Position numbers and translations under genes: made by a program. From positions 1 through 59,407 of the forward strand of contig JBBRFA010000004.1 of NCBI GenBank assembly GCA_038225185.1: 59,407 nucleotides of DNA, in the 5' to 3' direction. This stretch comes from Chthoniobacterales bacterium. GTDB lineage: Bacteria; Verrucomicrobiota; Verrucomicrobiia; Chthoniobacterales; DASVRZ01. The notes under the pieces were generated by a model. That model had not been told where the DNA came from. It worked only from the letters and a program-made list of their open reading frames with translations, and ran no database searches. Shown here piece by piece: positions 1 to 59,407 of this stretch (positions are counted from its first letter, which is position 1; each line of letters begins with the position of its first letter).

Positions 1-1913
1 ATGGCTCCGGGCTGGGTTTTGAGGTGGGCTTTGATCTTGACGACGGCGGCTTCGGGAGTGAGGCCGTGTTTTTTACGCAAGATCGGGATGGTGCCGTGCT
101 CGATGAAGGCGTCGGGCCAGCCGATGCGGACGACGGGGGTGGTTATTCCGCTGTCGCCAAGTTGTTCCATGACGGCGGCACCGTAGCCGTTGTGCAGGAC
201 GTGATCCTCGAAGGTGCAGACGACTTCGCAGCCGCGGGCGAAAAATTCGAGCGTGGCGGTGTCCATCGGTTTGATCCAGCGCGGGTTGATGAGGGCGACT
301 GAAAAACCTTCCGCTTCCAGCAGGAGGGCGGTTTTTTCGGCGACCTCGAACATATTACCGAGGCCAAAGAGGGCGACTTGGGTGCCGTGCTGGACGACTT
401 CGGATTTGCCGATTTCGAGGAGGCGCGGGGTGGTTTTGGGTTTGGCGCCGGTGCCTGCTCCACGTGGGTAACGAATGGCGGTGGGGCCGTCTTGATGATG
501 CGACATGGTCCAGAGCATGTCGGCAAATTCCTCTTCGTTGCGAGGTTGCATGAAGACGATGCCGGGGACGTGACGGAGGTAGCCGATATCGAAGAGGCCG
601 TGGTGGGTGGGTCCGTCGTCACCGCTGAGACCGGCGCGATCCATGCAGAGGGCCACGTTAAGGTTTTGCAGTGCGATGTCGTGAATGATCATGTCGTAGG
701 CCCGTTGCATGAACGTCGAATAGATGGCGAGAAAGGGGGCGAAACCCTGGGTGGCGAGGCCGCAGGCAAAAAGGGCGGCGTGTTCCTCGGCGATGCCGAC
801 ATCGTAGAAGCGATCTGGATGTTTCTGGGCAAAATGGATGAGACCGGTGCCGGTGGGCATGGCGGCGGTGATGCCGACGATTTTGTTGTTGGTATCGGCA
901 AATTTGGCGAGGGTCTGCCCGAGGATTTCGGAATAGGTGGGCGTGGCGGCGGCGACGGTTTCGCCGCTGTCGATGGCGTATTTGCCGAGGCCGTGGAATT
1001 TATCGGGTTTGGCGATGGCGGGAGCGTAGCCTTTGCCTTTTTGGGTGAGGACGTGAAGAATGACGGGTTCGTCCTGGGTTTTTAAAAACTCAAAGGTGCG
1101 GGTAAGAAGGGGAAGATCGTGTCCGTCGATGGGGCCGTAGTAACGAAAACCGAGGTCCTCGAAGATGACACTGGGGAGGACGAGATGTTTAACGCCTTCC
1201 TCGGCTTTGCGGGCAAGGTTGAGGGCACTTTTTCCGCCGACCATGGAGATGAATTTGGCGGCCTGCTCGTGGAGATGAGCGAAGGTGGGGTGGGTGGTGA
1301 TTTTATTGAGGTAACCGGCGATGGCACCGACGTTTTTGGCGATGGACCATTCGTTGTCGTTGAGGACGACGATGAAACGTTTGGTCTGCTCGGCGACGTT
1401 ATTGAGGGCTTCGAAGCTGACTCCGCAGGTAAAAGCGGCATCGCCAGCGACGGTAACGATGTGTTCCTTCGTCCCGCGCATATCGCGTCCGACAGCCATG
1501 CCGAGGGCGGCGGAAAGGGCGGTGCCGGCGTGACCTGCGCCGTAGGAGTCGTGCGGGCTTTCGCTGCGGAGAAGAAAGCCGTTGAGGCCTGCGTATTGCC
1601 GGATGGTGTCGATGCGGTTGCGGCGTCCGGTCAGCAATTTATGGACGTAGCCTTGGTGGGAAACGTCGAAGACAAATTTATCGTTGGGAGTGGAGAAAAC
1701 GCGGTGAAGAGCGATGGTGAGCTCGACCACGCCGAGGTTGGGGCCGAGGTGACCGCCGGTTTGTGAGAGGACGTGAATGAGTTCGTCGCGAATTTCCTGG
1801 GCCAGTTGAGGGAGTTGAGATTCCTCGAGTGCCTTGAGATCGGCCGGGGAATGGATGAGATCGAGCAGAGGGCGTTCGATGGAAACAGGAGTGACGCTAG
1901 AAGAGGCTGACAT
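1..1913 (-). CDS. dxs: 1-deoxy-D-xylulose-5-phosphate synthase; the last few C-terminal codons lie beyond the window edge
   Basis: Not in the ORF track because it runs off the edge. Hand translation from ATG at 1913 gives MSASSSVTPVSIERPLLDLIHSPADLKALEESQLPQLAQEIRDELIHVLSQTGGHLGPNLGVVELTIALHRVFSTPNDKFVFDVSHQGYVHKLLTGRRN, a typical DXS N-terminus. The frame stays open to position 3 and ends ...VRIGWPDAFIEHGTIPILRKKHGLTPEAAVVKIKAHL, a typical DXS C-terminus. It sits downstream of xseB, as in the classical xseB-(ispA)-dxs arrangement. Confidence 0.9.
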   Translation of the reverse strand, partial: MSASSSVTPVSIERPLLDLIHSPADLKALEESQLPQLAQEIRDELIHVLSQTGGHLGPNLGVVELTIALHRVFSTPNDKFVFDVSHQGYVHKLLTGRRNRIDTIRQYAGLNGFLLRSESPHDSYGAGHAGTALSAALGMAVGRDMRGTKEHIVTVAGDAAFTCGVSFEALNNVAEQTKRFIVVLNDNEWSIAKNVGAIAGYLNKITTHPTFAHLHEQAAKFISMVGGKSALNLARKAEEGVKHLVLPSVIFEDLGFRYYGPIDGHDLPLLTRTFEFLKTQDEPVILHVLTQKGKGYAPAIAKPDKFHGLGKYAIDSGETVAAATPTYSEILGQTLAKFADTNNKIVGITAAMPTGTGLIHFAQKHPDRFYDVGIAEEHAALFACGLATQGFAPFLAIYSTFMQRAYDMIIHDIALQNLNVALCMDRAGLSGDDGPTHHGLFDIGYLRHVPGIVFMQPRNEEEFADMLWTMSHHQDGPTAIRYPRGAGTGAKPKTTPRLLEIGKSEVVQHGTQVALFGLGNMFEVAEKTALLLEAEGFSVALINPRWIKPMDTATLEFFARGCEVVCTFEDHVLHNGYGAAVMEQLGDSGITTPVVRIGWPDAFIEHGTIPILRKKHGLTPEAAVVKIKAHLKTQPGA

Positions 1914-2169
1914 CGGAGTTTGGTGAAGTGTTGGGGTTGGTATTGAGAGTTTCGGAGGTGGGAGGCGATTTGCGGGTGACGATTTCGATACGTTTTTCTG
2001 CGGCCTGCAATTTTTCCTGACAAAAAGAGGCAAGTTTGGTGCCTTCTTCGAATTTAATAAGTAATTCGTCCAGGGGTAACTGCGCGGATTCCATTTCCCC
2101 GACGATTTCTTCGAGCCGGTCGAGAGCGTTCTCAAAAGTGGGGACGGGTTCTTTACTGGGAGTGGGCAT
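1897..2169 (-). CDS. xseB: exodeoxyribonuclease VII small subunit
   Basis: Internal ATG at 2169 of ORF 1897..2238. The product MPTPSKEPVPTFENALDRLEEIVGEMESAQLPLDELLIKFEEGTKLASFCQEKLQAAEKRIEIV matches the XseB helical-hairpin pattern. It overlaps the dxs start by 17 nt. Confidence 0.85.
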   Translation of the reverse strand: MPTPSKEPVPTFENALDRLEEIVGEMESAQLPLDELLIKFEEGTKLASFCQEKLQAAEKRIEIVTRKSPPTSETLNTNPNTSPNSDVSLF

Positions 2170-2173
2170 AAGA

Positions 2174-3901
2174 TTAATTGCTCCAACGATCGCGATCGCT
2201 GTAAAAAATAGATTCGCCGTTAATGGGGAGCGGCACAAAGGCTTTGAGCGGGAAACGTTCCAGGGAAGCGGAATTGCGCAGGATGAGACCGGCCCAGGAT
2301 TTGTATTCGCCGGAAGCGATATTGGGGAAAAGTCCGAGATGACTGGTCACAGGGGTAAGATACACCCCGGCGATGGGCATTTGAAGTTGGTTATAATCGT
2401 TGAGAGTATTGAAATCTTCCACGGATTTAGGGAGCCAGAGGCTTTTGCGATCTGCATACCAGGCGACTGCGTAAGGCATGTCGGAGGCGATGATTTCGTT
2501 GGGCTGCATCCAGCGATTGAGCACGGCGATGATGGGCGGTGCGTAGGGAGGCCAGGCCAGGCGACTGGCGTTGCCCCGGGGTAGGAGAGCGAGAATAAGT
2601 TGCACGGAGGTGGCGAGAAAAACCACGGTGATAAAGGCCACCCTGGAATAAGGGAAATTGACTTCCATTCGCCCCCATAAAATGAGCAGAAAGGCAATGC
2701 CATAAAAGACAAAGGTTGGCGCAAAAAGGAGGTGTAATTGATTGGGGGAAATGAAGTCGGTGGATTGACCGGCGAAAGCCATCCCGATGAAGGCAAAAAG
2801 CCACATGGAAAGAATCGCCCAGCGCAGATCGGCGGTCTCTTTGCGTTTGAATCGATGCAACAAGGCCAGGAAGAAGATCGGCGCGGCGATGCTGTAGCCG
2901 AGAAGGGCAAAGAGTTTGCCAGATTGGGAGATGATCTCCTGGGTGACTTTTCCACGGAACCATGCGATGCCGATTCCTTTGAGAGAAGCATCATTCTGGC
3001 GCATCCAGGCGGCTTCGCTTTGCCTCACCTCATCGAATTGTGAGTAATAGGCGATGCCAAAGGGGCTGCCGGTTACTTTGACATTGCGAACGATCCAAGG
3101 CGAATAGACCAACATGGCGATGGCCAGAACGGCTGCGCCCGCCACACCGCGTGGTTTGAAGGCAAAACTGATAAAAAAGACCGCTCCCAATAAGATCCAG
3201 ATGGTGAGGCCATGGGTAAGAAGCAGCAGACCGAAAAGCAGGCCTATCAAGCCAAGTAAAATTCCGTAGGGCCGCCCTTCGCTTTGTGCGGAAATGGCTC
3301 TCACAAAAAGGTAAACAATTCCGCTAAAGATCAGGAGCAACAGACTTTGGGGAAGACCGGAGGTGGAATATTTCCAAAAAATATCGCTGACCAAGACGAG
3401 ACCGACGCCGAGGACGGCAAGTTTATGATCGAAAAGTCTTCGCGCGGTGAAATAACCAATGGTGACCGCCAGCAGAAAAAAGAGGATGCCAATAATGGCG
3501 ATGATCCGATCTCCCGCGTAAATAATTTCCTGGCCTTGTTTTTCCGGGTTCCAACCTTCTTTCACAAAGCTGAGTGCGGGAGCCAGGATATAAGGGAAGA
3601 GCGGTGCATTATAGGTATCTGGAAACGCCACGGCGCTGACGGGTTTGTTTTTCGACTCCAATTGAGCGATGGCCAGCGGGCGGATGGTCTGGGTAGTGAA
3701 ACCGTTGCCCCGAGCGATTTCGCGGGCGATTTGTGCCTGATCCATCGCTGTGCCATGCTCCAGGCCACGAAATTTAAAAATAATGTAAACGGTCGCGATG
3801 GTGAGAACCACGACAATGAACAGCACGCGGCGAATGATGCTGGCGAGGGAGCCTTGCTCCAGGTTGTGAACCAGATTTTGGATGGTGTTTTCTGATGCCA
3901 T
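2174..3901 (-). CDS. polytopic inner-membrane protein, possibly a GT-C/ArnT-like glycosyltransferase
   Basis: 575-aa ORF with an ATG start and many hydrophobic spans followed by a soluble C-terminal region. The function is guessed from architecture only. Confidence 0.65.
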   Translation of the reverse strand: MASENTIQNLVHNLEQGSLASIIRRVLFIVVVLTIATVYIIFKFRGLEHGTAMDQAQIAREIARGNGFTTQTIRPLAIAQLESKNKPVSAVAFPDTYNAPLFPYILAPALSFVKEGWNPEKQGQEIIYAGDRIIAIIGILFFLLAVTIGYFTARRLFDHKLAVLGVGLVLVSDIFWKYSTSGLPQSLLLLIFSGIVYLFVRAISAQSEGRPYGILLGLIGLLFGLLLLTHGLTIWILLGAVFFISFAFKPRGVAGAAVLAIAMLVYSPWIVRNVKVTGSPFGIAYYSQFDEVRQSEAAWMRQNDASLKGIGIAWFRGKVTQEIISQSGKLFALLGYSIAAPIFFLALLHRFKRKETADLRWAILSMWLFAFIGMAFAGQSTDFISPNQLHLLFAPTFVFYGIAFLLILWGRMEVNFPYSRVAFITVVFLATSVQLILALLPRGNASRLAWPPYAPPIIAVLNRWMQPNEIIASDMPYAVAWYADRKSLWLPKSVEDFNTLNDYNQLQMPIAGVYLTPVTSHLGLFPNIASGEYKSWAGLILRNSASLERFPLKAFVPLPINGESIFYSDRDRWSN

Positions 3902-3938
3902 GAGAGCAGGTGATTGGGATGGAGTAAAAGCGGGCGGA

Positions 3939-5303
3939 TTAAGAAATATTCAGTTCGTGGAGACGACGATGGAGGGTTCGGCGACTGATGCCGAGTTTTT
4001 TGGCAGCTTCAGTCCGATTACCATCGCAATCTTCGAGAGCGCGCATGATGAGGCGAGTTTCGGAATCATGCAAATTCAAATGATTGCTTCTGGAGGAAAT
4101 TACCTGGCTGCCACCGGCACCGATTTCGTCGATGGCTTCCCGGACCGAAAGAGGCAGGTCGCGGACGGTGATTTGATCGGATTTGGCCATCACCACACCG
4201 TGCTCCATGGCGGTGCGGAGTTCTCGCACGTTGCCTTTCCATTCATGCCGCAGCACCGATTCCATCGCCTCGGGGCTGAGTGGACGGTAGGGTTTCCCGT
4301 TGGCATCGGCGAATTTATGGAGGAAATTCTCGACCAGCAACGGGAGATCTTCTTTGCGTTCGCGCAGGGGGGGCATGGTGACGCGGACCACATTCAGGCG
4401 ATAAAAAAGATCGTCGCGGAATTTGCCTTCCGCCACCAGCTTGGCGAGGTCTTTGTTGGTGGCGCAGACGAGGCGCACATCCACTTTGACGGTGGTATTG
4501 CCGCCGACGCGTTCAAATTCCCCCGGATCGAGGGCGCGGAGGATTTTGACCTGGGTGTTGGCGTCAATTTCGCCGATTTCGTCGAGAAAAAGCGTGCCGC
4601 CATTGGCTTGCTCGAAGCGTCCGATGCGTTTCTCGGTGGCACCGGTAAAAGCGCCGCGTTCGTGACCGAAAAGTTCGCTTTCCAAAAGTTGCGGCGAAAG
4701 GGCCGCGCAATGCACCGCGATGAAGCGGGTTTTATTGCGGTTGCTTAAATTATGGATGGCTGAGGCGACCAACTCCTTCCCCGTGCCACTCTCGCCTTGG
4801 ATGAGCACGGTGGCTCGCGAAGGTGCCACCTGCCGGATAATGTCGAAGACTTCCTCCATCGGCTGGCTGCTGCCAATGATGTTTTCCAGGCCGAATTTTT
4901 TTTCCACCACCTGCTTAAGTTCAATCACTTCCGCCTCGGTTCTCCGACTGCGGAGCGCGCGGTGGATTAAAATCTCCAGCTCATCGAGGTTGATCGGTTT
5001 GGTGACGAAATCATACGCCCCGCGTTTCATGGCTTCGACCGCGGTGTTTACCGATCCATAGGCGGTCATCATGATGCAAATGGGCGGCTTGGCTCGACCA
5101 ATGGCGCGATCGATCAAGGCCATGCCGTCATCACCTCCCAAGCGGAGATCGGTCACCATTACATCCACCTGCTCATTCTCCAGCACGGCCCAGGCTCCTG
5201 CGGCATCCGCCGCCACATAGACGTCAAAAGAATCCTCCAGCGAGTTGCGGAGGCCGTCGCGGGTGTGTTTTTCGTCATCGACGATCAGGATTACCGGATT
5301 CAC
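3939..5303 (-). CDS. sigma-54-dependent response regulator (NtrC family)
   Basis: Receiver domain (ILIVDDE...DVMVTDLRLGG), AAA+ sigma-54 interaction motifs (GESGTGKE, GAFTGA, ESELFGHE) and a C-terminal Fis-type HTH. The GTG start overlaps the kinase stop (GTGA). Confidence 0.92.
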   Translation of the reverse strand: MNPVILIVDDEKHTRDGLRNSLEDSFDVYVAADAAGAWAVLENEQVDVMVTDLRLGGDDGMALIDRAIGRAKPPICIMMTAYGSVNTAVEAMKRGAYDFVTKPINLDELEILIHRALRSRRTEAEVIELKQVVEKKFGLENIIGSSQPMEEVFDIIRQVAPSRATVLIQGESGTGKELVASAIHNLSNRNKTRFIAVHCAALSPQLLESELFGHERGAFTGATEKRIGRFEQANGGTLFLDEIGEIDANTQVKILRALDPGEFERVGGNTTVKVDVRLVCATNKDLAKLVAEGKFRDDLFYRLNVVRVTMPPLRERKEDLPLLVENFLHKFADANGKPYRPLSPEAMESVLRHEWKGNVRELRTAMEHGVVMAKSDQITVRDLPLSVREAIDEIGAGGSQVISSRSNHLNLHDSETRLIMRALEDCDGNRTEAAKKLGISRRTLHRRLHELNIS

Positions 5304-6514
5304 GCAGTCACCTCCGAAGCGGGTTCGATCTCGATGGCATCCTTGCTTGGAGCGCCCAGCATACGAATGCGGCGTTCGCCAAAAGGCAGGCGTATGGTAA
5401 TCGTAAGTCCCTTGCCCTCATGACTTTCCAACTCAATTTCCCCGCCATGTTCGCGCACGATCCGTCGCACGATGAGCAGTCCCAGGCCGCTGCCGCCTTC
5501 CTTGGTAGTAAAATAAGGCTGAAAAATCCGACTCATGTTTTCCGCCGAAATACCACCGCCAGTGTCCGAAAAACTGATCGCCACATGTTCCTCCCCTCGC
5601 AAACTGCGAATGTGAAGGATGCCGCCGGTTTTCATGGCTTGGAAACTATTTTTAATGAGGTTGTAAATCGCTTGTTTGATTTGATTTTTATCCACTTCGA
5701 GGAGAGGTAATTCCCCGGCAAGATCGGTCTCCACCAACACGTCGCGATCATCGATTTCACGGGCCAAAAATGAGACGGACTCCTGGATAATGGCATTGAT
5801 GTCCTCGCGTTGCACCTGAGGTTGCGTGGGGCGGATGGCTCGTAAAAATTGATTGACGATATAATCAAGGCGTTTGATTTCTTCCTGGGCGATGGCGACC
5901 GATTCTTCGAGCAGCGGACGCTGTTTTGACTCCAGTTTGCGAATGCGACGCTCCATCAGTTGAAGGTGGATGTGAAGAGAGTTGAGTGGATTACCGATTT
6001 CGTGCGCGACTCCGGCGGCCAGCAGGGTAAGGGCCGAAAAACGCTCAGTTTCCAGTGATTCCTCAGTGGACCGTCGGGTCTCGGTGATGTCGCGCAGGAT
6101 GACTGCGTAACCATGCTCTTCTTTCGAATAAGATGAATGTTCCTCCGCCTCGTCCAGATTAAATGGAACCACGTAAAAATTGATGAATCGATTTTGCGGG
6201 TAAAAAATCTCCATGTCGCGACTGATCACCCGATCCGACTGGGATAATCCCCGCCAATCCAGCCCACGCACACGATCTGTCAGTAATTCGCCAATGTCCG
6301 ACACTGCATCCAATCCACACAAGGCGCAGGCGGCTTGATTCAAGTATAAAATACGACTGGAGGAATCGGTGACAATCACGCCTTCTTGCAAGGCGTTGAA
6401 GATGCGCTCGAAAAATCCTTTTTCCTGCGCCAACCGCAGAATGTAGCTCTGCACCGCCTCGGGTTCGACCCGATGCAAACGATCCAGTAGTTTATCGAGG
6501 AAGCCTGGTTTCAT
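5300..6514 (-). CDS. PAS-domain sensor histidine kinase (NtrB/AtoS-like)
   Basis: H-box AHEIGNPLNSL plus HATPase_c motifs (NLIKNSFQA, DTGGGI, GSGLGL). It is translationally coupled to the downstream response regulator. Confidence 0.9.
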   Translation of the reverse strand: MKPGFLDKLLDRLHRVEPEAVQSYILRLAQEKGFFERIFNALQEGVIVTDSSSRILYLNQAACALCGLDAVSDIGELLTDRVRGLDWRGLSQSDRVISRDMEIFYPQNRFINFYVVPFNLDEAEEHSSYSKEEHGYAVILRDITETRRSTEESLETERFSALTLLAAGVAHEIGNPLNSLHIHLQLMERRIRKLESKQRPLLEESVAIAQEEIKRLDYIVNQFLRAIRPTQPQVQREDINAIIQESVSFLAREIDDRDVLVETDLAGELPLLEVDKNQIKQAIYNLIKNSFQAMKTGGILHIRSLRGEEHVAISFSDTGGGISAENMSRIFQPYFTTKEGGSGLGLLIVRRIVREHGGEIELESHEGKGLTITIRLPFGERRIRMLGAPSKDAIEIEPASEVTA

Positions 6515-6636
6515 GTCAGAAAAGAGACAGAATGACGCAGTTCATTGAATTTTGCAAGCAGCCTCTTGTGTTCTGGTGGTTGAAGTTACCGTATTTGACA
6601 CCGCGTTGGTCGGCGTTTAAACTCACCGCCCCGACC

Positions 6637-7464
6637 ATGAAGAGGTTTTTCATCTCCATACTCGCCTCGGCGTTCCTATTTTCCTTGAATTTTCCGCTGG
6701 CGACAGCGCAAACCGTTTCTTCGCACACCGATTTAACTTCGAAATTACGCGAGCGCGTGCTGGAAAAAATCGATGCCATGCAGCCGGTGTCATTTAAATC
6801 AGCCCGTCACGGCAGGTATCCTTGGAAGGAAAATATCGTTACCACTGTTTTCTGGGTGGGAGAGCATCCCACACCGCGCAATCCGACGCCAAATTATGCC
6901 AGCAGTTGGGATCGTCATTGGGCGAGAAGCTTTGGCGGCTACGATAATCCCGATCCACGCGCCAGACGTGGCTTTATCCCGGTCAACTTTGTTCCCCGGC
7001 AAAACCCTTTTTACATTGCTCTGCCTTATAATGATGTGACTCGTGGGACCACAAAACCCGAGGCTCCAGGTGCGATTCCCTGGTTCAAGGAAGCATACGA
7101 GCGACCCGGAAAAAGTGTTTGCAAGGGGCGCTGGTTGGCCATTCGCAAGGGCGACCGTATTTGCTACGCCCAATGGGAGGATTGCGGACCTTTTCGCACC
7201 GATCACTGGCAATATGTTTTTGGTAACGAACGCCCCCGGCCCAACTTAAACCAGGGCGCAGGTCTGGATGTATCGCCCGCCGTGCGAGATTATCTGGGCA
7301 TGTCGGGCAAAGATATCACCTCTTGGAAATTTGTGGAATTTGAGGAAGTGCCGCACGGCCCGTGGTCGCTTTATGGCGATAACAATACGTTCGTGCAAAA
7401 CCGCCGCAAACGTGCAGATGCGGTCGTTCGCAACGAACTGCCGCCGACTGCTTTTCGGGAATAA
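6637..7464 (+). CDS. secreted protein with an RlpA/DPBB-like (double-psi beta-barrel) C-terminal pattern
   Basis: Internal ATG at 6637 gives the signal peptide MKRFFISILASAFLFSLNFPLATAQ. CKGRWLAIRKGDRICYAQWEDCGPF...AGLDVSPAVRDYLGM resembles the DPBB pattern G..V.V...G..V...V.DRGP...iDLS.aaf..LG. Confidence 0.55.
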   Translation: MKRFFISILASAFLFSLNFPLATAQTVSSHTDLTSKLRERVLEKIDAMQPVSFKSARHGRYPWKENIVTTVFWVGEHPTPRNPTPNYASSWDRHWARSFGGYDNPDPRARRGFIPVNFVPRQNPFYIALPYNDVTRGTTKPEAPGAIPWFKEAYERPGKSVCKGRWLAIRKGDRICYAQWEDCGPFRTDHWQYVFGNERPRPNLNQGAGLDVSPAVRDYLGMSGKDITSWKFVEFEEVPHGPWSLYGDNNTFVQNRRKRADAVVRNELPPTAFRE

Positions 7465-7468
7465 AAAA

Positions 7469-8578
7469 TCAGGAGACAGGTGCCGATTGCTGCTCGGCCA
7501 CCCATTTTTTGTAAAGCACCGGAGAAATCTCCGAGGGTTTGATTTCGCTGCGGCCACCCCAAAAAACGTTGGTGTAACTGACCGGCATCCCGATTTTTTC
7601 CAAATGCGCATCGATGGCAGCTTTATGTTCGAGCAAACGCGGTTTTTCGGTGCCGTGGGCCACGGCCATAATGTTGACGCCACGAAATTCCGGACCTCCC
7701 TCACGCCAGTAACAATGGGTGAGAATGTCGTGACGACCTATCTCCGATCCCGCCTCAATCTCGCGTCCAGCCGGGATGGCCCAATGGAAAAGGCCATTGA
7801 AACGGGTGACGCGCACGCCGGTTAACGAAGGTTTCACGTGTTCAAGGAAAGTGGAAAAACGCCCGATAACTTTACGCCGATTCAGTTCCCCGGCGGTTTC
7901 GCAAAAGTCTTCCAAAGAGACGCCGGCTTCCTGAGCCCGAGCCGCCCAGGGATTGACGATAATTTCTTCCGGCAAAAACTCACGTTTGAGGCTCAGCAAT
8001 ATGTTCCATTCCCGGTCGCTCAGTTGGACGACGCCAGTTTTCAGCATGGTGGCGGGGAGGACGGATTTATCACCAGGTTCGATGGTTTTGCGCCGCACAT
8101 GCCCTACTCCGAGAGCAAAAATACCTTTGGCTGGCATCAGCCGAAAACTATTCGCTCCGGTGATTTCGCATAAAAGCTGGCAATGCGCGTCGAGGCTGAA
8201 CCCGGCGGGCACTTTCACGGTGGTCCATAACTTGTATTCCGACCCGGGGGTGACAGAATCGGTCGAACGAACCACGACATGGCCGGAAAAAGGGTCGTTC
8301 TTTGACATAAAATCGAACGATGTATCAAGTTTATCGGGAGCAACTTTCCAGGCGACCAAGGCACCTTCCGCAAGATTGGTGGCGATGAGGGTTTGACGCA
8401 CGCGCCGGATCGTCTGGGCCTCCAGCATGGCGCGAATGCGCTGCAAGACGACTTCCAATTCCACGCCAGATTCCTCGGCAATTTGCACAAAAGGTTCACG
8501 GACAAAGCCTTGGATGCGATCTTCTGAGACGGCAAGAATCCGTTCGTTGATCGGGTCGTGGTGTTCTATTGGGATCAT
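7469..8578 (-). CDS. tandem AsnC/Lrp-like protein resembling fused siroheme decarboxylase (NirDL/AhbAB family)
   Basis: 369 aa containing two repeats of an HTH-plus-ligand-domain pattern (FVQIAEESGVELEVVLQRIRAMLEAQTIRRV and WAARAQEAGVSLEDFCETAGELNRRKVIGRF). The assignment rests on pattern recall only. Confidence 0.5.
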   Translation of the reverse strand: MIPIEHHDPINERILAVSEDRIQGFVREPFVQIAEESGVELEVVLQRIRAMLEAQTIRRVRQTLIATNLAEGALVAWKVAPDKLDTSFDFMSKNDPFSGHVVVRSTDSVTPGSEYKLWTTVKVPAGFSLDAHCQLLCEITGANSFRLMPAKGIFALGVGHVRRKTIEPGDKSVLPATMLKTGVVQLSDREWNILLSLKREFLPEEIIVNPWAARAQEAGVSLEDFCETAGELNRRKVIGRFSTFLEHVKPSLTGVRVTRFNGLFHWAIPAGREIEAGSEIGRHDILTHCYWREGGPEFRGVNIMAVAHGTEKPRLLEHKAAIDAHLEKIGMPVSYTNVFWGGRSEIKPSEISPVLYKKWVAEQQSAPVS

Positions 8579-8586
8579 AAATGCTA

Positions 8587-8991
8587 TTATTCGAGGACCT
8601 CAAAACCGCCATACTGTTGAAAATGGCGATCAAAACTCAGCGCGCGTTTGATACTTAATCTCTCCATGACAACAAAGGAAGTGGCATCGCAAAATGGGAA
8701 ACCCTTGTCGCGATAAAGCTCCAGAAGGTCCAAGGCTTCCCGGTAATCTTGAGGCGTAAGGGTTTCCATAATAACCGTGGGATTGTGCCAGAAATCTTTG
8801 ATAACACTATTTCTTAAAATCTTCGATCGACAAAATGTGGCGTGAACCTCGGCAAATATAAGGGGAGTGACCAGGAGTCGATTTCGCTCACCTAAAACCT
8901 TGCGCACCAAGGCTTTGGCTCGGAGGTGTTCCACGTCCCGCTCATTGCGCAAGGCAATCCAGAAGGAGGAATCGGCCAGCACCGTTTGCAT
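8587..8991 (-). CDS. vapC: PIN-domain toxin (VapC family)
   Basis: 134 aa with the acidic PIN signature positions (LADSSFW, FAEV, FCDATS, SFDRHF). Its start overlaps the stop of the upstream small gene by 1 nt. Confidence 0.85.
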   Translation of the reverse strand: MQTVLADSSFWIALRNERDVEHLRAKALVRKVLGERNRLLVTPLIFAEVHATFCRSKILRNSVIKDFWHNPTVIMETLTPQDYREALDLLELYRDKGFPFCDATSFVVMERLSIKRALSFDRHFQQYGGFEVLE

Positions 8992-9374
8992 CAGCTTTTT
9001 TGGGCCAACGACTGGGAAAGTTCAATCTTCGGCAGCCCATAAAGATAATGATCGAGATTCCGCGACAGATCGACAGGCCCATCCCAAGCAACATCGGGAG
9101 GTGCTTCTTCCAGGAGTGAATTCTGTTCCCAGGCACTTTCCGGAATGTGCATTTTTTCGTCGATGAAGGCGCGGAGGATGCCGGCCATCGTGCCTCCGGT
9201 GCGCTGAGCTTCACTTAGAAGAAACGCATGCTCTTCCGCAGTGAGGTAAATCTGGGTGCGGACCATGACTCGACCATTACCGACGCCTTCGATCCCTTGG
9301 CTGAGATCGGAGCTTTCTTTCAGCACGGTAGGCTCAAAAGCTTCGCTAACTTTGTAAACCGCTTGTTGCTTCAT
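8991..9374 (-). CDS. vapB: ribbon-helix-helix antitoxin (VapB/CopG-like); the true start may be the ATG at 9266
   Basis: The segment VRTQIYLTAEEHAFLLSEAQRTGGTMAGILRAFIDE is a typical RHH fold. It lies immediately upstream of the PIN gene and overlaps it. Confidence 0.7.
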   Translation of the reverse strand: MKQQAVYKVSEAFEPTVLKESSDLSQGIEGVGNGRVMVRTQIYLTAEEHAFLLSEAQRTGGTMAGILRAFIDEKMHIPESAWEQNSLLEEAPPDVAWDGPVDLSRNLDHYLYGLPKIELSQSLAQKS

Positions 9375-9399
9375 TCCGCAGTATATACATCAAGCTTCA

Positions 9400-11979
9400 T
9401 TATAATCCACTGTTTTCTTCCACAATTTTTTCACCTTCCTCCTCTTCGGTGGCTACCACGGGTGCAATGGCTTGGAGGCGTTCGCCGTCGCGCAGATCGA
9501 TCAGTTTTACCCCCTGCGCAATGCGGCCCACTTCGCGAATCTCGGCCACGCGGGTGCGCACCATTTTACCTTTGTTGGTGATCAGCATAAGTTCGTCCGC
9601 GTCCCTCACGGTGAGGGCGCCGACGACGCCGCCAGTGCGTCCGGTCACTTTCATGGTGATAATGCCTTTGCCGCCGCGCGCCTGGGTGCGGTATTCATCG
9701 AATTTGGTGCGTTTGCCCAGGCCCTCGTCGCCGGCGACTAACAGTTGGGCATCGTTGTTCACCAAGGCTGCGCCGACGATGTAGTCGCCTTTTTCTGGCC
9801 GTATTCCCCACACGCCGACCGTGTCGCGACCTTGATCGCGCATTTCTTCCTCGCTAAAACGTATGCTCATGCCGCCGTGGGTAATAAGCACGATTTCGTT
9901 GAGTCCGTCGGTGAGTTTACAATCGATCAGGCGGTCGCCTTCTTCGATTTTTATCGCGATGAGTCCGCCTTTGCGAATGTTTTTGAAATCTGAGAGATTC
10001 GATTTCTTAACAATCCCGCTCCTCGTGCAAAATACGATGTGTAATTTATCGGTCCAAGTGTCGGCCAGATCTTTCTGGCCTTGGACGCGAATGGTGGTGG
10101 CCAGTTTTTCATCGGGGCGCAATTCCAGGAAATTGGCAATGCTACGTCCGCGGCTCGCCCGGCTCATTTCTGGAATTTCAAAGACCCGTTCCACATAACA
10201 ACGTCCGTCCTGCGTAAAAAACACGAGGTAATCATGCGTGGTGGCAGTAAATAAATGCTCCACAAAATCGCTGTCCTCATCCTCGTTCTGCGATTCTCTG
10301 GCCACCATGCCGATCACGCCTTTTCCTCCCCGACGCTGGGCGCGATAGGCGGATACAGCGGTGCGTTTGATAAAGCCGTTGTGTGTGATGGTGATGATGC
10401 ATCCTTCGTCGGCAATGAGATCCTCGATGTTGATTTCTCCTTCCGCAGCGACAATGTTAGTGCGACGATCATTGCCGTATTTGCGCTGAATCTCGCGCAG
10501 CTCGTCTTTGATAATGTTTAAAACGCGGATTTCATTGGCCAGGATATCCAGCAAATCTTTGATCACAGCGACCAGATCGTCGTATTCTTTCTTAATTGCT
10601 CCCCTTTCCAAACCGGTGAGTTGATAGAGACGCAGGTCCAGAATATGCCCGACCTGTTTCTCGCTCAAACGATAGAACCCGTCTGCCACTCTTTGTTCGT
10701 TGCGAATGAGCACTCCGAGACTTTCCACCAGCGAACGCTTCCAGGAAAGAGCGAGCAACCGTTGCTTGGCATCGTCGCGATCGTTGGAATCGCGGATTAT
10801 TTTAATGAAATCGTCGAGGTGCGCGAGGGCGATGAGCAAACCCTCCAGTTTTTCCGCCTCCGCCTCGGCCTGACCTAACAAATATTTCGTGCGCCGGATG
10901 ACGACCTCGCGGCGATGATCGATAAAGCAGCCGATGGCATCCTTTAATGAAAGCAAACGCGGCTTGCCGTGGTCGATGGCTAACATGTTAACACTAAAGG
11001 AGGATTCCAGTGCGGTATGCTTGTAAAGATTGTTAACAATCACTTTCGGATTGCCGTCGCGCTTTAAATCGATCACCACCCGGGTGTCCTCGGCGCTCTC
11101 GTCGCGCACGTCGCTTATCCCCGTGAGCACTTTTTCGTTCACCAACTCGGCAATGCGTTTGACCAGCTCGGCGCGGTTTACATTGTATGGAATTTCTGAG
11201 ATGATAATTTGCTCGCGTCCACCTTTTACCTCGGTCGTGCCTATTCTTCCCCGCACTTTTACCGAGCCGCGCCCGGTCTCGAAATATTGTTTTATTCCTG
11301 CATACCCCTGGATAATGCAACCCGTGGGAAAATCCGGCCCTTTGATGTATGCCATCAAACCTTCGATAGTGATGTCGGGGTCGTCGATTTGGGCAAAAAT
11401 CCCATCGATGATTTCCTTGAGATTGTGAGGCGCCATGTTAGTCGCCATGCCCACGGCAATCCCTGTGCCGCCGTTTACTAACAAATTGGGAAACGCCGCC
11501 GGAAACACCGTCGGCTCGGAACGCGTTTCATCATAGTTAGGGACAAAATCCACCGTGTCCTTATCCATGTCCTGCATTAAAGCTGCGCCCAGATGCTGCA
11601 AACGGGCCTCGGTATAACGCATCGACGCAGGTGGATCGCCCTCGACCGAGCCGAAGTTGCCCTGGCCATCGATCAACATCTCACGCATCGCCCAGGGTTG
11701 GGCCATGTGAACAAGGGTCGGATAAATCGCCTGGTCACCGTGCGGGTGATAGTTACCCATGGTTTCGCCAACGATTTTGGCGCATTTCAAATGCTTGCGA
11801 TTGGGTTGCACGCCCAAATCGTTCATCGCGTAAAGAATGCGCCTTTGTGAAGGCTTGAGCCCGTCGCGGGCATCGGGCAGGGCCCGGGATACGATCACGG
11901 ACATCGAGTAATCGAGAAACGATTTCGACATCTCTTCAGCTACATTTACTTTTTCTACTTTTTCGTTGGTATGATACAT
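9400..11979 (-). CDS. gyrA: DNA gyrase subunit A
   Basis: 859 aa with the N-terminus SFLDYSMSVIVSRALPDARDGLKPSQRRILYAM, the active-site region, and C-terminal beta-pinwheel repeats. Confidence 0.97.
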   Translation of the reverse strand: MYHTNEKVEKVNVAEEMSKSFLDYSMSVIVSRALPDARDGLKPSQRRILYAMNDLGVQPNRKHLKCAKIVGETMGNYHPHGDQAIYPTLVHMAQPWAMREMLIDGQGNFGSVEGDPPASMRYTEARLQHLGAALMQDMDKDTVDFVPNYDETRSEPTVFPAAFPNLLVNGGTGIAVGMATNMAPHNLKEIIDGIFAQIDDPDITIEGLMAYIKGPDFPTGCIIQGYAGIKQYFETGRGSVKVRGRIGTTEVKGGREQIIISEIPYNVNRAELVKRIAELVNEKVLTGISDVRDESAEDTRVVIDLKRDGNPKVIVNNLYKHTALESSFSVNMLAIDHGKPRLLSLKDAIGCFIDHRREVVIRRTKYLLGQAEAEAEKLEGLLIALAHLDDFIKIIRDSNDRDDAKQRLLALSWKRSLVESLGVLIRNEQRVADGFYRLSEKQVGHILDLRLYQLTGLERGAIKKEYDDLVAVIKDLLDILANEIRVLNIIKDELREIQRKYGNDRRTNIVAAEGEINIEDLIADEGCIITITHNGFIKRTAVSAYRAQRRGGKGVIGMVARESQNEDEDSDFVEHLFTATTHDYLVFFTQDGRCYVERVFEIPEMSRASRGRSIANFLELRPDEKLATTIRVQGQKDLADTWTDKLHIVFCTRSGIVKKSNLSDFKNIRKGGLIAIKIEEGDRLIDCKLTDGLNEIVLITHGGMSIRFSEEEMRDQGRDTVGVWGIRPEKGDYIVGAALVNNDAQLLVAGDEGLGKRTKFDEYRTQARGGKGIITMKVTGRTGGVVGALTVRDADELMLITNKGKMVRTRVAEIREVGRIAQGVKLIDLRDGERLQAIAPVVATEEEEGEKIVEENSGL

Positions 11980-12141
11980 TGGTTATTCGGGAAATTCAGG
12001 GATAAACAAATTTTTTGGCGGCCTCGCACTAACATTTTAAAAAGCTATGCTCTTTCGTGCCCTTTTACCGACAGGAACTATTTCGGTAAGTTTATAGCTT
12101 GTCATCTAATAAATGAAGTCATGCGTGGTCGCGGTGCGGTT

Positions 12142-14718
<2,577 letters not shown>

Positions 14719-14905
14719 TCAGGAGTAAATTGAAGTGAAATATTACCACTTCTTTGCGAGAAAATCAACCGTTTTCTTCGCAAAAAAACGGACACCACCA
14801 CGAGATGCTGTGGTTTGCCACTCGAAAAACCACAATCCCTTGACCAACCCACTTCAAAATCCGATATCGACACCCTTTCTCTCTCATCGCATCCTCTTTC
14901 CATCG

Positions 14906-16429
14906 ATGCGCTGGTTTTTACTCATTCTTTCGCTTGGCTTCATCCTTGCCGCCCGAATTTGGAATTCGGACCAGGTTTTTGTCGATGGACAAATTTACTT
15001 TGTTGATGCCGATTGTTATTCGCGCATGACCCGCGTCGCCGCCGTCCTGGACCAGCCCGGCACCGTTTTACGGCATCACGATTTTGAGAACTGGCCCATC
15101 GGCACCACACCTCACACCACTCTGCCACTCGATTATCTCATCGCGTGCGTCGCCGTTATCCTGAAACCTTTTTTCTCCCATTCGACCGATCTCGCGGGTG
15201 CCGTCACTCCTCTGTTTCTCGCTCTTGCCGCCGGCTTCATTCTCTGGTGGTGGGCCGCCCCATTCCGTCTCACCACCCAATTATTCATCCTTCTCCTCTT
15301 CGCCTGGAGCCCGATTCTCGTTCACGGCACGCTGCTGGGACGCCCCGATCATCAATCGCTGCTCATTTTTCTCCTCATTCTCGCCTGGACCACCGGTCAA
15401 CGTCTGCACTCCTCGCCCTCTCGCACACTCGCTTTGCTGAACGGCGTCGCTTGGGGACTGGCCCTTTGGACATCGCTTTTCGAACCCGCCATTCTGCTGG
15501 CAATCACGATTCTCGGGAGCATGGCCGCCTTCGGGAAAAAAACCTTCCATCGCTTTTTTGCCGAATCCGCCATCACCACCGGCTTTGTTCTTTTGATAGC
15601 CCTGGCCATCGAGCACTGGCGAATCTCCGCCCTGCCCCGTGGCCCATTATTCGAGCGTTGGTCACTTTCCATTGGTGAACTCGCCGCTCCCGGCCTTTTT
15701 TCCAGTCTTTATCTCCAATGGAATGGTCTCATCCTCCTCGCTCTCCCAGCGTTCCTATTCTGGCAGATTTTTCGCCATAAAAACCGCCCCGCCATCTCCT
15801 CCCTGCTCCTCCTCACCGCGACCTGGCTCCTCACCGCGACCGCCGTTCGCTGGGGGTATTTCTTTGCCCTGGCTGTTATTTTCGCCCTGCCATTCCTCCT
15901 CGAAAAATGGACCAATCGCTGGCTTCTCGCAGCGTTTTTCCTCGGTTTCTGGCCAATGGCAAGCGAATGGGAAACCCGCATTTTCCCATCTCAAACCGAG
16001 CGCGAACGCCTCGCCGAACAGCGCGAGGATTATCGTCAACTTCGCCAAATCGCCACGCACTTGCCCCTCCACGATGGATTTCTCGCCCCCTGGTGGCTTT
16101 CACCTCCACTTGCCTACTGGAGCGGTGCCAACGGTCTCGCTGGCAGCTCGCACCAAAGCCTCCCCGGCATCGAAGCGACGGCTCAATTTTATCTCTCCCG
16201 TTTTCCAGAAAAAACCCGCGGCCTTCTTCAGCACCGACAAATCTCCTGGGTGCTCGCCTACGAACCCAGCCGTGTTCTCAGCACCTCCTCCTCTCTCCTC
16301 GGCATTTCTGCCGCCAACGACGCCCTCGCCATCATCCTCTACGAACAACCTCAGCGCGCTCCTTCGTTTCTGAAGCTCGCGCACGAAACCTCTTTCTTTA
16401 AACTCTATCGCGTCGCCCCCACTCCTTGA
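14906..16429 (+). CDS. polytopic membrane protein, possibly an STT3/AglB-like GT-C glycosyltransferase
   Basis: Internal ATG at 14906 (MRWFLLILSLGFILAARIW). The first-loop motif YFVDADCYSRMTRV resembles the D-x-D-x-Y..R loop of STT3/AglB, and there are at least 10 hydrophobic spans. Confidence 0.55.
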   Translation: MRWFLLILSLGFILAARIWNSDQVFVDGQIYFVDADCYSRMTRVAAVLDQPGTVLRHHDFENWPIGTTPHTTLPLDYLIACVAVILKPFFSHSTDLAGAVTPLFLALAAGFILWWWAAPFRLTTQLFILLLFAWSPILVHGTLLGRPDHQSLLIFLLILAWTTGQRLHSSPSRTLALLNGVAWGLALWTSLFEPAILLAITILGSMAAFGKKTFHRFFAESAITTGFVLLIALAIEHWRISALPRGPLFERWSLSIGELAAPGLFSSLYLQWNGLILLALPAFLFWQIFRHKNRPAISSLLLLTATWLLTATAVRWGYFFALAVIFALPFLLEKWTNRWLLAAFFLGFWPMASEWETRIFPSQTERERLAEQREDYRQLRQIATHLPLHDGFLAPWWLSPPLAYWSGANGLAGSSHQSLPGIEATAQFYLSRFPEKTRGLLQHRQISWVLAYEPSRVLSTSSSLLGISAANDALAIILYEQPQRAPSFLKLAHETSFFKLYRVAPTP

Positions 16430-16476
16430 ATCTGTGCTAACTTATCTCCTCAATCCTTGAACACTCATTAAATCCC

Positions 16477-17874
16477 ATGGACTTCGATCTTCTCATCATC
16501 GGCGCAGGCAGTGCTGGCTACAACGGCGCCTCGCTCGCTCATTCCCTCGGCCTCCGCGTCGGTCTCATCGACGGTGCCGCCGAACTTGGCGGACTCTGCA
16601 TCCTTCGCGGTTGCATGCCCAGCAAAGCACTCCTCGCTGGCGCCAACCGTTTTCATCAGGCCCGCCACAGCCAGTCTTTCGGTCTGCAAGCCGAAAATAG
16701 CACCCTCGACTTGCCCACTCTCGTCGCCCGAAAAGATGAGCACATCCGCGATTTTGCGGACCATCGTCGCAGCCAAATCTTGAGCGGACGCTTCCCGTTT
16801 TTTCACAGCTACGCCATTTTTCGCGACGCTCACACCATCGAACTCACTTCCGGCCCCGAAATCGGACGCCATCTTACCGCCTCTACTTTTCTCATTGCCA
16901 GCGGCTCCGAACTCGCTCCCCCCACCCTGCCCGGCCTCGCCGACACCGGTTTTGCCCACAGCGATACCGTCCTCCAAGCCACCCGACTGCCCGCCTCCGT
17001 CGTCGTCCTCGGAGGAGGGGCTGTGGCCCTCGAATTTGCCTGGTATTATCATGCCCTGGGCTCCCGCGTCACCATTCTTCAGCGCAGTCCCCTCCTTTTA
17101 AAAGGTTCCGATACCACCGCGGCCCTGGCCCTCCGTGTCGCTCTCGAAAAAAGCGGCATCACCGTCCACACTGGCACCACCCTTCAATCCGCCAGCGGCA
17201 CTGACACCGGAAAAAAGATCATTTATCTGCAAAACGACACCCTTCACGAAATTGAAGCTGAGGAAATCTTTTACGCCCTCGGACGCCGCCCTCGCGCGAT
17301 TGGTCTCGGCCTCGAATCTGCGCATATCGACCTGGCCACCATCCGCCCGACGCAACAGACTAATCTCGACCATGTTTTTTCCGCCGGCGACATCGTTGGC
17401 CCTTACGAAGTGGTTCACCTCGCCATTGCCCAGGCCGAAATCTCCGTGCGCAATGCCGCCCGGCTTCTGAAACACGATTTCGCACTCGAAACCATCGATT
17501 ACCGCAGTAAACTCTTCGTCCTCTTCACGCATCCCGAGCTCGCCCAAGTGGGTTTTACCGAGCAGGAAGCCCTCGATGCCGGGCACGACATTCTCACCGC
17601 CACCCATCCTTTTATCGATCACGGTAAATCCCTCGTCATGGGCGAGACCGATGGCCTGGTAAAAATTGTCGCCGCGCGTCCCACGGGCGAAATCCTCGGA
17701 GCCAGCGTTGTCGGCCCCGAAGCCTCCAGCCTCATCCAGGAAATTACCACCCTCATGCATTTCCACGGCACCGTGCGCGATCTGCTTACCCTCCCCCATT
17801 ATCATCCCACCCTGTCGGAAATCTGGACTTATCCCGCCGAGGAAATCGCCGATCAACTCCAGTCCCCCGCATAA
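16477..17874 (+). CDS. class I FAD-dependent pyridine nucleotide-disulfide oxidoreductase (dihydrolipoyl dehydrogenase / mercuric or glutathione reductase-like)
   Basis: GAGSAG dinucleotide fold, redox-active GGLCILRGCMPSK, a second Rossmann fold (VLGGGAVALEFA), and a C-terminal dimerization domain with HYHPTLSE. Confidence 0.85.
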   Translation: MDFDLLIIGAGSAGYNGASLAHSLGLRVGLIDGAAELGGLCILRGCMPSKALLAGANRFHQARHSQSFGLQAENSTLDLPTLVARKDEHIRDFADHRRSQILSGRFPFFHSYAIFRDAHTIELTSGPEIGRHLTASTFLIASGSELAPPTLPGLADTGFAHSDTVLQATRLPASVVVLGGGAVALEFAWYYHALGSRVTILQRSPLLLKGSDTTAALALRVALEKSGITVHTGTTLQSASGTDTGKKIIYLQNDTLHEIEAEEIFYALGRRPRAIGLGLESAHIDLATIRPTQQTNLDHVFSAGDIVGPYEVVHLAIAQAEISVRNAARLLKHDFALETIDYRSKLFVLFTHPELAQVGFTEQEALDAGHDILTATHPFIDHGKSLVMGETDGLVKIVAARPTGEILGASVVGPEASSLIQEITTLMHFHGTVRDLLTLPHYHPTLSEIWTYPAEEIADQLQSPA

Positions 17875-17943
17875 GTTTCCCGTTTAGATAAAGGCGCACC
17901 CACGCCTTGTTCCTCCAATCTATCTCTAAAAAAAAAGAAAAAA

Positions 17944-17968
17944 GACACGATTTGCATCGTGCCTTTTT
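17944..17968. terminator. bidirectional intrinsic terminator between the convergent oxidoreductase and acpP genes
   Basis: The hairpin GACACGAT-TTGC-ATCGTGCC has an 8-bp stem with one G-U pair. It is flanked by an A-run on one side and a T-run on the other, so a U-tract follows on both strands. Confidence 0.5.
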
Positions 17969-17999
17969 CAAATTTTAGCGAACCGATTGATGAGCAATC

Positions 18000-18242
18000 T
18001 TACTTCGCTTTGTCTTCAATGTATTGGATCACGTTATCGACGGTTTTGAGCTTTTCAGCATCTTCGTCGGGAACTTCCACACCGAATTCTTCTTCAAAAG
18101 CCATCACCAATTCGACCGTGTCGAGGGAATCTGCTCCCAGATCTTCAATGAAGGAGGCTGAGCCAACGACCTGCTCAGGATTTACTCCGAGTTGTTCGAC
18201 GATGATTTCTTTTACTTTTTCTTCTACGGATTTGTCTGACAT
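18000..18242 (-). CDS. acpP: acyl carrier protein
   Basis: 80 aa with the [21 protein letters not shown] phosphopantetheine attachment motif. Confidence 0.95.
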
Positions 18243-18412
18243 AACTGTATTTTGTGGTTCTTTTTGAAAAGGTTGGGTTACTTGTAGCCGATACGCTTAA
18301 TGAAGATGACCCGCCTTGGCAACTGATAAATTTTTTGTTTTTTCAATTTTTTCACACGCCAACCGGCGTTTTGTCCGGTAGCCTGCCCCCGCCAACCCTA
18401 TAAAACCTCACC

Positions 18413-20278
18413 ATGAGCGATTCCGATACCTCCGTCCCTTTTGATCTGCGCTTCCTGCCTTCGTGGCTTAAAGAAGATACCTCCACCCCTTCTTATGCCG
18501 ATTACAGCGGCGAAGAATCTCCCCGCCGCGAACGTTCCGACCGACGCGACGGCGGCGCCCGCCCAGGAGGCCAGCGTCCACCAGGTCAACGACCACCCAA
18601 CCAACGCGACCGACCCAGCGGCCCTCGTCCCGGCCAGGGTCAGGGGCAACGTCCCGATGCCCGCGGTCCCCGCCCCGGTGATGGCAACCGTCCCCCGGCA
18701 AGTCGCCCCCCACTTGGTCAGCCACGCCCCAACATTGGCCAGGGCAGACCCGGATCCCAACCTCCTCGCGGCGCCGGAGATCGTCGCGATCAACCGCAAC
18801 GCCCCAGAGAACCCCAAATCCATCCCGCCCCCGTCGCGGTCAAGTTCCTCCCCGAGACCATCGCCCTCGATAAAGTTACCGAACAACTTAAATCTGCCCC
18901 CATCGCCTATCCGCTTTTTGCCGTGGCCAAAATGTTTCTGCAACGTCCCGGCGCACATCTCGTGCAAATCGATCCACTCCCCGAGACCTCGCTCTACCGT
19001 CTGGCCGAGACCTCCTTTTTTTCCACCGACCGCTCCTGGCTCGAAAAAATCGCTTTCAGCGAACTCTGGAAACTGTATTTCCGCGTCGATATCGTCGAGG
19101 GCCCAGAAATCAAAGGCAACTTCACCTCGGTCGCACGCAGCTCGCTCTCGGGCAAAATTTTTGGCCCAACCAATCACCATCAATTCCAAACCCAACTTCA
19201 CAAGGAATACGAAGACCGTTTCAGCCGGCGCATGAGCTTTGCAGAATACCGTTCCTGCATCGAAACGACCAACGATCCTGCCGCCATCGAACAATGGAAA
19301 AACGACCTTCGCCGCGTCGAAACCTACGTTCTCATTCCCGCAGGCACCGAACTCATCGCGACAGATGCCCCGACCTCCGAAGTGTCTGCTGAAGTTATTC
19401 CCGACGAAAATCATCTCGATGAGGAAACCGCCCCGGAAATCGTTGATTCCTCCAGCGAAGCCGCAAATGAAGAATCCCTTCCGGAAATCTCCGAACCTCC
19501 CGCCCCGCCCGAATCCGAGGAGATTGGCGAAGCCGTCATCACAGAACAATCCTCCGAAACCGGGGAAGAAGCTGCATCCGCCTTTTCCCCCATTTTCGCC
19601 AGCCGCGCCGAAGCCCAGACCCATTTTCACCAGCACATCCTGCCCACCATTCTCCTCGAAATCCCGTCCATCGTTCTCAGCGGGCAGGAAGCACGCAACC
19701 TCAAAGATCGCCATCTCGCCACCTCCATCCGCCTCGGCTGGGAAGCAGAAGCCCGCTATCCACTCGGTCTCGTCAACCAAATCCGTTTAAAATTCAACGA
19801 GCAAAACCTGCACATCTTCAAATTCAAAAAACGCGTCCTACTCATTTCCTCGCTCAAACCAGCCTGGCTCAGCAATACCTCCGAATCCCTTTCGTCCAGT
19901 ATCCGTGGACTGCTGCAAATCGTCCAGGCTCACCCCGGCATTAATCGCAAAGCCCTCGCCGAAAACGTCCTCGCCGATTACGCCACCGCCACCGACGAAG
20001 AAAAGCTCACTCGCAAACAATCGCTTATTGGCGACCTTTTCTGGCTCATTCGACAAGGACATGTCATCGAGTTTAATGACGGCACGTTCGACCTGCCAGT
20101 CGGCCCGAAACCTCCCGCAGAAGTCATCCGCGAAAATCCCAAAGCCGCCGAATCCACAGCGAATATTCCCGCCGAAAGTTCAACAGGCGTCGTTCAAGAA
20201 CCGGACTCGGATGCTGACGCGTCAACCCCTGTGGATTCCACGCAGCCGGTGAACAACGAATCGGATAAGCCCATTTAA
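18413..20278 (+). CDS. hypothetical protein with an Arg/Gly/Pro-rich disordered N-terminal region
   Basis: 621-aa ORF with an ATG start. Roughly residues 36-150 are R/G/P/Q low complexity (GQRPPGQRPPNQRDRPSGPRPGQGQGQRPDARGPRPGDGNRPP...), followed by ordinary globular-looking sequence. The 460-aa antisense ORF is a GC shadow. Confidence 0.7.
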   Translation: MSDSDTSVPFDLRFLPSWLKEDTSTPSYADYSGEESPRRERSDRRDGGARPGGQRPPGQRPPNQRDRPSGPRPGQGQGQRPDARGPRPGDGNRPPASRPPLGQPRPNIGQGRPGSQPPRGAGDRRDQPQRPREPQIHPAPVAVKFLPETIALDKVTEQLKSAPIAYPLFAVAKMFLQRPGAHLVQIDPLPETSLYRLAETSFFSTDRSWLEKIAFSELWKLYFRVDIVEGPEIKGNFTSVARSSLSGKIFGPTNHHQFQTQLHKEYEDRFSRRMSFAEYRSCIETTNDPAAIEQWKNDLRRVETYVLIPAGTELIATDAPTSEVSAEVIPDENHLDEETAPEIVDSSSEAANEESLPEISEPPAPPESEEIGEAVITEQSSETGEEAASAFSPIFASRAEAQTHFHQHILPTILLEIPSIVLSGQEARNLKDRHLATSIRLGWEAEARYPLGLVNQIRLKFNEQNLHIFKFKKRVLLISSLKPAWLSNTSESLSSSIRGLLQIVQAHPGINRKALAENVLADYATATDEEKLTRKQSLIGDLFWLIRQGHVIEFNDGTFDLPVGPKPPAEVIRENPKAAESTANIPAESSTGVVQEPDSDADASTPVDSTQPVNNESDKPI

Positions 20279-20295
20279 GCGCTCGATTTTCGATC

Positions 20296-20757
20296 ATGCC
20301 ACATTATCGTCGGGAAACGTTTCTCAACGCTTCAGTAGAGCAGGTCTATTCCTTTCACGAAAATCCTTTTAACATCCAAAAAATTAGTCCCTGGTTTTTA
20401 CAAATAGACGAAATACAGGCAGATACAGAAGCAAATCCGCAATCTCCGTTTATTCTTAAACTCCGCATTTTTGGGGTTCCACTCCACTGGAATGGCCTCT
20501 GGGAGGTTGCCCGAAAGCCAGTTCTTCTGGTTGACACGGCATCCGTTTTTCCTTTCCGCACCTGGCGTCATGAACATCACTTCGAGCCGGTAAAAGATGG
20601 CACCCGAATGATTGATGACGTCATCTACACTCTTCCGGGAGGTTGGCTGGGCGCAGTTTTGGGAACCACGATTTTTCGATTACAACTCATCTTGATGTTC
20701 AGTGGACGTCATCGGGCCACGCGCGCTTGGTTTGAGCGCCCTCTCCCCCGCACATGA
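20296..20757 (+). CDS. SRPBCC (START/cyclase-dehydrase-like) family protein
   Basis: 153 aa. The N-terminal ASVEQVYSFHENPFNIQKISPW and the later RTWRHEHHFEP pattern are typical of COG4276-type SRPBCC proteins. Confidence 0.65.
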   Translation: MPHYRRETFLNASVEQVYSFHENPFNIQKISPWFLQIDEIQADTEANPQSPFILKLRIFGVPLHWNGLWEVARKPVLLVDTASVFPFRTWRHEHHFEPVKDGTRMIDDVIYTLPGGWLGAVLGTTIFRLQLILMFSGRHRATRAWFERPLPRT

Positions 20758-20849
20758 TAGAGGTAGTAAATACCCGTTCCCGATTGTCGCTGGCAAATCC
20801 AGTTGCCGGGCCGGATTCTTTGTGCGAATAGATGTCTTCCAAGCTTGAT

Positions 20850-20924
20850 GCCGACGTAGCTCAGTGGTAGAGCAGCTGTTTCGTAAACAGCAGGTCGCAG
20901 GTTCGAATCCCGTCGTCGGCTCCA
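20850..20924 (+). tRNA. tRNA-Thr (anticodon CGU), with CCA encoded
   Basis: Hand-folded cloverleaf: acceptor GCCGACG/CGTCGGC, D arm GCTC-AGTGGTA-GAGC, anticodon arm GCTGT-TTCGTAA-ACAGC (anticodon CGT at 20882..20884), variable loop AGGTC, T arm GCAGG-TTCGAAT-CCCGT (one A-C mismatch), discriminator T, then CCA. Confidence 0.9.
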
Positions 20925-21467
20925 GTGCATTTGCAAGAAAATGATGCTTTTATAAGGCAAAGCGCAAGGCTCATCTGCCGGGGATTTACACGTTCAGAGG
21001 TGTCGAAAATGAGATGAAAATGTCAATTTTAACTTTCCATAAGAAACGTGGATTAGCTCAAGTTTCTTATTGATGGCTTCGTCCCCTCGTAAAACCAGGG
21101 GGGGCACCCCAAAGGCACAACAAAGTCGTAAAAGTTTTGCGAAGGATTTTACCGAAAGAAACGCGGATTCCCGCTCGATGAGCAGGTTCTCGTAGATTTG
21201 AGTTTGCTGGGGTCCGTCCGCGAGGTTTTGCGGATGCGAAGCACCGTCCCGTAGTTAAGTGGCAGGGCCGTGGTGCCCAACGCATGTTGCGGACGGCAAT
21301 GTGAAAGTGCGTGTTTCTGCCGGTTTGAACGTGGTGGAATCGCGCGTAAGAATAGCCTGCCCCAACGATCGGATCGTTTTGCGATTCACATCAAATACCT
21401 CTTCCAAGATGGCGATGCGCACCCCGCCATTGGCAAACCGCCCGACTATCATTCTTCCAGTCGCTGA

Positions 21468-22367
21468 TCAACTGCCGTCCCACGATTTTTTAGGAGAATT
21501 CATTTGCTCGCCCTGACCTTCTGAAAAAGGTCGTTTAGTGAGATCTGAAGTTATAATTTTTTTTAATCGATCTGTCCAGTCGTCAAACGCTTGATCTCTT
21601 TGTGCCTTTGTAGGCAAAGCCGGCAAAATTTTGCGTCGGCCAGTAATATCTTGAAGAGCGGATTCAGCAGCAGACCATACAGCTTCCTCATCGTCCGTTA
21701 ACATCTTGACAATTTCTGGTAGTGATGAGCGATCTCTGTATTTTCCGAGCACAAGCAGTGCGTCACGACGCACGACCACATCGGGCGAGTTCAAGGCCGC
21801 AATGGTGCCGACAAGCAAGCTCATCTCATTAAATACTTCTTCAGTAAGAATAGTAGTGTTTATAAGGATATCCAAAGCAGTTCTTTGATCCATAAGATCG
21901 CCATTTAGCAGAGACACTAATATCTGACCTTTCTCCTCAAGATTTGCAACAGATTGAATATTAAGAATCTTTGAGATTCTCTCCTGATTGGCCGCATATT
22001 CGGTAGGCTTGAAATTAAGAACGCCCTGCCAGCCATGACACAGACGATAGTCTCCCTCCACGGAGGCTTCCAAAAAGAGGATCACAGTCCCGTCAATCAC
22101 CGATTTCACCGAAGGAGATTCAGTGGTCCTTGAGTAATTTTCGTAAAAATGCAATTGGAGGGTGTTGGCGGAAAATTGCCCTTTAATCACGTCTTTCACA
22201 TAAAACTTCATCTCCGTGGGAGATTTCGATTCTACGGAGACGGCACCTATAACGAGATCTGCTTTCAACGATTTTTCATAGTCAGAATATAGAATCTCGC
22301 GAGCATCCGCAAAGGTGAGGCATAAACAGGCTTCGATAACCAGTATGACAAATTTCGTGCATTTCAT
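21468..22367 (-). CDS. secreted HEAT-repeat (PBS-lyase HEAT-like) protein
   Basis: Signal peptide MKCTKFVILVIEACLCLTFADA. The C-terminal half has HEAT-like repeats (SPDVVVRRDALLVLGKYRDRSSLPEIVKMLTDDEEAVWSAAESAL). It is visibly more AT-rich than the core genes. Confidence 0.65.
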   Translation of the reverse strand: MKCTKFVILVIEACLCLTFADAREILYSDYEKSLKADLVIGAVSVESKSPTEMKFYVKDVIKGQFSANTLQLHFYENYSRTTESPSVKSVIDGTVILFLEASVEGDYRLCHGWQGVLNFKPTEYAANQERISKILNIQSVANLEEKGQILVSLLNGDLMDQRTALDILINTTILTEEVFNEMSLLVGTIAALNSPDVVVRRDALLVLGKYRDRSSLPEIVKMLTDDEEAVWSAAESALQDITGRRKILPALPTKAQRDQAFDDWTDRLKKIITSDLTKRPFSEGQGEQMNSPKKSWDGS

Positions 22368-22417
22368 AGGTCAGTCATTGTAATTAAGTGTTTTAGGCTG
22401 TCGGCCAGGATTACGAA

Positions 22418-22567
22418 TCAGAGCCAGCGTGCATGTCCTGTGATGACGTCTCCGCGCAAATCCAAGACCTCTTGTAACCGTCGCAACGGATGATCTTCCG
22501 GTATCCGACGAGCCAGATTAAACGGCTCACACCACAACTCATCTTGTCTGCTATGTAATCTTATCAT
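22418..22567 (-). mobile_element. remnant of an IS5/IS1182-type transposase N-terminus (DUF772-like), truncated after 49 codons
   Basis: Hand translation gives MIRLHSRQDELWCEPFNLARRIPEDHPLRRLQEVLDLRGDVITGHARWL*. The motif IPEDHPLRR...VLDL is the conserved InsH/IS5-family N-terminal signature. No DDE domain follows. Confidence 0.5.
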
Positions 22568-22768
22568 GGAAATCACTTCTAACATTTAACCATGCCTAAT
22601 CAAGCAATTTGGGCAACAGGCCGATCCTGACTTATCCCGAAAGCTTCTCGCACGCAAAAAATCTTCATCATCTTTTCAATTCGCTCCCGGAGTCGGAAAT
22701 TAGCCGATATTCTTTTGTTTTCGTATCGCAAATTAAAATAGTTGGTGATTCACTATTGATTTGATTTT

Positions 22769-23038
22769 TTAGTAAAAAGGATCATCTTTCTCATGAAAAA
22801 ATAACTGTTTAATTTGTAGCAAACGTCCAAGAATGGATCCAGAAGGGATAGTTATACTTCTGCTTCCCTGCGTTTTAACTCGCTTTAGTTTAGCTGGGTC
22901 CATTCGTATTATGCAGTGGCCTTCATCGATCGAGATGGTTGTCGCATTATTTAAAACCTCTTCGATTCCGATCCAGACTGTAATAGGAGTCGCATGGATG
23001 ACGAAGGCTCTGCCTTGAATCACAAAAATTCCTACCAA
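22769..23038 (-). CDS. small hypothetical ORF (TTG start), doubtful
   Basis: 89 codons, open directly after the 229-aa gene with a 7-nt overlap. It has no recognisable motif and a non-ATG start. Confidence 0.25.
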   Translation of the reverse strand: MVGIFVIQGRAFVIHATPITVWIGIEEVLNNATTISIDEGHCIIRMDPAKLKRVKTQGSRSITIPSGSILGRLLQIKQLFFHEKDDPFY

Positions 23039-23721
23039 TCTATGATGATTTTTTCGAATTTATATGTTTTAGAATCCATCTTGGAACTCTTAACTTGGCC
23101 ATCAGAAAAGGAGACCTGCACTAGGATTTTTTGTTCGTTTTCCAAATTGAATGTCTTGATCTCTGCTTTCCGTGCAAATAAGTGTGATGCAGAACTGTCC
23201 CTGAAAATTTGCTGGACCACCACTTCACTGGAATGGCCGTTAGAGACTTGATACGATAAAACACTCGTCCAAAGGTTATTCCAAAAAACCATATAAAGGC
23301 GGCCATCAATAATTGTAGAGTTGAGGACGGTAGGCTTAGCCAGAGTATTCGATTCTATTCTCTTTCGCAGGTTTTCAAGACTCTTGGCATCGCGCTCAGG
23401 ATCCTTCGATGCCCGAGGTAAGCTTTGCATATTAGTTATGGGGATCAATTTTGCTCCAATCCCGATGTACTCTGAGTGAAAACTGATTGCTTTAGCACCA
23501 GCTCTCATCCAAAGAAAAAAAAGCTCCGGGTAAAAGCCTCCAATATTACTTGCAAATTCACCTTCAATCGTGGTTTTTAATCGTTCCACAACAATCAAAG
23601 TTCCTGCGCCATCGTAATTTTTAGAAAAGACAATGATGTCAGTATCTTCCTTTGCGTGCATCTCAGGGATGATACTGATCAGGAGAGTTAATATTGTATA
23701 TATTGCTAGATATTTTTTCAT
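23032..23721 (-). CDS. AT-rich signal-peptide protein of unknown function (candidate immunity or partner protein)
   Basis: 229 aa with signal peptide MKKYLAIYTILTLLISIIPEMHA. Its ATG overlaps (ATGA) the stop of the orphan C-terminal fragment upstream. Confidence 0.65.
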   Translation of the reverse strand: MKKYLAIYTILTLLISIIPEMHAKEDTDIIVFSKNYDGAGTLIVVERLKTTIEGEFASNIGGFYPELFFLWMRAGAKAISFHSEYIGIGAKLIPITNMQSLPRASKDPERDAKSLENLRKRIESNTLAKPTVLNSTIIDGRLYMVFWNNLWTSVLSYQVSNGHSSEVVVQQIFRDSSASHLFARKAEIKTFNLENEQKILVQVSFSDGQVKSSKMDSKTYKFEKIIIDW

Positions 23722-24074
23722 GGAATAAAAACGGTTTCTTGAACACCTTTGGTATCTGGGGTTGAGCCTATTACTGGATCACCGTGATGAAATTGGGTCA
23801 GTGCGGAATTTTCCCATGCGATTTCGCTCAAGTAAGTTTCGCCATAAGATGGGTCGTAAATCACCCCGCCATAGCGGACAACAGCATGGTCTCGAAACGA
23901 ATTTTGTGGAGCATCTGGGCCTTGCCCAGGGAGACTGGGATCTACCTCAAAGCCCTTTGCGGCACTAGGCCCCGAGCCAAAGTCGTGTGTTTTATTGGGA
24001 TTAATCTGAGTTAATATAGAGCTAATTCCCTGTGCTTTTAATATATCAACAATGTAAATAAAAAGACCTGTCTC
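23718..24074 (-). pseudogene. orphan C-terminal fragment paralogous to the C-terminus of the 637-aa protein; it has no start codon and lacks the Cys motif
   Basis: Hand translation gives ETGLFIYIVDILKAQGISSILTQINPNKTHDFGSGPSAAKGFEVDPSLPGQGPDAPQNSFRDHAVVRYGGVIYDPSYGETYLSEIAWENSALTQFHHGDPVIGSTPDTKGVQETVFIP*. This aligns with ...ARFLQAIIKTHGI...FDDHGVTTYAGMIYDPSYGKSFENLLEWQRNALDSVSFHD of ORF 25357..27270. The frame has no Met. Confidence 0.6.
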
Positions 24075-24081
24075 TTAGTTT

Positions 24082-24312
24082 TCACTGATAGTCGATTTCT
24101 TTGTAGGTCCCCGTTTCATCCACCGTCAGGTGCAGTGTGGCTGTCACATTTTTTGCAAGCTCTGGCGTCGTCCAGGATTTCTTGGGCTCTGATGGAGAGA
24201 TCGTCATGCTCTCCTCGAAGGAGGCTTTTGCATTGGAGGCCATTGAGAGCAAGCCTGCTGTCACTGGAATTATGCAATATGCAAGCTGCTTTGGCAGTGG
24301 AAGTCGTTTCAT
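24082..24312 (-). pseudogene. N-terminal fragment (signal peptide plus about 50 aa) paralogous to the N-terminus of the 637-aa protein
   Basis: MKRLPLPKQLAYCIIPVTAGLLSMASNAKASFEESMTISPSEPKKSWTTPELAKNVTATLHLTVDETGTYKEIDYQ* compares with ...ASGQAFGITAAENLSGQIEISPLTPMASWPNSS...NYTATISVTVVREQQVGEVNYKL. It stops 7 nt before the frame of the C-terminal fragment opens. Confidence 0.5.
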
Positions 24313-24728
24313 TTTGTGGGTGGCGTATTGCGGGCAGTTGAGCAATAAAAAGGCGATGGTCCAGAGAGGCGGTGGAGTGGGTTAAAAAATCCTGCAACCA
24401 CCGGCTGGCAATGAGATTGTCGGAGGGATTGGAGTGCGGGCAGATCAGGGAGAGCGAAGCAAAAGCCATGGTATCGAGCCACTTCGAGCGGAGTGAGGAG
24501 GATTCCATGGACAACGCATGGTTGTTGATGGACTCTAACTATCAATATCAGGGAACGCAGACCATTTCCAATAAATACACCACCGAAGCACTGATAACCA
24601 CCGCTATCCCACACATGTTCAACTACCAGCCGGAGTGGAGTGAAGACTATTGGGGCTGGGGCTATTACGACTGGGATAACTGGTTGCTAGCTTTCACAAA
24701 ATTTACCCTCAATCCCCTTCTCCTCCGG

Positions 24729-25343
24729 CTATTCGACATGATCAGTCAACTTTTCCAAGTTATAATTAGATGTCACACGCCACACTCGTATTCCGCCTGG
24801 ATCGAGTTCGATGGTCGCACGCACTTCTCCATTAACGACCGCAAGATTTGCATCTTCGATTAAAGAAAACGCATTCGTCTCTGCAAGAAAGAATTCCTGA
24901 GACTTAGGTAGACTTGGTAAATCAGAGAGCATTGGCATAAGAACCAAATGCGTCTTGGATGTCGAATAGAGAAGCATCGCGAGATTTTGTTTTACTAAAA
25001 GGCCATTAATTTTAACCTCGGCTTGCGAGCCCGGAGTTGCGTCGATCTCTGTCTTCCAGAGTATGATCTGCAATCCATCAGAAGAGCGAAGCTTTACAGA
25101 TAATGTTCTAAATGATCGAGGAATACGATGTATACCTTCATCCTCTGCTTCATGTTGACTTTTTTCAGAAACTGGGCTTGTAGTTGGCATGCCGAGTGTA
25201 ACTAGTATTTTTCTTCCCTCTTGAGTAATATCCATTTCCCTAAGAATAGTTACGCCATCGGAGTGCTCAGCACAAGAGCTGTAAGTCAGGAAAATATTTG
25301 TAATCGCGATTATACAACTAAGGCTAAGTCGGGGATATTTCAT
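24729..25343 (-). CDS. AT-rich probable lipoprotein of unknown function (candidate immunity or partner of the upstream 637-aa protein)
   Basis: 204 aa. MKYPRLSLSCIIAITNIFLTYSSC has a lipobox-like SSC. It starts 13 nt after the stop of the 637-aa gene. Confidence 0.65.
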   Translation of the reverse strand: MKYPRLSLSCIIAITNIFLTYSSCAEHSDGVTILREMDITQEGRKILVTLGMPTTSPVSEKSQHEAEDEGIHRIPRSFRTLSVKLRSSDGLQIILWKTEIDATPGSQAEVKINGLLVKQNLAMLLYSTSKTHLVLMPMLSDLPSLPKSQEFFLAETNAFSLIEDANLAVVNGEVRATIELDPGGIRVWRVTSNYNLEKLTDHVE

Positions 25344-25356
25344 AATTTTTAAAATT

Positions 25357-27270
25357 TTAAGGTTCTATAATTCCGTATTCGACAAGCTGTTGCCATGATT
25401 GTCCTGAATTGCTGTAAAATATTAACTGTTGGCTATCATGAAAGCTGACGGAATCTAAAGCATTTCGCTGCCATTCCAATAAATTTTCGAAGGATTTACC
25501 ATAGGAAGGGTCGTAGATCATCCCGGCATAAGTAGTAACCCCGTGATCGTCAAAAACAGATTTAGAAGGATTGGAAGAGCCTTGTCCTGCAATACCATTG
25601 ATTGGAACGGGAAGGCCAGGAGGTGATGCGGTTAAAGGTCCAAGATCTTGATTTTTCACCCAAATCTGATGACCTTGCAAGCCGCTGTTTGGCGGGGGTG
25701 AAGGAATGACTTGCCGTGCCTCAACGCCTCGAATTCCGTGCGTCTTAATGATGGCTTGTAGAAAACGCGCCCATGCACCGCAGCGACCGTCACCGTCAGC
25801 TAAAAGCTTAGCTACCGTAGATGATACATTGGAATTATATGGCGTCCGATAATAGTAAAGAGATTGTAAGGGTCCTACCATGCCGGGTGGGCGGGCGGGC
25901 AACACTGTCGGAAATCCAGAACTTGGAGCCACAAAATCACTCCATATCGACGCGACTATACCGGCTTCTGTTGTTTGTCCATTAGAATTCCGGCACCCCA
26001 CGTCGACAAGAGTGTGAAATAGAGGAGAAAAGCCCGGAGTACCGTGCGTAACGTAGAACTGGTTATTACTTTTGCCGACCTCCACCCATTCGTTCACGTC
26101 ACGAAAGCTGGCTTCAAAGGTCAATACAAAATCATCCTCCCAGTAACGCACTTTTCCCTTTTCAAAATTCGCAGAAGCCTCTGCGGCACTGGCTAGATCG
26201 ACCTTGTCTCCGCTCACTTGGGTATTGACTTCTGCGATGGAGATCGAATCCGGTCCGGTTACTTTGATTTTGAGGTCAACTCCAGCGACGACGGGTTCAA
26301 GTTTCCACTCCGGTAATATCGTCAGTTTGGTGTCGCTGATATACGCCACCGGGTGAGCGTGACCATCCGAAGAAGTGCCGTCCCCGTCAGGGTCGTTCCA
26401 GTGCGGTGCGGTGTAGTTGGTGCCGCCATTATCGGAACTAATTTCGCGGTTGCCGGATCCCGAGAACCCCACTTTGACCAATTTGATTTTAATGAATGCA
26501 ATTTCCACCGACGAGATTCGTTCTTCGGCGCTGCCGTCGTTGTAAGTCATTTTGACTTTGCCTTTGGAGGGGGTGGAACTTGTGATATTTGCAGCAAAAG
26601 TCCATCGCGGAGCTCCGGCGGTATTTGCCACCGTAATAATCTCCCATCCGGGATTTGCGGGGTGGGCATCCGTCGCTGTAAACTCGGTAAAGGTCCAGTT
26701 TTCAAGACCGAAGCCGTTTGTGTCGGTCACGGTCACCTCATAGCCAATCTCTTTCTGCCCGTCGGCCCACTGGCGGGTGCGATCGAAATCCCAGTTCACC
26801 ACCGAATCAAGCAGTTGCACGGCGGCATCGGCTTGCCCGGCGATGACCCCAGGGCCGGGGTCCTGGCCACTGCCACTTCTAACTTCCGGAGACCAAACAC
26901 AGGTAAGTGTCATGGTCGCGCTGGCGGTATCTGCCGCCGTGTTGGTGATACTGTAGGTGGTGCCGCTCGTGGTCCAGGCCACATTCGAATCGCTGCTGCC
27001 AGTGGTGGCATCCGGGCCGCTGGAAAGCTTGTAGTTAACCTCGCCAACCTGTTGTTCCCTAACTACAGTCACACTAATGGTGGCGGTGTAGTTAGGTGCG
27101 AGGGCGTTGGATAAGCTAGAGTTTGGCCAGCTTGCCATGGGTGTCAACGGGCTGATTTCGATCTGGCCGCTGAGGTTTTCGGCAGCCGTGATGCCAAAGG
27201 CCTGCCCGCTGGCGAGGATGCCGCAGAGCAGGGCGGCGAAGATAGGCTTGATGTGGTGGTGATGGTTCAT
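25357..27270 (-). CDS. large secreted protein with beta-rich/Ig-like N-terminal two-thirds and a C-terminal candidate transglutaminase/papain-like Cys-His-Asp domain
   Basis: 637 aa with signal peptide MNHHHHIKPIFAALLCGILASGQAFG and a DPDGDG Ca-binding-like loop. The C-terminal motifs are DGDGRCGAWARFLQAIIKTHGIRGVEAR (Cys codon at 25780..25782) and FDDHGVTTYAGMIYDPSYG. The His-to-Asp spacing is 11 residues, and the orphan fragment has the same spacing. Confidence 0.8.
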   Translation of the reverse strand: MNHHHHIKPIFAALLCGILASGQAFGITAAENLSGQIEISPLTPMASWPNSSLSNALAPNYTATISVTVVREQQVGEVNYKLSSGPDATTGSSDSNVAWTTSGTTYSITNTAADTASATMTLTCVWSPEVRSGSGQDPGPGVIAGQADAAVQLLDSVVNWDFDRTRQWADGQKEIGYEVTVTDTNGFGLENWTFTEFTATDAHPANPGWEIITVANTAGAPRWTFAANITSSTPSKGKVKMTYNDGSAEERISSVEIAFIKIKLVKVGFSGSGNREISSDNGGTNYTAPHWNDPDGDGTSSDGHAHPVAYISDTKLTILPEWKLEPVVAGVDLKIKVTGPDSISIAEVNTQVSGDKVDLASAAEASANFEKGKVRYWEDDFVLTFEASFRDVNEWVEVGKSNNQFYVTHGTPGFSPLFHTLVDVGCRNSNGQTTEAGIVASIWSDFVAPSSGFPTVLPARPPGMVGPLQSLYYYRTPYNSNVSSTVAKLLADGDGRCGAWARFLQAIIKTHGIRGVEARQVIPSPPPNSGLQGHQIWVKNQDLGPLTASPPGLPVPINGIAGQGSSNPSKSVFDDHGVTTYAGMIYDPSYGKSFENLLEWQRNALDSVSFHDSQQLIFYSNSGQSWQQLVEYGIIEP

Positions 27271-27272
27271 GG

Positions 27273-28349
27273 TTACTCGTTTGGGTTGGTGCTCCGGGAT
27301 TCCAACAACTGCGCCATCAAAATCGTATGGTCGAGGTCGGAATGCTGCAGGTTTCTATAATAGTTTTGGGTTACGACGCGAAAGCGGTCATCTTCGGGGC
27401 TGAGGGCGCCGGATTCAACCAGCACGTCAAGTAGGGCGAGGACTTCTCGGGCGGCTTCCCGGTTTCCGTGGCCGACTTGGCGAACGAAAAACTGTATATG
27501 AAGGAAGCGGACATCCTGGGCGGTCGCTTTGGGGTGCTGCTTTTTCCACCATGCGAGAATGGTGCCAGCACGTTCGGCATGGCCTATCGAATGCATGTGC
27601 AAGGCATGGCGTGATACCAGGGAGGTGCGCCGATCGAGCGGGGTAGAAGAGTCGGCGAGGTAATCGAAGATCCATTGTTCGCCAACTTTCCTGGATTCGA
27701 AGCTCGAATCTTTTCCGGTGAGCGACATAGCGTAGTCGCTGCGGTTTTTGAGCCACCAGGAAGGAAGTTGACCCTGCGGATCGGCGAGCCACCCGATCTC
27801 GAATTTCTCCATCCACGGAAGCAGGGTGTCGTGCTGCTCCTGCACCCACAGACGGAGGATGGGGGCGGCAAGGGCGGCGGTGGCTTTGGCGACGTGCTCG
27901 TGCGGTAGTCGGGAGGATCTCTCTAGAAGACGCGGCTGCAATAGCCCGAACTCCTGCCATGCAGGTTCGAAACTTTGCCACTCCAGCATGATGCGGAGGG
28001 TAAAGACATCTTTGAAAATCGAGGTCCAAGAGGTGATGAGTGGTGCTACGTCAGGCTGATCGACGGGTAAGGAGTCCAGCCAGTCAAGCAGGCCCGTAGA
28101 GAGGTTTTGCAGGGTATCAATTGTGGGAGCGGGAATGGCATCACGTGGCGCGAAGCGAACTCTCCATGCTTGGGGGACGTCGGCGATCAATGCGCGGTGT
28201 TGCTTTCGGAATGCCTCCAGCGATTCGCGCGGAGTTGCGACGGGTGACTGTGATGGGGTGGCACTCGGCGGTGCACCAGATTCCGACGCCCACGCCAAGA
28301 CCGGCAAGAGCGCAAGAATCAGAATACAAAAGGCGTGGGCTGGCTTCAT
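27273..28349 (-). CDS. secreted alpha-helical protein of unknown function
   Basis: Internal ATG at 28349 gives the signal peptide MKPAHAFCILILALLPVLAWA. This ATG overlaps (ATGA) the stop of the TPR gene. The gene stops 2 nt before the start of the 637-aa gene. Confidence 0.7.
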   Translation of the reverse strand: MKPAHAFCILILALLPVLAWASESGAPPSATPSQSPVATPRESLEAFRKQHRALIADVPQAWRVRFAPRDAIPAPTIDTLQNLSTGLLDWLDSLPVDQPDVAPLITSWTSIFKDVFTLRIMLEWQSFEPAWQEFGLLQPRLLERSSRLPHEHVAKATAALAAPILRLWVQEQHDTLLPWMEKFEIGWLADPQGQLPSWWLKNRSDYAMSLTGKDSSFESRKVGEQWIFDYLADSSTPLDRRTSLVSRHALHMHSIGHAERAGTILAWWKKQHPKATAQDVRFLHIQFFVRQVGHGNREAAREVLALLDVLVESGALSPEDDRFRVVTQNYYRNLQHSDLDHTILMAQLLESRSTNPNE

Positions 28350-29467
28350 GGGGTGGATGCCTGGGAAGGGTTCGCAAGGCCATCTGCCACTTCTTCCATG
28401 TAGCGCACAATAGGCGGATGGCTGCCTTTGGCCGGGTAATAGCGCACCAGATCCTCGAAAGCGGATTTTGCCTGACCCCACTGCTTGTGTGTGCGCAGGA
28501 GCCAGGCCCTGGTATAGAGTGCTTGTTCGTGGCGGAATGAGTCGGAAGGGAAGTCTCTTGCGATAGCGGCGCACATTTCAACGGCCTTTTGCCATTCACG
28601 CTTGGGTCCGGCATGGAGTTGGACGAGATGCCAGCGACTTTGCCCGCCCCACTCGCTCTTGGGTTCCTGCGAGGCGATGGTGGTCCAAATTTTTTCCGCT
28701 TCGACGAGGTTGACGGGACCGCCCACCGAGTAAAGGCACCACGCATATTTCACACGGGCTTCGGCGATGGTCGCGGGGTTCGTCCCCTGCTTGGAAACGA
28801 TTTCGTAAAGGTTCATGGCCAGATCTCGCCGGTTATTCTTCAACGCTCTGTTGGCTGCTTCGAGCAGACGGGCTGGATCGCCACCGGATTCGATGATGGT
28901 TTTGGCGGATTCGAACTGTTCCTTGGCTGGCCCGCGCAGGGATGCTGACAGCCTTTCGTAAATGACAAGTGCTTCCTTGAATTGTCGGGCCTGGTAATGG
29001 CGATCTGCAACGACAGACCAAACCCTGAGAGTGGTCGGACTTTCGGAAAAATCCCGAAGAAGGGTATCTCGCGCCTGCTGCGCCCTGGTGCGGTTGCCAC
29101 GAGCCTCGTGGAGCTTGGCGGTTTCCTCCAACGCTTTTGCGGCCCATTCGGTGTCACGGGCAGCGGTGATAACCGCGCTGAAGTTGCGGAACGCTTCATC
29201 CACCTGCCCCTGGCGGGCCTGAATCTGGCCGAGGAGAAAACGGGCTTCGATAACCTCGGGAGTTGTGGCGTTTGATCGGATAAAGGATGAAAGAAGTTTC
29301 AGAGCCTCTTCGTCGTTTTTGGCTTTGATGGCGACTTTGGCCGCTTCAACGGGATGGACTTGCAGACTATTTTCGGCGAATCCTTCGGTAGTGAAGAAAA
29401 AGCAACCAGCCAGGATAGCTATTGCAGCCCGTGCGGCAGTAAAACTTTGACTATAAAGCCTTTGCAC
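28346..29467 (-). CDS. secreted TPR-repeat protein; first gene of the minus-strand cluster
   Basis: 373 aa with a GTG start at 29467 and a signal-peptide-like N-terminus (QRLYSQSFTAARAAIAILAGCFFFTTEGFA). It contains repeated TPR-like helical hairpins (EARFLLGQIQARQGQVDEAFRNF, EETAKLHEARGNRTRAQQARDTLL and others). Confidence 0.75.
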   Translation of the reverse strand: MQRLYSQSFTAARAAIAILAGCFFFTTEGFAENSLQVHPVEAAKVAIKAKNDEEALKLLSSFIRSNATTPEVIEARFLLGQIQARQGQVDEAFRNFSAVITAARDTEWAAKALEETAKLHEARGNRTRAQQARDTLLRDFSESPTTLRVWSVVADRHYQARQFKEALVIYERLSASLRGPAKEQFESAKTIIESGGDPARLLEAANRALKNNRRDLAMNLYEIVSKQGTNPATIAEARVKYAWCLYSVGGPVNLVEAEKIWTTIASQEPKSEWGGQSRWHLVQLHAGPKREWQKAVEMCAAIARDFPSDSFRHEQALYTRAWLLRTHKQWGQAKSAFEDLVRYYPAKGSHPPIVRYMEEVADGLANPSQASTP

Positions 29468-29473
29468 TTGCTT

Positions 29474-29557
29474 GTGAGCTGTGAGCTGTGAGCTGTAAGC
29501 TGTGAGCTGTGAGCTGTGAGCTGTGAGCTGTGAGCTGTAAGCTGTAAGCTGTGAGCT
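29474..29557. repeat. 12 tandem copies of a heptanucleotide (GTGAGCT x9, GTAAGCT x3)
   Basis: Counted directly: units start at 29474 and recur every 7 nt through 29557, and units 4, 10 and 11 are GTAAGCT. The array ends 6 nt upstream of the GTG start of the TPR gene (minus strand). Confidence 0.97.
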
Positions 29558-29575
29558 GATTTAATCATATTTAAA

Positions 29576-29605
29576 GTTATTGTGGTATTGTAAGTGATGT
29601 GTCAA
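29576..29605 (-). promoter_or_regulatory. candidate sigma-70-type promoter for the TPR-led cluster
   Basis: On the minus strand there is a consensus TTGACA (29605..29600), an 18-nt spacer, then AATAAC (29581..29576). This places the heptamer array in the 5' leader. It is a pattern match only. Confidence 0.2.
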
Positions 29606-29961
29606 GTCACAACTGAACGGTTTTAAAAATAGATGAGATCGCTTAACTTCGCGCCACTGACTATGTTAAAAGCCCGCCTACTTGCGCTATTTTAATAAAT
29701 TTCATCTGCCATAAGCGGGTTATGAAGCGTCTGCGTCGCCTTAATTTCCATGAAATCTCGGCTCATTTGTGACTTTGATGGTAACAAGTTACAATTCGCA
29801 ACTTCGCAGCGTCCAATGTCGGGGTGAAATCAAATTCGCATCAGTTTCGGTCAACTTCCAAACTTGGTCGAACTCTGCCGGATTTTCACTTTTTTAGATT
29901 TTTTCGTAAAGCCCCCGATAACAAGGGTTTAAGAGTGTTCCAGCTTTTGTCGTTACCCGAT

Positions 29962-31761
29962 TTATACTTTTCGCCCGAATTTTTTTTCCAAATCGGGATA
30001 GCTAAACTGGATGAGAGTGGGACGTCCGTGCGGACAACAATAAGGCAGATCGCAGGCCATCAGATCCCGAATCAATTGCGATTGCTCCTCGGGATGGAGC
30101 AAGTCGTTGGCTTTGACGGCATGACGACAGACGGTTTTTGCGATGACGTCCTCGCCCAACCGCAGGCTGGAGGTCTGGGTGGTGACACTGCGCAAATCGT
30201 CGATGAGCTGGCGGATGAGTTGCAGCGGATCGCTCGTGCGCACGAAGCCGGGTATGGCGTCGATTTTATAGGTGGTATCCCCGGCGGATTGGCCGAAGGG
30301 TTCGATGCCCATTCCCATGCGCTGAAGGGTGGCGAGATTTTGCGAAAGCCAGGCGTGATCGCGCGGCGGGACGTTGATGGTGAGGGGGAGAAGCAAGCGT
30401 TGCGAGGCCACGCCGCGCGTCTCCATGCTGCGTTGCACCTGCTCGAAAAGGATGCGTTCGTGGGCGGCGTGTTGATCGACGAGCACCAGTCCCTCCGCAG
30501 ATTCGAGCAGGATGTAAAGTTTGCCGAGCACGCCAAGAATTTTGAATTGCGGCGGTGGTGCCGAGACGAGCGAAGGGACTTCCAACTCGGGCGGTTGCAG
30601 CGGGACTGGCGGGGGGAAAACTGGCGTGGAATTAACACCGGACGAATCGACGTGAGGCAGGAGAAGCGCCGCTTTTTTAACGAAAGTTTCGGTCGCTGGC
30701 AACGGAACGAAAGTCCGGTTGACTGGCGGGGTAAAAACAGGCGGGGTGAATTTCTTTTCCCAATCGCCGCGCGTGGCCTCCAGGGTGCGACGAATGACGC
30801 CTGCAAGCACTTCGCGCAAATGCATGGGATCGCGAAACCGCACTTCGCGCTTGGCCGGGTGGACGTTGACATCCACAGCGGCCGGGTCCATATCGAGAAA
30901 GAGGAAGGTCACCGGATGCTGCCCGCGCATGAGGGCCGTGTGATAGCCTTCGCGCAAGGCGTAATTAATCGTGGGATTTTCCACTGCGCGTCCGTTGACA
31001 AAACTAATCTGCTGAGTGCGACTGGAGCGACTGATGCCAGGTTTACCGATCATTCCACGGACCTGGATCCCATCAATGTCGGTCTCGGGGATGATGACTA
31101 GCTGTTCGACCAGTTCGCGGCCATAAAGATCGCGCAGACGGTCGGAGAGATCGGCGGAAGCTGGGAGCTGAAACACGGTGCGGTCGTCGCGCAAAAAGGT
31201 AAAAGCCACCGCCGGATGTCCGATGGCCTGGAGATGGAGCGCATGTTCGATGTGGCTGGATTCGGTGTTTTCGGTGCGGAGAAATTTGCGGCGGGCGGGC
31301 AGATTGTAAAAAAGCGAGCGCACTTCGATCTGGGTGCCTGGAGCATCGCCCCCGGCGCGAACGGCTTCGATTTTTCCACCCGAGATGAGGATTTCGGTGC
31401 CTTCCTCGGCCTCGCGGGGGCGTGTGCTGAGGCGAAATCGCGACACACTGGCGATGCTGGGCAGGGCTTCCCCGCGAAATCCCAGGGTGGCAATGGCGGC
31501 GAGATCGCTGCCAAGGCGGATTTTACTCGTGGCATGACGCTCGAGACAAAGCAGGGCGTCGTCACGATCCATCCCGATGCCGTCATCGACGATTTTAATG
31601 TGCGAAATACCACCGCGCCGAATGAGGACTTCGATGCGGCGTGCCTGGGCGTCGAGGCTATTTTCGACGAGTTCCTTGACCACCGAGGCAGGGCGTTCCA
31701 CCACTTCGCCAGCGGCGACCTGGTTGGCGACTTCTTCGGGTAGGAGGCGGATGTTTCCCAT
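29962..31761 (-). CDS. mutL: DNA mismatch repair protein MutL
   Basis: Internal ATG at 31761: MGNIRLLPEEVANQVAAGEVVERPASVVKELVENSLDA (GHKL ATPase). The C-terminal endonuclease/dimerization region includes DQHAAHERILFE. Confidence 0.93.
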   Translation of the reverse strand: MGNIRLLPEEVANQVAAGEVVERPASVVKELVENSLDAQARRIEVLIRRGGISHIKIVDDGIGMDRDDALLCLERHATSKIRLGSDLAAIATLGFRGEALPSIASVSRFRLSTRPREAEEGTEILISGGKIEAVRAGGDAPGTQIEVRSLFYNLPARRKFLRTENTESSHIEHALHLQAIGHPAVAFTFLRDDRTVFQLPASADLSDRLRDLYGRELVEQLVIIPETDIDGIQVRGMIGKPGISRSSRTQQISFVNGRAVENPTINYALREGYHTALMRGQHPVTFLFLDMDPAAVDVNVHPAKREVRFRDPMHLREVLAGVIRRTLEATRGDWEKKFTPPVFTPPVNRTFVPLPATETFVKKAALLLPHVDSSGVNSTPVFPPPVPLQPPELEVPSLVSAPPPQFKILGVLGKLYILLESAEGLVLVDQHAAHERILFEQVQRSMETRGVASQRLLLPLTINVPPRDHAWLSQNLATLQRMGMGIEPFGQSAGDTTYKIDAIPGFVRTSDPLQLIRQLIDDLRSVTTQTSSLRLGEDVIAKTVCRHAVKANDLLHPEEQSQLIRDLMACDLPYCCPHGRPTLIQFSYPDLEKKFGRKV

Positions 31762-31859
31762 GGGAGAGATAATGCAAAAGCACCATGCCTGCGGGCTGCG
31801 GCGAAGGGAAATGGATTTTTTGACTTTGCCGCGTTGGAAGACTACTTTGCACAAGAAAA

Positions 31860-32204
31860 ATGATCACTATTACCGAAAAAGCCGCCGAAGAAATCAAATC
31901 GCTCCTCGCCAGCAAAGGTCTCGGCACGGAGAGCGGCTTGCGCGTTGGCATCAGTCGCGGCGGGTGTGCCGGTCTGCAATACGATATGGCATTGGGCGAG
32001 GCAGAGGCAGGTGATGCCGTGAGCGAACGTGATGGTGTGCGAATTTTTGTGGATGCACCCAGTCAGCAGCTTCTGGCCGGGTCGATGCTCGATTATGTGG
32101 ATGATCTTGCCGGGGCGGGCTTTCGCGTGGTTAATCCCAATGCGGTGCGCAGTTGCGGATGTGGCACTTCGTTTGAACCAGAAGTAGCCGCAGTCGCGCA
32201 GTGA
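31860..32204 (+). CDS. erpA: iron-sulfur cluster insertion protein (HesB/IscA/ErpA family)
   Basis: 114 aa with GGCAGLQY and the C-terminal SCGCGTSF cysteine motif. Confidence 0.85.
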   Translation: MITITEKAAEEIKSLLASKGLGTESGLRVGISRGGCAGLQYDMALGEAEAGDAVSERDGVRIFVDAPSQQLLAGSMLDYVDDLAGAGFRVVNPNAVRSCGCGTSFEPEVAAVAQ

Positions 32205-33658
32205 AGCAGAATCTCAACCCCTCCCGCCGTCGTCCTCGCATGACCATCGAAGGCGAGTTGCTGGCTCGCCGCAGCGAACGCACCAAGGCACCTTCCAAAG
32301 ACAATCTTTTTATCTGGACGGTTTTTTTGCTACTCCTAACCGGTGTGGTGATGGCTGCTGGAATGGGGAGCTATTATATTTTTCAAAACCCGGAGCATCC
32401 GCGCAGTTATGCCATTCTTAGGAAATTGAAAAAGCTCGACGCTCCAAAACGTTTCGAGCCAAACGCAGCTCCTCGCGGACGTTTTTTTACCGCTGCACAA
32501 CTACATGAATTGTATGCCGAAAAGACCGACGCGGAGCTGGCCCTGATCAATCGCCAGTTGCTCCACGCCTACCTTGATAATTACACGCAGAAGGATAATT
32601 CCATCCCCTATCTCACCGGCCAGTTTACGGTGGTTGGGAGCGAGTCTTTGAATGAGAAAAAGATTTTCACCTCGGGCTACGTGGCCCGCGCCCGTTCCAC
32701 CGAGGAACCGCGGTTGCAGATCGAGCAAATTTACCCGGCATCACCGGAATATCGCGACGATCTGGCAAAACTGCTGGCTCCCGGAGTGGATATCAAACTG
32801 GAACGCACCTACGATCTCTCTGCCGTGCTTCATGTCGCGCGACTGGAGGGAGAGGCATTGTTAGTAACCATTATCCCGTTAAACTACGATTCCTACGGTT
32901 CGAGCAGCGGACGCGAAGTGCATCTTTCGCCGCCCGAAATGCCTAACCTCAGTGCTCCTTTGCCAGTTTCGGATCTGCTCGAACCTGCCCGCGCCATCCT
33001 GGTGGAGAAGGATAACAAATCCGCCCCCGTGGTGGTGGCTCGAAGTGGTCCCACACCCGACCAGACCGAAATCCGTGTGGCGCGCGCCCTCCCGGTGAAG
33101 GGGCCTGCCGTGCCGATTCCAAAAGTCGCGCCCGTCGCCAGCCCCACGCCGCAAGTGCTCGCCGCTCTGCCTGTGGAGACTCCATCTCCCAGTCCTACCT
33201 TGATCGTGGCTGCGGTGACCCCTCTTCCACCAACGCCGACGCCGACTCCGAAAAAAGTGATCGCCTCCTCCGCTGTGCCCACCCCCAAGGCAACCGCCCG
33301 CTGGCAGACGTATCGTCCTGGTCTCATGCCGCGCGGCAAACTGGTTGGCGTGCCCGAATTGAGGCCCCTTTCCGAGGCGGGCGGCCCCAAATCGACGACT
33401 TATCTCGAAGGCAATTTCGTGGTGCGAGCCAGCGATGGCAACCGGGCGATCATGCGCCCCAGCAACCGTCTCGCGAACGCCATTGGAGTGGGTGGCGGGC
33501 AGACGCGAATCATTGTGGAATATCCCGAGGGCCGTTCGGTCCCCGCCCCGGGCACGCTGGTGAACCGTGGGCGGGATCGTCCGTTCCAGATTACTTCGGT
33601 GCGGAAAGATGCGAACGGTTTACTTAATGTAACCGTGCGCGAAATCACCGATCCCTAG
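32201..33658 (+). CDS. single-pass membrane-anchored protein with a Pro-rich linker, unknown function
   Basis: The GTG start overlaps the erpA stop (GTGA); an alternative ATG lies at 32240. It has one TM helix (LFIWTVFLLLLTGVVMAAGMGSYYIF) and a PTPTPTP-rich segment. Confidence 0.6.
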   Translation: MKQNLNPSRRRPRMTIEGELLARRSERTKAPSKDNLFIWTVFLLLLTGVVMAAGMGSYYIFQNPEHPRSYAILRKLKKLDAPKRFEPNAAPRGRFFTAAQLHELYAEKTDAELALINRQLLHAYLDNYTQKDNSIPYLTGQFTVVGSESLNEKKIFTSGYVARARSTEEPRLQIEQIYPASPEYRDDLAKLLAPGVDIKLERTYDLSAVLHVARLEGEALLVTIIPLNYDSYGSSSGREVHLSPPEMPNLSAPLPVSDLLEPARAILVEKDNKSAPVVVARSGPTPDQTEIRVARALPVKGPAVPIPKVAPVASPTPQVLAALPVETPSPSPTLIVAAVTPLPPTPTPTPKKVIASSAVPTPKATARWQTYRPGLMPRGKLVGVPELRPLSEAGGPKSTTYLEGNFVVRASDGNRAIMRPSNRLANAIGVGGGQTRIIVEYPEGRSVPAPGTLVNRGRDRPFQITSVRKDANGLLNVTVREITDP

Positions 33659-33740
33659 CTGATCCTGCGCTAAAACTAGCTCGTAACCGAGCGGCCAGGT
33701 TAGGACGGTCTCTCTATTAAAACAAGGAGCACCCTCGTTT

Positions 33741-34745
33741 TTAGGGAGGTGTGCCGGGACGTTTGATTCCCTGCGCTTTATCGAGGTCGGCTTCGACCAT
33801 GATTTTAACGAGCTCTTTAAATTTCGTTTTCGGTTCCCAACCCAGTTTTTCCTTTGCTTTGGCGGGATCACCGATCAGGAGATCGACTTCTGCCGGACGC
33901 TCGTAACGGGCATCGTATTTGACGTATTTTTCCCAATCCAGATCGACGCTGGCGAAAGCTTCCTCGACGTATTGTTGCACGGAATAGGTCTCGTTGGTCG
34001 CGAGGATAAAATCGTCCGGTTCATCGTGCTGGAGCATGCGCCACATGCCCTCGACATATTCGGGAGCGTAACCCCAGTCGCGCTTGGCTTCGCGGTTGCC
34101 GAGATAAAGCGAGTCCTGCTGGCCGAGCTTGATCGCAGCTACGGCGCGGGAAATTTTACGCGTGACAAAAGTTTCTCCGCGTCGCGGGCTTTCGTGGTTG
34201 AAAAGGATGCCGTTGCTGGCAAAAAGACCGTAACTTTCGCGGTAATTAATCGTGGCCCAATAACCGAACATTTTGGCGCAGCCATACGGACTCCGCGGCC
34301 AGAACGGTGTGGTTTCCTTTTGCGGCACTTCCTGCACTTTGCCATACATTTCTGAAGAACTAGCCTGGTAAAAGCGCGGTTTAACCCCCGACTCACGAAT
34401 CGCTTCGAGAATGCGGATGGTGCCCACGCCAGTGACGTCAGCGGTGTATTCCGGCACGTCGAAACTCACCCGCACGTGACTCTGCGCGCCGAGGTTATAG
34501 ATTTCGTCGGGTTGCAGGCTGTAAAGCAGTTTGACGAGGTTTACCGAATCGGAGAGATCGCCGTAATGGAGAAAGAGCTTTACGTCGTTGACGTGCGGAT
34601 CGGCGTAGATGTGGTCGATCCGCGAGGTGTTAAACGTGCTGGCGCGACGGATGATGCCGTGGACTTCATAGCCTTTGTCTAATAAAAGATCAGCGAGATA
34701 GGATCCGTCCTGACCGGTGATGCCTGTGATGAGTGCTTTTTTCAT
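33741..34745 (-). CDS. gmd: GDP-mannose 4,6-dehydratase
   Basis: [47 protein letters not shown] followed by the SDR catalytic region (SSSEMYG, SPYGCAK). Confidence 0.93.
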
Positions 34746-34767
34746 AGTTGTGTGTTTCCCTTTTTTG

Positions 34768-35514
34768 TTAAGTCACGGAGATGCCCTGTTGTTCGAGCGC
34801 GTTCAGTTGACCGCGTAAGAGGTCAGCTACGCCTTTTTTACCAAGAGCAAGCAGTTGGGCGAGTTCTTTTTCGGAAAAAACCGCTTCCTCGCCCGAGCCT
34901 TGCACCTCGATAAATTGCAGATCGCTGGTCATCACGATATTCATATCCACCGCGGCATCCTTATCCTCGAGATAATCGAGATCGAGCAGCACTTCACCGC
35001 CACAGATGCCGACGCTTACGGCAGCGGCAAGTTTTTGGATGGGCAAGGCGGCGAGTTTACCTTCGGCAACGAGCTTATAACAAGCCAGGACCACAGCGAC
35101 GGTCGCCCCGGTGATGGAGGCCGTGCGCGTGCCGCCATCGGCCTGGAGAACATCGCAATCGACGCAAAGCGTGCGGGGGCCAAGTTTTTCCAGATCCACC
35201 ACAGCCCGCAGGGATCGTCCGATGAGACGTTGAATCTCGGTGCTGCGCCCGTCGAGTCGGCCTTTGGTGATGTCGCGTTCCTTGCGGTCGAGCGTGGAAT
35301 ACGGGAGCATGGAATACTCTGCGGTGAGCCAGCCGCCAGCGACGTTTTGTTCCTTCATCCAGCGGGGCACTTTTTCCTGGATCATCGCGCTGCAAATCAC
35401 CCGGGTGTTACCGGTGGCAATAAGGACCGAACCAGTGGCGTGGGGAGCGATGCCGGGAGTGAAAAAAAGTGGGCGGATTTGGTCGGCAGCGCGACCATCA
35501 AGGCGGATTGACAT
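34768..35514 (-). CDS. rph: ribonuclease PH
   Basis: Internal ATG at 35514: [15 protein letters not shown]...[14 protein letters not shown]...[19 protein letters not shown]. The 115-codon N-terminal extension in the track is spurious. Confidence 0.93.
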
Positions 35515-35696
35515 GGCGCGAGAGTAGTGGGCAGACGGGAAATGGCAAGCAGCCATTGCGGCAACCAAACACCGGAAAACTATGCTCCAGAAAACGAGGT
35601 AACCTGGGTGCGGACGAGTGATTATATGAGGCAACCAAATTGGAGCAGGCAATTTGGTGATTGAACGCGGGTGGCTTGTCGCCGATTCTTCGCTGC

Positions 35697-36554
35697 ATGT
35701 TGATCCACAGTGCAAAAGTGCAGGTCCCAGGAACTTCGGCCAATCTCGGGCCGGGCTTCGATTGTCTTGGCCTCGCCCTCTCAGTGCATAATATTCTCGT
35801 CCTCGAACGCGGCGAAAGTCAGCCTCCCGAACCGATGATCGCCCAGGCTGCCGAAGCATTTTTTCGGAAAACAGGCGTGCTCCCCTTCCCTTTTCAATGG
35901 TCCATCTCTGGCGAAGTGCCGCGTTCGCGCGGTCTCGGCAGTAGCGTCACGGTGCGCCTCGGGCTTTTGCAGGCCCTCAACGAAATCGCCGGTCTGCCAC
36001 TTACCTTGGATGCCGTTTTTCGTCTCTGCGCTTGTCTCGAGGGGCATCCCGACAACGCCGCCCCCGCTGCCTTTGGCGGATTTACCGTGGCCCGGGGAAA
36101 TGGCGCGGTAGCGCGTTTCGAGGTCGATCCCGCCCTAAAAATAGTCCTCCTCATCCCCGATTTCGAGACCGAAACCAGCTCGGCTCGCAAAGTGATGCCT
36201 CCACACCTCTCCATCGCCGACGCGGTGCATTCCCTCGGCAATGCCTGCGCCATCACTGCTGCTTTTGCCACTAAAAATTACGCCGGTCTGCGAGGCGCTT
36301 TTTCCGATAAAATCCATCAACCCTATCGCACACAGCTCATCCCATTTCTCCCAAAAGTGCTTGCCGCTGCCGAGGAAGCCGGCGCCTTGGGCGGGTTCCT
36401 TTCCGGCTCCGGCTCGACCATCGCCGCAGTCACACTCGAACGTCCCGGCGCCGTCGCCCAAGCCATGGCCGCCGCCTCGGGGCTCTCCTCTGCCACGACC
36501 AAAATCACCACCGTGGACAATCTCGGGGTTAAAACTCTCGAAATCCATAACTAA
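35697..36554 (+). CDS. thrB: homoserine kinase
   Basis: Internal ATG at 35697. The GHMP kinase motifs are VPGTSANLGPGFDCLGLAL and PRSRGLGSSV. Confidence 0.9.
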   Translation: MLIHSAKVQVPGTSANLGPGFDCLGLALSVHNILVLERGESQPPEPMIAQAAEAFFRKTGVLPFPFQWSISGEVPRSRGLGSSVTVRLGLLQALNEIAGLPLTLDAVFRLCACLEGHPDNAAPAAFGGFTVARGNGAVARFEVDPALKIVLLIPDFETETSSARKVMPPHLSIADAVHSLGNACAITAAFATKNYAGLRGAFSDKIHQPYRTQLIPFLPKVLAAAEEAGALGGFLSGSGSTIAAVTLERPGAVAQAMAAASGLSSATTKITTVDNLGVKTLEIHN

Positions 36555-36560
36555 CATCGC

Positions 36561-37757
36561 ATGAGCCGTCGCCTCGAAGAAGCCGAAGAATACGCCATCG
36601 AGGTCATCATGGGCCGGGCCCGGGGTTTCCAGGCCTCTCTCTTGCGGACACTTTTGCTAGGTCTCTCGCAAATTTACCGCCTCATCGTCCAGGCTCGTTT
36701 GTTCCTGTTTAAAAAACGCTATATTCGCGATCATCAATTGGGCTGTCTCGTGATTAGCATTGGCAATCTCACGGTCGGTGGCACCGGCAAGACACCGGTC
36801 GTCGAAAAATTTGCCCGCGCGCTCCAGGATGGCGGACGGCGCGTGGCGATTCTTACCCGTGGCTATAAAAGCAAGCCACCACCCGATACCCGCACTTTCT
36901 GGCAGCGTCTTCTTTTGCAAAAGACCCGGCGTAAACCCCGCGTGGTCTCCGATGGCAAACAGATTCTCATGGATTCCGAATACGCGGGCGATGAGCCCTT
37001 TATGCTAGCAAAAAATCTTCGCGATGTGCCGGTGATCGTGGATAAAAACCGGGTGAAAAGCGGTGTGCTGGCCATCAACGATTTTGGAGCAGACACCCTG
37101 ATCCTGGATGATGGATTGCAATACCTGCACCTTAAACACCGGCTCGACATCGTGCTGGTCGATTGCCAGGCGCCTTTCGGCAACGAATTCCTCCTCCCCC
37201 GAGGCACTTTGAGGGAGCCCCCCGAAAATTTGCACCGGGCCAGCTATATCTTCCTAACCAAAAGCGAAGGCGACAACGACGCGCTGATAAAACGCATTCG
37301 CAAGTATAACAGACGGGCCGAAATCATAGAATGTTCGCATCAGCCCCAATACCTCGAAAACCTCCACACAGGGGAAATTGTTCCCCTCGATTTTCTCAAA
37401 GAAAAATACGTGGGGGCACTCAGCGGCATAGCCTCTCCTCTAAGTTTCGAGAATGGCCTTAAAAAACTGGGCGCCAACGTGATCGTATTTCGCAGATTCG
37501 CAGATCACCACCGCTATTCTGGCGAAGATCTCACCGTCTTTATTCAGCGCTGCATCCGGCGCGATGTGCATGCCATCATCACCACCGAAAAAGATGCCGT
37601 GCGTTTCCCCACGATGGCTCCCTTGGAAGTCCCCATCTTTTTTCTAAGAGTCGAAATCGCCATCATCAGCGGACAGGAAACCTGGGAGCATTGCGTGAAA
37701 CGAATCTGCGAGCCTCATCAGATTACGCCAGCAGAAATACGGTTGCAACCAGCCTAG
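36561..37757 (+). CDS. lpxK: tetraacyldisaccharide 4'-kinase
   Basis: The P-loop [16 protein letters not shown] and the overall length are typical of LpxK. Confidence 0.88.
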
Positions 37758-37760
37758 CAA

Positions 37761-40058
37761 ATGAGCGCTTTTAATTCTCCGACTGGCAAATATCCATTCG
37801 TGGGAATCACCGTCGCTGCCATCGGGGGCATTTTACTGGCAGATGTTTTCCCAGCCCAGGTGAGTCTTTGTCTGTTCGCCGTGGCGACGACATTTTTAGC
37901 TTGGCTGGCCGTGCGTAAAACTCCCCTGCTTCTTTTGTTAGTAAGCAGCGTTTTTTATGGTTTGCACAGCCTGCCACTTTACAACAACCCCGGCATGGCT
38001 CTTTCGCAACTGGTGGCGGATCGGGAGATCACCGTTCAAGGCGTTGCCGTGGTGGACTCTGCCGCCAGTGAGATCGCCTCCTCATCCGGCGCGATTAGAA
38101 GCAGTTTCCAGGTAAAATCTGCCTGGCTAACCGTGCAGGACGTTCAATCCGTCGGGCCTGTTTCCTTGTTTATCTCCTGGCCAAACGCCGATCCGCAGAT
38201 CGGTGATGTCGTAAGTTTCGAAGGTATCCTCTCTAAAATTCCGAAGCCAAGAAATCCGGCGGAATTCGATTTCGCCAACTGGTTGTCGCGCCAGGACATC
38301 CATTCCCAGGTACGCGTGCCCCTCGCTGCCAATGCCAAAATCGCAACCAAAGGCGCAGACTGGCTGCCGAGACGACTGGCGCAACGAACCAGACTTTTTT
38401 TAAACACCATTATAACCAAAGATCTAAGCGACTCCCCGATCCAGGCGGGCGTGATCTCTGCCATGATTCTCGGTGCGGAAAAAGAGACTCCCGATGCCAT
38501 CAAGGAGCTGTTTCTCATTACCGGCACCCTGCATCTTTTTTCAGTGAGCGGCCTGCACATAGGCATGCTGGCCACCATCGGATTTTTCGGGCTTACTTTA
38601 CTTCGTGTGCGCCGGCATCATGCGATGATGCTAACCATTCCGCTGGTCTTTGCCTATGCCCTCATCACGGGCTGGAATCCTGCCAGTGTCCGGGCAGCCG
38701 TTATGACATCTGCGTTCGTGGTTTCCACCCTGCTCAACCGCGCCTCCACCTCTGGCAACACTCTGGCGGTGGCTTGTTTTTTGATTCTTCTCGGCAATAC
38801 CCAGCAGCTTTTTGCCACTGGTTTCCAGCTTTCCTTTTTTGTCGTGGCGTCTCTCATTATCCTGCACAACCCGATTAAAACGATTTTCCAGGATTTTTTT
38901 CGTCCTGACCCGTTTATTCCAAGAAAATTGTTAACCTGGCGGCAAAAAACAGGCTGGACGGTGGGGTCGCAATTAAGCGGTATGTTTGCCATCACGTTGG
39001 CTTCGTGGCTGGGATCTGTCGGGCTTACGTTATGGTATTTCCACTTGTTTACCCCGGTTGCCCTGCTGGCAAATTTATTCATCGTCCCTTTGTCATTCGG
39101 AGTGCTGTTGCTCGGCGTGCTGGCCCTGGTAAGCTTTCCCCTTTCGGCTGGATTAGCCGTTCTGTTTAATAATGCCAACTGGGGATTGGTCTCCCTGCTG
39201 TTAGCTTTGCTGAATGTTTTTACCAGTATTCCGCTCGGTAGTTTATTCGTCGGCCCCGCCTGGTGGCAACGTTTTGAAAAGGAAAAGCTGACCGTCCTCG
39301 ACCTCGGCAATGGAGCCTCTGCAATCTTGGAAATAAATGGAAAAAACTGGTTGATCGACTGTGGTTCCGAGACCAGTTATCGCAGGGTGGTGCGGCCTTA
39401 CTTGCAAAAGCGCGGAATCAATCGTGTGGAAGCTATTTTCCTAACCCATGGCGACAGCGCTCACGTGGGGGGCATTCGACAATTCATTATCGACTTCCCC
39501 CGCGCAGACATTTACTTGCCCGAAGCTGGGGCGGATTCCCTCGTTTTTAAAAAACTACAGGTCGGGAATGATGCTCGATTTCTTACGCAAGGAGATCGTA
39601 TTTCACTGGGCAAAGAAGCTCACATCGAAGCAGTCTGGCCGCCATCGACAGTGGATAGCAATCGGGCGGATGATCATTCCCTCGTTCTTAGGTTGCAGAT
39701 AGGTGATAAAAGTTTTTTGTTGGTCTCCGATAGCGGGTTTCCCACCGAACGGTCTTTGTTAAACTCAAGTTATAAAGGCAGACTGGCCGCAGACACCCTT
39801 CTTTTAGGACGTCATCGCCTGGATCCAGGTGGGTTGGAGGATTTCTATCGGGCTGTGAATCCTACCCGGATCGTGGCTTCGGCGGCTCTTTATCCAAGAT
39901 CAGAAAACATACCTCGAGAACTGATCGACTACTGCCGTTCCCAGGATGTCTCTCTTTTTAGGATGGATGCAACGGGCGCGGTTGAAATCGAAATCGCGCG
40001 GGGAAAAACTAACTTTCTCCCGTTTATAAGGCAAGACGCCTCAATAACTGATCCTTAA
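37761..40058 (+). CDS. comEC: DNA internalization-related competence protein ComEC/Rec2
   Basis: 765 aa with a polytopic competence domain and a C-terminal metallo-beta-lactamase fold (FLTHGDSAHVGG, LVSDSG). Confidence 0.88.
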   Translation: MSAFNSPTGKYPFVGITVAAIGGILLADVFPAQVSLCLFAVATTFLAWLAVRKTPLLLLLVSSVFYGLHSLPLYNNPGMALSQLVADREITVQGVAVVDSAASEIASSSGAIRSSFQVKSAWLTVQDVQSVGPVSLFISWPNADPQIGDVVSFEGILSKIPKPRNPAEFDFANWLSRQDIHSQVRVPLAANAKIATKGADWLPRRLAQRTRLFLNTIITKDLSDSPIQAGVISAMILGAEKETPDAIKELFLITGTLHLFSVSGLHIGMLATIGFFGLTLLRVRRHHAMMLTIPLVFAYALITGWNPASVRAAVMTSAFVVSTLLNRASTSGNTLAVACFLILLGNTQQLFATGFQLSFFVVASLIILHNPIKTIFQDFFRPDPFIPRKLLTWRQKTGWTVGSQLSGMFAITLASWLGSVGLTLWYFHLFTPVALLANLFIVPLSFGVLLLGVLALVSFPLSAGLAVLFNNANWGLVSLLLALLNVFTSIPLGSLFVGPAWWQRFEKEKLTVLDLGNGASAILEINGKNWLIDCGSETSYRRVVRPYLQKRGINRVEAIFLTHGDSAHVGGIRQFIIDFPRADIYLPEAGADSLVFKKLQVGNDARFLTQGDRISLGKEAHIEAVWPPSTVDSNRADDHSLVLRLQIGDKSFLLVSDSGFPTERSLLNSSYKGRLAADTLLLGRHRLDPGGLEDFYRAVNPTRIVASAALYPRSENIPRELIDYCRSQDVSLFRMDATGAVEIEIARGKTNFLPFIRQDASITDP

Positions 40059-40644
40059 AAATCGACTCACACTTTCTGGCACAATCCTCCACGGAGATTT
40101 CCTGTTTTACCTCGCGGCTAAGCGAAGTCATTTCCACGCCGGCGATGCCGCAGGGAGTGATGGAATCGAATCCCGTAAGATCGCTTGCCACGTTAAGGGC
40201 AAAGCCGTGCATGGTGATCCATTTTTTTACACCCACGCCTATGCTGGCGATCTTGCGGTCGTTCACCCATGCTCCAGTGAGCCCCTCCCGCCGACTTGCC
40301 TGGATGTGCCAGGAGTCTAGGGTTAGAATGAGTAGTTCCTCGATTACGCGGAGGTAATGATGCAAATCGCGACGCAGCGGGTTGAGATCGATAATCGGGT
40401 AACCGACCAACTGACCTGGGCCGTGGTAAGTGGCCTGCCCGCCACGATTTGTCGTCACCACCGGATGCGGCAAAGTGCCGGAACGCAAGCTGGATTGGTC
40501 GGAGGTTCTTCCTATGGTATAGACCGGTTCGTGCTCCAGCAGGAGCAAAGTATTGCCAGAGTGTCGTTGCACTATTTTTTCCTGCTCAACCAGGGCACTG
40601 CCATAGTCCATTCGCCCCAACCATTTTACGGCAAGCTCGCTCAT
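40024..40644 (-). CDS. lipB: octanoyltransferase (lipoate-protein ligase B)
   Basis: LLLLEHEPVYTIGR, RGGQATYHGPGQLVGYPI and KIASIGVGVKKWITMHGFALNV. The 3' end overlaps comEC convergently. Confidence 0.9.
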   Translation of the reverse strand: MSELAVKWLGRMDYGSALVEQEKIVQRHSGNTLLLLEHEPVYTIGRTSDQSSLRSGTLPHPVVTTNRGGQATYHGPGQLVGYPIIDLNPLRRDLHHYLRVIEELLILTLDSWHIQASRREGLTGAWVNDRKIASIGVGVKKWITMHGFALNVASDLTGFDSITPCGIAGVEMTSLSREVKQEISVEDCARKCESIFKDQLLRRLAL

Positions 40645-41144
40645 AATGTTTCTGCCACCTGTTTTCGGATTTTCAATCCTGCCTGGGTTTGGATATGGGT
40701 CAGTCCGATGGCAAGGGCATCCGCCGCATCCGGGGATGGAGTCTCGGTGAGTCCTAACAAAGCTCGGATCATAAATGCGACCTGTTGTTTATCGGCGGCA
40801 CCGCGTCCCACCACCGCCTGTTTGATTTTACGAGGCGCGTATTCGTAAATCGGAATGCCATGCTGGGCGACAGCGAGCACGGAAGCACCCCGCGCCGCGC
40901 CGAGAGTGATGGCGGTGCGCAGACTTTGCACGTAAATGACGCCTTCGATGGCACATTCCACGGGTTGATGCCGATGGATGAGGTCGGTGATTTTTTCGTG
41001 AATGGCAACGAGACAACCCGATTGTGGCAACTTGGGAAGATTGACGATGACTCCGTATTCCAGAGCCGTGGATTTACGGCCATCTGTCTCCAGAATGGCG
41101 AAGCCGGTGCCGCGAAGGGAGGGATCAATGGCCAGGAGTCGCAT
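40641..41144 (-). CDS. ruvC: crossover junction endodeoxyribonuclease RuvC
   Basis: MRLLAIDPSLRGTGFAILE... with the conserved acidic residues and the C-terminal ADALAIGLTH. Confidence 0.92.
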   Translation of the reverse strand: MRLLAIDPSLRGTGFAILETDGRKSTALEYGVIVNLPKLPQSGCLVAIHEKITDLIHRHQPVECAIEGVIYVQSLRTAITLGAARGASVLAVAQHGIPIYEYAPRKIKQAVVGRGAADKQQVAFMIRALLGLTETPSPDAADALAIGLTHIQTQAGLKIRKQVAETL

Positions 41145-42366
41145 AATGTAAGGAATGCTCCCGCGCTAGTTGCGAGGCAAATTCGCCTAGCACGCGTGAA
41201 TGATCGAAGCGCGATACGTAGCGGAATCCATTTTCCTGAAAGCGTTCGAGTTGCGCGGGGTCGTCCTGAAATTGCTCCAGGGTCTGGGCTAACAAAGAGG
41301 GATTATCCGGAGGAAGATTGATCCCAAAATCGCCCTCTGCGACGGCTTGGGCAAGGGCGCTATCGGCATCGGCGACACTAAGGACCGGGCGGCGATGAGC
41401 CAGGGTGGTCAACAGTTTACTGGGAAGAAAGGCATTGCCCGAGCCAGTTTGTTGGGTAATGAGGCAGACATTCGCCGTGGCCAGCATGGCGCGATAATCG
41501 GCATCGTCGAGTAAAGGCAGCAATTGAATATGGGTCTGTTTGTTTTCTAAAAGTTTTTTTTCCAGGAAGGATTTCCTAGCACCCTCCCCGCAAATGACGA
41601 TGTGGATGCGGTTGCCGTGCAAAAGTTGGGCTGCATCGATCAAAATATCGAGTCCCTGTTTGGTTCCCAGATTACCTGCGTAAACAGCTAGGAAATCATC
41701 GGGGCGAAAGCCATGCTTTTTGCGAAAGTCCACCGCTACAGGAGTTTGTGCGGCTGTTAGATCGAATCCATTGGCTAACAAGGCCAGTTTACTCTCCGGA
41801 ACATTTTTTTTCCGAAAAGCCTCGATCATTCCAGGTCCAATGCCGCTTACTCCCGTGGCGTGCCGGTAAGCAAACGCTTCCAGCCGGTAAAGCAGCCTGG
41901 TAAATGTGCCGGGTTGCAGCATATTCAATCCCATGGCGGCATCGGGCTGAAGATCCTGGACGTGAAAATGATAGCAGCTTCCGCGAATTGCTGTCAGGAG
42001 CCAGGCGGCTGCACCCAAGAGCAAGGGGGGCGACACCACGACATAGATGTCTGCTTTTGGCAAGAGCAGGGCACGGAGAAAGGAAATGGCAACGAAACTT
42101 CCCTCGTGCAAAATTCTTCGTATCGCAGAACCTTTTTGCGGCACATATTTCCAGCAGCGATGCACCAAAACTCCCCGGATTTTATCGGTCCGATAAAGTG
42201 TGAAGGCATCTTCCTCGCGGGTCTTCCATTGGGGATAGTAGGCAAAAGATGTTAACATCTCGACATCGTTTCCCTGCGCCACGAGATACTCGCAAAGCGC
42301 GGTGTTGCAGGGCGCTATGCCGGTGACTTCCGGTGCGTAGTTGATTCCCCAGACAATGATTCTCAT
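41125..42366 (-). CDS. GT4-family glycosyltransferase (WcaI-like)
   Basis: MRIIVWGINYAPEVTGIAP N-terminus and a C-terminal GT-B E-x7-E-like region. Confidence 0.8.
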   Translation of the reverse strand: MRIIVWGINYAPEVTGIAPCNTALCEYLVAQGNDVEMLTSFAYYPQWKTREEDAFTLYRTDKIRGVLVHRCWKYVPQKGSAIRRILHEGSFVAISFLRALLLPKADIYVVVSPPLLLGAAAWLLTAIRGSCYHFHVQDLQPDAAMGLNMLQPGTFTRLLYRLEAFAYRHATGVSGIGPGMIEAFRKKNVPESKLALLANGFDLTAAQTPVAVDFRKKHGFRPDDFLAVYAGNLGTKQGLDILIDAAQLLHGNRIHIVICGEGARKSFLEKKLLENKQTHIQLLPLLDDADYRAMLATANVCLITQQTGSGNAFLPSKLLTTLAHRRPVLSVADADSALAQAVAEGDFGINLPPDNPSLLAQTLEQFQDDPAQLERFQENGFRYVSRFDHSRVLGEFASQLAREHSLHYATPGH

Positions 42367-42384
42367 TTTATCGAACCTGCAAAA

Positions 42385-42747
42385 TCAGCCCACAAGAACG
42401 GTGTCATCGTGGTCATAGCCTGGCGCACAGCAACAGAGTAAAACGAGCGGCGCGTCGCCCGTGTTAGTAATCTGATGCACCTCACCGGGCGGGATGGAGA
42501 TGGCGTCGAGAGGAACGACCTGGCGGGTTTCCCCGGCGATTTCCATCAAGCCGTTTCCAGCCAGAATGTAATAAATTTCCTCGGAGCGAGGATGATAATG
42601 CCGTGTCGTGGCCTCCCCCGGTGGCAGCGTGGCCTCGGCCAGACTTTGCTGTCGCACGGAGGAGTTGCGGTGGCTTAAAAGTTCCCGGATTTCCGATCCG
42701 TCTTTGGTGATGAAAGGGGTGGTGGTGGCGCGGTTGATGACATCCAT
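42385..42747 (-). CDS. cupin-domain protein
   Basis: Internal ATG at 42747. The cupin motifs are PGEATTRHYHPRSEEIYYILAG and IPPGEVHQITNTG. Confidence 0.7.
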   Translation of the reverse strand: MDVINRATTTPFITKDGSEIRELLSHRNSSVRQQSLAEATLPPGEATTRHYHPRSEEIYYILAGNGLMEIAGETRQVVPLDAISIPPGEVHQITNTGDAPLVLLCCCAPGYDHDDTVLVG

Positions 42748-42877
42748 CGGCGGACGATAACCCTTTTCGGCGGGCCAAAGCGAAGAAAATATCCAGATTC
42801 GTGTCCCGGTCTTGTTTCGCGGCCTCATCCCCGGTAAATTGCCGTGTGGATTTTTCCATTTTCAAATTTTCTACCTC

Positions 42878-43927
42878 ATGCGCATCAGTTTGGTAAGACG
42901 TGGTTACTCGAATGCCGGTGGTGCGGAAAGCTATTTGCGCGGGTTTGCCCAGGCAGCGGTGGCCGAGGGTCACGAGGTGCTGTTATTAGCGTCGCAAATC
43001 TGGCCGGATTGGACGGCTGGGGAACAAAGAGTGATTCCGGGAGAATCGCCTGTCGCATTTTCAAAAAATCTATCTCTTTCCGCGCCCAAATGTGAGGTGC
43101 TTTTTAGCCTGGAACGCGTATCCGCCTGCGATATTTTTCGTGTTGGCGACGGTGTTCATGCCGCCTGGCTGGAACGACGGGCGCGCTTTTCCACCGCATG
43201 GCAACGGTTTTCTTTTCCGATCAACCCGAAACATCGGGCATTGCTCCGTTTGGAAAAAGAAGCTCTCACGTCCGCAAAACGGGTCATCGTGAATTCCCGC
43301 ATGGTCCAGGAGGAAATCGCCCGGTTTTACGGCTCCGAAATAGCCGAAAAAACCGCCCTGGTTTACAACGGCATCGATGTGGAAAAATGGCGGGCAGCAC
43401 CAGCATCACTCGAAGAGCTGCGACGCGAATTGGGGCTGTCCCTAAAAGAAAAAGTCGCTGTTTTCGTCGGCTCCGGCTGGGCACGCAAAGGTTTGCCTTG
43501 GGCGGAGGCGGCCACACGCGAGGCGGGATTCACCCTGCTCGTCTGCGGTAACGGACGGCTCCCGACGAGATCGGCGGGCCATGTCCGTTTCCTCGGGGTG
43601 GAACGTCCCGTGGCGACGGTTTTGCACGCGGCTGATGCGTTTATTTTGCCGACGATTTACGATCCGTTTTCCAACGCCACACTGGAGGCATTGGCCGTGG
43701 GTTTGCCCATTATTACGAGCACTGCCAACGGCGTGGCCGAAATTCTTGACCCTGCCATCGATGGCACAGCAATCGCAGATCCCTCGGATATCCCGGCTCT
43801 GGCAGCAGCTCTGACCGATTGGAAAAAACGCGATTCGCCTCAATTGCGACATCTGAGACAACAGAAAGCGGCGTATCACACCTTGAAACGAAATTTTTCC
43901 GCAACTTTACATATCATCGCATCATGA
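42878..43927 (+). CDS. GT4-family glycosyltransferase (group 1, LPS-core type)
   Basis: Internal ATG at 42878: MRISLVRRGYSNAGGAESYLRGF. The C-terminal region has FILPTIYDPFSNATLEALAVGLPIITS. Confidence 0.8.
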   Translation: MRISLVRRGYSNAGGAESYLRGFAQAAVAEGHEVLLLASQIWPDWTAGEQRVIPGESPVAFSKNLSLSAPKCEVLFSLERVSACDIFRVGDGVHAAWLERRARFSTAWQRFSFPINPKHRALLRLEKEALTSAKRVIVNSRMVQEEIARFYGSEIAEKTALVYNGIDVEKWRAAPASLEELRRELGLSLKEKVAVFVGSGWARKGLPWAEAATREAGFTLLVCGNGRLPTRSAGHVRFLGVERPVATVLHAADAFILPTIYDPFSNATLEALAVGLPIITSTANGVAEILDPAIDGTAIADPSDIPALAAALTDWKKRDSPQLRHLRQQKAAYHTLKRNFSATLHIIAS

Positions 43928-43975
43928 TAACTTGTTGCGTTACGATTTTCATCCTCTAAAGTTCTAAACTTTTTC

Positions 43976-45051
43976 ATGCACCCTCTCGCCCAACTTCTTC
44001 ACGAACGCATCGTCATTATCGACGGCGCGATGGGCACCACCATTCAGCAATACAAACTGAGCGAGGAACAATTTCGCGGCGAACGTTTTAAGGATTGGAT
44101 CGGAAAAGATCAGCACGGTAAGCAGATCCTTTTCGTCAAAGGCAATAACGAACTTCTCAACCTCACCCAGCCGCAGATTATCGAAGAAATCCACCGCCGC
44201 TACTTCGAGGCTGGGGCCGACATCGCAGAAACGAACACCTTCAACGGCCAGTTCATTTCCCTCGCCGATTACGGCATGGAATCGCTCGCTTACGAAATGG
44301 CATTTGCCGGAGCCCAATGCGCCCGCCGCGCCGCCGACACGGTGATGGCCGCTCAGCCCGGACGGAAATGTTTCGTCGCCGGAGCCTTGGGACCAACGAC
44401 TAAAACCAGCTCCATTAGCACCGACGTAAACGACGCCTCAGCGCGCGGCACGACCTGGGACGAACTCGTTGCCGCCTACGGGGAACAAACCCGCGCCCTG
44501 CTCGACGGCGGTGTCGATATTTTACTCGTGGAGACCATTTTCGACACGTTAAACGCCAAGGCGGCCTTCTTTGCCATCCAGCAAATTCTGGAAGAACGCG
44601 GCATTTCTCCAGTGCCTTTCGGGACCACTGAACATCCAGAAAATGCCATCCCGCTGATGGCCTCAGTCACGTTTATTCAAAAAGGCGGTATTCGTGGAGT
44701 CACAGGGCAGACGGTCGAGGCGTTTTGGAACTCTCTTTCCAACGTCCCTCTGCTGAGCGTCGGCATGAACTGCGCCCTCGGCCCTGAGGAAATGCGCCCG
44801 CTCATCGAGGAACTCGCCGCTCTCGCGCCCATTTACGTAAGCGTTTATCCGAATGCCGGACTCCCCAATCCGCTGCTCCCGACGGGTTTCCCGGAGACGC
44901 CCGAATCCCTCGCCCCGCAACTCGCCGAATGGGGGCGCAACGGCCTTTTTAACATCGTGGGCGGCTGCTGCGGCACGACCCCGCCGCACATAGAAAAGAT
45001 CGCCGAAGCCATGCGCGGCATCCCGTCGCGCCAGGTGAAGACCGCCGTCCT

Positions 45052-45055
<4 letters not shown>
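43976..45055 (+). CDS. metH: methionine synthase homocysteine-binding (S-methyltransferase) module, encoded as a separate ORF
   Basis: [18 protein letters not shown] and [11 protein letters not shown] (Zn-ligand cysteines). It ends ...[12 protein letters not shown], and its TGA overlaps the next ATG. Confidence 0.88.
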
Positions 45056-48891
<3,836 letters not shown>

Positions 48892-48903
48892 TCTGGCAGG
48901 CTG

Positions 48904-49428
48904 TTACCGGCTCTTGGTGGCGCAGGTTTTTACCAGTTTACTAACATCGAACCCCTGGTTGGCAGCGATGGCGATGAGCTTTTTCTCCAACTGCGGTGCG
49001 ATGTCGGGCGTTCGCGAGAGCAACCACAGATAATCGCGTCCGGGAGTGCCGACGACCACCCATTGATAGTCTTTTTCGTCGAGCGCGATCACCCAATAAT
49101 CGCCCTCGAACGGCCATTGGAAACTCACTTTGAGCCTGGCATTGTTGGAACCGGCCACCACGCGCGCCACTCCTTCGACGCTTTTGATTTTTCCCTCTTT
49201 GCGGCAGGTGTTTACCACGCGCATCCTGCCATCGTCGCGCAGGCTGTATTCTGCGGTGGAACAGGTGCAGCCACGCTGGAACCATGCGGGAAAAGAGGCG
49301 ATCTCGTGCCATTTACCCTCATAACGTTGCAGATCCACCGCAGCGACCACGACGGGCGGCTTTGTCGATTGCGTCGCGCAGGAGCAGAGTAAAAGAGCGA
49401 TGGCCAGGCAAAGAAAAGAGAGCCTCAT
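48904..49428 (-). CDS. blc: outer-membrane lipocalin lipoprotein (Blc)
   Basis: ATG at 49428 gives MRLSFLCLAIALLLCSC (lipobox). YEGKWHEIASFP and the overall pattern are typical of bacterial lipocalin. Confidence 0.85.
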   Translation of the reverse strand: MRLSFLCLAIALLLCSCATQSTKPPVVVAAVDLQRYEGKWHEIASFPAWFQRGCTCSTAEYSLRDDGRMRVVNTCRKEGKIKSVEGVARVVAGSNNARLKVSFQWPFEGDYWVIALDEKDYQWVVVGTPGRDYLWLLSRTPDIAPQLEKKLIAIAANQGFDVSKLVKTCATKSR

Positions 49429-49448
49429 ACTTAACACGACCAGCCAGT

Positions 49449-50441
49449 TTAATTAAGAGGAGCGGCCGCATTTTTCGGCACGATGGCCTCGCCTTTAAGG
49501 TAACGTAAAAAGCCGCCATCGGTGCTAAGAATCACGGTGGTGTCTTTTTGCAAGGCCGAGCGGTAGGTCTCCAAAGTGCGCGTAAAGGAATAAAATTCCC
49601 GCGCCTGCGGAGTCTGGTTATAAGCGTTGGCATAGATGGAGGAGGCTTCGGCATCCGCCTTACCCTGGATGGTTTGCACTTCGCGATAGGCCTCGGATTC
49701 GATGGCTTGCAGATCGCGTTCCTTGCTGCCGAGGATGCGGGCAGCTTCCCCGGCGCCTTCGCTACGGAAACGTTCGGCGATCTGCTGCCGTTCACTGATC
49801 ATGCGTTCAAAGATTTTTTGGGCGACGTTTTGATTGTAATTGATGCGTTTAAAGCGCACGTCGAGCAGTTCGATGCCAAATTCCTGGAGTTTGGAGCGGG
49901 CGGCATCGGAGATTTCCTTTTCCAAAGCAGCGCGTCCAAAGCGAATGGTGGGAAGCCCGGTGGCAATGGAGCCGCTCCCGGTCGGAAGGGAGTCGTCGGT
50001 GACAGCTTTGCGATCTTTGCTGGTGCGGATGAGTTCGACGAGTTCGTGACGGGCCACCGTGTTGCGGGTCTCACTGCCAAGAATGTCGTCGAGGCGGGAA
50101 AGCGCGCTGCGTTCATCACGCATGCGGATGAAATATTTCATGGGATCGACGATGCGCCAGCGGGCGAAATTATCGACGATGATGTAGAGTTTATCCTTGG
50201 TCGGCATCTCGGTGGAGGGACCGTCCCAACTGAGGATGCGTTTTTCGATGCGATTGACCTGTTGGGTGAAAGGGATTTTAAAATGGATGCCAGCCTCGTT
50301 GATCGGCTGACCTTTGGGTTCACCAAACTGGGTGATGATGACTTGCTCGGATTCGCGCACGACGAAAAGTGCGCCGGAGAAGACTAACAATCCGATGAGA
50401 ATGAAGATACCTGCGATGATGGCGGTGATGCTGAGTTTCAT
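49449..50441 (-). CDS. hflC: SPFH/band-7 protease modulator HflC
   Basis: 330 aa with an N-terminal TM helix followed by an SPFH domain. It is the second gene of an hflK-hflC pair. Confidence 0.85.
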   Translation of the reverse strand: MKLSITAIIAGIFILIGLLVFSGALFVVRESEQVIITQFGEPKGQPINEAGIHFKIPFTQQVNRIEKRILSWDGPSTEMPTKDKLYIIVDNFARWRIVDPMKYFIRMRDERSALSRLDDILGSETRNTVARHELVELIRTSKDRKAVTDDSLPTGSGSIATGLPTIRFGRAALEKEISDAARSKLQEFGIELLDVRFKRINYNQNVAQKIFERMISERQQIAERFRSEGAGEAARILGSKERDLQAIESEAYREVQTIQGKADAEASSIYANAYNQTPQAREFYSFTRTLETYRSALQKDTTVILSTDGGFLRYLKGEAIVPKNAAAPLN

Positions 50442-50455
50442 GGTGGATAAAAGGG

Positions 50456-51424
50456 TTACTCGGTGGGTTTCATGTTAAGATTGAGGAGGGGAAGGAGTTG
50501 CCCCACTTTATCATCGACGATGATTTTGCGTTCCAGCTTGGGAAGAATGTCGGCGATGGTTTCTAGGTAAAGACGTTGGCGGGTGACTTCGGGCGCTTTG
50601 ACGTATTCGGTGAGCAGGGAGTTGAAGCGGGCAGCGTCGCCTTTGGCTTCGTTGACGCGCTGGAGGGAATATCCCTCGGCACCGCGCAGACGTTGATCGG
50701 CCTGGCCGCGGGCGCGGGGCACGGATTTGTTATATTCGCCGTTGGCCACGTTGATCATTTGTTCGCGTTCCTGCTGGGCTTGGTTGACTTCATTAAAGGA
50801 ATTTTGGACTACGACCGGGGGATGCACATCTTTGAGTTGCACCTGCATGACACTGATGCCGAGTTTGTAAAGTTTGGCGGCGTCTTTAAGGCGGATGAGA
50901 GATTCGGATTCGATTTCCTGGCGGCCAATGGTGAGCACTTCGTCTATGGTGCGGTCGCCCACGACTTCTCGCATGATCGATTCGGAGGCGTTGCGGATGG
51001 TTCCGCCGGGGTTGCGGACTTGAAAGAGATATTCCCGGGGATTCTCGATGCGATATTGGACGACCCATTCGACGAGGGCCATGTTGAGGTCGCCAGTGAC
51101 CATGCTGTGCTCGGCGTCAGGTTCCTGGGAAGATTGATCAGGGTTCGTGTAGCCGGTGGAGGTGAAGCCAAATTCGAGTTTCAACTGACGTTCCACGGGT
51201 AGGATGACAAGCTGGTCGATACCGAAGGGGAGTTTAAAGCGAAGACCAGGCTGGACGGTGCCGCTGTATTTTCCAAGACGGATGAGAATTCCTGCGGAAT
51301 CGGCAGGCACGGAAGAGAAACAGGAGATGAGGCCGATGAGGATGAAAAAAATGACGACCCCGCGGAGGATCCAGCGGAAATTGAGTTTATTGGGAAGAGC
51401 CCATTCGGGAGTGACGTTGCGCAT
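50456..51424 (-). CDS. hflK: SPFH/band-7 protease modulator HflK
   Basis: Internal ATG at 51424. It has a TM helix (VVIFFILIGLISCF) and an SPFH domain (GILIRLGKYSGTVQPGLRFKLPFGIDQ). Confidence 0.85.
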   Translation of the reverse strand: MRNVTPEWALPNKLNFRWILRGVVIFFILIGLISCFSSVPADSAGILIRLGKYSGTVQPGLRFKLPFGIDQLVILPVERQLKLEFGFTSTGYTNPDQSSQEPDAEHSMVTGDLNMALVEWVVQYRIENPREYLFQVRNPGGTIRNASESIMREVVGDRTIDEVLTIGRQEIESESLIRLKDAAKLYKLGISVMQVQLKDVHPPVVVQNSFNEVNQAQQEREQMINVANGEYNKSVPRARGQADQRLRGAEGYSLQRVNEAKGDAARFNSLLTEYVKAPEVTRQRLYLETIADILPKLERKIIVDDKVGQLLPLLNLNMKPTE

Positions 51425-51524
51425 AGTGCGCCCATTTAAACCATGACGAGAGAAAAATCCAGTCTTTATGGATTTTCCTTTTTCAAGCTTGCCTTTGGCT
51501 GGGTTACGACGGATTAACGGGGGT

Positions 51525-52244
51525 ATGATACGGATGGAAGGCTTAACCAGAAAATACGGTGAACTCGAAGCCGTGCGCGGGATCGATCTCGAGGTGCCGC
51601 AGGGGGAATTCTTTGCTTTTCTGGGGCCAAATGCCGCAGGAAAAACGACGACGATCAAGATGCTGGCCGGCTTGCTGAAACCGACGGCCGGGCGGGCCAT
51701 CGTGGGCGGTTTCGATATGCAGACGGAGGCGGCAGAAGCCAAAAAAGTGATCGCGTATGTGCCCGATTTTCCCTTTCTCTACGATAAATTGACGCCAGTG
51801 GAGTTTATGCGGTTTGTGGGCGAACTTTTTTTAATGGACCGGGTGGACATCACCCTAAAAACAGAGATGCTTTTTGAGCAAATGCATCTCAATGAGCACC
51901 GGGATCAACTTATCGAGAATCTGAGCCACGGCACTCGCCAGCGTGTGGTGATTTCCTCCGCCTTGTTGCACGATCCGAAGGTGATCATTATCGATGAGCC
52001 GATGGTGGGTTTGGACCCTCGCCATGCGGCAATCGTGAAGCAGGAGCTAAAAAAACGTTCGGCGGCGGGCACGACGATTTTTTTATCGACGCATCAACTC
52101 AGCGTCGCCGAGGAGATGGCCGACCGCGTGGCCATAATCAATCACGGAAAAGTCATCGCCCTGGGCACCGTGGAGGAATTGAAGGGGTTGAGCCAGGAAA
52201 AAGGTGCCCTGGAAAAAGTTTTTTTAACCTTGGTCGGAGATTGA
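51525..52244 (+). CDS. ABC transporter ATP-binding protein (ABC-2/CcmA-like)
   Basis: Internal ATG at 51525, with Walker A GPNAAGKTT, signature LSHGTRQR and Walker B IIIDEP. No permease gene follows. Confidence 0.88.
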   Translation: MIRMEGLTRKYGELEAVRGIDLEVPQGEFFAFLGPNAAGKTTTIKMLAGLLKPTAGRAIVGGFDMQTEAAEAKKVIAYVPDFPFLYDKLTPVEFMRFVGELFLMDRVDITLKTEMLFEQMHLNEHRDQLIENLSHGTRQRVVISSALLHDPKVIIIDEPMVGLDPRHAAIVKQELKKRSAAGTTIFLSTHQLSVAEEMADRVAIINHGKVIALGTVEELKGLSQEKGALEKVFLTLVGD

Positions 52245-52478
52245 CATTTAGCAGGCCAGCGACCAGCAATCGACAATACTCAGAGCAAAAGCCACAGGAC
52301 GGAGGTTTTCCCTCTACAATTTGTTGGTTGTGAGATGAGGCACGATGGCGAGACCCATTTTTCAGAGAATTATTCGTCTCCGATTTTTCAAAAATATCAA
52401 TATGAAAGGCAAAACCCCTTTAAGCGGCAATGTTTCGGGTTATTTGCTATGGAGAAAATATACAATCCTATGGTTGGT

Positions 52479-52862
52479 TCATTCAAGCAGAACTCTAAGA
52501 GTGGCAATTGCGACTTCTTGCTTATCTAAAATCTCCTTAGAATGCTTTAGTTCTTTTTCCTTCCCTTCGTGCCCATCACCAATCATTTCCAGGTAGCGCT
52601 TAGCTTCACTTTGCAGGTCGAGATTCTTTAAGCAAACTGAGAAACCCATCAATCCGAAATTTTTGCCTTTCCCATCAGGGTAAATCACCAAGTAACGAAC
52701 ATACTCTTCTAGTGCTTCCAAATCAATTCCAAGCTCATATTTACAATCGGCTTTTGCGATAATTACTCGCCCTTTAATTTTTTCGTCATCCGGCAGATTT
52801 TCAATTGCGGCCAGAGCCTTTGAAAATTCTCGATCGTCTATAAATTTATAAATTTCTTCCAT
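52479..52862 (-). CDS. small AT-rich helical (TPR-like) protein, candidate immunity protein for the upstream Rhs tip
   Basis: 127 aa with an ATG start and no signal peptide, located 14 nt after the end of the open frame that continues from the Rhs fragment. Confidence 0.5.
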   Translation of the reverse strand: MEEIYKFIDDREFSKALAAIENLPDDEKIKGRVIIAKADCKYELGIDLEALEEYVRYLVIYPDGKGKNFGLMGFSVCLKNLDLQSEAKRYLEMIGDGHEGKEKELKHSKEILDKQEVAIATLRVLLE

Positions 52863-53053
52863 GGAGTTAATTTATTTTACCAATCTGGACTTGTTGAGGT
52901 TTCATCGGCACCTTCCCTACCTGTTCTCCATTTTTTATCTTCATTATCTCGCTGTCTTTTTTCTCTTTCTTTTGGATCTTTAGGTTTTTCTCGCCTTTCT
53001 TTGTTTCGACGTTCTCTATTCTTCAAAGGCTTTTTATCTACAGACGCGTTGTC

Positions 53054-53395
53054 TTATGCATCATTTAGTGACTCTTGAGCATTTGCTAATGATCGCCCCA
53101 TTGATTCACATAACTGCTGACCTAGAGGAGTTGCTAATACAAGTCCTGCTAGAGCGGCACAAAGTCTAAAACCACCCACCGCATCGGTTCGCGCAAGTGT
53201 TGGGCTTAAGCCAAACGGGTCCCCCCAATTCAGCACATTATCTCCGACATATCTGTAGATGTTCAAATCCCCGCTATCGAAATCAATCGGGTCCAATTGC
53301 AGGAATCTGCCCAATTTTGGCGAGTAAGCCCGGGCGCGGTAGTAGAGGCCCGTTACCGCGTCGCATTCGCGGACAGTGAAGAGGAATCTACACTT
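53054..53395 (-). pseudogene. orphan Rhs/YD core-end fragment with a short C-terminal tip
   Basis: Hand translation of the open frame gives KCRFLFTVRECDAVTGLYYRARAYSPKLGRFLQLDPIDFDSGDLNIYRYVGDNVLNWGDPFGLSPTLARTDAVGGFRLCAALAGLVLATPLGQQLCESMGRSLANAQESLNDA*. It matches the Rhs core terminus (ETGLYYyRARYYdP..GRFls.DPigf.gG.NlY.Yv.NNPvn..DP.GL). There are no upstream YD repeats, because prfA ends at 53462. Confidence 0.7.
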
Positions 53396-53461
53396 CTACC
53401 CCGTGGAAAACCCGCAAGCCACCGCTCAAGCAGCCTCCAGGGGATGACTGTGGTTTGTTTT

Positions 53462-54541
53462 CTAGCTGTTCAACCCCGCCTCGGCAAGCCGGTCTTCCAT
53501 GTCGCGGGCCTGGAGAGCTTCGATCATTTCCCGGATCTGACCTTGGACAAAGGTGTCGAGATTGTAAAGCGTAAGGCCGATGCGATGATCGGTGACCCGG
53601 TTTTGCGGAAAATTGTAAGTGCGAATTTTTTCCTCGCGTCCACCGGTCCCGATCTGGCTTTTGCGATGCGCGGCGTATTTGGCTTCCTCCTCCTGTTTTT
53701 TATCTTCCAACAGGCGGGAACGAAGAATCATGAGCGCTTTTTCCTTGTTTTTCTGCTGGCTGCGTCCGTCCTGGCAGCGAACGATGCGTCCGGTCGGGAT
53801 ATACATCACTTGCACGGCAGAATCGGTGGTATTAACCCCCTGCCCGCCCGGGCCGCCCGCGCGGCAGACTTCGATGCGGACATCTTCGGGGCGAAGCTCG
53901 AAATCGACTTCCTCGGCCTCGGGCAGCACGGCGACGGTGGCGGCAGAGGTATGGATGCGCCCCTGGGCCTCGGTGGCAGGAACGCGTTGCACACGGTGAA
54001 CGCCGCTTTCGTAACGTAAATCGCGAAAAACGCCGGTGCCGGAAACTTTAAAAATGACTTCTTTTAATCCGCCGAGTTCGGAGGAACTGCTTTCCATTTC
54101 CTCGATTTTAAAGCCGCGCGGTTCAGCGAAACGACAATACATGCGGTAAAGATCGGCGGCAAAAAGTGCCGCTTCGGAGCCGCCGGTGCCGGCACGAATC
54201 TCGACAATGGCGTCGCGATTTTCGTTTTCGTCGGGTGGCAGGAGAGAAAACTGGACGGTTTTTTTGAGTGCGGCGATGCGAATTTCGAGATCGGGAATCT
54301 CGGCGGCAGCCATCTCGCCCATTTCAGCATCCTCACCTTTGGCAAGGAGAGTGTTTTCTTCGAGTTCGCGCTGGTATTTATTGATGTCGTCCCAGGCTTC
54401 GAGGAGCTTTTTGATCTGGGTGTGCTCGGTCATCACGGAACGGGCGCGCTTCGGGTTTTCAAAAAGATTGGACGAGCCGATTTCCGCTTCGAGTTCGACG
54501 AAACGGCTGCGGCGCTTTTCGATGAGAGGCAGAAAATCCAT
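53462..54541 (-). CDS. prfA: peptide chain release factor 1
   Basis: ATG at 54541 (MDFLPLIEKRR...). It has the PAT tripeptide (RVPATE), which indicates RF1, and the GGQ motif (GPGGQGVNTT). Confidence 0.93.
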   Translation of the reverse strand: MDFLPLIEKRRSRFVELEAEIGSSNLFENPKRARSVMTEHTQIKKLLEAWDDINKYQRELEENTLLAKGEDAEMGEMAAAEIPDLEIRIAALKKTVQFSLLPPDENENRDAIVEIRAGTGGSEAALFAADLYRMYCRFAEPRGFKIEEMESSSSELGGLKEVIFKVSGTGVFRDLRYESGVHRVQRVPATEAQGRIHTSAATVAVLPEAEEVDFELRPEDVRIEVCRAGGPGGQGVNTTDSAVQVMYIPTGRIVRCQDGRSQQKNKEKALMILRSRLLEDKKQEEEAKYAAHRKSQIGTGGREEKIRTYNFPQNRVTDHRIGLTLYNLDTFVQGQIREMIEALQARDMEDRLAEAGLNS

Positions 54542-54621
54542 AAAATGTGAGGTGGGCAAAAAAACAGAAACGGTGAAAGCGCAGATGCGCGATCACCGTT
54601 TCAAAGACTGGTAAAATAAAG

Positions 54622-54849
54622 CTAGGCTTTGGCCGCGGCACGAGTGCCTTTTTGCGAGCCGTAGCGTCGGGCAAATTTCTCGATGCGCCCGGCGGTATCG
54701 ACGAATTTTTGTTCGCCGGTAAAGAAGGGATGGCAGGCGGCGCAGATACCAATGCGGATGTCGCGCTTGGTGGAGCGGGTATGATAAACGGCTCCGCAGG
54801 CACAGGAGATCGTCGTTTCGATGTAGTTGGGATGAAGATCAGCTTTCAT
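54622..54849 (-). CDS. rpmE: 50S ribosomal protein L31 (Zn-ribbon type)
   Basis: Internal ATG at 54849: [45 protein letters not shown]. Confidence 0.93.
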
Positions 54850-54976
54850 AAAAAAAGGGACCGCAAGAATATCACCGATAAAGTGTCCCGCAAGCGATGA
54901 ATTTAGGTTTTTCCGGTTGGACCCGCAATTTCCAGGCTCGTCAAGGTGCGCCGCCTCCTGACAAAGTGCTTTCCGG

Positions 54977-57007
54977 ATGGCGCTGATACATCTTTTACTG
55001 ACGATCTCGTTGCTTTGGCTGAATCTTCTCGGTTTGGGTCTTCTCTTGCGTCCCACGGTCGGCTCGATGGCTGTGGCTCGAGTGGCGGGCGTGCTGGCCT
55101 TGATCTTGAGCTTCTTTTTTGTGGAGCATTTCGTCGGTCTGGGAGGTCGTCTTTGGCTCCTGCCCGTGAGCACGGCAATCTCGGTCTGGTTGATCCACCG
55201 CCGACGAGCGGCGGTGCGGGAGTGGGGCGCGGCGGAAGGCTGGTTTGCCCTGGGGTTTTTTTACTGTCTGCTCTGGCGGTTTACGTTCCCAAATATCGAT
55301 AACTTCGGCGAGCGCATGCCCAATTTAATGCTGATCGAAAGCTACCTCACAGGTGGTCGCCTCCCTCCGATGGATCGCTGGCTGCCGCCTTTCGAGGTAA
55401 ATTTTTATTACAGCCTGCAACATTACGGCGCAGCATTGCTGGGTCGCTGGCTGGGAACTTCGCCTGGAATGACTTATCATCTCGCTTACTGCACGGTGGC
55501 CGGCCTGCTGGCGGTGTGCCTCGGTGGTATGGCGCATAATCTGGGTCTTGATAAAAAAATGCGCGGGCTGATTTTTCTGGTTTTGTTCTGCGGTGGCAGT
55601 GGTGCTGCTCTCGTGGCCTGGGGAATAGGTGAAGGGCTGCCGAATGTGCATGATTGTGTGCGGTTTCTGGGTGGTAAATTAACGCACGAAAATCTGAACG
55701 CGGTGGGTAAAACGCTGGCGGGATGGACCGCCACTCCTGGGGTAACACCTCGGGATGTGCCTTTGGAGCCATTAAGTTATCTGCTGATGAATGGCGATTA
55801 CCATGCGCCATTGGGAGGACATCTTCTGCAATTTTTTGCCCTGCTTTTGATGAGTCAAACAATGTCGGGAGCGGCGGCAACCACTCGTCGAAGGGAAATA
55901 GGCTGGCTGGGAGCCACGGTGCCGTTGGTGTTGGTGAGCAATGCGTGGGTGTTCCCTTTGCATGGCATCCTGGTCGTGGGTTGGTTGGCATATCGTTCTT
56001 TGGAAAAGGAGCGCGGTGTCTGGCCATCTGCCGCGGTCGGAGTTAGTGTGGCGGGAGTGCTTTTGTATCCGTTTTTGAGTTATTTTACTCAGCAAACTAC
56101 CAGTGCCTATGTGGCGATCCAGTCCACTTTGACGGAGGATCGCACCCCGCTCCTAGCCTGGATGCTGGTATTTTGGCCGGCAGTGCTGTTGATCCTGCTT
56201 GGCTGGTGGAATCGGGAACGGCGTTCACTCGTGCTTTTTTGGGGGGCATTGTGGATTTTGTTGCTGGGGTTGACCGAATTTTTTTATAACAACGATCTCT
56301 ATGGCGGGAGCTATAACCGGTTTAACACCTCCTTAAAATGGTGGGGCTGGGTGTTTACCGGGGCGATTTTTTCCCTGGGAACGGTCAACCTCGCCTCGAA
56401 AAATCGTTTTTGTAAGTGGGGCACAGCATTGGTCTTGTTGGGAACTTGCGCGTTTGCCCTGCCACTGGGGCATCAGTTTTTAGTTGCAGAGAAAATCGGG
56501 GTCGGCAAACTCACTGGCAGCGCGTGGCTGGAAGGCGATCCTGTGATCAAAGACGTGATGACCGCTTTGGAGGCGAGACCGGATGGCCTGGCTCTGCAAA
56601 GTGGTTTGGTAATGGCCAACTCGCAATCGCCCGGCGTGGTTCTCTTTGGCCGAAAAAAAAGCTACCTCGGCTGGCCTTGGCACGAAACGACCTGGAGAGG
56701 CGACATTCCCGAAATCCAAAGTCGATTACGGCAAATCAACGCTTTTTACTCGGGCAAAATGGAGCAGCCGCTCGCGTGGTTGCTCGAAAACGACATTCGC
56801 TACATCACTTGGCTGATCAACGATAATGTGGAGGAAAACTCCCGTTTTGCCCCCATACATGCCCAGATTAAAAGTGGTTACGCCTGGCATCATTTTTACG
56901 GTGACACCCCCCAACTTGCCATCGGCTTCTGGGAGCGAATCGAGACTTCGCCCGTTTTCCCCCATCAAGCCCATCGAACCGTGGAACAACCTCAATATGA
57001 CAATTGA
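54977..57007 (+). CDS. DUF2298-like (YYY-motif) polytopic membrane protein
   Basis: 676 aa with many TM spans. The segment [28 protein letters not shown] resembles the DUF2298 aromatic-loop signature. Confidence 0.65.
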
Positions 57008-57249
57008 CGGGGAAGGATTTTATGAGCTAAACTGAGCGACTATGATCATTTTAATCATGCAAAAAGTGCAGACGTTTACAAATCAAATCAGGTGTAATCT
57101 TTTATTGCTGAGCCAGCGGGGAGTCCGCCAGATTGCCAGGGGACGACTTCAGTCCCTCGTTTCTTCTGCGACTTTCAATACCTAAAATCGCTTTCTAACG
57201 AACGCATTCGGTGGTTGACGTAACACATGCCAAATTCCAATATTCACTG

Positions 57250-58275
57250 ATGCAAAAAATCGCGTTGCTTGGTTTTGGTTTCATGGGGGCGATGCACGCA
57301 GACGTTTATCGTTTGCTTCCCAATGCTCAAGTGGTGGCGGTGGTGGATCCGCGTGGCGAGGCCGCACAGAAAGCTTTGCAAGATGCCAGGCTTGAGGGGG
57401 TGCAGATTTTTACCGATTGGCCCACAGCTCTCGCGGAGGGGGATTTTTCAATCGTGGATATCTGCCTGCCCACCGACCTGCATAGAGAAACAGCGTTGGA
57501 GGCTTTTACCAACGGGAAACATGTTTTTTGTGAGAAGCCGATTGCTCTCAACCTAGCCGATGCAGCGGCCATGACCAAGTCCGCTCTTCATCATGACCGC
57601 CAGTTTATGGTGGGCCATTGCATCCGATTTTGGCCGGAGTATCAGGAACTGCAACGAATCGTTAATTCGGGCGAGCATGGGCGATTGCTATCGTTGTCGC
57701 TTGTCCGCCGCACCGGCCGGCCTGCTTACAGCGTGGGAGGTTGGGTAAATATGGCAGATCGCTGCCTGGGAGCTGCGCTGGACCTTCACATCCACGATAC
57801 AGATTTTCTTCTGCACCTTCTGGGATCTCCGGAAGCGGTTTTTTCGCAAGGACTCCTTGATGAAACTGGCTGGAGCAGCATCACCACCCAGTATGTTTAC
57901 CACGATCAGATCGTCACCGCTGAAGGCGCTTGGAACTATCCAGCAAATTGGGGATTTCTGATGCGATTCAACGCCGTCTTCGAGAGTGCGGTGCTGGATT
58001 TTGACTCCCGGGCCACTCCGACACTCATGCTTACTACGGGTAAAGAAAGTCCACACGCCGTTTCCGCGCCCCGACAAACAGATGTTTCTTCCGCAGATGC
58101 GGAGAAAATCATCTCACTCGGTGGTTATTACCACGAACTCGATTATTTTATAAACTGCCTCGAACGCGGTGAGCCGATTGGCATCAGCACCGGCAAACAG
58201 GCAAGCGAATCGCTGAACTTGGTGCTAACGGAAATCGAATCGGCCCGTTTGCGAAAACTCATTACTCTTGGTTAA
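57250..58275 (+). CDS. Gfo/Idh/MocA-family NAD(P)-dependent oxidoreductase
   Basis: Internal ATG at 57250: MQKIALLGFGFMGAMHA (Rossmann fold) and GKHVFCEKP. Confidence 0.85.
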   Translation: MQKIALLGFGFMGAMHADVYRLLPNAQVVAVVDPRGEAAQKALQDARLEGVQIFTDWPTALAEGDFSIVDICLPTDLHRETALEAFTNGKHVFCEKPIALNLADAAAMTKSALHHDRQFMVGHCIRFWPEYQELQRIVNSGEHGRLLSLSLVRRTGRPAYSVGGWVNMADRCLGAALDLHIHDTDFLLHLLGSPEAVFSQGLLDETGWSSITTQYVYHDQIVTAEGAWNYPANWGFLMRFNAVFESAVLDFDSRATPTLMLTTGKESPHAVSAPRQTDVSSADAEKIISLGGYYHELDYFINCLERGEPIGISTGKQASESLNLVLTEIESARLRKLITLG

Positions 58276-58282
58276 GAACATT

Positions 58283-59314
58283 ATGCAAAAAATCGCCATT
58301 ATCGGATTGGGTTTTATGGGCACCATGCACGCCCAAATTTACGCTAAACTTCGCGACGCAAAGCTGGTCGCAGTCGTGGATAAACAAAAGGCTGCGGCCA
58401 AAAATAATCTTGCCAGCCTGGGAATGGAGGCCGCCGTTTTTGGGACGCTGGAAGAAATGCTTCTGGCCACCGATGTCAGTGTGGTGGATATCTGCCTTCC
58501 AACTGACCTGCACGCCACTTTTGCACTGAAGGCCATTGCCGCCGGCAAACATGTCTTCTGTGAAAAGCCGCTTACACTTTCCAAGAGCGACGCCAGGAAG
58601 ATCGTTACCGCCGCAAAAAAGGCCGGGGTGTTTTTCCAAGTCGGACAATGTATCCGTTTCTGGCCCGAATACCAGGCCTTGGAGGCGTTTGTAAAGTCCC
58701 GCAAAGGAGGTAAATTACTAAGTCTCTCTTTGCAACGACGCGCTGGACGTCCCGCCTACAGCGTGGATGACTGGTTGAACAAGGGCAATCGTTCCGGCGG
58801 CGCGGCACTGGATCTCCACATTCACGACACGGATTTTGTGCATCACCTGCTAGGTTGTCCAGAAGCGGTGACTTCTGCGGGGACTCAGGATAAAACCGGA
58901 TGGAGCCATATTTTCACCACCTATCATTTTAAAAATCTGGCCGTGACAGCCGAGGGCGGCTGGAATTATCCGGCGAACTGGGGATTTCAGATGGAGTTCC
59001 AGGCGATTTTTGAGCGGGGCGCGATTGAGTATGATAGTGGCGCGAATCCAACACTGATGGTGACGCTCGGCGATGGCGAAAAACAGCCGCTGACTTACAC
59101 GAACCCGGGCGCCGGGGAATCCTCCACCGGCGCGGGCAACCTATCCTCTTTGGGCGGCTATTATAACGAACTGGAGGCATTCATTTCCTGCCTGCAACGC
59201 AAGCGCGCTCCAAAAATTGCCACGGTCGCCCAGGCAGCCGACTCACTGGCAACCGTCCTGGCAGAAATTAAATCCGCCTCCCTCGGAAGAACTGTTAGGA
59301 TCCCAAAACGTTAA
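58283..59314 (+). CDS. Gfo/Idh/MocA-family NAD(P)-dependent oxidoreductase (tandem paralog)
   Basis: Internal ATG at 58283: MQKIAIIGLGFMGTMHA and GKHVFCEKP. It shares long identical stretches with the upstream gene (VDICLPTDLH, IRFWPEYQ, GRPAYSV, GAALDLHIHDTDF, YPANWGF). Confidence 0.85.
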   Translation: MQKIAIIGLGFMGTMHAQIYAKLRDAKLVAVVDKQKAAAKNNLASLGMEAAVFGTLEEMLLATDVSVVDICLPTDLHATFALKAIAAGKHVFCEKPLTLSKSDARKIVTAAKKAGVFFQVGQCIRFWPEYQALEAFVKSRKGGKLLSLSLQRRAGRPAYSVDDWLNKGNRSGGAALDLHIHDTDFVHHLLGCPEAVTSAGTQDKTGWSHIFTTYHFKNLAVTAEGGWNYPANWGFQMEFQAIFERGAIEYDSGANPTLMVTLGDGEKQPLTYTNPGAGESSTGAGNLSSLGGYYNELEAFISCLQRKRAPKIATVAQAADSLATVLAEIKSASLGRTVRIPKR

Positions 59315-59327
59315 CCCAAATCATCTT

Positions 59328-59407
59328 ATGAAAAAATCCGTCGGCATCTGTTGTTTTTATGGAAACTGGAACATTGAAGAAAAATTTATCCTCGCCAAAG
59401 AGGCGGG
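59328..59407 (+). CDS. 5' end of an ORF running off the window, unknown function
   Basis: ATG at 59328 gives MKKSVGICCFYGNWNIEEKFILAKEA.... It is too short to assign. Confidence 0.3.
   Translation, partial: MKKSVGICCFYGNWNIEEKFILAKEA

Follow-up and report, generated by a model that had tools for sequence, protein, structure and literature searches.

A Heptanucleotide Array in the Leader of an Exported-Protein Operon of Verrucomicrobiota Is a Candidate Contingency Locus

We found that a 12-unit heptanucleotide array lies in the leader of an operon for exported proteins in a 59,407-nt stretch of Chthoniobacterales DNA (the window) and that arrays occupy the same place in 10 orthologous operon leaders of Verrucomicrobiota, at 39 to 75% protein identity. 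This recurrence in the orthologs, seen by comparing sequences, is a new observation. The array could be a hypermutable simple-sequence repeat (a contingency locus) that acts as a slipped-strand switch at the 5' end of the operon, and we put the chances of this at about even.

RESULTS

A heptamer array separates an upstream ATG from the TPR gene

The following features make up the locus.

29600 to 29605, minus strand: TTGACA box, -35-like, read from the sequence; TTGAC is kept in orthologous leaders
29576 to 29582, minus strand: weak putative -10-like region, placed by spacing (CAATAA with a 17-nt spacer or AATAAC with an 18-nt spacer)
29419 to 29568, minus strand: upstream ORF, 49 aa, from ATG 29568 to 29566 through the array, ending 49 nt inside the TPR ORF
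29474 to 29557, minus strand: heptanucleotide tandem array, 12 units (TRF, sequence, unit list, and shuffles)
28346 to 29467, minus strand: TPR lipoprotein gene, 373 aa, GTG start, gene 1 of the operon, lipobox AILAGC
27273 to 28349, minus strand: gene 2, 358 aa, signal peptide, without known domains; ATG overlapping the TPR stop codon (ATGA)
25357 to 27270, minus strand: gene 3, 637 aa, signal peptide; begins 2 nt past the stop codon of gene 2
24729 to 25343, minus strand: gene 4, 204 aa, signal-peptide-like N terminus; starts 13 nt after gene 3

TRF placed one array at 29473 to 29558 (period 7, 12.3 copies, 94% matches, score 151). The unit list gave 12 units at 29474 to 29557, as an earlier note on this DNA had described, starting 11 nt after ATG 29568 and ending 6 nt (aagcaa) before GTG 29467. 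In coding-strand sense, the array consists of nine AGCTCAC and three AGCTTAC units, and their order on the minus strand is AGCTCAC, two AGCTTAC, five AGCTCAC, AGCTTAC, and three AGCTCAC. The three variant units interrupt the array so that its longest pure run is 5 units, and slippage should therefore be lower. All of its sense frames are free of stop, ATG, GTG, and TTG codons. A 3-unit pattern allowing up to 2 mismatches had 10 matches, all within the array, and none in 100 dinucleotide-preserving shuffles; the array is real and non-random. The earlier note had proposed a search for the heptamer at other loci, and within the 59-kb window this found nothing more, as 2-unit and 3-unit patterns matched only this array. 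A second heptamer array, in frame inside a metH-like gene, is also present in the window.

We found that the 373-aa ORF has a single canonical start codon, GTG 29467, and no ATG alternative, which agrees with the earlier assignment of this GTG as the start of the cluster's first gene. The ORF from ATG 29568 is stop-free through the array, encodes the peptide previously given for it, and ends 49 nt into the TPR ORF. The distance from ATG 29568 to GTG 29467 is 101 nt (frame +2). Frame arithmetic bore out the proposal that one added unit or two removed units would fuse the two, and arrays of 10, 13, or 16 units put the ATG in frame. At 12 units, the assembled allele is out of frame. ATG 29568 corresponds in position to the codon annotated as the start in array-less orthologs and is a candidate for the true start of the TPR gene at 10, 13, or 16 units. 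A Shine-Dalgarno-like motif precedes 3 of the 36 ORF starts in the window.

A -35-like box is kept upstream of the array

The TTGACA box reported just upstream of the array was found at 29605 to 29600 and is the window's only TTGACA in an intergenic region upstream of a gene. In each of the 12 leaders with upstream sequence available, TTGAC precedes the promoter-proximal start codon by 33 to 39 nt; L001, whose contig begins too near its array, was left out of this comparison. Promoter boxes were registered by hand, and the automatic leader alignment misplaces them. The -10 elements of the leaders compared are weak, and a consensus promoter scan did not flag the -10-like region at 29576 to 29582. 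ATG 29568 sits where a sigma70-type promoter would begin transcription, and the predicted transcription start is at this ATG or a few nucleotides from it. The scan also proposed an internal promoter, CTCACA-17-TATAGT. We rejected it because its transcript would begin past the only start codon and could not express the lipoprotein.

The operon encodes a lipoprotein and further exported proteins

The earlier note had called this a secreted-protein cluster, and we consider that description fair. The lipobox of the TPR protein and the signal peptides or signal-peptide-like N termini of the next ORFs place the genes that the array would control among those for surface or secreted proteins. The TPR protein resembles YbgF/CpoB and BamD below family cutoffs, and its only matches in Pfam and NCBIfam were generic TPR and YbgF-like ones, also under the cutoff. 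Gene 2 is kept beside the TPR gene in relatives. The gene 3 product has a beta-rich N-terminal half with subthreshold matches to Big_1 and Transglut_core, and its AlphaFold model has a mean pLDDT of 49.7. No sequence relatives of the gene 2 and gene 3 products were found in the PDB. A similar-sized gene follows the gene 3 position in some relatives, as gene 4 does here.

It had also been suggested that changes in repeat number act on the whole operon. The tight packing and the ATGA overlap are consistent with this, since a switch at gene 1 would then spread downstream; the effect on expression itself is a proposal. We do not take the ATGA stop/start overlap as proof of coupling, and it is weak evidence because most genes of the window begin with ATGA. 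A link to the neighboring mutL was likewise set aside, as the upstream neighbors differ in every relative and mutL is not conserved there. Loops of 7 nt are poor substrates for mismatch repair.

Arrays occupy the same interval in orthologous leaders

The 10 orthologous arrays are built from RGCTCAC, AGCTACC, or a 13-mer, in 2 to 14 copies. The counts are 14, 5, 5, 4.6, 4, 5, 5.4, 3.4, and 7.3 for RGCTCAC or AGCTACC and 4.7 for the 13-mer. The unit lengths (7, 7, and 13) are never divisible by 3, the arrays have no stop codons in the sense frames, and the repeats lie between promoter and start codon or in the 5' coding region. Arrays share the same interval of about 100 nt in 10 species-level lineages whose flanks have diverged past alignment, and in the leader alignment no other part is nearly as well conserved as the array. 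TRF found only three other period-7 tracts of at least 3.4 copies outside the leader arrays in the window, L001 to L020, and L141 to L146. Four orthologs (L141, L143, L144, and L145) lack an array. In the first three of these, the codon after the TTGAC box is the annotated TPR start, in a leaderless-like arrangement.

In 8 of the 10 orthologs, 4 to 13 nt separate the array from an ATG that begins a normal signal peptide. The gene in these lineages has no need of the upstream start, and fusion to that start cannot be the general mechanism. The upstream codon is GTG in the 8 lineages with a post-array ATG and is ATG only in the window and L009/L010, the only lineages without an ATG after the array. 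Past the array, the TPR frame of L009/L010 also contains no ATG, GTG, or TTG, and one added unit fuses their upstream ATG to the ORF by the same arithmetic as in the window. Across the lineages, the upstream start is in frame with the ORF in 3 of 10 (L151, L006, and L005), as chance would give.

Whether unit counts vary among relatives, a point on which the earlier note had made its switch depend, had a divided answer. Over 2.9 kb, L007 and L008 share 98.3% identity, and their arrays differ by exactly 2 units. In contrast, L009 and L010, which are 99.98% identical and come from two samples, have equal unit counts. The near-identical contigs L147 (99% in gene 2) and L148 (89%) end inside the TPR gene, before the leader, and an exact look-up of the window TPR protein found no other contig. 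The earlier reading of the locus as phase variable is thus upheld in part: the array is labile and kept in position, but the frames look random and 8 of 10 orthologs have an ATG just past the array.

DISCUSSION

How a switch might work

According to the contingency-switch model, transcription would begin about 30 nt past TTGACA, at or beside ATG 29568. Ribosomes would load at this ATG as on a leaderless or near-leaderless mRNA, in an organism with few Shine-Dalgarno sites, and would translate across the array, in which every frame is open. Slipped-strand mispairing would add or remove 7-nt units, and each step would rotate the frame between the ATG and the TPR ORF. At 10, 13, or 16 units, the ATG would be fused to the ORF, and an (AHSSQLT)n extension would precede the lipoprotein signal peptide in a neuO-like manner. 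At 12 units, the upstream ORF would overrun the sole other start, the GTG, and stop 49 nt in, and expression would be off or low. The ATGA overlap and the 2-nt gap would relay this state to the following genes. If the array is translated in a carrier, peptides such as MIKSAHSLQLTAH... would be expected. An extension of about 36 residues preceding a lipoprotein signal peptide, as the in-frame product would have, is unusual and speaks against the switch.

A more elaborate version is a three-state upstream-ORF switch, which we regard as doubtful. Ribosomes would load at a promoter-proximal, leaderless-like codon in bacteria without Shine-Dalgarno sites. The unit count modulo 3 would then select among fusion, termination at the TGA within an ATGA overlap with the lipoprotein start (coupled reinitiation), and an overrun that blocks the start. 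The three-state design appears to be present independently in oral streptococci, where a short upstream ORF that contains (AGCTCAC)5-38 precedes mod-like genes. This ORF, MNAIT(AHSSQLT)n, is led by a Shine-Dalgarno sequence, and only one frame stops within a few nucleotides of the downstream ATG. The downstream gene is Type III mod-like or another long gene, and in 6 of 9 loci the stop is a TGA that overlaps the ATG. We found no description of this streptococcal arrangement in the literature.

Other explanations for the array

Because the frames look random and an ATG follows most arrays, a frame-independent role in the 5' untranslated region is a serious rival, though one that we hold only tentatively and think rather unlikely. 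A C/A-rich (RGCUCAC)n tract without start or stop codons would abut the start codon and serve as a Shine-Dalgarno-independent landing or standby platform for ribosomes or as a series of sites at which a regulator binds RNA or DNA. The number of units would then be at most a graded volume control, as at hmw1A/hmw2A. Such a role would suit the 4 to 13 nt between the array and the signal-peptide ATG in most orthologs, the scarcity of Shine-Dalgarno sites, and the retention of the unit sequence across deep divergence, and it has precedents in the TAACTGA repeats of Beggiatoaceae (PMC4679880) and in the hmw 7-bp repeats. RGCTCAC also stands directly after canonical TTGACA-17-TATAAT promoters in other phyla among the matches listed. 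In Acidobacteriota (CP065003.1, Aridibacter), the unit abuts the ATG of housekeeping genes (recR, purA, and an mtnC-like gene) that lack an upstream start codon. Among the matches listed, a composition-matched control heptamer had no such promoter association, and the promoter-abutting position was the sole feature specific to RGCTCAC relative to the control. Its abundance does not make RGCTCAC a special cross-phylum element: it occurs at at least 120 loci, but so does the control RCCTCAG, and the number is uninformative. No excess of ATG codons was found just upstream of arrays outside Streptococcus among the matches listed. Against the untranslated-region role, a regulon is not evident, with a single such array in the 59-kb window; an ATG past the array is lacking in the window and L009/L010; and an Rfam search gave no match at an E value of 1 or less. 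The unrelated replacement units (AGCTACC and the 13-mer) also speak against a sequence-specific binding partner.

The array might instead be a neutral microsatellite, a self-propagating product of slippage in the permissive, poorly conserved stretch between start codon and signal-peptide core, with no regulatory role. We think this improbable. The random-looking frame states, the array-less orthologs that show no visible damage, and the in-frame array in the metH-like gene would all fit it, as would the frequency of heptamer arrays in many soil and sediment phyla, where RGCTCAC x4 and the control RCCTCAG x4 each reach at least 120 loci. Neutrality sits poorly, however, with arrays that share one interval in 10 lineages despite the divergence of the flanks, with three unrelated units at one place, and with the rarity of other period-7 tracts in the sequences scanned by TRF. 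We rejected a hairpin that masks the start codon as very improbable. The last unit, GGCUCA, would pair with AUGAGCC, and the array would supply anti-start partners that repress translation. ATGAGCC is the start in L001 to L004, whose predicted folds pair the start codon (probability unpaired, 0.12 to 0.34), and L002 has a perfect GGCTCAT-caac-ATGAGCC palindrome. The window, L006, L151, L007/L008, and L009 do not have the pairing, and of these the window, L007/L008, and L009 have a probability unpaired of about 0.5. ATGAGC is also frequent as a start context in this genome. Moreover, one unit would be enough for such pairing, which leaves a tandem array unexplained. That the assembler made the array or its length is hardly credible. 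Counts of long arrays from short reads are uncertain, and in relatives contig breaks coincide with arrays or fall close to them, as in L001, which begins 23 nt ahead of its array, and L130, whose end falls within one. Yet the 84-nt array fits within read length, its three interspersed variant units give it a unique internal order, and independent assemblies of relatives carry arrays at the same place.

Significance of the contingency-switch reading

Contingency loci are known mostly from host-adapted pathogens and are usually compared inside one species. The non-triplet repeat described here has stayed at one operon position over genus- to order-level divergence in uncultured Verrucomicrobiota, with the unit replaced in some lineages. 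If the contingency-switch reading is true, the pattern would suggest that mutability itself has long been selected for in bacteria of free-living or environmental lifestyle. The upstream-ORF reading, if true, would show that a repeat switch is workable without Shine-Dalgarno sites. The candidate switched operon comprises the TPR lipoprotein and two conserved exported proteins without assigned function.

Comparison with known repeat systems

Several described systems share parts of this arrangement. In marine Beggiatoaceae, Cyanobacteria, and Bacteroidetes, direct repeats of the heptamer TAACTGA have a proposed translational role, with 169 sets in one genome, mostly of 2 to 6 copies (PMC4679880). 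Like our array, they lie a few nucleotides before start codons in genomes with few Shine-Dalgarno sites. However, they are a genome-wide family of a single fixed heptamer, whereas we found one locus per 59 kb, orthologs with differing units, and no heptamer placed before many genes of the window. In Haemophilus influenzae, 7-bp repeats occur at hmw1A/hmw2A and (AACAACC)n at HI1369, where strains differ in whether the tract falls within the ORF or 13 bp upstream of the gene (PMC2651432). These are also heptanucleotide repeats upstream of adhesin or outer membrane protein genes, with copy differences among strains, and the upstream-or-inside ambiguity of HI1369 is seen among the TPR orthologs as well. 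The hmw tracts lie about 70 to 100 bp upstream, in the promoter region, and exert graded control of transcription, with less transcript at higher counts; our array, in contrast, is downstream of the predicted -35 and -10 elements and ends 4 to 13 nt before a start codon. Type III mod genes (phasevarions) have simple-sequence repeats, among them a heptanucleotide tract, CAGCGAC[n], in STEC, and resemble our locus in having a 5' tract after a start codon, with a tract length that differs among strains (PMC5909438). The mod genes belong to a different gene class, and the repeat is within the annotated ORF.

The heptanucleotide tract (5'-AAGACTC-3')n of neuO, the O-acetyltransferase gene of the E. 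coli K1 CUS-3 prophage, ranges from 3 to 53 units and is ON only at multiples of 3; it is OFF (out of frame) in 65.6% of genomes (PMC13001214). As in the window, the 7-nt unit lies at the gene's 5' end, just past a start codon, and is open in all frames, and the translated array is a 7-residue peptide repeat, which here would be AHSSQLT. The neuO unit is unrelated to ours, and its host is a pathogen's prophage rather than an environmental Verrucomicrobium. NeuO is a cytoplasmic enzyme, whereas the extension here would precede the signal peptide of an exported lipoprotein. The leaders described here also differ from neuO in having a second possible start after the array, a GTG in the window and an ATG in most orthologs. 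The neuO-type layout fits the window and L009/L010, while the 8 other lineages have an ATG after the array.

A heptanucleotide array precedes an operon of exported proteins

The earlier note had described twelve 7-nt repeats before a TPR ORF as a candidate phase-variation switch. Using Tandem Repeats Finder, we found one strong array there (period 7; 12.3 copies; score, 151), and it contained the 12 units. Read on the minus strand from 29557 to 29474, these are AGCTCAC, AGCTTAC, AGCTTAC, five AGCTCAC, AGCTTAC, and three AGCTCAC. The other features that the note described were also confirmed; they are listed here together with the genes of the operon:

29605..29600, minus strand: TTGACA box
29568, minus strand: ATG opening a 49-amino-acid upstream ORF, which crosses the array and stops 49 nt within the TPR gene
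29473..29558: the array
29467, minus strand: GTG, 6 nt past the array, the first and sole canonical start of the 373-amino-acid TPR ORF
28346..29467, minus strand: TPR gene (gene 1)
27273..28349, minus strand: gene 2
25357..27270, minus strand: gene 3
24729..25343, minus strand: gene 4

The distance from ATG to GTG is 101 nt, and the two would be in frame at 10, 13, or 16 units. Reading the sequences, we found no stop in any sense frame of the array for any unit type, including those of the orthologs. The earlier note had also proposed searching for the heptamer elsewhere; a three-unit array pattern had no match in the window outside the array and none in 100 shuffles.

The TPR protein has a lipoprotein signal (AILAGC) and YbgF/CpoB-like and BamD-like matches below family cutoffs. 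Its stop codon overlaps the ATG of gene 2 (ATGA), gaps of 2 and 13 nt precede genes 3 and 4, and all operon products have signal-peptide-like N termini. We found no Pfam or NCBIfam family match for genes 2 to 4 and no PDB sequence relative for genes 2 and 3. The N-terminal half of gene 3 is beta-rich, with only subthreshold Big_1 and Transglut_core matches, and its predicted model (mean pLDDT, 49.7) was too poor for a fold search. Directly upstream of the operon is mutL, on the same strand; other neighbors take that place in relatives. Judged by these relatives, which are Chthoniobacterales, Akkermansiaceae, and Verrucomicrobia MAGs, the organism is an uncultured Verrucomicrobium. The organism makes little use of Shine-Dalgarno sites: within the window, such a motif was present at 3 of 36 likely gene starts, and most starts begin ATGA. 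TTGACA is underrepresented (9 and 3 copies per strand versus about 14.5 expected); among intergenic regions upstream of genes, only the TPR leader contains it.

G+C content is 0.43 to 0.46 over 22000..26000 versus about 0.55 elsewhere. This stretch covers small signal-peptide ORFs past gene 3 (24729..25343, 23032..23721, and 21468..22367), which may have arrived independently of the conserved three-gene core. A second heptamer array (CTCTCAA, 4.1 copies; 48300..48375, plus strand) lies in frame in the C-terminal domain of a methionine synthase-like (metH-like) ORF (45052..48891). Before it stand two TTGAGAG units, the reverse complement of CTCTCAA, so that the translated insert is hairpin-capable.

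Arrays recur in orthologous leaders

The TPR protein has few homologues, and we compared all reachable leaders (L-numbers denote loci of other genomes). Ten lineages carry an array in the same interval, from the TTGAC box to the TPR gene start, and it is the sole well-conserved stretch of the leader alignment.

Arrays in orthologous leaders (locus; protein identity to the window; array)
L002; 75%; GGCTCAC, 5.1 copies
L006; 73%; 4.9 copies
L151; 4.6 copies
L003; 69%; 4.0 copies
L004; 59%; 4.9 copies
L005; 47%; 13-mer CTCTCGTCCGACT, 4.7 copies
L001 (Chthoniobacterales MAG); 46%; 13.9 copies
L007 / L008; 46% / 45%; AGCTCAC, 5.4 / 3.4 copies
L009 = L010; 39%; AGCTACC, 7.3 copies

No array was found in the leaders of L141 and L143 (Akkermansiaceae, 53 to 54%), L144 (49%), L145 and L146, or the distant L011 to L017. 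On a rough tree, array-bearing loci spread over three clades; thus, either the array is old and was lost several times, or there were repeated gains. We compared unit counts across relatives, a check named in the earlier note. The arrays of L007 and L008, two loci with 98.3% identity over 2.9 kb, are exactly two units apart in length, whereas L009 and L010 (99.98% identical) have equal counts.

Several loci have other peculiarities. In L006, an in-frame TAG (AAG to TAG, at about 1624) splits the TPR gene. The TPR frame of L001 is open for 759 codons (125..2402), possibly as a fusion with gene 2. L145 and L146 have an IS (DDE_Tnp_1; region 700..1500) inserted 21 nt upstream of the TPR gene and 2.6 copies of AATTCTC within its first 30 nt. 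L005, a 4.2-Mb relative, has two further heptamer arrays: 5.9 copies of AAGTTTA (5704..5744), which precede the TPR promoter box by about 110 nt, and 4.7 copies of CAATCCC (12124..12156) inside a called M3 peptidase gene.

Start codons near the array

In all 12 leaders with upstream sequence, TTGAC(A/T/C/G) is followed 33 to 39 nt on by a start codon; L001, whose contig begins 23 nt before its array, is outside this count. In array-less orthologs, that codon is the annotated TPR start (L144, TTGACA-17-TTTATG-7-GTG), a spacing that would be expected for leaderless mRNA. In array-bearing leaders, the array follows the promoter-proximal start codon after 11 to 23 nt. Eight lineages have GTG as the upstream codon and an ATG with a normal signal peptide 4 to 13 nt past the array (17 nt for the L005 13-mer); GTGAACGCA is common to L002, L003, and L151. 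In the window and L009/L010, the upstream codon is ATG, and no ATG follows the array. The TPR frame of L009/L010 past the array is without any ATG, GTG, or TTG, and one additional unit would fuse the upstream ATG to it, just as the frame arithmetic works out for the window. The upstream start shares the frame of the TPR ORF in L006, L151, and L005; it is out of phase in L001, L002, L003, L004, L007, L009, and the window. The in-phase proportion, 3 of 10, is the one expected by chance.

RGCTCAC arrays in other genomes

A genome scan found (RGCTCAC)x4 in many phyla, at 120 loci or more. The composition-matched control (RCCTCAG)x4 also gave at least 120 loci, so abundance alone is uninformative. 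Among the matches listed, RGCTCAC arrays begin 1 to 2 nt past a canonical TTGACA-17-TATAAT-like promoter in Acidobacteriota (four CP065003.1 loci and Aridibacter), Synergistales, Treponema, and Gemmatimonadaceae. The promoter-abutting loci are L031, L053, L062, and L099 (CP065003.1); L046; L030 and L136; L082; and L120. Their arrays read CTCAC(AGCTCAC)n, with 4 to 28 units. In Acidobacteriota, the array extends to the ATG of housekeeping genes (recR, purA, and an mtnC-like gene), and in CP065003.1, opposite-sense heptamers (GGTGAGC/GGTAAGC)n also precede the promoter.

About 20 Streptococcus genomes among the matches listed (S. mitis, S. oralis, S. cristatus, and related loci within L024 to L132; e.g., L095, 5134..5366, minus strand) carry a Shine-Dalgarno-led short ORF, MNAIT(AHSSQLT)n, with 5 to 38 AGCTCAC units. 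Two frames stop immediately. The third continues for about 100 nt and stops a few nucleotides from the ATG that opens the next long gene, with an ATG-overlapping TGA in six of nine loci. The long gene differs among genomes, several of which have a Type III mod-like gene in this place. A promoter-like TTGACA-17-TACATAAT on the opposite strand faces the array. Judged from sequence, this layout resembles a portable switch in which translational coupling would bring about phase variation, and we found no description of it in the literature. Because of this layout, we retained upstream-ORF coupling as a novel, less probable reading for the window.

The control matches listed had no TTGAC at the corresponding distance and no promoter association. 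Among the matches listed, the promoter-abutting and short-ORF patterns are specific to RGCTCAC. The listed control loci (L152 to L271) are widespread as well; MAGs of Thermoanaerobaculaceae, Thermoleophilaceae, and Acidobacteriota carry several each, and those upstream of gene starts mostly read CTGAGGY, which contains the Shine-Dalgarno motif GAGG. In a Verrucomicrobiaceae MAG (L130, 4580..4730), at least 16 AGCTCAC units begin 13 nt past an ATG (ATGATATTGAAAC), a window-like layout with unrelated flanks; the contig ends within the array.

Switch model and alternatives

We consider the chances about even that the array is a slipped-strand contingency locus, in which changes in repeat number would rotate the frame between the ATG at 29568 and the TPR ORF. 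The conserved position, labile count, non-triplet units, unit replacement, exported products, and tight operon fit such a locus. In the window, the array would be intragenic, with the 12-unit allele out of frame; the pairing of an upstream ATG with a GTG-only downstream start favors this neuO-like arrangement. We do not rate the model higher because of its weak points. The transcription start is one that we infer, ortholog frame states look random, an ATG immediately follows the array in most orthologs, and the array is broken up by three variant units. A protein made in frame would also have a long extension before the lipoprotein signal peptide. What the earlier note observed is confirmed, and its phase-variation interpretation is partly supported.

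The main rival, a leader element that acts regardless of frame or as a length rheostat, is a tentative possibility. A neutral microsatellite is improbable, a hairpin that masks the start is very doubtful, and an assembly artifact is hardly credible.

The frame switch that we favor for the window has a parallel in neuO, whose heptanucleotide tract beyond the start codon shows that such a switch can operate and that the OFF state can prevail among sequenced genomes (PMC13001214). The leader-element alternative resembles the hmw repeats (PMC2651432) and the Beggiatoaceae TAACTGA repeats upstream of start codons (PMC4679880). As a candidate SSR contingency locus with a heptanucleotide unit, it stands out for how deeply it is conserved among environmental Verrucomicrobiota.
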